Part shown: positions 1-64,000 of the stretch, piece after piece
How the letters are laid out: every line of letters starts with the position of its first letter
Numbering within the stretch: the stretch's first letter is position 1
Assembly (NCBI GenBank): GCA_036172245.1
Contig: JAYWIR010000077.1
Location: 186,001-250,000, forward strand
Source of the DNA: Raillietiella orientalis
Taxonomy: Eukaryota
Length of the DNA: 64,000 nucleotides
Direction: 5' to 3'
The notes under the pieces: generated by a model
Told to the model about the DNA's origin: nothing
Seen by the model: only the letters and a program-made list of their open reading frames with translations
Databases searched by the model: none
Program-made: the position numbers and the translations under genes

Positions 1-2253
1 ATGCATTTAGTTTTATAAAATCGCTTTGCATCTAGCTGCTAATATACTAATTTTCAGTGCACACACTCCAAAATCATTTTCCCCAAGGATACATTAAGGG
101 CTCTGCATCCTTAGTCTGACTCTCAAGAAAAGGATCTGTATTAAATTCTAATGCTTAGGGTGTTATGAGTGACCATAGCAAATAATCCACGGTTGGAAAA
201 ACTGTGATTCATTTTCCATTTATTTTCAACATGTGTGCGAGGGAGAAAAAGGATCCTTTTCACAATGAAGTGTATATCTAATAGAAATGAAAACTCGGAA
301 TTTTCATTGCAGATATGCATATCTGATCATACTGTTTACTGATCAGTAACTTTCATTTCTATTCAGAAGGCATTAAAAATCATTACTTAGCAAAAACAGT
401 AAACAGCAAATGAATCCTCTGCTTCCAACAACAACAAAAAATTAAGCAGCATTTTTTCGGAGTATGGACATATGATTCAGATTAAGCTCACCCTCTCCTC
501 CCTATTTGGATGAAATAAAAGCTGAAATAGAGTGGAAGTGTAAATTAGCTTCTCTTTGCTCACAGACAAGATATGCCCCAATGTTGGTGATGAATCATCA
601 AACTCAAGCATAAAACAGGTTGCACAAAACTGTAAAGTGCTCCCCTTAAAAAAAAAAAAATATAAAACAAAGATCTAGACTGCCATGCATTTCACTAGAT
701 ACCAAAAAATGCTCACTTTGAATACATTTGCAATAGTGAAGCTCTCCCATTTTCTAGATGATGCTTCAGAATGTGTAAAGCCACCTAATAAAAGGGTAAG
801 TAGATATCTTATAGGAGACCTAAGACTAATGGTAATAAGTGGACAATGAGCCACTGCAGCATGAACTACATTTGTTTAAAAGAATTCATTTTGACAGAAA
901 AGATTATTTTATTGCAACACAGTAAAAACAATGTTATGAGCTGTTAATAAATATGCATTCAGTGAAAAGGAATTTTTGTAAAATCATTTTCAAGGCGTTA
1001 GAAGCAACATTTCCGACTATGCCACCTGCAGGCCCTCAAATATTCGTCTTTGGAAAACTGTATCAAAATATTTGAGTTTTCAAACTCAAATTAATGCAAA
1101 TAAGAGAAAAGTCTAAAATCTATTCATTGATATCACGAAAATGACTACATCCAGAACAGAAGCCAACATTATCAACATTTCGGGAAAATTGTTAAAATGC
1201 TCTTTTTACCACAGAATATTAGACATTATTCAAGTGATCATGTTGTCCATGTACATGCTTGTTTAGTCAGTTTTGTATGGACTTGCTTCTATACCTTGAA
1301 ACAGACACATACTGCAAGTAAAATTATTAGTTAATGGAAATATTGCTTGTCGAACCTCACATTATTCTCGAATCGCAGTTTTTCAAAGAACTTCATCATA
1401 CTTTTTATATATGTATCCCATTCTCCAAAGAAACCAATGCTATAGTGTAGCATTTAGCTATTTGAATATGGGAAAGCACTGGAAAAGTTTAATTCAAACA
1501 ATGGATGTAACGTGTGCTGTGACCAGCTAACATATATTCATGTATAGTTTGATTGCATACCGAATCTTAATATGGTGTCATGGAAGCAATTACACAGAAA
1601 ATTTTGACTGGTGACGTTTCGAATCAGTTTTGAAATGCTGTCAGTAAAGATGCAAATTTATGCTTCAGCTTTTACATGAGCTAATGAATGTCCTCCTGAC
1701 AAATTTCTAGGATTCCAGGATTTTTTTGTTTATTAATATCCTTGTTCAAAAAGTAATGAGAATAAATAATAACCGCTATAAAATTATGTAGACCTGAAGC
1801 TTACAGAGAGAAACTAACTTACTACAAAGAAAAGTGGAACAAAAGAATATCCATTAAATGAATACTTACAAAATGTATAAGTTTCTACTGAGATACGCAA
1901 TTATTTCAGACTGAGAAGAATTCCGAATTTCAGGCAATTCAAATACTCAAACTGAATTGGTTTTTTAATAGCCTGTGACCTTTCTGACAAATTTCTAGGA
2001 TTCAAAACTGACTAATCATCTGAGCATTATGCAATGTTTTTTTGCTAGGCAAGTTTTCTAAGTTTCTTCTTCCTTTTATTCGCGCACAACAAAAAAAATC
2101 ATTATTCACTCATAACATCAATGATGAATTAAAATTGATCCACACGGCAAATGCAGACATCACCTCCGGATACAAAAATTAAAACGTGCTAATTTTCAAA
2201 TTACCATTTCCTGTATTGCCAAAGTGATTTTACCGAGTCTTCAAAGTCTACGC

Positions 2254-2540
2254 GAGAGTTTCCCAAACTATGTTCTACGGATAGTCAATAAGTGTTCTGC
2301 GAAGAATTATGAAAATTAATATATTTTAAAGCCTATTAAGTTGATTTTACTAATTTCATGTGTTTTGTTTTACATAATTAAAATTTGAGAGTAAGTGTTT
2401 GTTTCGTTTTCTTAGCTCTTATATTTACTTGCTTGATTTATCATGAATATCTATCTACCCTTGAAAACAACCAAGGTATTTGGTTAAAATTTCAGGATTT
2501 GTGAAGTGTTCCCTCACAGGGAAAGTGTTGAGGAACGCCG
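2254..2540. mobile_element. Old non-autonomous hAT (Charlie/Buster-type) MITE
   Basis: Termini GAGAGTTTCCCAAAC... and ...TGTTGAGGAACGCCG resemble CAGTGTTTCCCAAAC-type TIRs. Flanks GTCTACGC / GTTTAGAG both fit nnnTAnnn but match each other poorly. Confidence 0.5.
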
Positions 2541-4569
2541 GTTTAGAGGATTGGTGTTCCATGCTACCAGGAAGACCATACGCTTTGCTCATCAGCAATT
2601 TCTTCCAAGTAGCAATGCACTACTATGGTTGCTTACTACTGAATTAATGCCGCACTGCATTGATTTCTCAAATTTCGTTATCAAATATTATCACACTAGA
2701 TTAATATACGCAGAAGTAGGAATAAGTAGAAGCATGAAATCTTTAGGCTTCTCCTTTCACAGTGTTGTCCGAAAACTTGTTATATACATGCCAAAATTTC
2801 TTTCAAATACCGAAATTATCAATTCAACATGGAAATTGCTAATGAAGATTTCAAAAGTATGGAATTAAAAACAACTACAAGAACTGTTCAAATGGGGTAT
2901 TACGTATCGTTGCATATTTGTCTGAGCGCAGCGGTGGAATAGATTTTTCCGCAAGGTTTTCAATTCAAGTCTTAAAGAAACTCCAGAATGAATGTGTTCC
3001 TGAATTAAGTTCCCACGAAACTGCCATAGTCAGTATGTTTAAAATCAAATTCACTTATCTCCAAAAGCATTTGAACGTCATATCACGTAAATTTGTTTAA
3101 AACAGCTGCAGGGACATGCATCAAAAGGCAAATGTTAGCAAACCATGAGAGCATATTTTGTGGTGCTTTCATTGGTATATTTTCATCATCTAAATTTCAG
3201 ATACCTGGAACAATCAATCTTCTATAGTGGTAATTGGCCTACAGGTTTCGATTTTATTGTATTAGAATTTTTTTATTTGGCACAATCTGCAGTTGACATC
3301 ACTACATAATCACAAGCATGTTTGCAAGTCGTAGGAAATTATTACTTCATAAGCATGGCATAGAACTTTAATTTAAATTTGAATTATTTTCATGCAGCGA
3401 AGGCATCAAAACCCATGGAACAGTGTGAGCCCTCAATATCAAGTCAAAGAACCATGAATGCTTCATTTTGGAGTTGAGTAGTTATTTATTAAGATTTTAT
3501 CAGCAGCAAAAAACATCATCCCCATTCTATTTGTAAAGACTCTATTGCTGTATTTTTATCCGCTAGATTACTTCCGACTCCATCTATGGTTATTTTTGCA
3601 ATTATTTTGTCATGATGACCTTTCCGTATTAACTTCAAAGAAATCTAAATTCTAATTCCTATTACATACTGATTTGGCATTGCTTCACCAATGCACAAGT
3701 GTTAATATAACTGGTCTTCAATATTTAATCTGGATTTTATTCCAGCTGAAAATTTTTTTGAGTGACCTTTTTACTTACTGATATTGTAATATCAGTTTAT
3801 GATAAATGGAGAATCTCCTTAGCCATTAATGATTGAAAAATGAATAACATTGGTGCATTAAGGCAGTCAGTGTTACTATTTCCTCATTAGGTTAAGAAAT
3901 ATGCTTGAATCCATGAATAAATGACATGCATGCAAATTGACACACACATTGGAGGTGAGTCTGATACCAGTATGTAGAGCTATCATATTAAAGCTAACAT
4001 TCATCATTTCAACAAACCATTGTGGAAAACAAAATTTAGCACAGGCAATTATAATTCTTAATAATCATAATAGAAATGGTAGCCAAAACATTCTAAATAT
4101 TATTTCCAGCACAGGAAAATGAACAGCACAACATCTAAGTTTCAGCTGTTCACAAGACATGACAGTTTATTAATATCTAAAATATCAAAGCACCATTAAG
4201 ATTAATATGCAAACAGATTTTGCTTTGTATATTATATATCAACTAAAAGAAACAGACATACACAAAAACAAAGCTAAGATAACAAAAGGAAGAATAAAAT
4301 AAACAAGTTACACCCACACTTAAATACTGAATTTCTTCACTTTATTGACTGGAATGATATATGTTTAAAGAAATTCACAGATGTCAGTATGATGAAAAAA
4401 TATGACAGAACACAAACACTGCCAGACTATTCTTCTTTGCTGATACTGCTTTTGAAAGTAAGCTTACTATTAATAATAGAAAAAAATTTCCTTACATTTC
4501 TTTTGTAGGCTGTCAGTGTAAAAAAAAAATTATCACATTATTTTCAAGGAAAGCAAAGCAAGCATTCAG

Positions 4570-5468
4570 CTAGACAGAGGAACACTGCTTAGCACATTTG
4601 GATATCATTTCCTGTAACTTTCCATTCTGTAAAAGATCTTCTGTCTCAGAAGCCCCACCAACAAATGAACCATTCACAAAAACCTTTGGAACCTACATTA
4701 TTTTCAGGCGGTCACATTTCAAAAAGTCTAGTTTAATTTACTCACTGATTTTTTTCCTGTTATATGTGTTAAAATTTCATGGTACAGAGATGCTTTTAAT
4801 TCTTCCATTTCATTGATTTCAATAACTCTTATAGTTTGTTGCAATTCTGCAAATATCTATTCAAAGAGAAATGTGAAGACAAGACGGAAAGATAAACTTT
4901 AAATACAAAATGGAGATGCAGATAAACAAGTATTCAGCATGCGGCTATTTAATTAGTATCAATAATACAACCATGAGGTATTCTCTAGACAATTGTTTTC
5001 TTGATCTTTGGGAAACATAATATAATTTAAATACGAATATACCTTTGTATAATTTTTAACAAGAATTTGTTGCAACAAATGAAATAAAACGACACAGGGA
5101 GCACTTACATAATAACGTGCCGTAACAAGTTAGATAAGTATTTTTTTTCTTCAATGTTACAGATATATATACATGGGGCATAATATTTGCACAACTTTCA
5201 CATCAAACAAACAAAAAAAAGGCCACAAACTGCCATTCTGCATGCACATGTTGTATAAAGCAATGGAATAAATTACTTTTTTCACATCGTAACAGAACGG
5301 GCAGGAAGTTTTCGAGAATATGGTAACGCAATTATGCTGCACCAAGTTCTTGATATCGTCCGTATATTTTTTACGCAGTCGTTTGTATTCCAGGACATCT
5401 TCGTCGTTAATATAGTCGAGATCTTTAATTTTTCTTGATTCAAACACTGAAGAAAAGCTTTGTCCCAT
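4570..5468 (-). CDS. Dithiol glutaredoxin (class I, CPFC), 3 exons: 5468-5277, 4856-4746, 4692-4570; 141 aa
   Basis: Exon 1 reads MGQSFSS...VTIFSKTSCPFCYDVKK|gtaatt. Exon 2 reads tag|IFAELQQTIRVIEINEMEELKASLYHEILTHITGKKS|gtgagt. Exon 3 reads tag|VPKVFVNGSFVGGASETEDLLQNGKLQEMISKCAKQCSSV*. All junctions are phase 0 GT-AG. The CxxC, (T/S)VP and GG glutathione-binding motifs are present. AATAAA on the minus strand at 4341-4346. Confidence 0.93.
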
Positions 5469-7967
5469 CTTAACACTAAAATTTGGAAAAGTTCACGGAA
5501 AATGATTTAAAAAATTCCTACGATTTCTGAAGCCATAATTTTATAATGTTCTATCAAAAGATACCACAACATTTTGCCACGCAAACTTTGATATCCATTC
5601 ATAATAACCGGTATGATCTTTGAATATGAAGATTTGCTAATATGTGTACCATTGAAGGATCATGGCATGATATAAGAAAGAACTGCCATTTTAAATAACT
5701 AAATACAGTACAATAACTAAATATTATCTTGATTGCAAGTGGGTTTCGGAATAGCAATGTACACCAGAAGCATACCTCATAAGGAAAAAATATGTCGGCA
5801 TGTGACACACTAATCAAAAGATGCTGAACATATAAAGATACATACATTAAGATTGGTACAGTTTCGATATATACAGATATAAATAAATAGACTCTATTCA
5901 TTTTCACCCAATTTGGCAATTCTTGTCTACCATACCGTATATCTTTTATCCAAAAGATCATTAAACACTTGATACCTGATAATAAATTTAAAGGAGTAGA
6001 AAAACTGATTCATTACCTGCAGCTTCACTTCGATCCTTCGATACGGAAAGATTCGATCAATCTGGATACCAAATAGAAGATTTTGCTGGACCTAAGTAAA
6101 TTAGTGCACTTCCCCAGACGCCAGCAAGGATTGGCTGGTCTTAGGGAGAATAATGATTGAGAGAATCTTTAAAACAAAGTTCAATTGATGTTCTAAAGTA
6201 CAGATAAAGAGGTTCTCTGTTTTTAGTTAACCCAATATGTACAGACCAGATAGTATTCCTATGAGTAATCAACTTTTTTAGCAAAACACTTATCTAAAAA
6301 AATGGATTTGTATGGGTAACGCTTAGATAAAATCCAAAAAACTTCAAAATTTGGAAATCTCTACATAAAAGTCAAGATGAGACTCCAAATTGAAATAGTT
6401 TCAGAAATTTTGGGTATAAACTTATCGATGCATATAATCGTAGAATTTGCTGATATGTTTGCAAAGCAAATAAGAAGCTCAGAAACTAATTAAAATGCAC
6501 TATAATAAAAGTAGTATAGAGTAAAAGTTGTTTGGAAACAATGAACACATTATTTGAAGCAAGTATTTCAAAGCGAGAGATGGAAAAGGAAGAAATTAGA
6601 GAGCAGAAAATTTTAAAAATGCTCTGAAAAAACTAAAAAGTAAACAGAAGACTATATACGAAAGCATACAATACAAAATGTGGAAGTATACTGGAATCTA
6701 GGTTTTCTATTCAGATTCAGAAAATCATTTGTTTGTAATATTCTCTGTAGCCTTAAATGCATAAAGTTTTCATTTCATTTATTTTTTGTTCTGCAGATGG
6801 ATAATCAGCCTCTTGTGATACCTTGCAGAAACGTAGCAAAGGATGGTTTGAATGAACTATATGACTGTATCATATATTTTAATTTATTCGTTTTTGCTTG
6901 TGGATTATAAAAACAATAGATATATAAAAACCAGCTTTAAAACTTCAAAATAACTGCAATTATTAGTTTGAAAGCATATTGAGGAAATAGCTATGCCCTT
7001 GTTGCGGTATGGTTATATTGAAATAAGTTCCTAGTTATTGCTATTATAACTGCCAAATTGATGAACAAAATACTGAAATTCAGACTACCAGCAGATAAAC
7101 TGAAGTGAGTGCATTAAGCAAGAGATGTTCTTGAAATGCTCATGATAAGTCAGACGTTGTGAGGATAAAATGCTCAAAAGAAAAGATCTAAGAAACTATT
7201 TACCGATTATGAGGAAAAAATCAGCAGTTAACCTATGAAAAAGTCTATTAAAACATGTAATGACACTGTGAGGCTTTTGATAAAACACTAACTATAAACT
7301 GAAAGCAATCCAGCTCCCTCGTACAAATAATTAACCTAGTAGAGGCATTAATAAATAACCAGCCAGACAACGGAGCAGATTTCAAGATTAGAGAGATAAG
7401 AGCATCTGTGTAGTTTTTTTAATCCTGTGGAAGTTAAAAGCCTTAGTCCGATCACATCTTTCCCCAATCACAATTTTGAGTTTCAAGATTGAAGAACTCG
7501 TAAAATGTGTTCTAGCTACACATCTAACTGTGAAAAATGGTTATTCATAATTTCACGCTTTGTTGAATATAGTTCCGATGGTTCCGGACCATAATCAAAA
7601 TGCCCTCCCCAGACAAGAAATTGCAAGAATTTAAGGCAACCTTTTTGCTTCCTTTGTAACTGAAATTAATGTCTGTTGATGGAAGCTATTCTAATTGCTT
7701 GTTTACAACTAAAGTGCAACTCGAAATGATCTGAACCAATTTTGTTTTCTTTGATTTAGGCTTTTTTTCTCTGGTCTGGTTTCCTCTTCATCACCTTTTC
7801 ACGCTCTGCGAGAATTGAAAATTCTCATTCCGATGTTAGATGCCTAAAAAATGCAGTAATAGACAAAAATGGATTTCAAGATGACGTTTGAAATCAAATG
7901 CTAACTATGCTCGGTTAACTAAAATAAATGCTTTGCTTAGTGCTTGGCTAAAAGCACAAGATTCTGA

Positions 7968-8262
7968 AGCGTCCCTTCTGGGTTTTCTTCAGAGTGAACA
8001 GGAGCGAATCCCTTTCGGGGGATCCCTCCGGAAAATAAATTCCAGGATCGGATCCTTTCCGGGTTCCCTTCAGAGAGGAAAGAATGCAGCGGACCCCCGG
8101 GGGTCCTCCGGAGAGAATAAGGAAAAAGGATTTACTTCTGGATTCCCCTTCGGAGACAACCAGGGTGGAGGTGATCTCCGGGGATCTCTCCCCAGGCGTG
8201 AGAGGAACGGACTCCGAGTCCTTCCTGGATTCATAGGGCGGACCTTTCCTGGGGTACCCCCT
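7968..8262. repeat. Degenerate palindromic minisatellite, about 8 units of 35-45 bp
   Basis: Recurring core (G)CGGATCCyTTyCGGGkTCCCTCCGGA separated by purine-rich linkers, GC-rich within AT-rich flanks. Homologous to 43170-43380. Confidence 0.75.
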
Positions 8263-11200
8263 ATCTTGAAGAATTACCCACCGGGTGGCGTGGAACTGTG
8301 TCGAAGAACTGCGAAGACAGAAAAGAATGATTTCCATCGTCACTATATTCAAAACTACGGAATCACCGTTGTAGAATTACTTTTCTTAAGAACGTGAATC
8401 TCGCAGAATTTCATTTGCTTAGGAAATAGTACAAAAATGAATTTTGTAAGATAGGTATAAAGAACTATAGTATAAATCACGAATATTTCCAGCACCAAAT
8501 AATTTGTACCTCAGTCAACTTTGGCTGGACTTCCACATTAGATTGCCTCTCAGTAAAGGTATCCAATGTCAGTGAAACTACGTTTAGACAAGAAATGCAC
8601 CCACGACATTAGAAAAAATTGGAAAACATATCTATCGTATGGACAATAAGGGCTTGATGTCCAAAATTTAGAGATTTGTTTTATATGTGGACATGTGTAG
8701 ATTTGGTACGTGTTTTATTTGTAGTATTATGCTGTTTGAATCAATAGAACATATATCTAGCTTCAATCTGAGTGTTCGTGCAATTTTGTTGCTCCCATAC
8801 TCTGGTGTTCGAAATCTAGGATTCCGTTTTCCATATTAGTACCCCGAATTGAAATGCTTTCTTTAAATGTAGTTTTTGTAAATTTATCTTCGTGAATGGT
8901 TGTGTACATTTAATTTCATGATGCAAAAATTGAACAAATTTTGCAATACCATTTGCTCTTGCTACCCCTGCCACTTTTTAAAGAAATTTGTACAAATTTC
9001 CAGAGTCGAAAGACCGTGGGGTTTACGATCACAAAATTACAATAACTGACCGTCAGTTTTAAGGTGTTAATTTAGATAAATTTAGTAATTTTTTGACTAA
9101 AAATCATCAAGCTGATATTTGATCATGCAATCAGTACTCCGGATTGTGACTGTGGAGTTTATAGAATTCCTTTCGCCAGATTTTCTAAGGACTGATCGGT
9201 CAAAAGTAGATTCGACTGAAAACGAATAAATGGATTCAATCCAATTGAAGGTATGTTAAGGGCAGCATACAAATTATAAAACCACGGCATGAAATCATGT
9301 TAAGTAATACTCGGAATCCATATGTTTTTTTTTTTTTAAAAAGAAATTCTGGATGACCTTCAGCCGAATAATTATTTTTGTATAAATATAGGATTTGAAT
9401 TTCTCATTCTGCTATATATATATTTTTTTCCAATCTAGCAAGTTTCTTGAAATTTTCAATGTCCATACTACCAAACAAAACTGCTAACATCTGCAACTGA
9501 ACCTATTTCTGACACCTTAAAGACTTCGTGTACAGCTTTTTAGGTTTAGTATTGGGTGTAGAGCACTTCAAGTTATAATCTGATTTGAATGTGCATCAGC
9601 GTTATCTCACAGTTCGAACCAGATCTGATCCCTTGGGAATCCAATTTGTAGTTTGTATCCACTACTCGTTTGCTTTAGCACTTTCTTATAGTACGCAAGA
9701 GTAGTCTGCAGTGCAACCGTCATTTAAAGAAGACTTCAGTAAGGCTGCAGTAAGTTTCCTTTTCCTTTGAAAGCAAATCAGTTTCTCTTGAAATCCTGGA
9801 ATCTGTCTTTTGTCAACCATTGCACCATGAGATAGGTGTCCGAGAACAAAAGACTCCGGAATATATAACGAACAGCTTTTTATTGCTCCTTAGAGGACAA
9901 TTAGCAAGCCTCGTACTCTTTCCATGCCCTGATTTGTGTATGATGCAAATATAAGGCAACTCAATAGAAGTTCTAAATTGCCAAAGAGTATTTATCATAA
10001 ATTAAAATCACCGAATGCCAATTTATGTTTTACGAGAATGAGTAAGGTAACAAAAACAAAACAGAATCATCGTTTTAATTTTGTATCGTAGTTTCGCATG
10101 GTTAATCACTGAATACGAGTCCGAGGGCAGAAAGAAAAAAAAAAAATCGGAAGCGACCACCTCTCCAGCCCGGCCCCCGAGCTCTTCCGCAACATCAAGC
10201 GCGTCCTTCTGCGGACGGCGACCTCGGGCGCGGAGGAGCTGTGCCCATGCTGAACCACGAAAGCTTCCTGCAATTTCTGCCGGCGTATGCCATTTAACTA
10301 AAAATCGAACTCGAAATCATTATTTGGTTGGAACTAGATCATCTGAAAGATCGGACTGGGATTTTCACTACGCATCATTGTATAACTGATCCCTACATGA
10401 TCCCTGCTCAGCGATGATGCTCGTACTTCTTCTCTTTGGTCTCGTATAAAGAAAACCAGAAATTCGTATAAAGGGTAACACTATCGTCTCAGTACATACA
10501 CATCACTCTTGCCTCCTTTATATTCCTCATGGAACATGCCCTTTTTTCCTTGGTTGAAGAAATCGTGTGAGGTCAGCACACTAGCAAAGAACCATGCAAT
10601 ACAAATCCTTCATTAGAGACCTTTATGGATCCTAACAAGCTGCATCCATACCTGTGCATCTCTTCTGAAACGATCTCGAAATTCGACTTGTCTTATGCGA
10701 TTGGTGCTGTATTCGAAGTAAGTCTTGATTAAAGACCACCTATCCATTTCTTTTAGATCACTTGTATATTTTCGTAAAGCTGAGACTGTAGTCACTTCCA
10801 GAAGGCAGATGGTCACATTTAGGAATTAGTCTGAACTTTCAAACGATTACCATACTTACAATCATCATCATCATGATGAAGTTTCCTTTGCGTTTTCGAC
10901 AGTGTTACCACTGTCGCAACGCTTGCTTGCACTCGTAGTTGCCTCAGTCGAGTCGGTCAGCTTTGCTGACGTAACTACGAGTGACCACTAGAGATTTATT
11001 GCAAACAATGGAAGTAGCTTAGTAGAAGTTAATTTTGGCAATTTCAATGCCTTGTTTGTATTTTCTCATGAATTTAGGTATTTCGATTTTATGAAGTGGG
11101 CTGACAGAAACGCAAGCTTCATTTACAACACGATATCTTTAGGAAATGAAGGTTCGACTTGCGATGGTCATCCAGGAATCATTAGATTGTAATACCTCAA

Positions 11201-13229
11201 TATCCTTTTGCAGTAGAGTATCACTGTAACATTCTAGAATATATCCACTGCTTTCTGTGATATCTTGCTAGTTTCTCCGTTATTGTTCTTTAGTCTATAT
11301 TTGTTTTCAGTGCTTTGTAGAACTATGGATACACACGACTAGGTCGAGTCCAAAGGTAAGGCAAGTGTCAAAATGCCACGCTCATTTATCTTGCTTTTCA
11401 GTTTGCATTTATCTATACACGGAAGGGGTGTTTGGAAAATGCCAAAAAAAAAGCCATCACTGCTAAGGACAAGGCCACGGCCGAGAATTTTTAGACATAC
11501 TGAAATTTGTATATCAACAAGAGCTAAGAATGGAATCTTGTACAAGTAAAAGACTGTACTGGGGAGTATTTCATGATGCTGAAAGGTTGTACGAGAAATT
11601 TTCAAATATTTAACCTGATTTCAGCGTTTATCAATTAAAGTCTCAACACAGATGGTGAAATCGACTCCTTTTTGACGATTCAGTGTCACTTCTAAACCCG
11701 AGTTCTTGAAAATCAGGGAAGTGAAAATCTTGAAAATCTTGAAAAGAAGTGCTACTTTATTCAGCAGTCATCGGTAAAGACCTAAACGTGCTTATAGAAT
11801 GGTGTATGAGTAATTACAAAACAATATGAAGAGCCACAAATCACTGATATTAATATGTCTTTCTAAGAATTTGTCACATCTTTTGTAAAAAGATGTTTAC
11901 AAAGATACACTCAATGGCAATAAGTAATGGCATTAGTTTTTGCTAATAGCTAAGATAGTAAAAATATGCATTGATATTGTTTTAGATACAAGATACAAAA
12001 TCACTGTTCTGATTAACCACACTACTGCAAAAATGATCCAAGAGACTGAGATGCTGCTGGAATTACGTAAATTAATGTAACTTTAATAAACAGTTTCGAA
12101 GAAAGCATCCAGAAGTTTCACGGCTATGCCTAAATGTTGCAAATGGAACAATTCAAAATAAATACATTCGTGGATACTCTCAATTTCTCCTTGATAAATT
12201 ACTTAAAAAAATTATTTGTACTAATGGACAGTTTTTAGACGTCAGCACGCTATTATCTAAGATGGAACTCTGTGATCACAAAAGACTGCCTCTCATCGAT
12301 AATTTCGTTGGAAAAAAAAAAAACAAGACAAACTGTTTCTTCCTTTAACATCTTATAGGTGGGCCATGAATGCTCTATAAAATCTGATTAGGGGTAGTAT
12401 AATGAAGGTAATGAATAGCAAAGGCAACCCCTCTGGTGAAATGGAAATTTTTCTTGTAGACAAACTTTTCTCAACTCAGGTTTCGAAATTTTCCGTTAAT
12501 TCCCCTCCACAGTTTCAATCATTTTGTGTTTTGAGTTGGATATTTTCATTTTCACATTTGAAATATTCCGAATAGGAAATTGTGAAATTCTTCAACGGAA
12601 ACCTTTTTTTTAATGGTCAACCATGCATTGAAGAACAGACTGCTATTTGCATTCAGGGAAAAGTGGCTCCCCTCAAATGATATTGCTGAGCCTACATCAC
12701 CTGCTCAGAAGCCAATGTAACCGTTGTAATCTTAATGTAATCTTGGCTGTAAGAATTTCAAATCGAGATATTTTTGCACCTCTTCTACATTTCACAGGTA
12801 ACGACATCATTGCTGCCAGTCGCACGCGAGTCCTTTTTTGCTTTTCCTCAAATACTGGAATCGGTTTGCATAGAGGATAGAAGGAAGACTTGAACCACGC
12901 TTCTTAGTTCTCCAAAAAGAAAAAAAGAAAACAATAGAGAGAAAAAAGGAGAAAGATGGCAAGCTGTTTCACCTGGGCTGTGCACACTTTCCGAGGCTGT
13001 ATCCGTTTATAGGTATGCAAATCCTGATCATGACTGGATTATGCAATGGTAGCATCTGTTCATATCGAGATAAGTATCAGTTGGTTTCGTGGAAACTTTC
13101 GAAAACTACATGCAGAGAGGAAACTGCTGAGAACACTTCATTCTGCTTCCGCGCAGCAAACGAAACATTTTTCTCTTGACACTCTATAATATTTCATTTT
13201 ATTAAACAAAACAGATTACTTGGAGTGAT

Positions 13230-16200
13230 CTATAATTCGTCTTTCCGATGCTTGTTCATCTGACATCCGGGATAGAGGAAGTCACAGTTGGCTTTGGAGC
13301 TACCAGCTTTAATGGCTTTGGAGTATGATCTCAAGTTCGTGTACATATCATCTGGGTTACCTGACTGAGAAGAAACCCAAGAGAGGAGAGAACTGAAAAA
13401 ACAAACCACTAATTCCTGATTCTCGAACATTCACTTCTTAAACACTCGAAAATAAGTACTGTACAATGTTTACGCTTTTCAAAATTCTTTCAGCTGATTC
13501 CCTATCGAGATATCGAGGTGTCTGAAGGTTTGGATGATTGGGACACATTTTTGACACAATCGCTGCCGAAAAGATAGAATACATTACAAAGTTGCCAAAC
13601 ACGGGAGTTGTACGTCTAGATATCTAGATATCTCTAACGAGGCATCTAGTGATCCAACTGGTTTATAGACAACAATTTTCGAATCTGATCATTCATGCAT
13701 ATTAAGTATTGCGTACTAAGTATCATATGCATGAATAATCAGATTCGAAAACGTATTCTCGTACTTTCTTTGCTATAACGAAGAGGAAAAAAAATTGGAA
13801 TTTCAGCACCCAGCATCAAACAAGGACCCAAAGTCTCAAACCTTTTCGTTGATGAAACCATCATCATTAGTTTGACCATAGTTATAATTATGAAAGTTAA
13901 ATCAGTCGATCCCCGATGACCCTTTCTGTAACACCACCGAAAAAAGCCTTGAGGTGCAGTTGAGACAAAAAGTTGCTCGCAAAAGGTCAGTGAAAACAGC
14001 TATTTGCCAGTCAGGAATCGCTCTCTCTTGACCAGAGGGAGCATTTTAATGATACAAACTGCCCTCAATTTGATAGGAACACACTTTCTTAGGTGAAAAT
14101 ATCGATTTGAGGTAGCATGAATTTCATTGCCATAATATTTTCATAAGGCTTTTTGGACAAAGAGCTCCTCAATAGAGGAATTTTTATCTCAACGAATGAA
14201 ACATGCAAGTAATAGAGTGATAGAATCGGATGCGGACTCATCCATCCGTTAGGATGCCAAAAGTCTCTTTTAATGAGGACTAAAGTCAAAAGTTCTTGAG
14301 GAAACCTCGGTATAAGCATATTAAAGACCAGGTATTATGATGCCAATTGATGACCACGTTGTTTAGTCGTTTTAGAGAAGAACGTAGTAGTAGTGACAGT
14401 ACTTATAGGAGGTATTTGAGGTACTTGAAGTGGTACACGGGCGAGATTCGCTAATCTTCTGTTCGAATCTATCCAAAAAAAGGGAAAGGGTTTAATGAAT
14501 GATGAGGGGAACAAGATCTGTGGGTTTTCTCGACAGGAAAAGATAAAGCATGATAAAAGTTCCAAGCAGAACCAGGCAATGGAGCTTCATCGTAAGCAAG
14601 CAGTTAAAATTTTTATGTGAGCTTCTTACGTTTGACATCTAAAAGATGGAGCCCACTTGAAATACCATAGTATGAGTAATACTTCTAATAGCAACTCAAG
14701 TTCAATCTTTAAATCGACTCAGAATATTGTGTTAATCTCGGATGAGGTGCAAGAAGGAATACTTATTATGCTTCACAGAACATTCTTCGGTTAGATTTTT
14801 CTAACGGTGCCTCCAAAGAACTGAGCAAAACCGTAGCCACAAGATTAAAACAAGTCCTTCCTTGGGTAGATCTCCGCAGTATGTTTGATGTGGAAGGCGT
14901 CAGAAAAGATGTTCGTTATAATATGAGTTACGACATGTAGGAGGCAAAGCTAATAATTGCCAGATAAGGAAACGGAAATGGGACGAAATCCACTTGGAAG
15001 CCTTACAAACAGTTTGAATGTTCTCACAGAATAACGAAGATGCTTCTGACTCCGCGACAGAAGAAGTCCAGATCAGATTCCTGATCTCATCTTTCAACAA
15101 AAACGAATTGCAAAATTCCAAGAGATAGATGGTTCACTGATGTTGGAAGTAGAGATGTAAAGCTGTGCGAAGGAAGGTCTCGAGAAGCTCAAAGGGACCT
15201 CTCACAGGCAAAGCATTCAAGTATTCGTCGGTACATGCAGCCTTCTCTTCTCCCTTTGGAGAGAAAATCAGGAAAGAAAACCAATCAACCAGGACATAGC
15301 GGGACCGAAAGAGCAGGATTAACCAGAAAGGTTAACACCATCACTCGATTCTTGGATTACAAGCAGACCTAAAGTAGGAAGAAAAAAAACACTAACGATT
15401 GGTGTCAAGAATCAGCTTCCAAAGTCACGGTTACAGGAAAGTCAACCCTAGACACGCTCCTCTTTCCTTACTTTAATCCTGTGCTTTCATCACACGCAGA
15501 AGGTGTAAAGAAGAGCCTTGGTTATTCCCAGGATTCCAGATAGCTTCTGGCTTCTGTTCGAAACTACCAAAAGCACACTCACGCAAAAATAGAAACGCTA
15601 GGAAATCTCGATAATACGAGCACTCGCTCTTGCATCATGAAGCTGCAAAAGAGGAATAAATCGCCTAGCATCTGCAAGTTTTTGTTATCATGCAGGTGCG
15701 ATCCCTTTCCATCCTAAATCTTATCGAATGCAAGTGCGACCGGATCACCAAATACTGCGGTATTTCCTGGATAGGAGCAGGAGAGTGAAGGGGGAAGATT
15801 TGGTCGAATGCCTCTTCTTCACCGTACCCCCTTTTCCACACCCCCTAAGTTCTACGAATAAATTCTTTTAAGAACAAGCAATAGCAAGCGTCTTAGGAGC
15901 CTGAGAAACAAGAAGAATTCTTAAAAGAAAGAGACGAAAAACAGGAAACGCCTTAGTTGAAGCTGTTGGTTGAAGAGCTACAACTTTTGCCTTGTCCTGA
16001 ATCGGACATTCCGAGCATCACAAAGAAAAGCGCAAAGAACAGTTAAAGAGATAAATTGAGCACATGGTCAAGATATCAGTTCCACTGACTGCTGAAAGCA
16101 CCTACAAAAGACTAGTTGGTGGGCCAAAGAAAAAAAAAAAAATAAAACACCTCACTCTAAAGGGTGAGACAGGCCTCAGAAGCAGAACAGTCGGGGACAA

Positions 16201-19200
16201 TGGGGAAGTATAGTCAAGTTCCCATTTGGTCGGCTTGAGCTTTTGGAAAGTCCATGCAAGAATCATGAGATCACAAGTAGCTCCTCCGTAGGGCTGTGTC
16301 GTGGCCGGAAATCCCTCCTCACTTGACCGAGATGCGAGACAGGAGAGACCGAAGTCCAAGGCGCGGATCGAGTCGACTTTGAGGGATAGGAAAATCGGGA
16401 TTTCTTAGGCGACTGATTATCAAACATAAACATGAACGACACAAAGACAAAGAGAAGGAAGAAAAAGAAACCAAAGAAAAGAAAAGCTCTGCCAGATTCT
16501 TCCGAAAGCCCTCAGCATGACCACTGGTCCATCGAGAGGCGTCGAGGGATGATGCACGGTCAGCGGCGAACGGGGACCACTTTTCCGCAGGAGCTGATTC
16601 CCGATTCAGCTCCGAAGCGACGGAAAACAAAAAGGTGGAAATAAACTCTTGGCCAGGTGCTACGCTACGCGCTTCCCAGCCACTCCGTGTGAACGATCTC
16701 TCCTCGCTACCATCGAAACGCAGCGCCCACATCCCTTAAGAACTGCATGAGACCTCATGCCACAACTGTCGCGAGTTCCACAATGTCTGGAGGCCGCAGT
16801 CGGCTCCCTCCCATCCCACAAAGGTGGAGTCCCCTAGAGGATATATATTTCTACAAGAATGCACCCGACCAGATTTAAGCGATGTACATCATTTTTGTTC
16901 GCGCGCCAGGTGCACTGTACTTGTGCACTCTTGTTTTGTGTACGCATCCGGGAACACCCGAGAGGTGCACGCGCGTAAGGCTCGAATGCAAAACGGCGCA
17001 AACACGCACGCATGAACTTCGACGTCGTACTGACACGCAACACAGGCGCAGCTGAGGTGCTCTCCGTGAACGTGCGTTAATCCGAGTGCATACAAGCATG
17101 AGTTGAACATGCGAACGTGAGCCTGGCTGGCGGAGAGGCACACCTTCGAGTCGGGACCCCAGATGTCTTAGGGGAGGCTCGGGAAAAGTCGGCGAGCTAG
17201 GTTTCGTAGGGGTGAGCTGGGTATCCGCCTACACAAACGAAACCTTGGAATGGCAAGGGAAAACTGCTCCCTGACGGTCGATGATTGACTTGCGTTCCTG
17301 GTTGTTCTTGTTTTTGTTTTCAACAAGCGAATAACATGAACTCCTCTTGGGACGTCTGACAATGATCCACTGATCCAATGTGGAGTGGCAAGTAGTGACC
17401 AAAGAAGAGCATGCGACTTGAAAACCCCGGATCAAATTTCGCGGAGCTCAGCCACCTTGCACTTGGTGACTCAGAAGGGAGGGAGAAAAGGTCAGCAGGA
17501 AGGGGATGCCTCTCAGCCAGTTTTCATCTAGGGATATTGCTCTCGGTGCCAAGTGGAGAACTGATGTCAAAAGTCTGCCCACGTCCTCTCATTCGGGGAG
17601 GGTAAGATCTGAGAAGGAGGATTTCCGACGGTGGTTGGGGAGTGCGTAGTGATCTGTAGGGATTTTTCGACCGGTGTCTCTAGGAAAGGATTTGCATTTC
17701 ATTCTTTGGTATCGACGGGGGATACGATGCCGGAATAGCACTTGAGGCTTCGTTGTACGGGGCTGGTCCGAAGCGTCGGCAGCAGTTTGGTTCGACGTTC
17801 GGTATGCCGTCGCCGACGTCGTAGGCTCAAGACTCAGCAGAATCACATCGCTCCCAAACCACTCTTCATGCTACCCACTAAGGAGCTAGGCCCTAGCTCT
17901 GCATCCATGCAGCTCCCTTCCCACCGTCCAACCGGAAGGACAGGTGACACGAACGATACTGTGCGAGAAAGTATGATCTCGCAAAGTATGAAAGATCTCG
18001 CAAAGCCGGAGACGGAATCGGTAATTTTGTTACGAATTTACTGAGGACTGTTGCCTGAGGCAACATCCATCTTGATCCTCTTCATATCTGCCTCCAAACT
18101 ATAGATCTCCGAGTTAACAGAACCCACCTCATCCTCGGATTGCTCATGCCCGCCCAGTCCACCCTTCCCACTCCTCTCCGCGGGGCGGAAGGGGAAAAGA
18201 GATTACCTGAACACCTGGGCAACGCGCAGGGCCAACGTCACGTGTTTTGAGGGGTTGCTATACTTGTAGTTGGCTTTGCAGAGCTCCAGTTGCAGGCACT
18301 CATCGTCCGACAGCCCGTGGAAATACCCTTTCGAGACGGTGATTAGGGGATCCAAGACCGCCACAGAGAGGATGCTGCTGACGTCCATCTTCTCCCAAGG
18401 CAGGTTCATGTCCACATCCACGATCTTCGAAAACGCAGTCGTGCCGAAGACATCCTTTAACACGAACAGGTAGTCCTTCGGAACGACGGAGCTCAGGTCC
18501 AGGTGCTGCAGTTGCATCCAGTTGCTCATCAGAGCCGACCGCACAATGAGAAACATCTTGGCGAAGATCTCAGACATGGCCGAGTTGGTGAAAATATCCA
18601 GAATTATCTGGGAGGCCTCGGAGGGATCCGTCCATACATTTTGCAAGGTGGACAGGAAATCCTTGAGGCTGCGGTTCCGGGAGAGCAACCGAAGCAGGGT
18701 GGAGGGCTCTATATCCCCTGAGATCATAGAGTGAAGCATGCCTTGGAGCTGGCTCACGAGGTCCAAGAGGCGTTCGCGCTCCCGGACGGTCAGTACTGTT
18801 CTGACTAACCCCTCGAAGATCTGCTTGGCGCTCTCCCATTCCTCTGGGTTGACAGTAGAGAGGACGTGGTCCTGGGAGGCGAGAGCAAAGCCTACTCCCG
18901 GAACCGAGATCGATGGCACAGCCGGACTCCTGGGCATCAGCAGGAAAGCGTCAGTGAGGAGGGTCAGGGAAGCGGCGGCGCCCCTGGAGGCCAGGAACTC
19001 CAAAGAGATCCGAAGCAGCTCAGGGGCATCCGAAAAAGCCCGAAGGAGGCAGGGGAGCCTGGAAGGGTTCAGGGACGAGAAGACACGCTCGAGGGCAGGG
19101 TCGAAGTCCAGGAGGCTCCCAAGGGCGTCGTAATCGCTTCCTAAGGGTTGCTGGGGGCTTCCCAAGGCTAGGAGCAGGGCCTCCAGGGCATCTCGGGAAG

Positions 19201-20379
19201 CGGGGCTAGGTAGCCTTCGTTGTCCACCGGTGAATGACTGTTCGCCCGTGCAAGGGACCAGTACTCCCTGGAGGAAAGTCGCCAAGAAAATCCCAGGCAG
19301 CAAGGCCGCTGTCATGGCAACCTGAATGTGAAAAAATAGCAGCAGACTCTAGACGAATTTGCGGACCCAGAAATCCACAAGATATACTTTTCAAGAAAAA
19401 AGCGAACGAGGGCACGGGGTGCGAGTCATCGAGATCAGGAGCTAGAAAAAGGCAAAACAGAGAAGCCACAACCCCAGTGGGAAGGATGCCAAGGAACATC
19501 GGCACTGCCATAAGGTTCTCAGGGAGCGGCTTCATTCCAACCAGATGGCGCGGGCCAGTATAGCATCGGGCCCGCCGCCAGATGTACATGCAAGCGTACC
19601 AGCCCCTAGCAAGCGGAGGGAAATCAGTGGCACTATTCTCCTCCTGAGGCAAGGAGATTAACGCCGCGGCGCGTTTCTGAGGTGGTTCAGGTTGGCTCGG
19701 AAAAGGCAGGCGCTCTACACTGCCCCAAGGGGAGGAAAAGGCTACATTCAAATAGGTTGGGCTGCCGGCGGTAGCAAGGAGCGGAAAAGGAACCAGAAGA
19801 ACCATCATGGCAAAAGAGGCGAGAAGTCCTGAAGGCGCAACCATGAAGTCAGGAGTCACATCCCATGTGGAGCAGAGAAAAAGCTGTCCCATGTGAGCAT
19901 TTGCGGAGTAGCCTTGCACTCACGGAAGGTGGTGCTTCTGCCGGAGAGGAAGTGGGAAGAAGTAGGAAGAGGTGAAGACTTTCAGGCGGGTTTCTCTTCC
20001 TCCAGCCCAGGCGGACTTTGGTAACGGTTTCCTCCCATCTGGCTTAATTCTCAGAGAGTTGCAAAACGCAGTGGTGACGCTGGATAAGTCGTCGCGGCAG
20101 CTGCGCCCTCTGCTGTTACTTCTCGACATGGATTGGTGCTAGCACCCGTCCACTCCCCACCAGAGCATCCGGCCTCCCTCTGGCGGCGTGGTTGCTCTCC
20201 GAATGATACCCGTGCCGTCGGTGCTAGAGGCTCGCATCCCAAGGGTAAGGACAGAGGATGAAGGATTGTCCGGAAGCTGCATCAGCTAGGAATTCTGCGA
20301 CTGCCGGTGTCTGACGAGTCGGTCCTGAGAGAAGACCGGCAGAGGCACTGCGTCCTCTCACGTGACTTTTCTTCGTCAT
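13230..20379 (-). CDS. Secretory-pathway Leu-rich protein with C-terminal DM4/DM12-like Cys motif and KDEL; exons 20379-20362 (probable), 19321-18207, 13392-13230; about 423-431 aa
   Basis: The 370-aa ORF 19315-18203 has a hydrophobic N-terminus (MTAALLPGIFLATFLQGVLVPCTG) and ends at TTCAG|gtaatc. It joins in phase 2 to ttttcag|TTCT... giving SLLSWVSSQ...YSKAIKAGSSKANCDFLYPGCQMNKHRKDEL*. AATAAA at 13198-13203 (minus). An acceptor at 19322 and a mini-exon (acgcag|...ATGACGAAGAAAAGTCAC|gtgaga) add MTKKSHVA in frame. The pattern ECL..ELC...Y..A...G...C..LYP.C resembles DM4/DM12 by eye. Confidence 0.8.
13676..13751. repeat. 27-bp inverted repeat (hairpin)
   Basis: TTTTCGAATCTGATCATTCATGCATAT, 22-nt spacer, ATATGCATGAATAATCAGATTCGAAAA; 26/27 complementary. 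Confidence 0.9.
14100..15500 (-). mobile_element. Possible LINE AP-endonuclease relic (CR1/Jockey-like) inside the large intron
   Basis: Weak motifs LSVP...FPDFLSKGRREGCMY (about 15310-15231, compare GGGVCxY) and FTSLLPTSVNHLSLG. No intact ORF. Confidence 0.3.
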
Positions 20380-21379
20380 CGCTCCAACGACGGCCTGCGT
20401 AAAAGAGGAGTGATGTGAGGAGGCGGAACAGCCGCAGGTGCAACTGTAGTATTCCCGCCTCCAAGGGTTCTTCTCCAGCCAGGCGCTCCACGTTCTTCAT
20501 TTCCTCTCCTCACATCCAATCTTCCCTCTCGCTTCTTCCTCACCTAGGAGTCGAAAGACCCAAGGTCTTCGAGATCGCCTCTCGCCTCTTCCAAACAGGA
20601 GACCTGCATACTTCCACCGACCATCCCCGCGCATCGTTCTTCCCGTTCGAGCACTTGTTGCTTTCCCCGAATGCTGTAGGACTGTAGTACCGTCTTCGTT
20701 TTCGGAACGGAGCACTGCTGACTTCTTGGGACCTCCAGGAATCCCAAATGGGAACCGGGAGAGAGGTCACAGAAGACAGTGCAACTGTCTCCTCTGTCGC
20801 CAGAGGAACTGAGGAGGTTCGAGATTTCTGTTGACGGGGAAGCAGAGGCATTTCATCCCATCCCGTCCCAAGGGTAGAGAAGGTACAGGGAAGGAGTCAA
20901 GCAGCTACCCTTCCAGTTGTGGGGCAGCTGGCCTCCAGAACTGGAAACGTGCGATCTTGTTGCCTTCTTCCCGCTCTAGAACATTCACAGTGAAGACGGG
21001 TGGAAACCAAAGGGTGGAGAGTAGACGATCATGCCCAAGAGCAGCGGACCTCTCCTTGCGCCTCCTGAAGAGGGAAGGTTCCTGAAGGGAAGAGTCAGCC
21101 CTTGTTCCAAGGAGTGGTGTTAGAGCGTGGAACTCCCCTCCCGGGTTCAAGGCTGAGGGTAAGGGCATTGGCTATTCTCCAGCACTACCCCTTATCTCCT
21201 CCCCCTAACGCGGTCCTGGACGGAGGGTTGCCCAGAGGGGGGACTCGTCGCTTACTAAAGGGACAAAGCATGAGGGCGCCAAAGGACCGACTAACAGCCA
21301 CGCACTTCTCGAGGTGCTGCCAGGGAAGCATTGAAGAATCCACTACCCTGCCCCCTCCCCCTCCTCCGTGCCCCGCCTC

Positions 21380-22120
21380 TAATTTTCTTCTCTGACCCTG
21401 CCCGGAGAGCTCCGGCGGGAGGAGCCGGAGGAGGGTACGCACGCACGCGCTGCTCTCGCCTACCTTTTCGTCCGCGTATCTCGTCGTCTTCCGCTCTGGA
21501 GGCTGGAGGGCGAAGGAGCTCTGACCTCCTACACGAGTCTACTCGGTAAGCGGATCGGCGGCACTGAGGGGTTTCGCGCGCCGTGAGGAAAACGGCGAGG
21601 GGGAGGGGACCGATGGCGCTTTCGCTCGCACGCACCTCCAGCACGCAGCAAGCGGGGCTCCAACTGCACTCGGCAGTCGTGCGTCTGCGTGCTCAGGCAA
21701 GTCATTCTCCTGCCCTCCCTCGCTCTCCCGCGCGCCGCCTGCCTTCCGCTGCGGAAAACTCTCAAAGGTGGCCATACCTGCTTCTGCCACGCCGTCTCCC
21801 GCTGGCGGCTGCGGCTGCTGCTCCTATTGCGAACTGCTGCCACCGTTGCGGCGGAGGCTCGTAGGGTCGGTCCTCGCCGCGAGCTACCGGACAGGGAGTT
21901 ACTCCGGAAGGAGAGGGGCAAATGACCGGCGGGAAGCGACGTCCGCGCCGAGAGATGCGAAACAGCCGCAGCCGCTGTAGCGTCGCACGTGGTTGCGTCT
22001 CGTGCCTCCCGCGACCACGAACTCGCCCCGGAAATCTTTCCTTCGCGCGCCAAAACGGCCCTATGGGCATTTCGGAGAAAGCAGAGAAGCGTGGAGAGCG
22101 AATGCAGCCTTCCCATCCTC
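21380..22120 (-). promoter_or_regulatory. CpG/GC-rich island, probable promoter and first non-coding exon of the KDEL-protein gene
   Basis: Highest GC and CpG density in the window. On the minus strand there is an Inr-like GCAGTT near 21836 and a donor GAAGCAG|gtatgg at 21778/21777, upstream of the acceptor at 20395. Confidence 0.45.
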
Positions 22121-22229
22121 TTCCTCTTTCCATCTTCCTCTTTCCCAGGTTTCCATGCGCAACATTTTGTTTTTTCAGTTTGTCACCTTTTGCCCTATTT
22201 CTGTTACAATGATTTCTTATTTTTTAAAA

Positions 22230-22735
22230 TTAGATATTCATGTCTTCATTATATATGTAAATATATACGTAGGTATATAAATGTACACATAAATATATGT
22301 ATATAAATGTTTGTACTGATGCGTGCATATAAATATAGATGTATATATATACACAAATATATGTATGTAAATATATAGATATAAGTAAAAAATGTACATT
22401 TATATATATATTATTATATATATGCATGTATTTACATTTATCTCTCTATATATTTACATATCTATGTACATATTGGTATTCATATATATATATATTTATA
22501 TTATCTATATATATTGATATACGTAATAAAAATATGTATTTATTTTTACAATATTTAATATACTTGCCAATAATATGATCAACAACTTATTAATTATGTT
22601 AATAAAATGCATGCCACTGAATGTTAATAAATATTACTGGTAATAATATGTAGGTTAATAAATATGAACAACTATGTATATTAAATTAAATTTGCATATT
22701 AACTTACGTAGAATAAGCACATATGTTTATATTTT
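22230..22735. repeat. Degenerate (TA)n/(TATG)n low-complexity tract
   Basis: Near-continuous TATA/TACA/TATG runs with very low GC. Confidence 0.9.
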
Positions 22736-23137
22736 AGGATCGTTGGGGATTTTGTACCAAAGTCGACGTCCGGCTCCTAACCAAGGTAGACGGGCGACGA
22801 CTACCATGCCTACCGCAACGCCCCCAGCCCAGCGGGCACGTCCACCCGGAAGTGCTCGTCTTCCTGATCAGCCTTTGCCAACAGCTTGCCGTACTCCCGA
22901 AGATCGCGGTGCTACTCGTTTGTCTTCCCGAGGTCTCCCCTGATTTTGACGAGTTGATCAAGCAACGCTCCTCCTAATCTTCTCTGCTTTTCCCAGTCCT
23001 CATGGATCCCTCCTCTCGGCAGCGGAGAAGAGCGTGTGGCATGAACGCAGGCTCTCGGGGAAGGCGAAGCTTGGAGAAGGAGCGAAACACGAACCACCGC
23101 ATCTCTTGAACCTCGGGTTGGCTCTCAAGACCCTCTC

Positions 23138-23303
23138 ATTATTATGTATATCAACATGTATAGATAATAAATAAATAAACACAAAGATGTAAATAAATAG
23201 AGAGAGAAACATAAATACATGCACTTATGTAAAAATATATGTAAATATACATATTTACTTATGTGTGGATATTCATATACATATACGTACATCAACATTT
23301 ATA
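23138..23303. repeat. Degenerate (TA)n/(TACA)n tract
   Basis: AT-rich alternating repeats. Confidence 0.75.
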
Positions 23304-24246
23304 TGGGGTACTTTTGGATGCGTAAGGTGCTCTCATAATGGGAGGTTCCTCCCTTCCCCTTCTCTTTCCCTTTTGCCCCGTCTGAACCCTCGAAGGCTGT
23401 CCGCGAAATTCACTCCGAGGGACACTGAAGAGGCACATTGGCAGAGGAAGAGTGAAGAAATAACCAACGATCCCTTAACAACTGATGTAAGTGAGTGTGC
23501 TTGTCCCATTCAGGCAGGTAGAGGTTTCAGGTTGGGTCCATAGGATTGCCTCTGTCTTGGCAACCGGAAGAGGGGCACTCAGGAGTACAAACAAGAGAGA
23601 GTGTTGTCCTTTCTTTCGAATCTGGGGGGATACGGGGTGCTACCGAAGAAGTGGGACGAAGGGGCAGTGCTGGGATACGGCCAAACATCTCGCAGGAGTT
23701 CGGTTCCGTCCTACTGCTGCTGCTCCCCTCGGAGCAACTCACTGTTAAATACTCAGCAGGGATTCTCATCTGCCCCTCTTTGCGCAAGGCAGGTGTTTTT
23801 CAGAAGCCAATCTCCTCCCTCCCTTTTGGGAGAGGAAAGGGGGGGGGGAGATTTTCAGGCGAAGACAATCCACTGCGTCCTCGCTGCACTTACGTTTTTC
23901 TCCCAGGTAGGTGAGCCAGCTGGGCAGCAACAGTGCTGACTCGATCTCCGTCATTCCCGGGCAGCGCGGCGATGCGGCTGCTGAATGAGAACAAACCTAC
24001 CTATGCATTTGACGTGTCCCCACTCGCCTTAAGCGAGGCCCCTCTCGCTGTCTTCCTAGCACTGACGTCAAAGTCGTCTCCCATCACTAGGAGAAAAGGA
24101 TATTCCCTTCTCTCCCATAGCAGGCAACGCTGCTGCTAAGGGACCCACTATTGGTAGCTCGGGCTCATCTCTTCGGATCCCACAAAGAGGAATCCACAAG
24201 AGGGGAAGTCTATAGCAAGGTAGCACATGGGACGAATCCCGTCTAG

Positions 24247-24500
24247 CTGATGATAATGGTGGTGCTGGTCATGGATAATGTGGATTGGTGACGACGATGC
24301 AAATCGATCATAATGATGACGCCGATGATGGATGATGGTGACAATCATTATCAATTATAACGATGATGATGATGATGCTGACGCTGATCGATGCTGTTTT
24401 AAGATCAATAATAATGTGGTGATGTCACTGATAATGGTGACGGTGTTCTTGATTGCTGTTCTTGACGATGAATAGTGAAGAGGAGGAGAAGGAGGACGAA
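24247..24500. repeat. Degenerate (GAT)n microsatellite ending in (GAG)n
   Basis: Runs of gatgatgat, gataat and gacgat. Confidence 0.85.
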
Positions 24501-26100
24501 AAGGAAACTTCAGAGGGAACCAGCAGCTACTGAATGGTTCGACCTGCCTTTCGATCCTACTCCCGCTTTAAAGAACACTTTGCACCTCTGAATCGCCGTG
24601 GATCTCCAGCAGTTTCCTCTGGCTTCCTCCTGATCCGGCAGAATTTACCATCGTTCTCCATAATCAGGCAGTTTCAGGCATCCCCCTTATTCCTGGGTCC
24701 GCTCCTCCTCTTTGCTACCTCATCCTTCATTGAACATTGCTTGCTGCTGCTTCCCTGTGGCAGAGCTCTGGTAGAAGAGACCATGCATCGTCCCAAGCAG
24801 CTGTATTCTGAGGATAAGCATCCCGCCCACTGATAGTTGCAGAATTGCTTTTCAAGACATCCGCTTCCCTTCTACTGTTTCAAGGACCTCCCATAGAGAG
24901 TAATTTTGTCCCAGGAGGAACTTCAAATTGTCCACGGCTGTCCATGCCATCGCGCGCAGCATCACGCAATCTGTTTTCTCATCCGAGCATGCATACAGCA
25001 GGGAGCTCAGCGATGTTTCTTCTTCGTGTCCCTGGAGCACGAGCGGTCGCCCCGTATGACTGCAGAGGCAAATATCTCTCTGTTGGGATGGCTCACGCAA
25101 TCCGTATTTTCCTTCTCCCACTGAACCTCCTGAATCTCGTCCCTGGGATGACAGGAACATCTTTCCAAATGAGAAACTGAAATGAGAAAGATCGTGCAAG
25201 TAATAATTCTGGGCGAGTCACTTCCTGGTTTGGAGATAGCCTCCCTCCACTTTGTTGACATTGGAACTTTTTCCCTCCCACCTAAGAAGTTGATGTATGA
25301 GTGTCAAGTGCTATGCGAGTGTCAAGTCTTATTCGAAGACAGGGGGTAAGTATCTTATCAGCCTTTTTTCTTCTTCTCTGAAACGGCTGAGGCTTTTCCC
25401 TTGAGCTTTTTCGTACGTATGCATCGATAAGGGTTCCCACTCTATTTTGCACTCTTGCTCGAACTCACTCACAAGAAACACCAGGGCTTTGTCCTCGTGC
25501 ATGGCGACCAGTTCCAAACAAACTTGTTCCTGGTAATCGTCATCCAATGCAGAATGCAGCGAAGTGGTTGAAAAAGGGAGCATAATGAAAAGGAATCTCA
25601 GGACACAGTGGAGAATTCCATCTGCTGTTCAGTCCTAATACAGATCCTAGAGGAGTCTATATCTGGACAGCCTCAAGCTTCCCCTCCTCATGATGCAGAT
25701 GGTGGTACTTTTCCTGCACAGTGGGGATCCATGCACAGCGCATGCAATCATCATGTGACACAAAGAGCCAGAGGAGGGATGGGAGTTTCTCTGAACCGTT
25801 CCAAGTGCGAATCGGAAGAATCCACCCTGAGTCTGCTGTTCCCTGCAGTTCACTTCGTTCAAGGCTGGGAGTACATAAAAGGAGCCCTCTCCCGGATGAC
25901 AGTTGCTCTCCTAAAACTCTTGCTGTGCCTCCTCATCCAAGGTGAACTTTTTAGCCTCCTGCAGGGGCAGTCTTCCATCTAGTGCTACTTCCGCGGAACC
26001 GAGATGTGGCACCAGAGAGACATCTTATTCTCGAGATGAAACCACTCTGGTAGAGTTGGCAACGACTGAACTCTCGATCCTTCTTGCTATCTCCAGGCTG
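24500..26100 (-). mobile_element. Possible very old RTE-like LINE 3' relic
   Basis: Only degenerate motifs: EGKLEAVQI*TPLGS (about 25685-25640, compare KYLGS) and LGRCMVSS.RALP...KRRSGPRNK (about 24800-24685, compare WLGHV.RM...RLP...GKR..GRP). Confidence 0.3.
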
Positions 26101-29100
26101 AGTGCAGAAGCGTGAGCACCACCACAAGCAAAAAGGGACTTGCTCTTGCAGCGCAAGGACTGAGGATCAGAAGTATTACCCACAACCCTTACCCTCCTAT
26201 CATCATTAATTTATTTTTATCTGTTTTTTTCCCTCCTTTAGTGACTCCACACATATACCTGCATTGGACAGACACTATTCCCTCCCACTATCTCTTTGAA
26301 ATTCTAGTAGGAACTCGGTTTCTAATGTGGGTATTTGATAAATAAATGCCCTGCCTCGATATTTTCATCCCGAAATGCCTGATTATCTCTTCAATATAAA
26401 TAAATAACATACAAAAGTTTGAAACAAGTGGGATGAATCAGAGACGGGTATTTCTTATAAGCATAGATCTGCAAGCACTTAACGAAAGTATCGGAACCTC
26501 ATCGGAATTAGAGAGGAAGTTGAGGAAGAAACCAAAAAATAAGGTGAGATAGATCAGTATCAGAGCGATAAATACGATTCCCAAGGGCCTGACTATCAGG
26601 CTGAGAAAGGAGAGGAACTGGATCACTATTATCGGTTACGACCTAGTGTCTCCACAACCGCCCTGTGGCTCCTTTTCGTACTTCATTCAGTTTGGGAGGA
26701 GTACCATTTCTCAGCCTTCATGAGAGATTAAGGATTAAGGCCACACCTTCCTTTCATTTGGGCGACCGCTGTTGCTCTCACATGAGTAGGAGATGGCCAG
26801 CAATGAGGCAACTGGCAAGCGCGAAGAGGTGGACATTCTTCTGAGCAGCTCCTGGGCATCATCAGGGAGTTGCAGTGTCCCTGCGATGCGCAGTCATTCC
26901 TGCTGCAGTCAGGCGCATTCCAGAAGCACATGCGGAGGATCTTCCACTATTCCTCAGAGAGTGCATTATTTATGGATCATCCTTTCTGCGGCGTGGTGAC
27001 GCTCCCCGTTAGAGGAGACTCCAGTGCACCACTGCGATGGCGGTGTGCTGGTTCGACAACCAGAGCATCTGCTATTGTAAAATTGTTTAGAGACGCAGTT
27101 GAGAGATAGGCCTCGATACACTTTCTGTTTCCTCTGTCCTTGCTCATTCCAGAGCCGTGCTAAATGCTCTTTAGTGCAGGTGACCTTCCCAGCATGTCTG
27201 CCATCTTTACTCCGTGGAGGGTCACATCCGGAAATTTCCCCCCCCCCCTGTTTTGTAGGGCTTAATTTGCAGGTTTCAAAGTTTGATTAAAATTATTAAT
27301 ATGCATTATGTGGTAGAGAGCTTTTAATTGGTTAACTATGCACTTAATTATTATGATCTCTAAATCAAATCTGGTATGGAATATATTTATAATAATGTCT
27401 TTGAGAGAGATTTAAGGATATGATTTGATTTAGGAATACCATAAACGCTTACAACATTAGTAAGCACATAATATTCTTTAATATGGTCAAAGAAAATTTT
27501 AAGAAAAAAAAGCTGCGAACCCCTCTCTCGAACTGACTGATTGCAGACCAGGTTTCCATGTCTCAGGGCGGTCCTCGTGGTCAAAACTGCCAGGTCATCG
27601 TGTCTTTCGGTAATCCCAGCTTTATCGCTGACGCATAGTTTGAGGATTTATGTCGTCTTATGGGTTTTTCCCACAAGGCTCACCTCCTGTAACTTGCACT
27701 CGGCGCAGTCCCCGCTAGACGATGCCCACCTCATGAATGAACTACAAATTCGTTGAATCAGTTGTCTACAAATCCGTTGAATGGAACACGCCCTTCCCAA
27801 CGCAAGACATGGGCTTCCCTTGATCTGGGTGCTTTGTGACAGAGCTTGACCACACTGCCTTGCTCTCAGACTAGCGACGGTCTTATTTCTCACATGCATG
27901 CCAAATGCGATTTTTGGCGCTGCCTTTCAAACATCAAACTTGCCGTTTTGAAGAGGAGAAAAAGTTCTCCACGCCGATTCTCACTTGTTTGCCTGTGCAG
28001 AGCAAAGACGTGAAAGAGAGCCAAGAAACCTCCCATCACAAGGAATCGGGAGTCTTTTTCGAAGTCTTCCACCGGATTGGATGGAAGACTCCGAAAGTCT
28101 GGATAAAAGCGGATTCATCCTGTGGTTCAAAGCAGAACAGATTAGTTGTCCACTAACAGTAGGAATGTAGTGGAACGGATAGATGCAGAAATAATAATAA
28201 AAAAAAAAAGCTGCTTGTATCTATACTAATTCTTCATCTCGACTGAGCAGACATTCCCTGTGAATCATTCAAAGAGTAGATTGATTGATGTACTAGCCAT
28301 GATCCTTGAACGGTTCATGTAAAAACGAAGAATAAACGATAGAAGAGATAAAGAGGAATTTGAACGAAATATAGATAGATTCTTAAACTGAATTTGGTGA
28401 AGACAAAAGATCCAGCACAGTACATAAGTAGATGAAAGTGAAGTTCTTTCAGTGCCTTCAACCAGAAAATGGCACAAGCCAAATCCAAAACGAGATTTCT
28501 TCAAATTCTCAGTAAGTCTAAAAATTGATGGCCGAATTCTACAAGGTGTTTATGAACCGCTGAACCTCACCTTTCTCCCTTAACACGAAATGTATAGTTT
28601 CGTCTTCACTCCCCAGGAGATAAAATGATATAGATGGATTCATTTAGAAAAGTCCAGCTCGAGAACTCTTTCATTACGAGGCTATGCCATATGAAGCCTC
28701 TGCATATCTCGAATCGTGCTTGTCCACTCCCTACAAACTCCTCAGGATTCCGTTCAGGGATTCAGGTGTGGCCAAAACCCCTGATAAAAGTCGGCAGTGA
28801 AAAACCAGGTAAAATGATTTGTTCTTCCTTTCCATTCTGTTTTTTTAACAAAAACTTCAATTCAAGAGTTCCAGAGAGATGAAAACTTAGTTTGACAGAC
28901 CAGCACTCCTTCTCAGATTGGAGGCCGGTGAGTGGGAAGATGACAAGTGTGGCAAGAAAAACTGTTTGCCTGGCCACACTGCCTCGAAGCGAGCAAGTCT
29001 TCAGCAAGATACAACAGCAAGCCGATACTAATCATGAGAGGCTGTGTCCCTGCTGAGACACTCTGTTATGACTACTTCAGCATGTGGACACCTGGAAGTC

Positions 29101-29372
29101 CAACAGCTGCCTTGCAGGAAGGCAAGCCTGAGCTGCCCTGTTGGAAAATAATGTAGAATGCAGAACAGTTCCATCTGCTCTCTAGTTTCTATTGACTTGG
29201 GATTTAATTTTTTCGATTCCTCTGATAAGTTGACGTGTGACGTTCTTGGCTGTATAGCTGCTGCAGCTGGCTACAAGAGCATGTCTTCCTGAGGTAAGTT
29301 TTAACTGGTGAACTGAGTTAGACAATTGGACGAATCTATGAGTGCGTGATCATAATAGAATAGTTGAAGTTA

Positions 29373-29410
29373 TCCGCGGTAAGATCTCATACCTGAGATC
29401 TTACTGCGGA
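29373..29410. repeat. 17-bp inverted repeat with 4-nt loop
   Basis: TCCGCGGTAAGATCTCA-TACC-TGAGATCTTACTGCGGA; 16/17 plus one G-T pair. Confidence 0.85.
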
Positions 29411-32400
29411 GGTCGAGAGCTTTTTTTCAAAATTTTTATGCGTACTCTTGAGAGCTTCTATGATTGATTCCTGTATTGCATAACCTTGCAGTTCCTTTCA
29501 CAAACAAGTCTCCATCCCTTGGAGACATTTTTCCATCTCTCTCGTGAATAATGGTTGGCTTTCCTTGGTTCATAGGTTTTTCTCTTGCTATATTTTTTGG
29601 TTCATTTCTAAAGGACATTCTAAGCCTCTAATGGTAATGAGCTTAATGGAAATCTGTTATGTTGACTGTAAACAATGATGAATAAGCATTCAGGGTCATT
29701 CTAAGATCTTTATATTTATGGATAGCTACAAATACAACCATTGTCTACGGATAAAGGGTACACATACTTGAGTACCTACGCAAGAACACAGGACATTTCT
29801 ATTTTCTTAAAAGATTCCTTTACTCTACAAGCTTCTCTTGTCTCTCAACTAGTAAGGCGTGAATCTAATGAATAATCGGAGAGAGAGACAGGCACATAGA
29901 AAGACTGCCTAATGGATTTTTTATGAAAAAAAGAAAATTTCTTTTCTACTGTAAGTCTGATTTCAAGGAAAACCCTCCCTTTCTGATTTCCTTCCCCTTT
30001 CTGGGAAAGAAATCACGTGCAGGAACGCTTCGCAGGAAAAACGAGGTCATGATTTTCAGTGTCCACCGAGATGATGATAGTGTTTCATACCAAGAGAACG
30101 TGCTGTTTTTCAGGTTGTGTCGGATTTATCACTGCGAGCAGCAAAAGTACCAGCATCTTAGGAAAGTGAGCATACCCATAGAGTGAGTGCGAAACCAAAC
30201 CTGACTAGTCCAACAGAAGCAAACTCTGATGTTTGGGACTTTAAGCGGATTCGGGAAACTCTCGAAGGTTCATTCCTTTTCCTCCCCGAATTCAGTGGGT
30301 ATTTATCCCGGATATTGAGACGCGGTGCCGTTCTCGGGTACTTTGCTTCTGTTTGAGTCTTCCAGAGTCAACGATAAGAGCGCTCAAAAAGAAATGAGTC
30401 TCCATACCCGCTCTGGGATAAGGAAATTTCCTCGGAGATCGCTAATAAAAGCTTGTTATCAGGTTCATTCATTTTCTCCATATCTTTTTTTTTTGGTTTT
30501 CACTTTCCCTTGTTCCGTTTGTCTCCGAAAGAGAAGAATGACTCTTTATTCTCACTGCTCCTCAGTCTTCTCTCGTCTACACCTTTTTTGGAAATTATGT
30601 TTCTTGACTGAGGCAGCAAACCATGAAAAGTAGATCCCATGCATTTGTGAGATCTACTTTCCCTCTCAGTCGATTTCGTGTCCATCTATGGTCCAGGTTG
30701 CTGTGTGTTTACTTCCCGAGAAAGTGTCCAGCATTTTCCGAGTAAGAAAATCTTCTGCAGACATGGAAGTGGTCACAAATCCGAACATGAGAGGGACGTA
30801 GTAGACCCCGCAGCGTTACATTTGGCTGAGGTCATTGATAGCTATCAGCAATGAAGGGACCAAAGTCGAGATACTACCATCATCAACTGAATCCGTGCTG
30901 ATCCCTCCTATTGTCAAAAATCAACTACACTTACTATCCCTTTTTCCTCTTTTCTCCAGCTCTGAACATCAATGTTTCGTATGCACAGAAAGTTTTCCTT
31001 CGTGGTCTCTCTAACTATTGGTGTGGCATTATCATCATCCTTATATCACACTTCAACACGAAGAGTCCTCGAGTGCGAAAGCCTCGAGGACTCGGAATTT
31101 TGAGGATTCGCATCAGTCCGTGCTATCTAGATAAACCACTGAAAGCCTTGGTCAGCTCAAAACCAAGAATCCAAACGTTCCAATTCACACATCCATGCTT
31201 TGTTTGAAGCAACCCGCCGGCGGATAAATGTCAAGGCAAGCGATTGGTCTCCTCCACGTACTCTGCAAGCTCTCATGATCAGGCATTACCCTCCTCTCTA
31301 AGCTTGGTTTGCAGAGTCAAGAGCCAGCCCTCGTTATTTGTTATCCCTTTTGTGCCTCTCCTATTCCCGCTCCATGGAAGAGTGTTCTTTCGTACGAAAC
31401 ATATGACTTCTATGGTGATTACCGGTTTCAGCCTGTAACCTACTCATGTGTGAGCACACTGGAAGCCGCCAGTTTTTATCGTTTGAAGGCAGCAAGGCTC
31501 GCGATCTGTTCTGCTGCGTGCTCTGTAAACTCGCATAACCATCATCAATAATCTACAAGGCTGGGGAAACGAGCTACCCACTTCCCTGACCCTTGTTCCG
31601 TTCGCAGACCTATTTTGTGAACATGCGATCAGGTGAGTTTTCCACTTTGTTTATTCTGTCTGATTTCGATTCCTTCCCTGTCACAATTAAGAAGAAAACT
31701 GCATGCCCCATATCATCTTTTTATAAACAAAAATGGCTCTGCAGGACTTGAAAAAAGGCACACTTGGCCGAAAGCACATTCTAGCATTCCTCAGTTCGCT
31801 TCCAGATGGCAGCTTGCACGTTCCGTTTCGATTGAGTAATCGGTGTTTTGATTCGAGAAAAAAATGAACACGCTTCGGGATCGTAATGGGGATGTTGTCA
31901 TGGAACGTGGCTATGAGATAAGAGCGAAATTCTGGAGAAGCGCATCTGCGTCACAGTATCTCGGCTGATGCAACGTTTCTTTTGAACTTGGAACTGCAAT
32001 ACGGTAAGCTTTCTGCTTCGACCTACCCCCACACGTTTCTGAATTTCACTAAAAAACTCTTCTTCAGCTGCGTGCTCTGAATGCCATAGAGTTAAAGCTA
32101 GCAGAACCAATAACCAAGCAGCTTCCTGTTTCCTTTTTGTTAGCTTCTGAGAGGGCTCCGTGGTGAGGTTTGTATGACACATTTTTTCTCGGACAATCTC
32201 CGAGGAGAGCTCAAATTAGGCTCAGAAGTGGTCGTATGTCTTATTCGCAATGACCATAGTTCAAGCTGCCATCACTTTTTTCTGTGCTTTTTCGCCTGGG
32301 AACAAGAATCTGTTCCTCTTTACTGAAGGCTCCTGCTGGAGAAATGTCTTCACCTTCTCAATAAACACAGTCATCATGTTTCGTACATGATGTCCGCGAG

Positions 32401-35400
32401 TCTACTCTTCGTGGGTCAAAACTTCATGAATCTATAGATGGAGTCGAAATCCGGGAGACAGTTCCATGAGGTATCACAATGATGGGCACGTAACCAGTCG
32501 TGCAAGAGGGCACCTGGAGTTTCCTGCTACCACTGAATTAGTTTCTTTCCCATTATGTCGGCTCAAATCATCCTTCCGATGTTCGGCAAAACGGTTTCCA
32601 CCATTTCACCTACCAGTATTCTGGTGCTTCCCCTTCCTGAAATCTCACATGTTCATCCCAACATCCAATTATATTTTCTATCAACAGGATCGTCTACATA
32701 CGCATCTTTGAGGAGTCTATGGATATCTCCTAATGTTTGCGTCTACCTGATAGACCACAACGGTCCTTAACCTGTGCGGACCACTTACCTGTCAGAATCC
32801 ATTTTGAACCGCGAATGGCACCCCCGGCATCTGCTGGAACGCCCTCAAACTGCTTTATCGAATGTGTATAAATCAAGTGCATGAATTTTACATGTTTGAG
32901 GTGATTTCAGACAAGAAAAAAAGGAAAAAAACGATAATCGCAAACTTATTGAGGCCGCAGTAGTTTGAAGTTTTGGTTCCATTTACCTTCAGCGGTTTCA
33001 GCTTTGTCCTTTTACGATGTACAAATCATTGGATATTCATTCAGTAAAAGAACCAAATCTTTGCATATTCACCTCAATGAAACACCGGAGCAGTTTGAGG
33101 AGAACAAAGTCGGGAAAAAGGAAAACAAATTGGGCACCACCGCACCCGCACTAAAATCACAAGAAATGGACTACACGGCCTCTAGATAAGAAAAGAGAAA
33201 GTGTTGATCGCGTATATCAAGAGATACCAAGAGCACCTGAGATGATCACCAAACAACGAATACTTCAGTAGTCCTTGCAAAGCTTTTCTCTGTAATCTTC
33301 AGATAGAATTCAGTATGGAGTAATGCAGATGTGGAAAAACACACACACATTTTTGACTCAGCTGTTTCTATTTCCGTCACAAAAGTTTAGAATTTCACTG
33401 CATAGAATTTCTGCACAAATTTCGAAAATCCTTTGATATCAACATTAATACATTTCAACAATACTCTATTTATTCGATCTTCCATCTTCAATTTCTTTGA
33501 TGTAACAAAAGTGCGTCATTTGAACAAGTGGGTTATTCGAGAATTGCACCATCGTCACGCACGCCGTTCGACTAAGTCCGTTGCCGTTGCCAACAAGCAA
33601 TGTGAATCAGATCTTCTGGAGGTGCTTTATATGAGAATCTTCAATGAATATTCTCAACCGTTGCACGGAAAATTCCAAGTTCGTTACCGGGAGACATGAC
33701 CATCTTGACAACCTCATCAAAGAAGAAGCACGAGGAAAAGGGGCAACCAACCAATTCCAGATGACTTGAAACTTCATCTGGACCTCCGCTCCAGAGAAAA
33801 AACTGAGTCACCCTGCTCAACGTTCCCTGTTCGTATGGGAGCGTAGAGCAGCGTGAAGAATCACGGCAAGAAAAGATCAAATAAAGGGGAGTACCAGCTT
33901 CGTTAAGAGCACTGATGGTGTGACCCCTATGAGCTTCAGACCCGAAAAAGGACGAGGTGCTTAGAAGTGTTCCTTCGAGGAGTTCCTTCGATCCAAGATG
34001 TGTACCTGGTGTATCCCTCTTCCTCTTACCTCTTCTGTGTAATTTTCGAAGTCAGGAAACATGAATCATAAGATGGTGATGTGCACCAATATCCAGTATA
34101 GCTTGAACAGTTGCAGGTGCACATATTGGGTCAGAGACCCGAGGGAACAACTGCCAGAGAGCTTTCTGTAGGATGGCAAGCTAGAGGAAATTGTGAAGAT
34201 TCCCTGCCAACATTCACTGTGGGCACCAGAGCTGGATAGAAACTCCAGAGTACCTAGCTTGCATGATACTAAGAAATGTTCCAGTAATACAGTATGAATT
34301 ATGAAGAGTTTATCTTTTTGTATAGATCATCTGTTCGCCAAGTAGCATTCATCTGATCTGAGAAGTGTATGAATAATATGATCAGTTACCTTCTGCTGTA
34401 TGTGAAGCACCTAAATTTTTCTAAAAGAAAAAAATGCATGTTCATGATTCAATTCCTTAGGAAAGTCATACTGCACTTTGAGACAGTATGGGATTCTTAG
34501 AATACTTAACAAATATGGATTCACATTGTACGATGATCATCATCATCAGCAAATGTGGAATTTTCGTTTCTCTTTTGGACTCGGACTGGCTCTGCCGCGT
34601 CTTCTACAGTGTTTCGGCTTATGACCGTTCGTATTTGTATTTGGTAATTATTTGGGATGAACCTAACTGGAAGAACTGAAGTGTATTCAATTTTAAAAGC
34701 CATAATTGGAAAGAAGATCGAGAAGAGTTATCTCATGGAACAAATAATCGTCCTTTATCATCACCATAAACAACTTGTGGTTTTCCGTTTTGGAATTCCT
34801 GATGCAGAGATTTGATGACAGGTGCAAACGACACTCTTTCAGTTAAAAAGAGAGAAAATTTTCATAGGATTCTAAATATTCCGCACGTTTTTAATTTCAG
34901 GACCTCCATCCTCGGAACTTGATGATGAGAGGAAAAGTATATTCAGCCATCAGAAATCATTCATCTTTTATCAGTGGATCCGAACTAATCCATGCAGATA
35001 TCTCACTCTTATATTTAGGTAGGGAAAATCCAATCTGAATGAAGAGACGGAAAACAAACAGAAAAAAAAGCCAATTGATTCAAGAAAGGGAACCTCAAAA
35101 TTGACAAAGTCAACTGAGTCGAAAATCTGGAATAGCATGTATGTACCAGATTCCTTTACTGCTGAACCTCGCAATAGCTTGCTTTTCTTATACCTGGTTA
35201 AATCTATTATACGTGTTAGCACAATAGTTGAACTCTGAGATGCTTCTTGAAGCACTGTTTTCTTTAACAGCGACCAGAACCGCAAAACAGCAAAAGTATA
35301 ATTGCATTTGCCAAACCTTATACCATCCACATGGTCAACAAGTGGGGCATCGCGAAGATGTATCGTGTGGTGTTCAAAAAATGGCATTCCCAAGGAAACA

Positions 35401-36149
35401 CGATGTTGGTGTTTGACCTTTGAGGAGCCACTTTGTGTCTTGCTTGAAAAATATCATACTGCAAAATCAGATCGAGTTTCTTATGAGTTTTTCATTTTTA
35501 TTTCGTATGAAATTTCTTATTTTTTGTACAGTGGCGAAATTTTTATGAATATTTTTTTTTCTTTCCATTGAAATTTACAATAGATGCATTTGCTGCGCGT
35601 TTGACGTATATATTCGTTTTCGCCAATTTCAATTACGCACTCACAGGTAGACTTTTGAAAAAAACTTATTCGTCATGTTTTTAACAGGTTAAAGAGCTCA
35701 GCTAGGCGATTCTAGCTTTTGGAAAATCTATTGTGCTGCCTGATATTTTCTACTTCTACTGCTCAGTTCTATTTTGGCTTGCCATGTGGCTGTTTACCTT
35801 GTTTTAGGTATTCTTGATTTGATTGCCTAAATATTTGCAGATGTTTCAAACTCCTTTTCAGAATTAGCATTTCGATATCTTCTCTATGAAATCTTTCACT
35901 GGACTGGAAGGGAAGTGTAATGGATAAGTGTCCATTACATTTCCTTTTAGATTCATAAGTGCTGCATCGGGAAAAAGAAAATACCGTCCATAAAGAAATT
36001 CGAACTCAGGAGAACCATGAATTATGATTGATTGAACCATGATTTATTGCTGAGAGTTCCCAATTCATTTCTGGCTGTTAAATGTTAATTGGTGCTCTCC
36101 ATTCGTCGTTAATTTTTGCTGCTCGAGATGTTGGCACTTGAGAGAATTC

Positions 36150-39100
36150 CATTTGATTCATCGTAACCCTGATATCAGAAGTTCTCGTAATGTCGAAAAT
36201 GAGAAATTATGTGCACCACAGTCTTCACGAATACCACATGCCTTTGAATAAGGTGGGTCAAAGAGGTTTGCAGGAAACAAGCAGGAAACGAGAGGTTTCG
36301 TTATATTGGGTATAATTTTTGTCAACTGAAAGTGAGAAAGGAATGAAATCCTCCAGGATTCGTTTTCTTCCAGTTGAGTCCAGCTATCCACGGTTTTCTG
36401 CAGCCACACATTGAGGGAACGGCAGATCTAAAAATGCTTCTCTTACAAGGAGACCATCTGCCTCAGAGGGATGCGAAGGGTTATACCCTGCGGCAGCTTG
36501 CTCGGAAATAGAGACGGCAATCCCTCGCTCCCTCGCAGCACACCGCATTTCCAAAGACGGAGCGCTTTGGAAGATTTGTTCGTGTGTCACCACTGATTTA
36601 CCAAAGCAAGTCTTTACAACCGCGGCTGCAGTGCTAACGTATCCAACGTCTGGGTTTCAAGGCCAGCATTTCGACGTTTGGCCAGTGTTCTCCAGATCTT
36701 TCATATCCTGGAACCCTGGACAAGATTTTCCGAAGAGTATGGACTCTTTACTGTGGGAAACGCACGACAAACAAAAAATACGGAACAAAGGCTCAACAGT
36801 GGTTTTCATCGCTGAAATCTTCTCCTTCAAGATTAATTTGCCATAACAAACTGGAACAGCAGCATTCTCTCTGAATTTCGATGACAGGAAGTCCATACTT
36901 TCATCTTGCAAGAGTTAGTCATGGCACTACGAGGCAGTACTGCTCATGGAGACATCCAAGCACACGTCTGATGCTTGATGAATTAACCCGAAGAACGCTT
37001 TGAACTTGGCTGCTGGAATAAGTGAATTCACAGCCAACAGAAAAGATTCTTGTAAGCCTCCACGGTAGGAGTTCAAGAGCATAAGCTCGGCAGGATTGCC
37101 AGAGTATTTCTATCCGCATTGTGCACCAAATCGAAGCGGATGAAAAATGACGTGAAACTTGAGCTGCCTTCTTGCTTGATGACCCTTCACGTGGATACAG
37201 AGTCAATGGAGAGATTGCTTTAAAAGATTCATCGATGTGTCGCATCATGGAGATGTCAGGAACACCAGAAAGGTGGACAAGACATTCCTAGAGTTCCTAC
37301 ATAGTCGAACGCTTTGCACAGATCGATTGCGATCTCCAGAGTACCCACTGTTCAGCTCCCATATTTTGACATTTGTTTTCCAGGTTGCGGAGAGGTTAGT
37401 TTAGTTAGATTAGTTTCCAGCTCATCTGTTCAAAATAGTTTGGAGAGGCTTGACTTCATTTCACATCCTTTCCCGAGACATGTTGCCGAAGTCCGCATGA
37501 GGGCTATCAAAGACTCCCTAGGATAGAAACACACCTTCCCTTTTGGAAATGGCCGTTTCATCCACTTGGCAGAACGTCGCCAGCGAGAAACAGACGGTAA
37601 GTCTGAACAGGAGTGCATTCTTTCGAGCAGGTTCTAAAGGGTACAGTCAAGGCGTTGGTAGTGTTAGTGCCGTCATATTAGTCCAGTCTCCGTTGTGCCG
37701 CTGCAGATTCTGTAAAGATCCTGTTCATCTTCCTGGAGGAAAGATCAAAAGCTGGCAAGACTTTTTCCACAATGAGCTTCTTCTCCTGGAGCTCCTTGAC
37801 ATTGCAACAGACGATGAGCGCGCGACAAGAAAAGATCGGCATGAACGTGGAAGCGAAGAACACGTGAAAGTTCCAACCTCCATTCAGTGAGCTTCTCGCT
37901 GGGTGGAGGTCTTCAAGAGTTTCCTATCCTTGTGACTTCCCCTGTCAACATCGCATTCGTCTCTTTACTTTGCTCAAGAGGGTCCTGCAGAGAAGTTCTC
38001 GATTTCTTCACCCGATGAGGGCGCTTTCATTTATTTTTACTGTAGCCTTTTCACTGTTAAGAGCTTTTGTCCGTAGACCAAAGACGACATTTAGGTGCCG
38101 TCTTCGACCACTGGAATTTTGGTATCTACTTTGGAGAGGACCGCAGATGGAATTTGCGCAGTCTTTCACGATGAGATGGCCTGCTGGCAGCTGTCATCGG
38201 CACAGGCAAGCTCGTGGATGTTACAGATCCGACAAACACGGCGGAGGAAGGATAGTACCACTTCAAGAATAGCTTCCAATATATTTAGACTGGAATAGCA
38301 TCATGCATGTCACATTTTTGTCGAGCGGACTTCCTTTGCTGACCCGCTTTTCGTGCATGAGGCACCCTTCACTTAGCTCATTCCATGCACTCCGAGCCAA
38401 CCTGAGTCTTCCCTAAAACCGTAGAGCAGCGGGTTTCGTTCTGATCACTTCCTTCCTTGATTTTTTCCTCCTTTTTTGAAAACTGTAGGTTCCCGGGTGC
38501 TATAATCATGCGCGGTAAGCAACAGCTGCTTCCCGTTAACGTGCTCAGCACTCGCTGCAGATTTAGAGCACACCTCTTTGGTGTGCTTCATCTGGTGGGA
38601 GATCCGGCACTTGATCGTCGGACACCTCTTTTCCAGGTTTCCCCACTTTCTGCGGTACCCTCACGTTTTCGTCTGGCCCACAAACGGAAGAACGAATTGT
38701 TTAACGTCCATCGTTATTTTACAAGGCTTTTCCCTGCCTCCAAAGGAAACCTCTTTCCACTCCTTCAAGGAATTGCGCTTCTACCAAGGTGTCTGCAAAG
38801 TGACCTGCTCATCGAATTACGCGATGAGATCACGGCCCAGCTGGTGGATTGCCGCTTCATGCCTGTTAGCTCAATACAACCTTCGTAACAGGTGAGAGGT
38901 CGCCAACGATTCGCTGTCGCCGAGCTTCCGATCTTACAAACTGCTCTCTCGGAACCAAGTGAGCACAGAGCGGACTTGGGGCTAGGTGTTCTTGCATCGC
39001 TGCGCTATCCGGAGATCTATCGTTGGACTCCTCAATCGTTGGCAGCTCTCCACGGACGCGACGTAAAGAATGAGGCATCCTCAGCACTTGTTTCGCATTC

Positions 39101-39900
39101 TTACTGGATCTTTTCTTGCAAAGCAGCTTGCTTCGACGTCAGCGATCTCATGATGAATGTTTGCTACAGATCTGAGTTCCTTCCACACTGTCCACAATTA
39201 GCACTGCACGACAAGGAGAGAGGTAGAAAAAGAAAACAAACAATTTGAAGATGATGTACTCGTTAGAATAAACTACGGAGCATCAGGAGAAAAAGCCCTG
39301 TTTGTCATGGCGCGGAGCGACCGAAAAACCCTCTCGACTCCTAGCCAGGTTCGGGAAGCTTGGCATCATTGCCATCGCTTTTCCTCATTGCAATGATGAA
39401 GACTTGATGTATGAAGGGCGACCCCGGGCGACATTTCGTTGCAAGAGTCTGGAGCGCACTTCACACTCGCAAACATGATGGCAGCCAGCTTACACTGGGA
39501 TGACGCTGCAAAAGCGTTGCAGCTGGCAACGTTCAGCTGGATGCTGAATAATACGTGTAGCAGGTTCCGCATAGCGCTTCTTCACCGGAAGCTCTAGCTC
39601 TCCTTCCATGAGTCCATTCAGATTTGAAAGAAAGTCAGAGAAATAAAAGGAGAGCAAATGGCGTCTGCTCCGACACCGGGAGACCAAGGAGGAATGTTGC
39701 CAGCCGCCGGACCGACCGAGTTGCTCTCACTAAAAGCACATCGCTTCCCAGCAATTAGTGCAAGCACCTTCTGAATGGACTGACGGACGGACTGAGTGGG
39801 CAGGCTAAATGCGCTTCATGCTTATGACTGTGGTGCTCAAGGAAGTCTTTTTTCTCCGTTGCGTGCGGTGCACAGTCCACACTTGTCCACACTGAGCACT
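36150..39900 (-). mobile_element. Highly degraded non-LTR retrotransposon, possibly RTE-like
   Basis: IAIDLCKAFDYV (RT DLxKAFD motif) at 37333-37298. It is preceded by a degenerate PKGK...SLIAL...LGK segment and followed by a degenerate KQEGS...F segment. Boundaries are approximate. Confidence 0.5.
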
Positions 39901-41459
39901 TGGTAAGCAGAGCAAAACGCTCACCATCAGATCAGGTCAGAGAGTTCTTCAAGAATTAGAACATTCGAACCCTCCGGAACAGTAGAAAGTAAGGTCACGA
40001 AATAATGATCGCAGTCTAGGGAGCAAGATGGTTTTCGCAGTGAGGCGTTTCCGAATTCCTGCCGTCAAAGATTCGCAAGGTGCGTGGTTAAACGAGCGCT
40101 GAGCGGTGTTCTTGCAGCAGATGATTCGCGTCTTAAACACGTACCTTCGAGTCAAGCACAGGCGTTCGGGCTCTGTCCCGCTGGGGTTTCGGCCACTTAT
40201 ACAATTGGGCTACCAGTCGAGGCGAGCGGGCGCACGTGCCTATAGCTTGCTCGTGCTGTGCTATCGGATGCTGAAGTGAGCGAGTACCGAAATTTGCTAT
40301 GTTAGTATTCATGTTGGTGTTGGAGCTACATGCTTGCGAAGACGAACCAAGAGGAAATTTTAAATCTCGGTGATAGCTTCCACTGAAAGCAATTAGAGAG
40401 TTGGTTCTGCTGCTGCACAATCATCATGGATCTGGTAGAAGGCACCGTTGAAGGACCTCTCTGAATATTGATGGCAGCGAGTGGCTTCTTTTTACTTAGC
40501 TAAGATCAGTGAAATTGCATCAGACCGCGCTGAATTCGGGAGACGGGATATGAAATGATCCCTAAGTCCGCGTATGCTGCAGTTTACGCGTTATGGCATA
40601 AGTCTGTTACCAAATTTGAGGAACCACCCATTGGTTTGACTGTAGTGTGACACTGTGCAGAAGGGAATGGCCTCCACCAACTACAATTACATTGAGATGG
40701 CATCCGTAGATTTGTGGTTTGCTGGAGGCAAAAAGCCTGCGAGAGCTCTAACAAGGAGATTTCAGAAAGAGTTGTCCGACGATACAATGCCAAAAATGTG
40801 ACCAACTAAGACACACCAGAACAGTGTGTCCGAAGAAAGTCTCTAGTGCCACGTAGAAAAGGAAAACTGCGAATGAAAAGACCTCACCCCGCCACAGGCA
40901 CACTCCATTGCGCTGCAAAGAACGGGACCTTGCTTAGGCTATTCTGCTACTCCCACATCGCCGTGCAAATGTTTTGGAATTTCTGGGTTTTTCCCTGTTG
41001 AATTATGGGGATCAGAAACGTTTATCGGTTTCTGTCTGAGCTTGAAAGTGGACGCCTTCTTCCATGGTGTTAGTTTCTCCAAGCCTCTTCCCAAATAGGC
41101 CCTATTTAGAGTGCAGATTTTCTTGAAAGAAGAATACCATTCGGAAACTGAGTACGCTTCATGCATCGAACGTTCGGGAATCTCAGATGCCTCTCCCATA
41201 AAAGTATTTGGACCTTTGCATCCGATATGCTCAGATGTCTACTACAGCATGGAAATTTTTGTTCAGGGATTTCCACAAGTCAGAGGCAATTTTAAAGGTA
41301 CCGATGTTCTGCAGAAATATCGTGTGTTGGAGGATATCGAATCAGCTCCTGCAAAGAGCTGACCGATGAAAATCCAGAAGGTCTGGGGGCAGAAGACTAC
41401 TGATGATTTCCGTCCATTTCAAACCGTAGCTCCTGGCAATAAGGGAATTGAAGTAGTCC

Positions 41460-44400
41460 GCAAATAAAAGTGCAGGTCTTCTCCGTCGCCACTGTCAATT
41501 GTGGTGAGTACCATCGTGAGGCTCAGAGATGCAGTACGAAAAAGCGGCAACGAATGATCATTTCAGGTTGGTGCTCGAGGCCTTGTAAGTGTTTCGCAGC
41601 CTTGTGCACGTTTGGAAGATCTCAGAGTGCCGTGCCAGCACCGTGGAATTGCAAGAAACCTCCATGGAGAGGCCACCGTTCAGCATAAATCCAAGGAAGG
41701 AGGGGATCAAAAAATTTGGTCTTCAGCCACGTTTCCGGCAAGCCACCCACTGGTGGAAGATGCAGGACATCCATCACTCTATTTCCTGCAATACTGCGGG
41801 GAGTAGCCTCCCCACAACTTCACGTAGCACCTGTTACAACGCTAAAAGGCTACACAACGCAGCCAATAGGCGATCCTTGGCTAACGTGCTCCATCCTTTC
41901 TTCCTCGTTCTTCTAACCGAGATACTTCATATCTGCATGCAAGATCGAGGAGATCGAGGACAAGACGAGCGAGGAGCTGTTCTAGCGGAGCAGTGCCAGG
42001 CCATCATGCAGCGTCATGTTTTTCTGATGCCGAGCTTGATGACTGTAATGCTCAGCGTTTGGTTCGACGAGGAAGGCTGGGTTTTCTCAAGTAGACCACG
42101 TCGCCACCAACGTAAAAGCGACAGAACTCGTTTCCCATCGTCGCTCCAGGCCAACACCATCTCGCAAGGACAGCAAGCAGCTGCTAGCGACGCGACTTGT
42201 GGCAGAGTATCCTTCACGAAGAGGCACTTTGCAACTTTTCTGAAGCTGCTCACTGGGATCCGGAAAAGCCTGGTATGCGGAAGTGATCAAGATGACTTAC
42301 AACAATACAACTGCCGAACTCTTGTCTGAAACCAGAAAGTGGTGAGGCAGGCGACTAGACTGCAATCACCAAGTTGGACGTCCCCAGAGGACTCTTCGAA
42401 AGCCAAAAGGACATTCCAATTTTTGAGCCCCATGAAGAGAACGACAACAGATTCCTTTATCCGGAGTTTCCTCTTAAGACAAGCAAAGCTCCGGAGAGGT
42501 GCACCTGTATCGGCAAGGGGCATCCTGATGAATCTGTTGTGAAGAGAAATTGGAATCAGAGGTTGTACGAAAGTTCCTTCGTTGACTCTTCTTTATACTC
42601 TGAGAAAGTAACAGCATTCTATCAGATGCACATCAAGGAAAACCCATGATAGTGACCCTCTGCTCTGTGAGTTAGTGCAAGACGGGCATGCGGTGAAGCT
42701 GACCATGCTTTGAACTGTGGCGTGCTGAAACTCACGTAAACAAATAAATGGCTTACTTGCTGCCTTGTTATTGTTTGTAATATTGCTATTTGAGCGATTG
42801 AGTATTAATTTGTCGCGTCGGAGGCTTTGTGGTTACGGTGGTCTCCGCGCTGGTACCATGCGTCGCGAATTCCAATACTCCGACAGAAATCGACTCAGTG
42901 AGTCGTGGGTTCGAATTTCTTCTGAAAGATGACGCTGGTTGGCCTACATTCATCCGGGTACGGCACCAGTAGCGGTTGAAACCGGATGCCCCCCGATCAG
43001 GACCGGAACAATGGGAGTCGACCTCCGGGTTCTTCCAGCAATCAAGGAATAGGGAGTTTCCCCTCCGGCTGTGCAAAGGAGAGGGACCCCTTTTGGGAGG
43101 GGAACCCTCTGTGGAGTAGGTGTGTCGCCACCTCTCTAGAGTTCAGAGAAGTGTGCTGCTCCCTTCGGGGAGCGTCCTTCTGAATTTCGGAAGGGTTCCT
43201 TTGGAGTTCCTTTCATAGGAAGGAGTGGTTCCCTTGAGGGTTCCCTCCAGAAAAGAAATTCCTACTAGCGGATCCTTTCCGGTTGCTTTAGGAGAAGAAA
43301 AATAGAGCGGATCCCTCTGGAAGTCCCTCCGGAGAGAATAAGGAAGGAGATTTCCTTCGGGGTTCCCCCTTGGAGACACACGAATTTCCATGGATTATGT
43401 CAAAAGCGCGTTCGCGGGACTTTTCAGAACGTGAAAGCCTAACCACTTGCATGCTTAACTGCGTCTGTTCCACGAGCTCTCACTGAGAATACAACAGAAT
43501 ATTTCAGCGTCGTTCCAAGGTAGCGGGATGACATCGATGCCAAAAGAAGGTGAACTGGAAGAGGTCTCCCAGTGAAGGCTTATCTCTGTCCAAAATTCAT
43601 ATGCCAAGTATTTGGCCAAAATTTGAGCGAATCTCTTAATCATGATCATGACAACGATGACTTCTCCAATGCAGCATCCGGGTGCTATGAAGACATGCTC
43701 AGCGCCTGGATGCCACATATGTGACAATGTGAAATGTGCCCAGGCTATCATCAGCAATAGCAGGAATGTAGGTGAAGACCTGGTAATGGTTTTCACAGAT
43801 ATGGAGAAGGTATTAGATACGATGGACTACAGGATGCTGCTGAATATATTGAGGAAACTGGACTTCCCAAATTCTTCAGCCAGTACTTTTAGAAGATACG
43901 CGAAGGTAAGTATTTCAAGACCCAAATCAATGGGCAAGATACAAACGCAATTCGGATGGAGAGAGGCATCCACCAAGGAGACGGTCTCAGTCCGACGTTG
44001 TTTGTGAACTAAATGGAGGCGGCGGCGTCGCTGACTGAAAGAGAGAGCCTTCTTCAAAGGGTTACCATTAATGATGACCGATTGACTCACCTAGTGCACA
44101 CAATCTTCTTGTCTTTCCGAAGGATGAAAGGGCATGCATTTTTGGATGTAGTTTAGATTTATGGAAATGGAAATGGACCTCGAGATCAACGCTCATTTTC
44201 GCTCATGGCAATTCTAAATCTCTCCACTCTTGCGGAGAAGGGGTTCAGTGATAGAACAGATAAAGTACCTGGGAATCCACATCGGCAATACCTTTGCTTC
44301 GCAGGTTCTGTAGAAGGAAATCCTAGGGAAAGAAAGAGAGGAAATAACACTTGAGTCGATTTCAGCATGAAGCAGTGGGCCAACCTGTAGAATGGCGTTC

Positions 44401-45300
44401 TACTTCCCAAGCGGACCCGTGGGTGAGGTTCAAGCTCTTGTGCAGCCCACGAGAAGACGATGGGACCAGAATGAAGTCTCTAGAACACTCTGTGGATTCA
44501 TAGACGCGCGAAAACTGGAACTCATCGAAGATTCGGATAAGTATCCCTTTACGGCTTAGAGAGCCTACCTCAGCCGCTGAAGAGATTGAATGCCTAATGT
44601 CAGACCTTATAGGCAAAACAGGAGATTGGGTGAATATCGGACCCACAAGAGAAAATAGACACTGGTGAGAATTCGCCAATTGCAAATAGTGACTCGAAGT
44701 AAAGAAATTGATGGAGAGGAACTGGATTTCGTAAATCCTTGTTTCGGTCTCGTTTCACGGACCGCATGGCAATGAATTCATCAAAGGATGACTATTCGGG
44801 ACTGTGAACAGTTCCCTACCGGTGTCAATTGCCAAAAAATGCGTCAGTTCCTCTACATTGAATCAGTGAAAGGAAGATTTACCCAGAAGAAACGCGAAAT
44901 GTGGAAGAACCAGCCCGTGGTATAGAATAACAAGGAAGAATGTCCGGGAATATATTTCTCACAAAGACAGGAGTAAAGATGTCCTCGCTACTGCTTCCAG
45001 CAGCTTCGGGATCCTACGTGTGCCGCATAGAGGTTGGAACCATTGTCTGGAGAAGAGTCCTGCCACCGGACACTCAAGACGACAAAACACGAATTCCTCG
45101 TGTTTTATCATGGAGCCATCCCGAATGGCTGGAGGATCAGACACTGGACTGACAACACTCAAAACGAGTTCTGCACGTTATGCAGGGACAAGGACAAGGG
45201 AATCCAGATCTACGTACTCACCTACCCAACTTGGCACTAAGGTAGGAAAGTCCGAGAGCCATAACAGGCCTGCAGACCAACACACGACTGGAAGTCCTGG
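41460..45300 (+). mobile_element. Degraded Tx1/L1-clade non-LTR retrotransposon (ORF2 relic), interrupted at about 42.7-43.4 kb
   Basis: RT motif FTDMEKVLDTMDYRMLLNILRKLDFP at about 43792-43870, KYLGIH at about 44262, and C-terminal FYHGAIPNGWRIRHW...FCTLC at about 45100-45185. Colinear similarity to the copy at 60.6-61.5 kb. The 5' boundary (SVATVNCG, endonuclease-like start) is uncertain. Confidence 0.72.
43010..43382. repeat. Second copy of the palindromic minisatellite family
   Basis: GGATCCTTTCCGG and CCTCCGGAGAGAATAAGGAA...GGAGACA align with 8030-8160. Confidence 0.75.
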
Positions 45301-48300
45301 AGGGAATGTTCGAAAGTGACGGTGGAGTTGCCCGCTACAGTCCCAAGGTGAGAAAGATGATTACTCTCTACATCACCAGCATCGTGATAAGAATGGCCAA
45401 ACTGATTCGAGAAGTACGTCATCCATATAAATTCTAAAGGAGATTGGAAACGGAGGGATATCCTCCTCTAAGTACTGATACATCTTGAATATAGACGATA
45501 ATGCCCAAGTGCATGGAACATCCGAGAACCCCAGGTGCAACCCAAAAGAGGAAATCTACAAATAGCTAAACATTGGAAAGGAAGTGTAGTGTTGTGAAAA
45601 TAACGACATGTACCAGTTAAAAATTCATCTGTTTGTCCAACTGGTGTTTTGTAAGTTGTATTTATGAATGAATTCACCCCACCACTTGTCAGACCTGTGG
45701 AAGATAAAAACCCCTGTTATGAATGTTGGTCCTCATTTGAAGAATAAAACCCATAATTGGTTTCGCAGATAACAGTTGCTAGAACAGACTAGGTTGAAAC
45801 CAGTGTAGAATGTTTTTGTGTGAGATATAATGATATGAGGACAAAATGATGGTAGGTTGACAAAAACAAAAAGTATCGTCAGTTTTAGACGGAAATGGAG
45901 GAGTTATCCTTTGATGCCATTAAGTAATCGTTCGCTCGTCATTGTGCCAACGGGATCTAGTTTAGGCTTCAAAGTAAGATTTCAACTGAGACTGGAGATG
46001 GGAAAGGAAAGAGACACCGATAAAGGGGTTGGAAAGAAGTTAAGTTATGTGTAGCTGGAAAAATAGCACACTAATACTAATATTGAGATTTTTCCATATT
46101 TATGCTGAAATTGGCATAAACTTTCAAATAACAGAATATTGCTTGTGGAGGTAACAAATATGATTCTGAAATGAGTAACTGATAGTTTACAAATGGGTCT
46201 GCAAAGACTCCTCTGCTAAAAGTATAACAAGAAAGCCTCGTAAAGCATCACAAATCCTTAATGGCTTCTATAGTTATTAAAAGGTTAATGCTTAGTAAGT
46301 ATTTTTTTAATTTTGTTTGATGAGCAAAGCATCGAAGATATTCAAATACTATAATGAACTAAAAATACCTCCACAAAATACAGGCAGACAACTGTGCCAG
46401 TATTTGTAGGGTGTGGTGATCCGATGGTGAATAGAGAAGCTCCTAATTTAACCATTCTCCGATAATTACAGTCGTGTAAATATTTAGAAAATATGCAGTG
46501 AACCATTGTTATAAAAGTAACAGGGTATGAGTGCTAACAAGCGTGAATGCAAAACTTAAAAGCTTGAAAATATCACTGTTGAATTTACAGATCAGTCTGG
46601 GATGGTTAATCAAAAGAATTAAATTACATGAATAATGTATAAATGATAATTCTACAAATTACAAGTTATGAACTGATAATCCAGTTTAATAGATACTTTA
46701 AAAGCTTATGAGTTTGATGAAAATCCATGATTTGGGAGATGTGAAGAGATGAGTTTGACATTGGACTAAAGAGAATGCGTAGATACTGATGGAGATGGAG
46801 AATGAAACAGCAATTGAGATTCAGCCAGTTGCATTTAGAACAGAAGAGCAGATTGTTGTACCTTGTAATCATGGCTAGAGGCTTATGGAGGATGAAACCA
46901 TACAGTGTGGCTGTGGAATTTCGTTATGGATAGTATACCATGCAGTACACTTCAGTGCAACCAAATATTAAATGTACTTGAAGTTCAGTGTACTGATCTG
47001 TCCTATCAAAACAATGACATGAGTTCTCAAGATGAGCAGATGAAAAAACGTTTGTGCACCTATTTTATTGAATCCAGGATGGATGTTATCAGGGGGGGAT
47101 TTCTTGATAAGCCTACACACTAATGTTAGAATTATAAGATTAAGACTTTATTTTATTTTTTTGAAAATTTGCCTCTACTTTCAGGATACAGCTAATCAAA
47201 GTAGCAGCTTTGCATTAATTACCGAATCTTTAATGTAATAAGGAAAAAATGCCACAAAGACTTTATGAAGAGCATGCCCCTCACAAAATGTAAGAGTGAA
47301 AGTAAAACTGTAAAGAATCAACACCACCACCACTAATCCACATCATATGAAAAGCAATATAAATGAATTCTGACATAGCAAAGTATCAGTGGATGTGGAA
47401 AATATCTCAGAATGAACTCTAGGATGATATCAATGGTCTCCCAACTGTGATTTAAGAAATTGAGCTTAGATTTCAATACAACAGTCTTTAGTATGAGACT
47501 CAGAAGACATCTTGATTTCAACAGACAATTATGATGGCTAGGCCCATATGCATTCTTCTGGTAAATGCATGGCAAGAAGCTCAGATGCCTCTATGTTTAG
47601 TATTTTTTTTCTTACCTAGTAACATATGATAGATATACATTTAGATTGCTGATCAATTAATCAAAGATGTCGCTGGAATTTCTTGCTCTAGATTTTCTTG
47701 TCCTCCTAGAACTAGAGGACGTAAAATAGCTGTAAACGTGTTAAGTATATGTCACACCATTTCATCTTTCCCTTCAATAATTATTAGCTGCAATTTTTAA
47801 ACTGGAAAAATACATTCATATTCGAATAATACGAACATTTCATAGGAGTATGCGAACATGCAACGTTTGCAGACTGTTCATATTTCAGAGTTACAAAAAG
47901 ATGCTCCTTAAGGTCTCAGACTGTTCAGATTACATTCAAGTTCATCCGATTCACACTTTCTTACACTACTTCCGAAATAAGGAAACGGGTAATCTTTCAA
48001 CAGCGCAAGGTGACCGATGCATTTTCTTGGGAAGTGCAAATTAACAAAAAAGGCTGGCACCATTTTCTAAGTATCTAATGGCTTAAGACATTTCAATGTT
48101 AACAAGGTATACAGCACAGCAGGTACTCGGATAGAATTCTATTCGTCGTTTCCACTCGCAATAGCATATACGCGATTGACTAGTCCAGCTTGGTTTGTCA
48201 ACCCAAAACAGGAGCTTCTACAGCTGGTCAAGCGCGGATACAAGAGAAACAAAATCGTGTTTTGTGAATAATTTCCTTTTTTACAAGGCATCTTGAAAAA

Positions 48301-51300
48301 TCAAATCAATCAGACGCATTAATGCAAAGCAGAAGGCGACTCTTTAAGATGTAAATGACAATCTTGTTAAATCTTTTACTTGAACAAAAAGACTTCATCA
48401 TGTTTCCAGTGCCAATAGTACAGCTTTAAAGGCATAAGAATATGAAATCTAAAACCCGTTGCTTACTTATCCTTTTCTTAAGAATTTTAATCTTACTGCC
48501 GAAAAACAGCACTTCCATTTGAGGTATACAGTGACTCTTCATTGAGAAGGATTATTACTACATCAGGGAAAGAACAGCGCTGCAGAAACAGAATTATGGT
48601 TCTTACTAGTAAGTCACATAGGAATCAAAGTTTCACCAACGATAATACGTTTCATGCCTCAAAGAATCGAGTTTTCACTATGATTATTTTATATTTACAT
48701 GTACCAGAGCAACCAGGATGGCACAGCCACTTGGCAGGAAAGATTCTCTGCTAGAAAGAAACGATTACGCTAAATATTTAAAAATGTAAAAGGAATGAAA
48801 GAAATCGGTGAATACTGGGAATTCATGGCACCACTTTGTAACTTCATTCATGAGTGAATTCTCACAAGAGATGACCTGAATCCTTAGCTCACAGGTTGTA
48901 TTACCTCTTGTTCCAACCAAATTGTTTACTGCATGCTTTTCCAAACTTTTATCAACCCTCTATGTTGGCAAGGAATGCCTTAAAGATTCAATTCTAAAAA
49001 TCTAAAAATTTTCTTGTGAGCAGGAACTGCAAAAAATCGATTATTTTCTCCGGAAATTTCATAATTTATTCATTTATTCAATGATGTTGCAATCCTTAAC
49101 AATTTAGTCTTCATATGAACCTTCCTTTTTCAAACGGAGCTTCTTACAATAAGTCACATTTAATGTGTCCTAATCTTACCATCGACTTAACCATCTCTTC
49201 CACAAGGCAGCAATTCCAAACTAAACTCACCTTTTAAATTAAACTACGTGTAAAAAAGCAACTTCTAATGAGGATGAGACGATATGAATGGGGATAGAAA
49301 TGACTGAGATGGAATTTGCATTCATATTAAATGCAATGCTTCTAATAAGAAATGGAAGCCAAATAAAAGTTATCTCCCAATCTCTCATGGGTATGCCTGA
49401 GATTTCAATTCTGACAAATTCAATGGCAGTTTTCTTCCATATTCGCGGATGTTCAATTTCATTTTTTAAAAAGTTTCTTATAATCGTAAATCAAATAATA
49501 AACAGAAGCAAAGGAATATTTAAAAAACATTAAATGCAAGAAATTCTTTGAAATAATTTGGGAATTTCATTTCCTTCTTTTTTTTTTGCATCATGTATGG
49601 AAGGATTCGTGATAAATTTGAACTGAATTATATATTCATCTAGAAAACTGTTACTGGCATTGACAGTTTGTTATTTATCCGCAAAAAAGGTCTGGTTGTA
49701 AAGTATGATAGTGAAAATCGGAAATTGAGCATTGCGAAGCAATGTTTGTATACAAAAAGTAAACCAGAATTCCATTGTTTGGGTGCTCCACTAGAAATGA
49801 AGACAATTTGACATTTTTCTGAGATCCCATTTTCTTAAATATATCCGATTTTCTCATTCAAAACAGAAGTTGGGTTCAGAATGCATGAGAAAATAAACTT
49901 CCAGAAAAATGGACCATGTCTTTAAAAATGTTTAGCTATGTCTAGTATTTGTTTCACGAAATTAAACGTTTCTGTATGAAGATGAGCAAATAGGTAGCAA
50001 AGCAATCTCATTTTGCTCGATTTTAAAAAAAAAACATTTTAATGATCTTCATATGTATTTAATCCAGTGTTAGTATTCAAGTATCTATTAAAGATGAATG
50101 TTTATATAATTTTTTAAATATCCTACTTGTATTAAAGGTATTTCCAATAAATAGAAGCTTCTCAAATAAGATCCAGTTTGAGTGAGGAGGGTATATTCTG
50201 AATGTCTGTGCATCACCTGAGTTTGAATTGCCAACTGAAGTTTCGTCATTAAAGAGAAGTAATTTTGAGCTTTTTACTGCATTTGTTGCAGACAAATAGT
50301 TCTCTAAAATTAATGGAAAATTCCTGCCATCATTAATTTGAAAGTAAACTTCCGATGTCGGATGAAATTTACCTGCTTTGTGTAGCCCGAAAGGATATGG
50401 AACAGGAAATTTGGTATTATTCGTGGTAGATCATTGCCTAACTCATAAGTGCTGGTTATGAACATGAATTCATGGTCTTTATGATAGCGGCTTAAAGGGG
50501 AGAACAGTAGTGGAAGTCCTAATCTCCTTGACGAACGCAGGTACTATTAAGCTGATCTGCTAGCCAATATCCATCGTCTCCTCTCTTATGAACTGGCAAG
50601 ACTGAGTTCCTATTGTTATTCGTTAGCAGTCATCAACATACGCCTCGGCGTAATCATCGACGATGAATATAGGCGCTTCAGACACCATCGCTAAATCCGT
50701 TGATCATAATTGCTGTGTGCACCACAAGGACATCAGTGAAATCTTACCGGCTTTACAACGAATACTGTGTATCCGAAGAAAATCTAAAAACGGATGCTGA
50801 AAACTTTCATTGAACTCTTAGCTGAAAAAGCGCAAATCAAACACCCTAGCACCTTGTTTGCTGTAGGTGGAAAGTAAAATGCTTTTTGTGGAACACAGCT
50901 AGCTCATAAATTATCACACAGATTTCACATTGCCAAGCATATCAGTGGTTCTTCATGCAAGCAGTCATGTTTCCTAGTTACGCATCAGCCATGGTGGACC
51001 GGAAGTGCTAATATGCGAACGATTTCTATGTTCCGAAAACATATCCAATTAATTTAACAGAATCTGTGTACATTGCGAAGCTAATGTATCCAGCTAAGAC
51101 ATAGGAAGTGCTCTAAATCTGATTAAGATTAAGGTTCGCTAAAGATATAAGATTGCTTTGTTAAGAGTGAGATTTAACTTCATAATAGGTTTCCATAATA
51201 GAATTCCAGTGTGCGTATTTCCCTTTTTCTGATTCCCCCAAAACATGCCCCAGAACAAAATAGTCCTTATAACCACTAGCAGCCATGAAATAATCATTAT

Positions 51301-52405
51301 CAAAGAAACCTTCGTGGAGGAAACTAGAACAAGTCTTCAGATCAACTATCAATCCTTTGTTTTCTATCTCCGGAAAACCGGCTTCATGTGGAAGTCGTGT
51401 TTCAAAGGCATCGCTGAATATCACCAGGATTAGGCTTTCTGTCTGCATATGGAATGCTAAAATCAATGAATGGGAAATAAGACGCTAAAGTGTTAATTAG
51501 AACTTCGTTATTTGATAGACTATCTCCAACTGAACTTGTTTGGAGGCGCATCCCACCATCACTGATCTGCGAAATGGCACTCCAGATTCATTCTGTAGTG
51601 GATGCATTCAGCGGAGCTTTAAAATATTTCGCGTGCTATTCTGTCACCTCAACGAACATGCATTCACACCAGCATTATCAGCATGCGCTTGAGATGCAGT
51701 GCATTCATGATTTGCTCTTTGAAATTAGAAATAAATAAATCTGTCACGAGTACTGTCTTACAAGAACTTTGTATACACTTGGCAGCACCATGAGGAGCGG
51801 AATTGTACAGAACTTTCGTTTTCGATCTACCACCTCATGGAAAAGGTTCCATGTGCCGTTCCCTCAAAATTGTAGAAGAAATTAGACGTTTCATGACAAA
51901 AAAATATAGGAAAAGAAAGTCTGGAGTCAACAAAGTCAGTAGCTAAGTGTAATGGTTATTTCTTGTTTTCATGCCTAATTTAACGGATTTTCTGCACATA
52001 TACAAAGTTTCGAAGAGATTTCGTTTCTCTTGAATGTATAAGATGCTGTTGAGGTGAAATATTGAAAGAGAGAGGAAACATGACGATCATACTTGCAGTG
52101 CAGTGATTTTTGCATTATAAGAATAAAAGTGACCTGGAGTGAATCTTGATAATAAAAAGCATGTTGGAATCAGAAAAGAAAAATAGTCTTTGCAGTTGAT
52201 TTTAATGCTTTAATTTGAAATTCAATTTAAAACTTACCGGAGAAAAAAGAAATACATTGTAAACTGTAATCTTTTAATTTTTGGTTCCACTGGGCGATTT
52301 TTTTTTGTCTATTTTCATCATTAGACTTTCAGACACCAATTTTTCTAAATTCGGATTACTTAATGGATTTGCTTAGAAGCTAATAGCTGATTGGTCAATT
52401 TAATC

Positions 52406-53328
52406 CTAGTCCATGGGGACAGAAAAAAGAGCATTTGGGTAACTAAAATTTTCATTAGTCTCTTCATTCCAGGTGTAATAATGGTTCTGGCAATCCTGAT
52501 CAACTCGCTGTTGGTCAGGAAAATCTTGATCTGGAAAACTAAGACTTTGGTAAGGATAATATTGCTCCTCAAGCATATTCTTTTGTTTGTGTACCACTGG
52601 GCTCTGGCAATTTATATCCTCCAATTCCAGGAATCTACTTGCCGAGATTGACTTTTCCTTTTGTGTTCTTATTTCTTCTTTTTTTTTCTTCATACGTCTA
52701 TTCTGGAACCACACTTTGACTTGCCTTTCTGTAAGGCATAGAGTCTCTGCTAACAAAGTCCGACTGCCTTTGCAGATATAACGGCTATTCCTAAATTCAT
52801 TCTCAAGGAGTGAGGCCTGATACTTTGTATACGTGGTCCTCGACCTTTTCCTGGCAACATTTTCTGAAAAGCAAGAAATTCCCATTAGAAACCGGCTATA
52901 AATTTCTACGATTTTTGCTTGAATCAAATTCGCCGAAAGCACGAGCCATTGCTTGCTTTTAACGAACATAAACGAAAAGATAGGAACGAAAAGCTTTGGA
53001 GATAAATTAGCTGAGCTCATCTCTAATTTTCATTCTAAATAGATAGTAAATGTCGATACTAAGTATGAATTTGGTAGGTCACAGCTTACAACTGTCATTT
53101 TTATGAAAGGTCACCTGAGCGGCATCTGTGATGCGTCGACTTTACAGGCGTGAGAGGGTTACGTGATTTTTGGATTGGTTCTTCAGTCTTGGAAGCCGTC
53201 AGCAACCAAAACAAGTTTTCTTTTTGATGAATCGGAGTCGCGGGTTTAGGGTTAATACAATTCGTCACCACCGCGGATGGCACGTTGGTATCTCCATACA
53301 CTAAGGGAATGAAGTCATTATATGCCAT
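52406..53328 (-). CDS. Divergent ANTP-class Hox-derived homeobox protein (ftz or zen/Hox3-like), 2 exons: 53328-53115, 52863-52406; 223 aa
   Basis: Homeodomain at 52852-52673: [60 protein letters not shown], with WFQNRR and Q50. Phase-1 intron (TCAG|gtgacc ... ttgcttttcag|AA) lies just upstream of the homeobox, as in Hox genes. Both exons are open. Confidence 0.88.
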
Positions 53329-55439
53329 GGAAAATCCTGTGGAAATGGCTACAGAAACTTGACAGACGCTATCATTCCATCACATTCTATCACAGCCATT
53401 ACGAATCTTTTTGTTGTGTACGGCACATACAACCATGACCAATTCTTTACTCCACGAAAAATTCATTCCGTCAATACATCATTTTGCGAATGGTACACCG
53501 GGCAAAGTCGAGGATAGTAGTGTTTAGAAGGTGAAATCTCTGCAAGCAATCGAGAGAGTGAGATCTATCAACTCGTTCCATGGAGCATTCCCATAGAGGT
53601 GGATTAGAGAAAGCGTACTCTCGTTTGTATTCATTAATGTTATTCTGCAAGAATTCATTGCTTAAAGACACTGCTATGGCAAAATAACTGAAGTCCAACA
53701 TCTTCACTTTCGATATTTTCCTTTTAACAAACGTTCAAGCATCTCACAGGGGAATGCGTTTCCATATTGCAGAAGTACCTTGTGTGCCCCGTACCGAGAT
53801 ATCATCGTGAATATTATTTACATAAATATCTACGCTGAAGCTTTCAGAAAGAAAATATGAAAAACTGATGGAACGAAGATCATTAAATTTACTGCACGTT
53901 GTACAGATTCAATTGTAAAATGAGTCAGAAAAGACTAAACTTCAAGTTGTCAAAAGCAAGTTCCCGTAAGATTGCAATTCGGTAACTTTTAGGCCGAGTA
54001 TTCAAATTCGCAATAACTGAAGAAAATGCATGACGGAACTCCCGTGGACATAGACAAGGTCGGGGGGCTTTCGAAAGATTTGCTACCCTGGAAAAATCTA
54101 TGCTCTTTCTAAGAGCCTCTTTTTCCTCACTCAGTGAACAAACTACACTATCTACAAACAAAACTGGTTATGGATAGCATGTAGGCATCTCATGTTACTC
54201 TAAATAGATCGAGTTACCTTGCTCGCAAAAGGAGACTTCTGGATTGCAGACATTGTACGTTGGATTAGTCGGTTGTAGGACATCCGTAAACTGCCCTGCA
54301 TAGCAAAAGCTACTGTTGTCGGTGGAAGGAAAAACTTCTTGAGGAACTCCATACATTTTGCGAATTCAGATTAAATCTTGACACTCCAGCAGCAACAAAT
54401 GACTCACAACCTCTAGCACATTACACAGCTATTAAGACGCTTTTAGAGATCAAAAACCTTAGCAGCAGCTAGTCAACTCTAATATGGCGATCTTTTTGCC
54501 TTAGGCGTTCTAGGTTAATAACTTCTTTTGCAGATCCGAACCAATTTCAGATCAGGGTTAGAAAATTGATTGGTCAAAGGAGGTCAAATCATTACTTTGA
54601 AGGTCGTCGTGTATAATGTGGCATGAAAGAATTTCAAGGATGACTCATTGCTTCGCATGAATGAATACCTAAGTGAGAAATTCAATGGGGAAGGTTTGGT
54701 AGGGAAGCGTGTTTCAGCTTTCGTATGCTCTGGTCGCTTTATCCAAGTATTTTGACTCAAACAGTGAACGAAGAAACCATAAAAAGAGTCTGAATTGGAT
54801 ACAAATCCATTCAAAGGGTAAAACGAAAAACTACGATAAAGGAAACTTGGGCATTACTGGAAGCTAATGAAGAGTGGAAAAAAAAAATCAGTGACACTTA
54901 CACAACAAATTTCTGGAAAAAGAAAATATTTATGTAATGTGACGTCCAGTAGGACAAATTGTAAAGGAATGTGGACTTCTGGACTGAAAAATCAGATGGA
55001 ACCACTACAAATCCCCAGGAATTAAAAAAGAACGAAACATCATTTCAAGTCAAATCAGATCAACCATAGTGAATCAAATCAGAATAATTGTGTTCATTCA
55101 TACAAACTATTTAATTTTCATGAAGCTTCATTACTTAATGGTTGGGACAACTAAGCCAACGAAAAACGATCCAATGAGGTTCATGATTTAATAACGAGTA
55201 TGAAGTTCAAAATGAAACTGTAAGCTCTACAGTTTCATTAACTCTCTTGCTATCAAAAAAAAAAAAAAAAACTTATTAAATCTTTAATTCGGGAATTTAT
55301 CTGCAAGTTTTCGCTGATGCGTGTCAATTTCAAAAGGGAATCCGATCTGAGGTGCATTTTCGGTCAAAAAAGATAGCGTCCTGAGAATTTGACACCCCTG
55401 CAAGAAGGTGGGTGCATGAAGCGAATCCACAGATCAAGA

Positions 55440-57629
55440 CAGGCGTCTCAAACTTATTCTTCAATCACGGGCCATTTAATGCGACTGGCAAGATTCACGT
55501 GGGCCACATCACATTCACAAATTTTCTTACAATTATATTTTGAAGCGAGGATTTTGGAATAGAAATAGGATAGTTAAAACACATTATGTAATTAATTGAA
55601 TTTCGTGTAATAATATACAATTGCTATTATTGTTGCTTTTATTGAAACGTATTTAATTCAATCTGTTTATAAAACGAAATTTAATTTTTTATACCAGAAT
55701 CCTCCTAGTGCTTTCCTCCTACTAGTTTTTGACTATCTGGATTCAAAGGCTGGGAACAAACAATCTTCATTATGGCAGATAGATGTTTATCAGTTAATCT
55801 TGATCGGTGAGAAGTTTTATTTAATTTCATGCACAATTGCTCACACAAATACGTACTCTCAAAATAGCATAAAATTTCTGCAGCAAACTTTTTCGTTTCC
55901 GGGTATTTTTCATCTAAATAAGAATGTATTTTGTTAAATTCCTACTTCTCGATATTTGTCTTTTAAAACCGAATCATTCTGGAAAGCAATTAATTCCAGT
56001 TGTATCGAAGTGGGAGCTTTTTCAGCTTCAAAGGGAAAAGGACCATTAAAAAGAGAAAAAGTTTCTTGTGACTCTCTGAAATCATGAAAACGCTTATCGA
56101 ATTCGTTTTTGATCTCTTCAATTTCATCACAAGATTGTGGAAACGAGCAACTTTGATTTTGTGCTTTTAACTGCTCACACGTATTTTTGTAAATGATTTT
56201 TAAACGAAGTCAGTTTTTGTACAAAACTTGCTATTGCATTGTTCATATTCGTTATTAATTGATCTTCGCCTTGCAATGTAAAATTGAGATTGTTCAGATG
56301 ACCTGTAATATCTGTTAAAAATGCCAGGTCTTTTACTCACAAAGGATCTTTCATATCCGATATATTTTCGTTCTTTTCATCTTTCATTTCATGGAAGGCG
56401 ATAATTCCTTCAAAAGCAGATAGAAACTCTTCAAGACTTTGTGGCAGGAAAACGAACGAACTTCTGTGTGATAAGGAAGATCTTCGGATTCTAACGCTTT
56501 AAGGAACGAAGTAAATTGGCGATGGTCAAGTGCTCTCGATCGAATGAAGTTGACATTCTTCCTTACTGTTTTAAGTAGTTCTTCGTCCATTTTTCACATG
56601 GTTAAACAGACAACTTGTGGGTGAATAAGGCAATGGAAAACCCTGATTTTCGGTTTATCTAGATATTCATCTTGTAATTGTCCTGTTAGTCTTGACACAA
56701 ATCCTTTCGTTTCATCCGTCATCAATTTGGCCCCATAACCTGTTGTCACAGAAACAAGCCTGTCAAGAGGAAGCTTCAATTTTTCCAAAATGCCCCATAC
56801 GGCACTAAAAGTATCTTCACCAGTCGTGGTTCCGTGAAGAGGATTGCAAATTTCCGACAACTCTTCGGTGATCCTCACGTTGCCATCGCAACCACAGAAA
56901 AGAAAAGAGAAACAGCAACTTTTGCAACATCTCTTACATCCGTGTATTCACCAATCGCCATTGAAAAGGACTGAGCTTTAATAGATATTTCCTGCAGTTG
57001 TGAACTTCCGCCACATCTGCCACTTCAGTAATTCTGTCTGCCACCGTGTTTCTTGATAATGATACATCTAGAAATGACTGTACAGACTTTTCTGGACAGA
57101 CGAATCCGGCAGCTTTTGTCATGCATTCCTTGATTGAGGAGAGCCATCGGTGGATGATTTTGAACCTTTTGCTAATAAATAGCTTATTTCGTGACTAGCT
57201 CTTGTTACTGCATCATCATGAATTTCGTAAGCACTGGTTGCTGGCTATGAAGTGGATCCTTCCTGGTTTTCCATTTTTCTTCTGCATCTCCTTCGAAGCA
57301 CGAAAACTGTTCTTCGTGATTCGTGCTGTGATGCCGCTTCATGGTGTGTTCTTCAGCGACACGAATTGATTCTTTGCAAATTAAGCACGTGATTTGATTG
57401 CTCATTTCCACACACAAAAATAGTCCAGCTCCCACCTTTCTTTCAATCCTCTTCCTTCGTCATCAATCTTTCGTTTTTCATTTAGCTTTGAAAGCATCAT
57501 TTTCCGTATAAAAAATGGGGGTTTAATCTAAGTTTTAAAAATTCAAATGGCCGCAACTACTTACATTTTTTTAAAAAAAATAAGTTATAAAAGAAACACG
57601 GCCCGCGGACAGCCAGTTCGACACCCCCG
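55440..57629 (-). mobile_element. Full-length hAT DNA transposon (Buster/SPIN/GTF2IRD2-like), inactive
   Basis: Imperfect 15-bp TIRs: CAGGCGTCTCAAACT at 55440 and AGTTCGACACCCCCG ending at 57629 (11/15 match). 8-bp TSD GATCAAGA / GATTAAGA (7/8, nnnTAnnn type). Contains a transposase pseudogene. Confidence 0.9.
55705..57500 (-). pseudogene. Frameshifted hAT transposase
   Basis: Fragments spread across frames: KRKIDDEGRGLKERWELDYF, BED-like finger CLIC...MKRHHSTNH, SLSRNTVADRI, LHGTTTGED, LVSVTTGYGAKLM (canonical TDGA disrupted), FHCLIH, LDHRQF...LPYHTEVR, and C-terminal STYLCEQ..RSRLTDKHL. Several frameshifts and stops. Confidence 0.88.
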
Positions 57630-59049
57630 GATTAAGAGAAAATTTTGGCTGGAAAAACACTATTTTTTTAAAGCCAGTTTTGGGATATTAAGACACAATA
57701 TTAAGATAGGCATTTGCCGAAATGTTACGTATAACATGGCACGCAGTGATGCTGCGATCTGACTGCAACGAGCTTCGATCTCAGAACTCGATGGAAACTG
57801 TTGCTTCGATAGGTGGGAAGTCTTTTTGAATTTAAATCATCAAGCAAATAGTTGTTGGTATCGTGACTTGAAAGCACATTATATATTTGTTATCTGTACA
57901 ATCCTCGCCAATCCTTGTTTCTAAAAGCAGTTCATTATTAATGAATTATAATTATGATTATCAGTTCAGCAAGGCAATTATTTTTACTCTGACTATATAA
58001 GTACTTGATTTAAACACTATGATAAAAAAAAACATAAAGCATCAAATACTATGATGCATGACAGAAAACTAGTGTGCTCTGTATGTATAGTTTTCTGTGT
58101 GCATTCGAAGACTCTTATACGGTAGAGTGTGCTGACTTAAAAACCCTTCAAGAATGAGGGAGTGGATTCTCCCAAATTGGAGCATGAAGAAGATTTTTAA
58201 CTTATATTCTAGATCTTGAGAAATTGATGGAGCTGATATCCATTCTTCATTCTCCTTCGTTCCTTCGATTCTTTTTTGTCTGCTTTCCAATCATTTTCAT
58301 CCCATGCTTTTTATCTCTTTCATCTGCATGTTGTTTAGAGCTCCTAGAAAAATATATGACAGATGGGAAAGTAAATTGTGAAACTGTTCGGATCCTATCA
58401 TATATGATTGTTACATGGTTTCAGGTGACTGAGACACGCTTTGAGGGCTGCATATATGCCTTGCATAGATTGTTTTTATGAATGGATTCTGCTCAAGGAA
58501 GTCAGGTTCATCGCAAAGTCTTGTTGTTGGCTTTGAGTACGTCAACTGGAGAGTTTTCCCTTCCTCATGGAAGAGAAAACTGCTCCAATCTTTCTGCAGG
58601 TACACTAATATTAGGTTTCCTAGCTCTCGGTAGCTGGCATATGCATGTGGTAATCTCTTACAATGTTTTGATCCTACTGTCTTACGTTTCTATACAGTAT
58701 TCCATTCACATAGGATGTGTGTGATTTTCTCACATGTTCATTTCAGGTTTTGATTCCTCGATTTTTAAAATCTATGCATTAAAAGGATTCCAGTGTACTT
58801 GAAGCGGATATGATGTCATGCCAAGCCCTTCCAACACTTACAGGAGTTCCCAATAGATGCATTCGAATGATGCTAGGAGACCAACTGCAATTGCCAAGGT
58901 TGTTGAAGTTTCCTGTTATTTTTTCACTCCTGACTAAGACCCATCATAGCATTAGCTGCTCCGCGAGTCTCCGTCACAACCTGATGTTACTGCTGGAGCC
59001 CGGTCCGTGATAGGAGTGACTGACATACGATCCACAGTTCTGGGAACAG

Positions 59050-59385
59050 CTTGACATCTGAGTTCTCTAATGTGATCTGATAGCAGTTTTGGAAGCTGCA
59101 TGATTTCCCATTTTTCTGTAGGAATAAGGAAAAGAGTAGCAATGCTTTTAATGGTGCTGATGCGGGAGGTAGGCACCTCTTTTGTCTCTCGCATCAGCGT
59201 CGAGAGTTTCAACGCCAACGGACCTAATTTCTCAGCAACGAACAAAAAGAACTCTTCAGAGAGGCTATCTTCTCCTGGTGACTTGTCACATGGCCCACGG
59301 ATGTCATCAAGAACTTCGAACGTGAAGACTTTGTTGAGAAACGCGTGTTCATCCTCACTGATTACGGGAACGCTTATAGAATAAG
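59050..59385 (-). mobile_element. L1/Tx1-clade LINE ORF2 fragment (pre-RT region)
   Basis: PVISEDEHAFLNKVFTFEVLDDIRGPCDKSPGEDSLSEEFF...LGPLALKL...KEVPTS matches the KSPGxDGLxxEFY motif that precedes LINE RT domains. Confidence 0.7.
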
Positions 59386-59929
59386 TGCAGGGATCAGTGC
59401 AATGTAACACGATTAATTATGCTTTCCTCAGCTCATCTGATGCAATGTGGTCGGCCTCGGACAGTGCCTGTTACGTCACTTCTTTGACTAATTACAGTTG
59501 GAAAACAGAAAAATTTGTTAAACTTTGTTATCAGTACTCATTAAGAATACGATCTCAATTTTTCTGTCTAGAGTATTTTAACAAGATTCATTTTATATAT
59601 CAGGAATCTCTGGACATGACTTCTGCAGTTTGAATTCTTCATGAGTCATGATGAATAGGAATGATTTTGGAGTTCGCTCGACTTAAGGTCCATTCATTCA
59701 AGGGGACGTCAATTTCTCTGATATGTTGCTGTGTTATTCATAAACACATACATGCACATGTATAGGCATTTTCTTAACTATCCATAATCCCAAAGTATTT
59801 TTTTTAGCTTTTGTCTTCAAAAGCCTTGAACTGAGTGTCACTGACGTAATGTAGTTAGTTAACGTATTGTTATGCTGAAAACATAGAAATGTTCTTACTA
59901 GTTTTGTAATCTGCAGTTCGGAGACAGGA

Positions 59930-62150
59930 AGGTAAGACTGAAAGCATACGGGAGCTAAACATCCAAGATCGCTCCTTCCCGAAGTACTGGAAACGGTACG
60001 AGAGCCGGTACGCCTTAAAGAACGTGAAAGTGAAAATTGGCGTACTGGAGAAGAGGAACATCACCACTGATGTCTTCTGCATCTAGTACGAAGACCAAGT
60101 CCGGCACACGTCGGAAGAAATCGCGGAGGCTTTCCACCACCACTACGCAGCTCACTTCCAATGTCAGGATCTGTGCCCGACAGAACAGGAGAGCGCGCTA
60201 CGATACCTGCAAAGGAGGCTGAGCACGGATCAACAGAAAAGACTTGAAGAAGAAATCTCCCTGGAGGAAGTGAAAAATGTGGCAGCAGAGGACTGCAAAA
60301 GGACGTGGCGGCAGAGCCCGATAGTGTTCCCATCACGCACTATCAGCGCTACCTACACGCCTACCTGTGTCTGTTTCACGAGCTCACGCTCGCCTCAAGG
60401 AAGAAGGAAGGCTCGCTCCATCGTTCCACGAAGGCGGGATGAGGCCGCTGCCAAAGGGAGGAGACTTGACCAAGGTCATCTAATGGAGGTCCAACTCCAT
60501 CCTGAACACGGATGCCAAGTGATTGGTGAAGATCTGGTCCAATCGCCTAAGTAAGACGATGCCATCGGTCGTTTCTTCAACGCAGACGTGAGCGGTGCGC
60601 GGACGCTGCACTTCTGCGAATGTGAAGTGTCCCCAGGCACCCTGGGCTACAGCCAACACGTCGGAGAAAATCTGGTGTTGGGTTTTACTGATATGGAGAA
60701 AGTATTCGGCACCATGGACCACGAAATGCTCATGCAGATCATGCAGAAACTGAGCTTCCCAAGCTACTTCAGCCACTACCTAAAGAGGATACTCGAGAAG
60801 CAGGAGATCAAGATCTCAATCAATGGAATGGCGATGGCAGCAATTGGATGGACAGGGAAGCCCGTCAAGGTCTGCCCTCAGTTCATTGCTGTACATGGAG
60901 GCGGTGTCAACGCTCATTGAACGCTCCAAGGAATATGTGTCGATGACCAAAGTCTGATTCACCTGGCGTCCGCAGACAGTCCTGTTCTTCCTGAAGGACG
61001 AGAGTGATCAGCGTGCGTTCCTCGGTGTAGTCGAGTCCACGAAGAGAGGACTGGACTTGAAAATCAATGCCCAGAAAAGCCATTGGAATCCTGGACCTCT
61101 CCATGCTAACGGGAAAGGATTCTGAATGGCGGAAGTAAAGTACCTGGGCATCCACTTTGGAGGCGCCTCTGCATTGTAAAACTTGTGGAAGGAAGTCCTA
61201 GGGAAAATTCAAGCAGAGGCCGCCAAGGTATAATTTAACATGAAGTGGTGGGTCACTTTGTGGAATGGCGTTTTCTCACCAAGATGCTGTACAAAGCAAC
61301 CTTCTGCAGAGTTACAAGAAGGTCTGGGAGAAAATCGAAAGACTTCATAGGAAGATTTTATGGAGAGAGTTCAAGCCGAGGGTGAGGCTCAAACTTTTGT
61401 ACCGCCCTCGAGAGGAATGTGGAACCGGAATGAAGCCGTTAGAACACTCCTTGAAGACCATGGACGCGCGACAACTTCAACTCACCTGAAAATGGGACTA
61501 GTGGTCTTTGCGCCAAACAGAGACTACCCGAAGCTGCTGAACAACTAGAGAGGCCTGATGTCTGCTCTGATAGACGCAAAAGGAGAGTAGGTAAACATCG
61601 ATAGCACACGGGGAAGAAAACTGGTGAGGCTTCATTAATCTAAGATCGTGTCTAGAAGTATAGAAATTTGGGATGAAGAACTGGCCCTGGTGATACTGCA
61701 CTTTCATCCCGTTCCCAGGGAGACATCTACCAGGATACACCAGAGGCCAAGGTTGAAAATCGAGCATTGCGAACAGTTAGCCACCTGCGGCAATCATCAT
61801 CAAGTGTGATTGTTTCTCTATAGTACGGAAAGTTTAGCTATAGAACTCAGGACCTTTGAAAACATCACATCGAGAGTGGATGCTGATGACCAAAGCCAAA
61901 TGACAAGAATTCATGGAAAGACATTAAGACGACGATGCCCTCGATGCAGTTTGGAGTTGCTAAGGACTTGCCCATGTACACGCATTCACCGGACGTGTTT
62001 TGGCTGCGTTCCAGAGCGATTGTATTTTGGTGTTTGTGGAGATTCAGTAGTTGGAAGATGGCAGAAATGCCTGAATTCTCAACTAAAGAGTGTTTGGGAG
62101 ACACCGGGAGGTCGTTTCTTGTTCCTATGAAGTTGGAGGCATCCGCTCAC
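59930..62150 (+). mobile_element. Degraded, 5'-truncated Tx1/L1-clade LINE ORF2 (RT to C-terminal Cys motif)
   Basis: EEIAEAFHHHYAAHF, RLEEEISLEEVK, PKGGDLTKVI*WRSNSILNTDAK, FTDMEKVFGTMDHEMLMQIMQKLSFP, GLKINAQKS, YLGIHF, RRCPRC, WLRSRAIVFWCLWRF. Many frameshifts and stops. Confidence 0.85.
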
Positions 62151-62199
62151 GAGACATCATCCCCGCGCCGGCTGTAAGGGATTACAGCGCCGTGATCGC

Positions 62200-63900
62200 C
62201 GCGCCATCTGCAGTGGCGATGACCGAGAGTGAAACCTACAAGACCCATGGTTATAATTCCAGCTTACTTTATAAGGTAGGTAGGGTGTTCAACGACCGCA
62301 TTGTGTGCTCCTCCCAGAAGGAACTGAGCAGACTGAACGTGTGCGAGGAAGAGCTAACGGGACTCTCAATCAGAAGCGGGAGAGTAGCATGTCGAGCAAA
62401 CCTGCAAAGGAGCAGACTTAGCACAAAGGCTGCTTCGAACCCCCGTAAAGATCGAAGACCTCCAGCTCTCCCCGTACTGGAGGATAACTCCATCTTTATC
62501 CACCTAAAGGGCATGACGCCACGAATCCGCAAAGCACCGTTCCTAGCGAGCTGTCCAGATTCGCCACCGTCCACGCGCTGTGGGCGAAGCCCAACAGATT
62601 TCGCACTTCCGACGGACTCTTCAGCAGGCTCGCTGCTGCAGGTATCCCAGTGGCCATGGACACAGGGATTTCCCGTAAACTGGTGGTCGGCGGAGAACCC
62701 ATCGACCTCTGGTACTTGAGGAAGTCCAAGTACTGCGACAACTGTGATGCCACGGAGCACGTGGAGAAACGGTGTCCCAACATTAGATGCCACAAATGCG
62801 ACACCAAGAAACACGGAGGAAGTGTGCCTTCAAAAGGTTCAGCGTGTTCCGGCTGTTGTGAGCAGCAAATCGAGCGCAGCAGCCCTAAAGCCTGGTATAC
62901 CCAGGCCAAAGAACATTGAAAAGACTGATCTTAAGCCAGCCAAAAAGGCCACGCTGATCACTTTGCTTGTGGAAACACAGGCAGACGAAGTGGGAGGAGA
63001 GCAGCCTGACTGGCAAAAGGTCAGCCATAAAAGAAAAAGCAGAAGGAATATTTCTAAAAAATTCGCGAAAACTGCGATTCTGGAGAAAATTGAAACCTGC
63101 ACGGTCGAACTGCAGCGCATTCCCGTCGCTGCGAAGCCGTGCGGAAAGGGCGTTGCCGAGTGCAATAACGCCTGTGCAAACGAGAGATGGACGTGTGCTT
63201 CTCTCGCTTCCCAGTTGACGGTTCTTTTTTCTTTTGTGAGTGTGGTGTGTGGATTCGGTGGTGCATAGGGCAGTCATGCCTGATACCACCACCAACGAAG
63301 GCCAGCAACGAACGCTAGGAACAGCAACGAAGAGGTACAGTGGGAAGTGTCCTGCCTCATTGGAGTCAGGAAAAAACTTTTAAAGGACTGAACAACTCGG
63401 CAAATTGAGGACGCTGCGATCCCGAGTGTCCTGTCTAAAGGACCTCTGCTCTGGGGCGCTGCTCTTAATAACTCGAGAAAAGTCGAAGTGGCCCTCAGAG
63501 TCGTGGGGTAGTGGCATCCTCCCCCTGGAGTGGCAAGAGACGGCGTTGCTGTTGCATTGGGGAATCCCATGCAGAGCACGCCTCTCTCCCTGGACACTTG
63601 GTTGCGTGGATGCCCATTGTGCAGAATGCAGCGAAAGGAAAAGCTTCCCGCATCTCATAACAGACTGTGTCGACCTCCGTGCTCATTGAGATCGGCTGTC
63701 CTTGATCCTCAAAATCTCAGCAGGCGACCCCAAAAACATTTTCCGGCGCCTCTTGATACGTGAAGCCCTACCCCCCGCCTCGTCTCTAGCAGTTCTCTGC
63801 TGCGTACGCGAAATCGTGAATCACAAGGTGGAATGCGAAAAGAGGCGAAAACAGCAGGGACGCCATCTACTGGACGGAAATCCTCTTGAAGACCGCTTCT
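62200..63900 (+). mobile_element. Second Tx1-like element: gag-like ORF1 zinc knuckles followed closely by an ORF2 C-terminal zinc finger (internally deleted)
   Basis: CDNCDATEHVEKRC (CX2CX4HX4C) and CHKCDTKKH at about 62734-62815. HWGIP...CAECSERKSFPHLITDC (zf-RVT-like) at about 63555-63670. Confidence 0.7.
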
Positions 63901-64000
63901 CGATGGCTCCAACTAAGACTTTTAAAAATAGCACTTGTCAGCAACCGGAACAGGATGCAGAGGACGACTCCAGGAGATTAGTGATCCCTTCTCTGCCCTT

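Follow-up and report, generated by a model that had tools for sequence, protein, structure and literature searches.

We describe here a divergent homeobox gene, contained in a 64,000-nucleotide stretch of contig C77 (hereafter the window), that comparison with other Hox sequences indicates is probably a displaced Hox3/zen. Our preferred overall reading, which we hold with moderate confidence, is that the gene is a Hox3/zen orthologue that has relocated, evolved fast and lost its canonical hexapeptide, and that the LFWLL pattern encoded by its first exon is not a demonstrated Ftz-F1 box. The initial annotation of the locus had interpreted it as a Hox-derived gene with this motif and no YPWM, possibly from a non-holometabolan host, and had likened it to insect Ftz; the gene, motif and host parts of that interpretation are supported, but the analogy with Ftz is not.

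The gene lies on the minus strand and is predicted to have two coding exons. Exon 1 (53115..53328, 214 nt) is an ATG-led reading frame that begins at 53328, runs for 71 codons plus one base and holds LFWLLT. The predicted phase-1 intron (52864..53114, 251 nt, minus strand; CAG/GTGACC ... CTAAT ... TTTTCAG/AA) would join it to exon 2 (52406..52863, minus strand), an open reading frame that includes the stop codon, giving a product of 223 aa. Exon 2 encodes a divergent Q50 homeodomain (52852-52673, minus strand; PF00046, E 1.2e-20) followed by an 88-aa C-terminal tail (52409..52672, minus strand), the last 55 residues of which contain 11 D/E against 1 K/R. Exon 1 gave no Pfam match and no match elsewhere in the genome, exon 1 of ftz included, and there were 0 Rfam matches across the window.

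The remainder of the window contains several other features. About 2.4 kb upstream of the Hox3-like gene is a broken SPIN/hAT-like transposase fossil (55700-57460, minus strand) whose match to a Spin-doc zinc finger (PF18658, E 2.4e-5) does not reach the curated threshold, and there are broken non-LTR reverse-transcriptase-like fragments at 60087-60920 and 43627-44007 (both plus strand), one piece of which has a weak RVT_1 match. A 381-aa open reading frame with a signal-peptide-like start (18203-19348, minus strand), for which neither a homologue nor a Pfam match was found, is possibly a lineage-specific secreted protein. At ~4570-5470 (minus strand) there is a multi-exon glutaredoxin with a CPFC motif and a weak Pfam match in exon 1.

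Mitochondrial data bear on the identity of the host. Among the 8,000 sequences scored, chosen as those with the most words in common, the best matches of COX1 are to three pentastomids (72-73%), with insects at 68-71%. COX1 groups with the pentastomids (100/100) in a 14-row tree made up of pentastomids and insects alone, without Argulus or any other crustacean, and similar strand skew can attract such sequences. The mitochondrial contig is 64.5% A+T with a GC skew of -0.62 and has nad6 followed by cob, a composition and order that fit the Armillifer values and gene order tabulated in PMC12202648 better than those given for Argulus japonicus in PMC10999652 (71.6% A+T, nad6 then nad1); papers are cited here and below for the sections that bear on each point. 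Because shared skew can produce false groupings, the safe placement is a non-insect pancrustacean, with a pentastomid or close relative as the probable host. The suggestion of a non-holometabolan host is thus supported, in that the COX1 and other mitochondrial data make a holometabolous insect improbable. Between cox1 and cox2 the mitochondrial sequences also have a trnL2-like duplication and a degenerate copy resembling cox2 (contig C282, L046:1740-2310; the same in C285), and nad3 appears to be placed among rearranged tRNAs. Many nuclear copies of mitochondrial DNA are present, with 54 COX1 matches in the genome, and the 18S rRNA was also located there.

The genome (210 Mb in 491 contigs, searched with the PF00046 profile) has a Hox cluster on a different contig, C3. 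Between 2.15 and 2.85 Mb this contig carries Dfd (inverted), Scr, ftz, Antp, Ubx, a divergent abd-A and Abd-B, with lab and pb at 5.71-5.79 Mb, ~3.4 Mb from Dfd, and eve at 3.98 Mb, between Dfd and the lab-pb pair. These gene names are our own assignments, based on signature residues and on gene order. A similar split cluster is the branchiopod arrangement described in PMC11492255. The ftz gene, at C3:2.35 Mb between Scr and Antp, has the N-terminal arm KRTRQT, and its exon 1 (L037:4927-5328, minus strand) encodes a full YPWM, with LxxLL in neither exon frame; this is the homeotic-type state. The gene on C77 lies outside the Scr-Antp interval and has the arm KRSRTT, in contrast to the KRTRQT of ftz. 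It also lies outside the pb-Dfd interval, being on C77 when the cluster is on C3, but an off-cluster position does not disqualify it as Hox3 because myriapod Hox3 is off-cluster too. A mir-10-family hairpin away from the Hox contig (C1:9060709-9060780; L056:1501-1572) looks to us like mir-993. The usual location of mir-993 is between Hox3 and Dfd (PMC4862073). The hairpin on C1 fits a break-up of the Hox3-Dfd interval. Separately, the Dfd-Scr interval contains mir-10 proper, and let-7 is on C7 with two mir-10-family hairpins. The abd-A homeodomain (C3:2749579-2749749) is unusually divergent, with EFLYNHY and EISAAL, which may be connected with reduction of the trunk or abdomen.

Nine of the ten arthropod Hox genes are therefore accounted for on C3 and the missing one is Hox3, so that the C77 gene, which is single-copy at the DNA level, is probably Hox3/zen. 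A zen-type query ranks it 9th of 29 genome matches, and reading all 29 revealed no further Hox3-type homeodomain in the genome; PF00046 has 90 genome matches in total, and none of the ~20 of these that were left unread matched the zen query. Several other identities were considered and rejected: Cdx because cad is present separately, ind, eve and exex because each is likewise present separately in the genome, and a recent duplicate or retrocopy because the DNA is single-copy and the intron is kept.

The homeodomain itself is no more than 37/60 identical (62%) to anything fetched. All four rows at this level are of Hox3/zen type (a Vespa zerknuellt 2-like protein, two wasp proteins labeled hypothetical and antennapedia-like, and one unnamed), and many Antp rows come next at 36. 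No close relative was seen among the 37 matches of one protein search, the top one being Drosophila zen2, or among the best 150 of 14,869 in another, and in an atlas search exon 2 had a first match at 0.88 and exon 1 no usable match. Trees of 37 rows, and then of 25 rows after removal of 12 that were long or redundant, both put the gene beside Hox3/zen or anterior-class rows on a long branch (1.16-1.61 changes per column) with weak support. The homeodomain comparison and the trees agree with the earlier description of a divergent Hox-derived gene. In a competing view, which we regard as unlikely, ftz or another central Hox gene was duplicated, the copy dispersed and diverged to give the C77 gene, and Hox3 was lost as in Tetranychus. 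Precedents for such losses exist, with duplicated ftz and lost Hox3 described for Tetranychus (PMC4862073) and Sacculina reported to be without Hox3 (PMC9582164), at least in the sections cited. The diagnostic residues point mostly the other way: S4, T6, C27, L34, E36, V45, V47 and E60 occur among the 21 Hox3/zen-type rows and in 0/28 central or ftz rows (1/28 for L34), C27 being partly circular because CRPRR was among the criteria by which the classes were defined, whereas T7 and Y11 lean toward the central and ftz rows. Mean BLOSUM similarity is highest to central rows (185.6) and ftz rows (182.7) against 172.7 for Hox3/zen rows, with the maximum score alone favoring Hox3/zen (199 vs 193), and the best matches of the homeodomain within its own genome are Scr, Ubx and Antp. 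AU tests rejected grouping neither with ftz (p=0.224) nor with pb (p=0.255), but the best trees keep the gene apart from ftz and, as noted above, its exon 1 does not match that of ftz. Any other origin would be about as unlikely as a ftz or central duplicate, and Hox3/zen remains our preferred identity.

The LFWLLT motif (53197..53214, minus strand) is an LxxLL pattern with a Trp, and minus-strand translation at 53214-53197 places it, as the initial annotation had it, in exon 1, where it sits within a 10-residue stretch and LFWLL forms residues 39-43. Under the predicted splice, homeodomain position 1 is 32 residues from the end of LFWLL and 34 from the Trp, close to the ~35 aa originally estimated. 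The reported lack of YPWM extends to the surrounding DNA, since neither [YF]PWM nor [YFILV][PKDAQSE]WM is present in any minus-strand frame over ~31 kb upward from 52861, a span made up of window sequence together with L040 and L052; an upstream exon carrying a hexapeptide is accordingly rejected within that distance. The caution that a five-residue motif can arise by chance is justified by the numbers. LxxLL appears in 1.2% of 100,000 shuffles of exon 1 and in 2.7% when everything outside the homeodomain is shuffled. It is also found in 24/187 fetched homeodomain proteins, in 5/66 of the 75-residue windows upstream of a homeodomain and in 12/76 single-homeodomain proteins of 150-400 aa, sets that include related and mis-predicted proteins. 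With LxxLL this frequent in homeodomain proteins, a reader primed by Ftz would occasionally meet one. Nuclear-receptor (NR) boxes dock as amphipathic helices. The core hydrophobic moment of LFWLL is 0.32, as against 0.74 for LRALL, and that of its 9-residue window is 0.23, a value near the bottom of the range for 32 background windows with LxxLL. A single-sequence fold of exon 1 gave a pLDDT of 55 and a pTM of 0.13, too low to be informative. By its moments LFWLL appears weakly amphipathic, and it is not clearly above chance. Drosophila zen2 proteins (P0010, P0013) have a C-terminal, strongly amphipathic LxxLL (DFLQHLLNA, DFLEHLLNA), so zen-type proteins can, on the evidence of these sequences, carry C-terminal LxxLL motifs.

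What LFWLLT does, if anything, can be read in several ways. LXXLL in Ftz is regarded as mainly a holometabolous acquisition, and the original proposal amounts to LFWLLT being, whatever the orthology of the gene, a selected NR box that would dock in the AF-2 groove of Ftz-F1 (NR5A), so that a Ftz-like coactivator would have arisen convergently in a crustacean. In its favor, the aromatic residue at +2 and the T at +6 resemble the NR5A-binding boxes of SHP and DAX-1, which have an aromatic at +2 and T/S at +6. The strongest point is the rarity of LxxLLT, which occurs in 0.1% of exon-1 shuffles and 0/187 of the fetched homeodomain proteins, a pattern picked post hoc. The exact LxxLL followed by T is also that of the Ftz box LRALLT (PMC3203194). 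Ftz-F1 is encoded in the genome (best match 2xhs, E 2e-62), its ligand-binding domain split over exons and its AF-2-type end, LLMEMLH, intact, but this gene is expected in any arthropod. The low hydrophobic moments, the commonness of LxxLL in unrelated homeodomain proteins and the Asn at -1 of LFWLL all weigh against an NR box, as does the gene probably not being ftz. Residues flanking NR boxes are known to matter (10.1101/2020.03.28.013060). We therefore consider a selected Ftz-F1 box very unlikely. The parallel with Ftz is weak, given that the cluster ftz of this genome keeps YPWM without LxxLL and the C77 gene fits Hox3/zen best. The more specific scenario, in which an off-cluster crustacean Hox3 turned an Exd-binding Trp motif into LxxLL and became a Ftz-F1 coactivator, is slightly less probable again; it would constitute a second, independent switch from Hox to nuclear-receptor partner on a Hox gene other than insect ftz, made while the genome's own ftz stayed homeotic-type. 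Were LFWLLT to bind Ftz-F1, the coactivator switch could evolve twice, reusing the hexapeptide site.

A different possibility, which we judge unlikely to a lesser degree, is that the Trp of LFWL is a working degenerate hexapeptide that enters the Exd/Pbx pocket. The position suits this, with the Trp 34 residues 5' of the homeodomain and encoded ahead of an intron in phase 1, the layout seen in Hox genes. The distance from W to homeodomain is ~21-42 residues in fetched proteins with an anterior-type hexapeptide, several of them fused mis-predictions, and vertebrate linkers span 3-50 aa with Trp the key residue (PMC9136108). Weighing against a working hexapeptide, and against the suggested derivation from one, LFWL(L) shares nothing with [FY]PWM but the Trp. 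A loose hydrophobic-x-W-[LM] pattern is also no rarity, being present in 2.2% of the shuffled versions of exon 1 and in 27/187 proteins. The motif might also go untranslated altogether, because the true first exon is another than the one predicted or because the gene is in decay, an outcome somewhat less probable than a working Trp motif. Exon 1 gave neither a Pfam match nor a usable atlas match, the searches returned no orthologue, and the donor at 53114 is without G at +5. Against this, the ATG-led frame stops at the best donor, whose phase matches a good acceptor: TTTTCAG/AA at 52863, preceded by a CTAAT branch site, requires a phase-1 donor, and CAG/GTGACC at 53114 ranked 1st on two of three scorings and 3rd on intron-only scoring, scored against a matrix derived from 36 homeobox-intron donors in the same genome, a training set that is CAG-biased by coding. 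In 7/9 cluster Hox genes, too, the best-scoring acceptor 5' of the homeodomain is phase 1. Three phase-1 donors are present in the exon-1 frame (53114, 53162 and 53258). The plausible ones, 53114 and 53162, are both downstream of LFWLLT and leave it inside exon 1; the sole upstream one, 53258, scores poorly. GC content is raised in exon 1 (46%, vs 35% in the intron), and both exons are intact reading frames.

Returning to the Hox3/zen reading, we envisage that the gene left the Hox contig and that fast evolution and loss of the canonical hexapeptide are part of its history. The Q50 homeodomain, with its recognition helix intact, would bind TAAT-core sites, most likely without classical Exd/Pbx help, and the acidic tail, a possible activation domain, would activate transcription. 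LFWLL would lie, as a hydrophobic patch, in an N-terminal arm that appears to be unstructured, at approximately the place of a long-linker hexapeptide. It may have arisen by chance, be a degraded remnant of the Trp motif or serve as a generic patch for cofactors, and so be either neutral or cofactor-contacting; Ftz-F1 would be one candidate partner among several, with a small probability.

The closest parallels are with genes that have undergone comparable changes elsewhere in the arthropods. A search of the literature, in which few subscription journals were covered, found no description of Hox genes from pentastomids or branchiurans. Hox3 and ftz are both divergent in Artemia and mayfly trees and are not monophyletic there (PMC11492255, PMC9331126). 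Insect Ftz resembles the C77 gene product in having LxxLLT N-terminal to a Hox-type homeodomain and lacking YPWM, the loss of YPWM and gain of LXXLL being described as separate elements (PMC4327956, PMC3203194). Unlike the insect case, ftz is here a distinct gene that has YPWM and lacks LxxLL, and the C77 motif is bulky and appears weakly amphipathic. Insect zen is more similar: Zen lost the hexapeptide, with no other co-factor motifs known according to the cited section of PMC7536231, and shares with the C77 gene a divergent homeodomain, in the C77 gene probably of Hox3 type, and a short protein. The C77 gene differs from insect zen in being off the Hox contig, in a non-insect pancrustacean host, with 62% homeodomain identity. 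Hox3 is outside the Hox cluster in Strigamia maritima (PMC4244043) and Trigoniulus corallinus (PMC7523956), and these myriapods, like the present genome, have nine Hox genes together and a Hox3-like gene elsewhere. Whereas the myriapod Hox3 is described in those sections as conserved, the C77 gene is a single copy with a strongly diverged homeodomain. Our analysis adds a lineage in which Hox3 seems to be off-cluster, diverged and hexapeptide-less while ftz kept YPWM, a state that parallels both insect zen and myriapod Hox3, and it serves as a warning that where Hox3 is said to have been lost, it may be hiding in divergent form at another genomic site.
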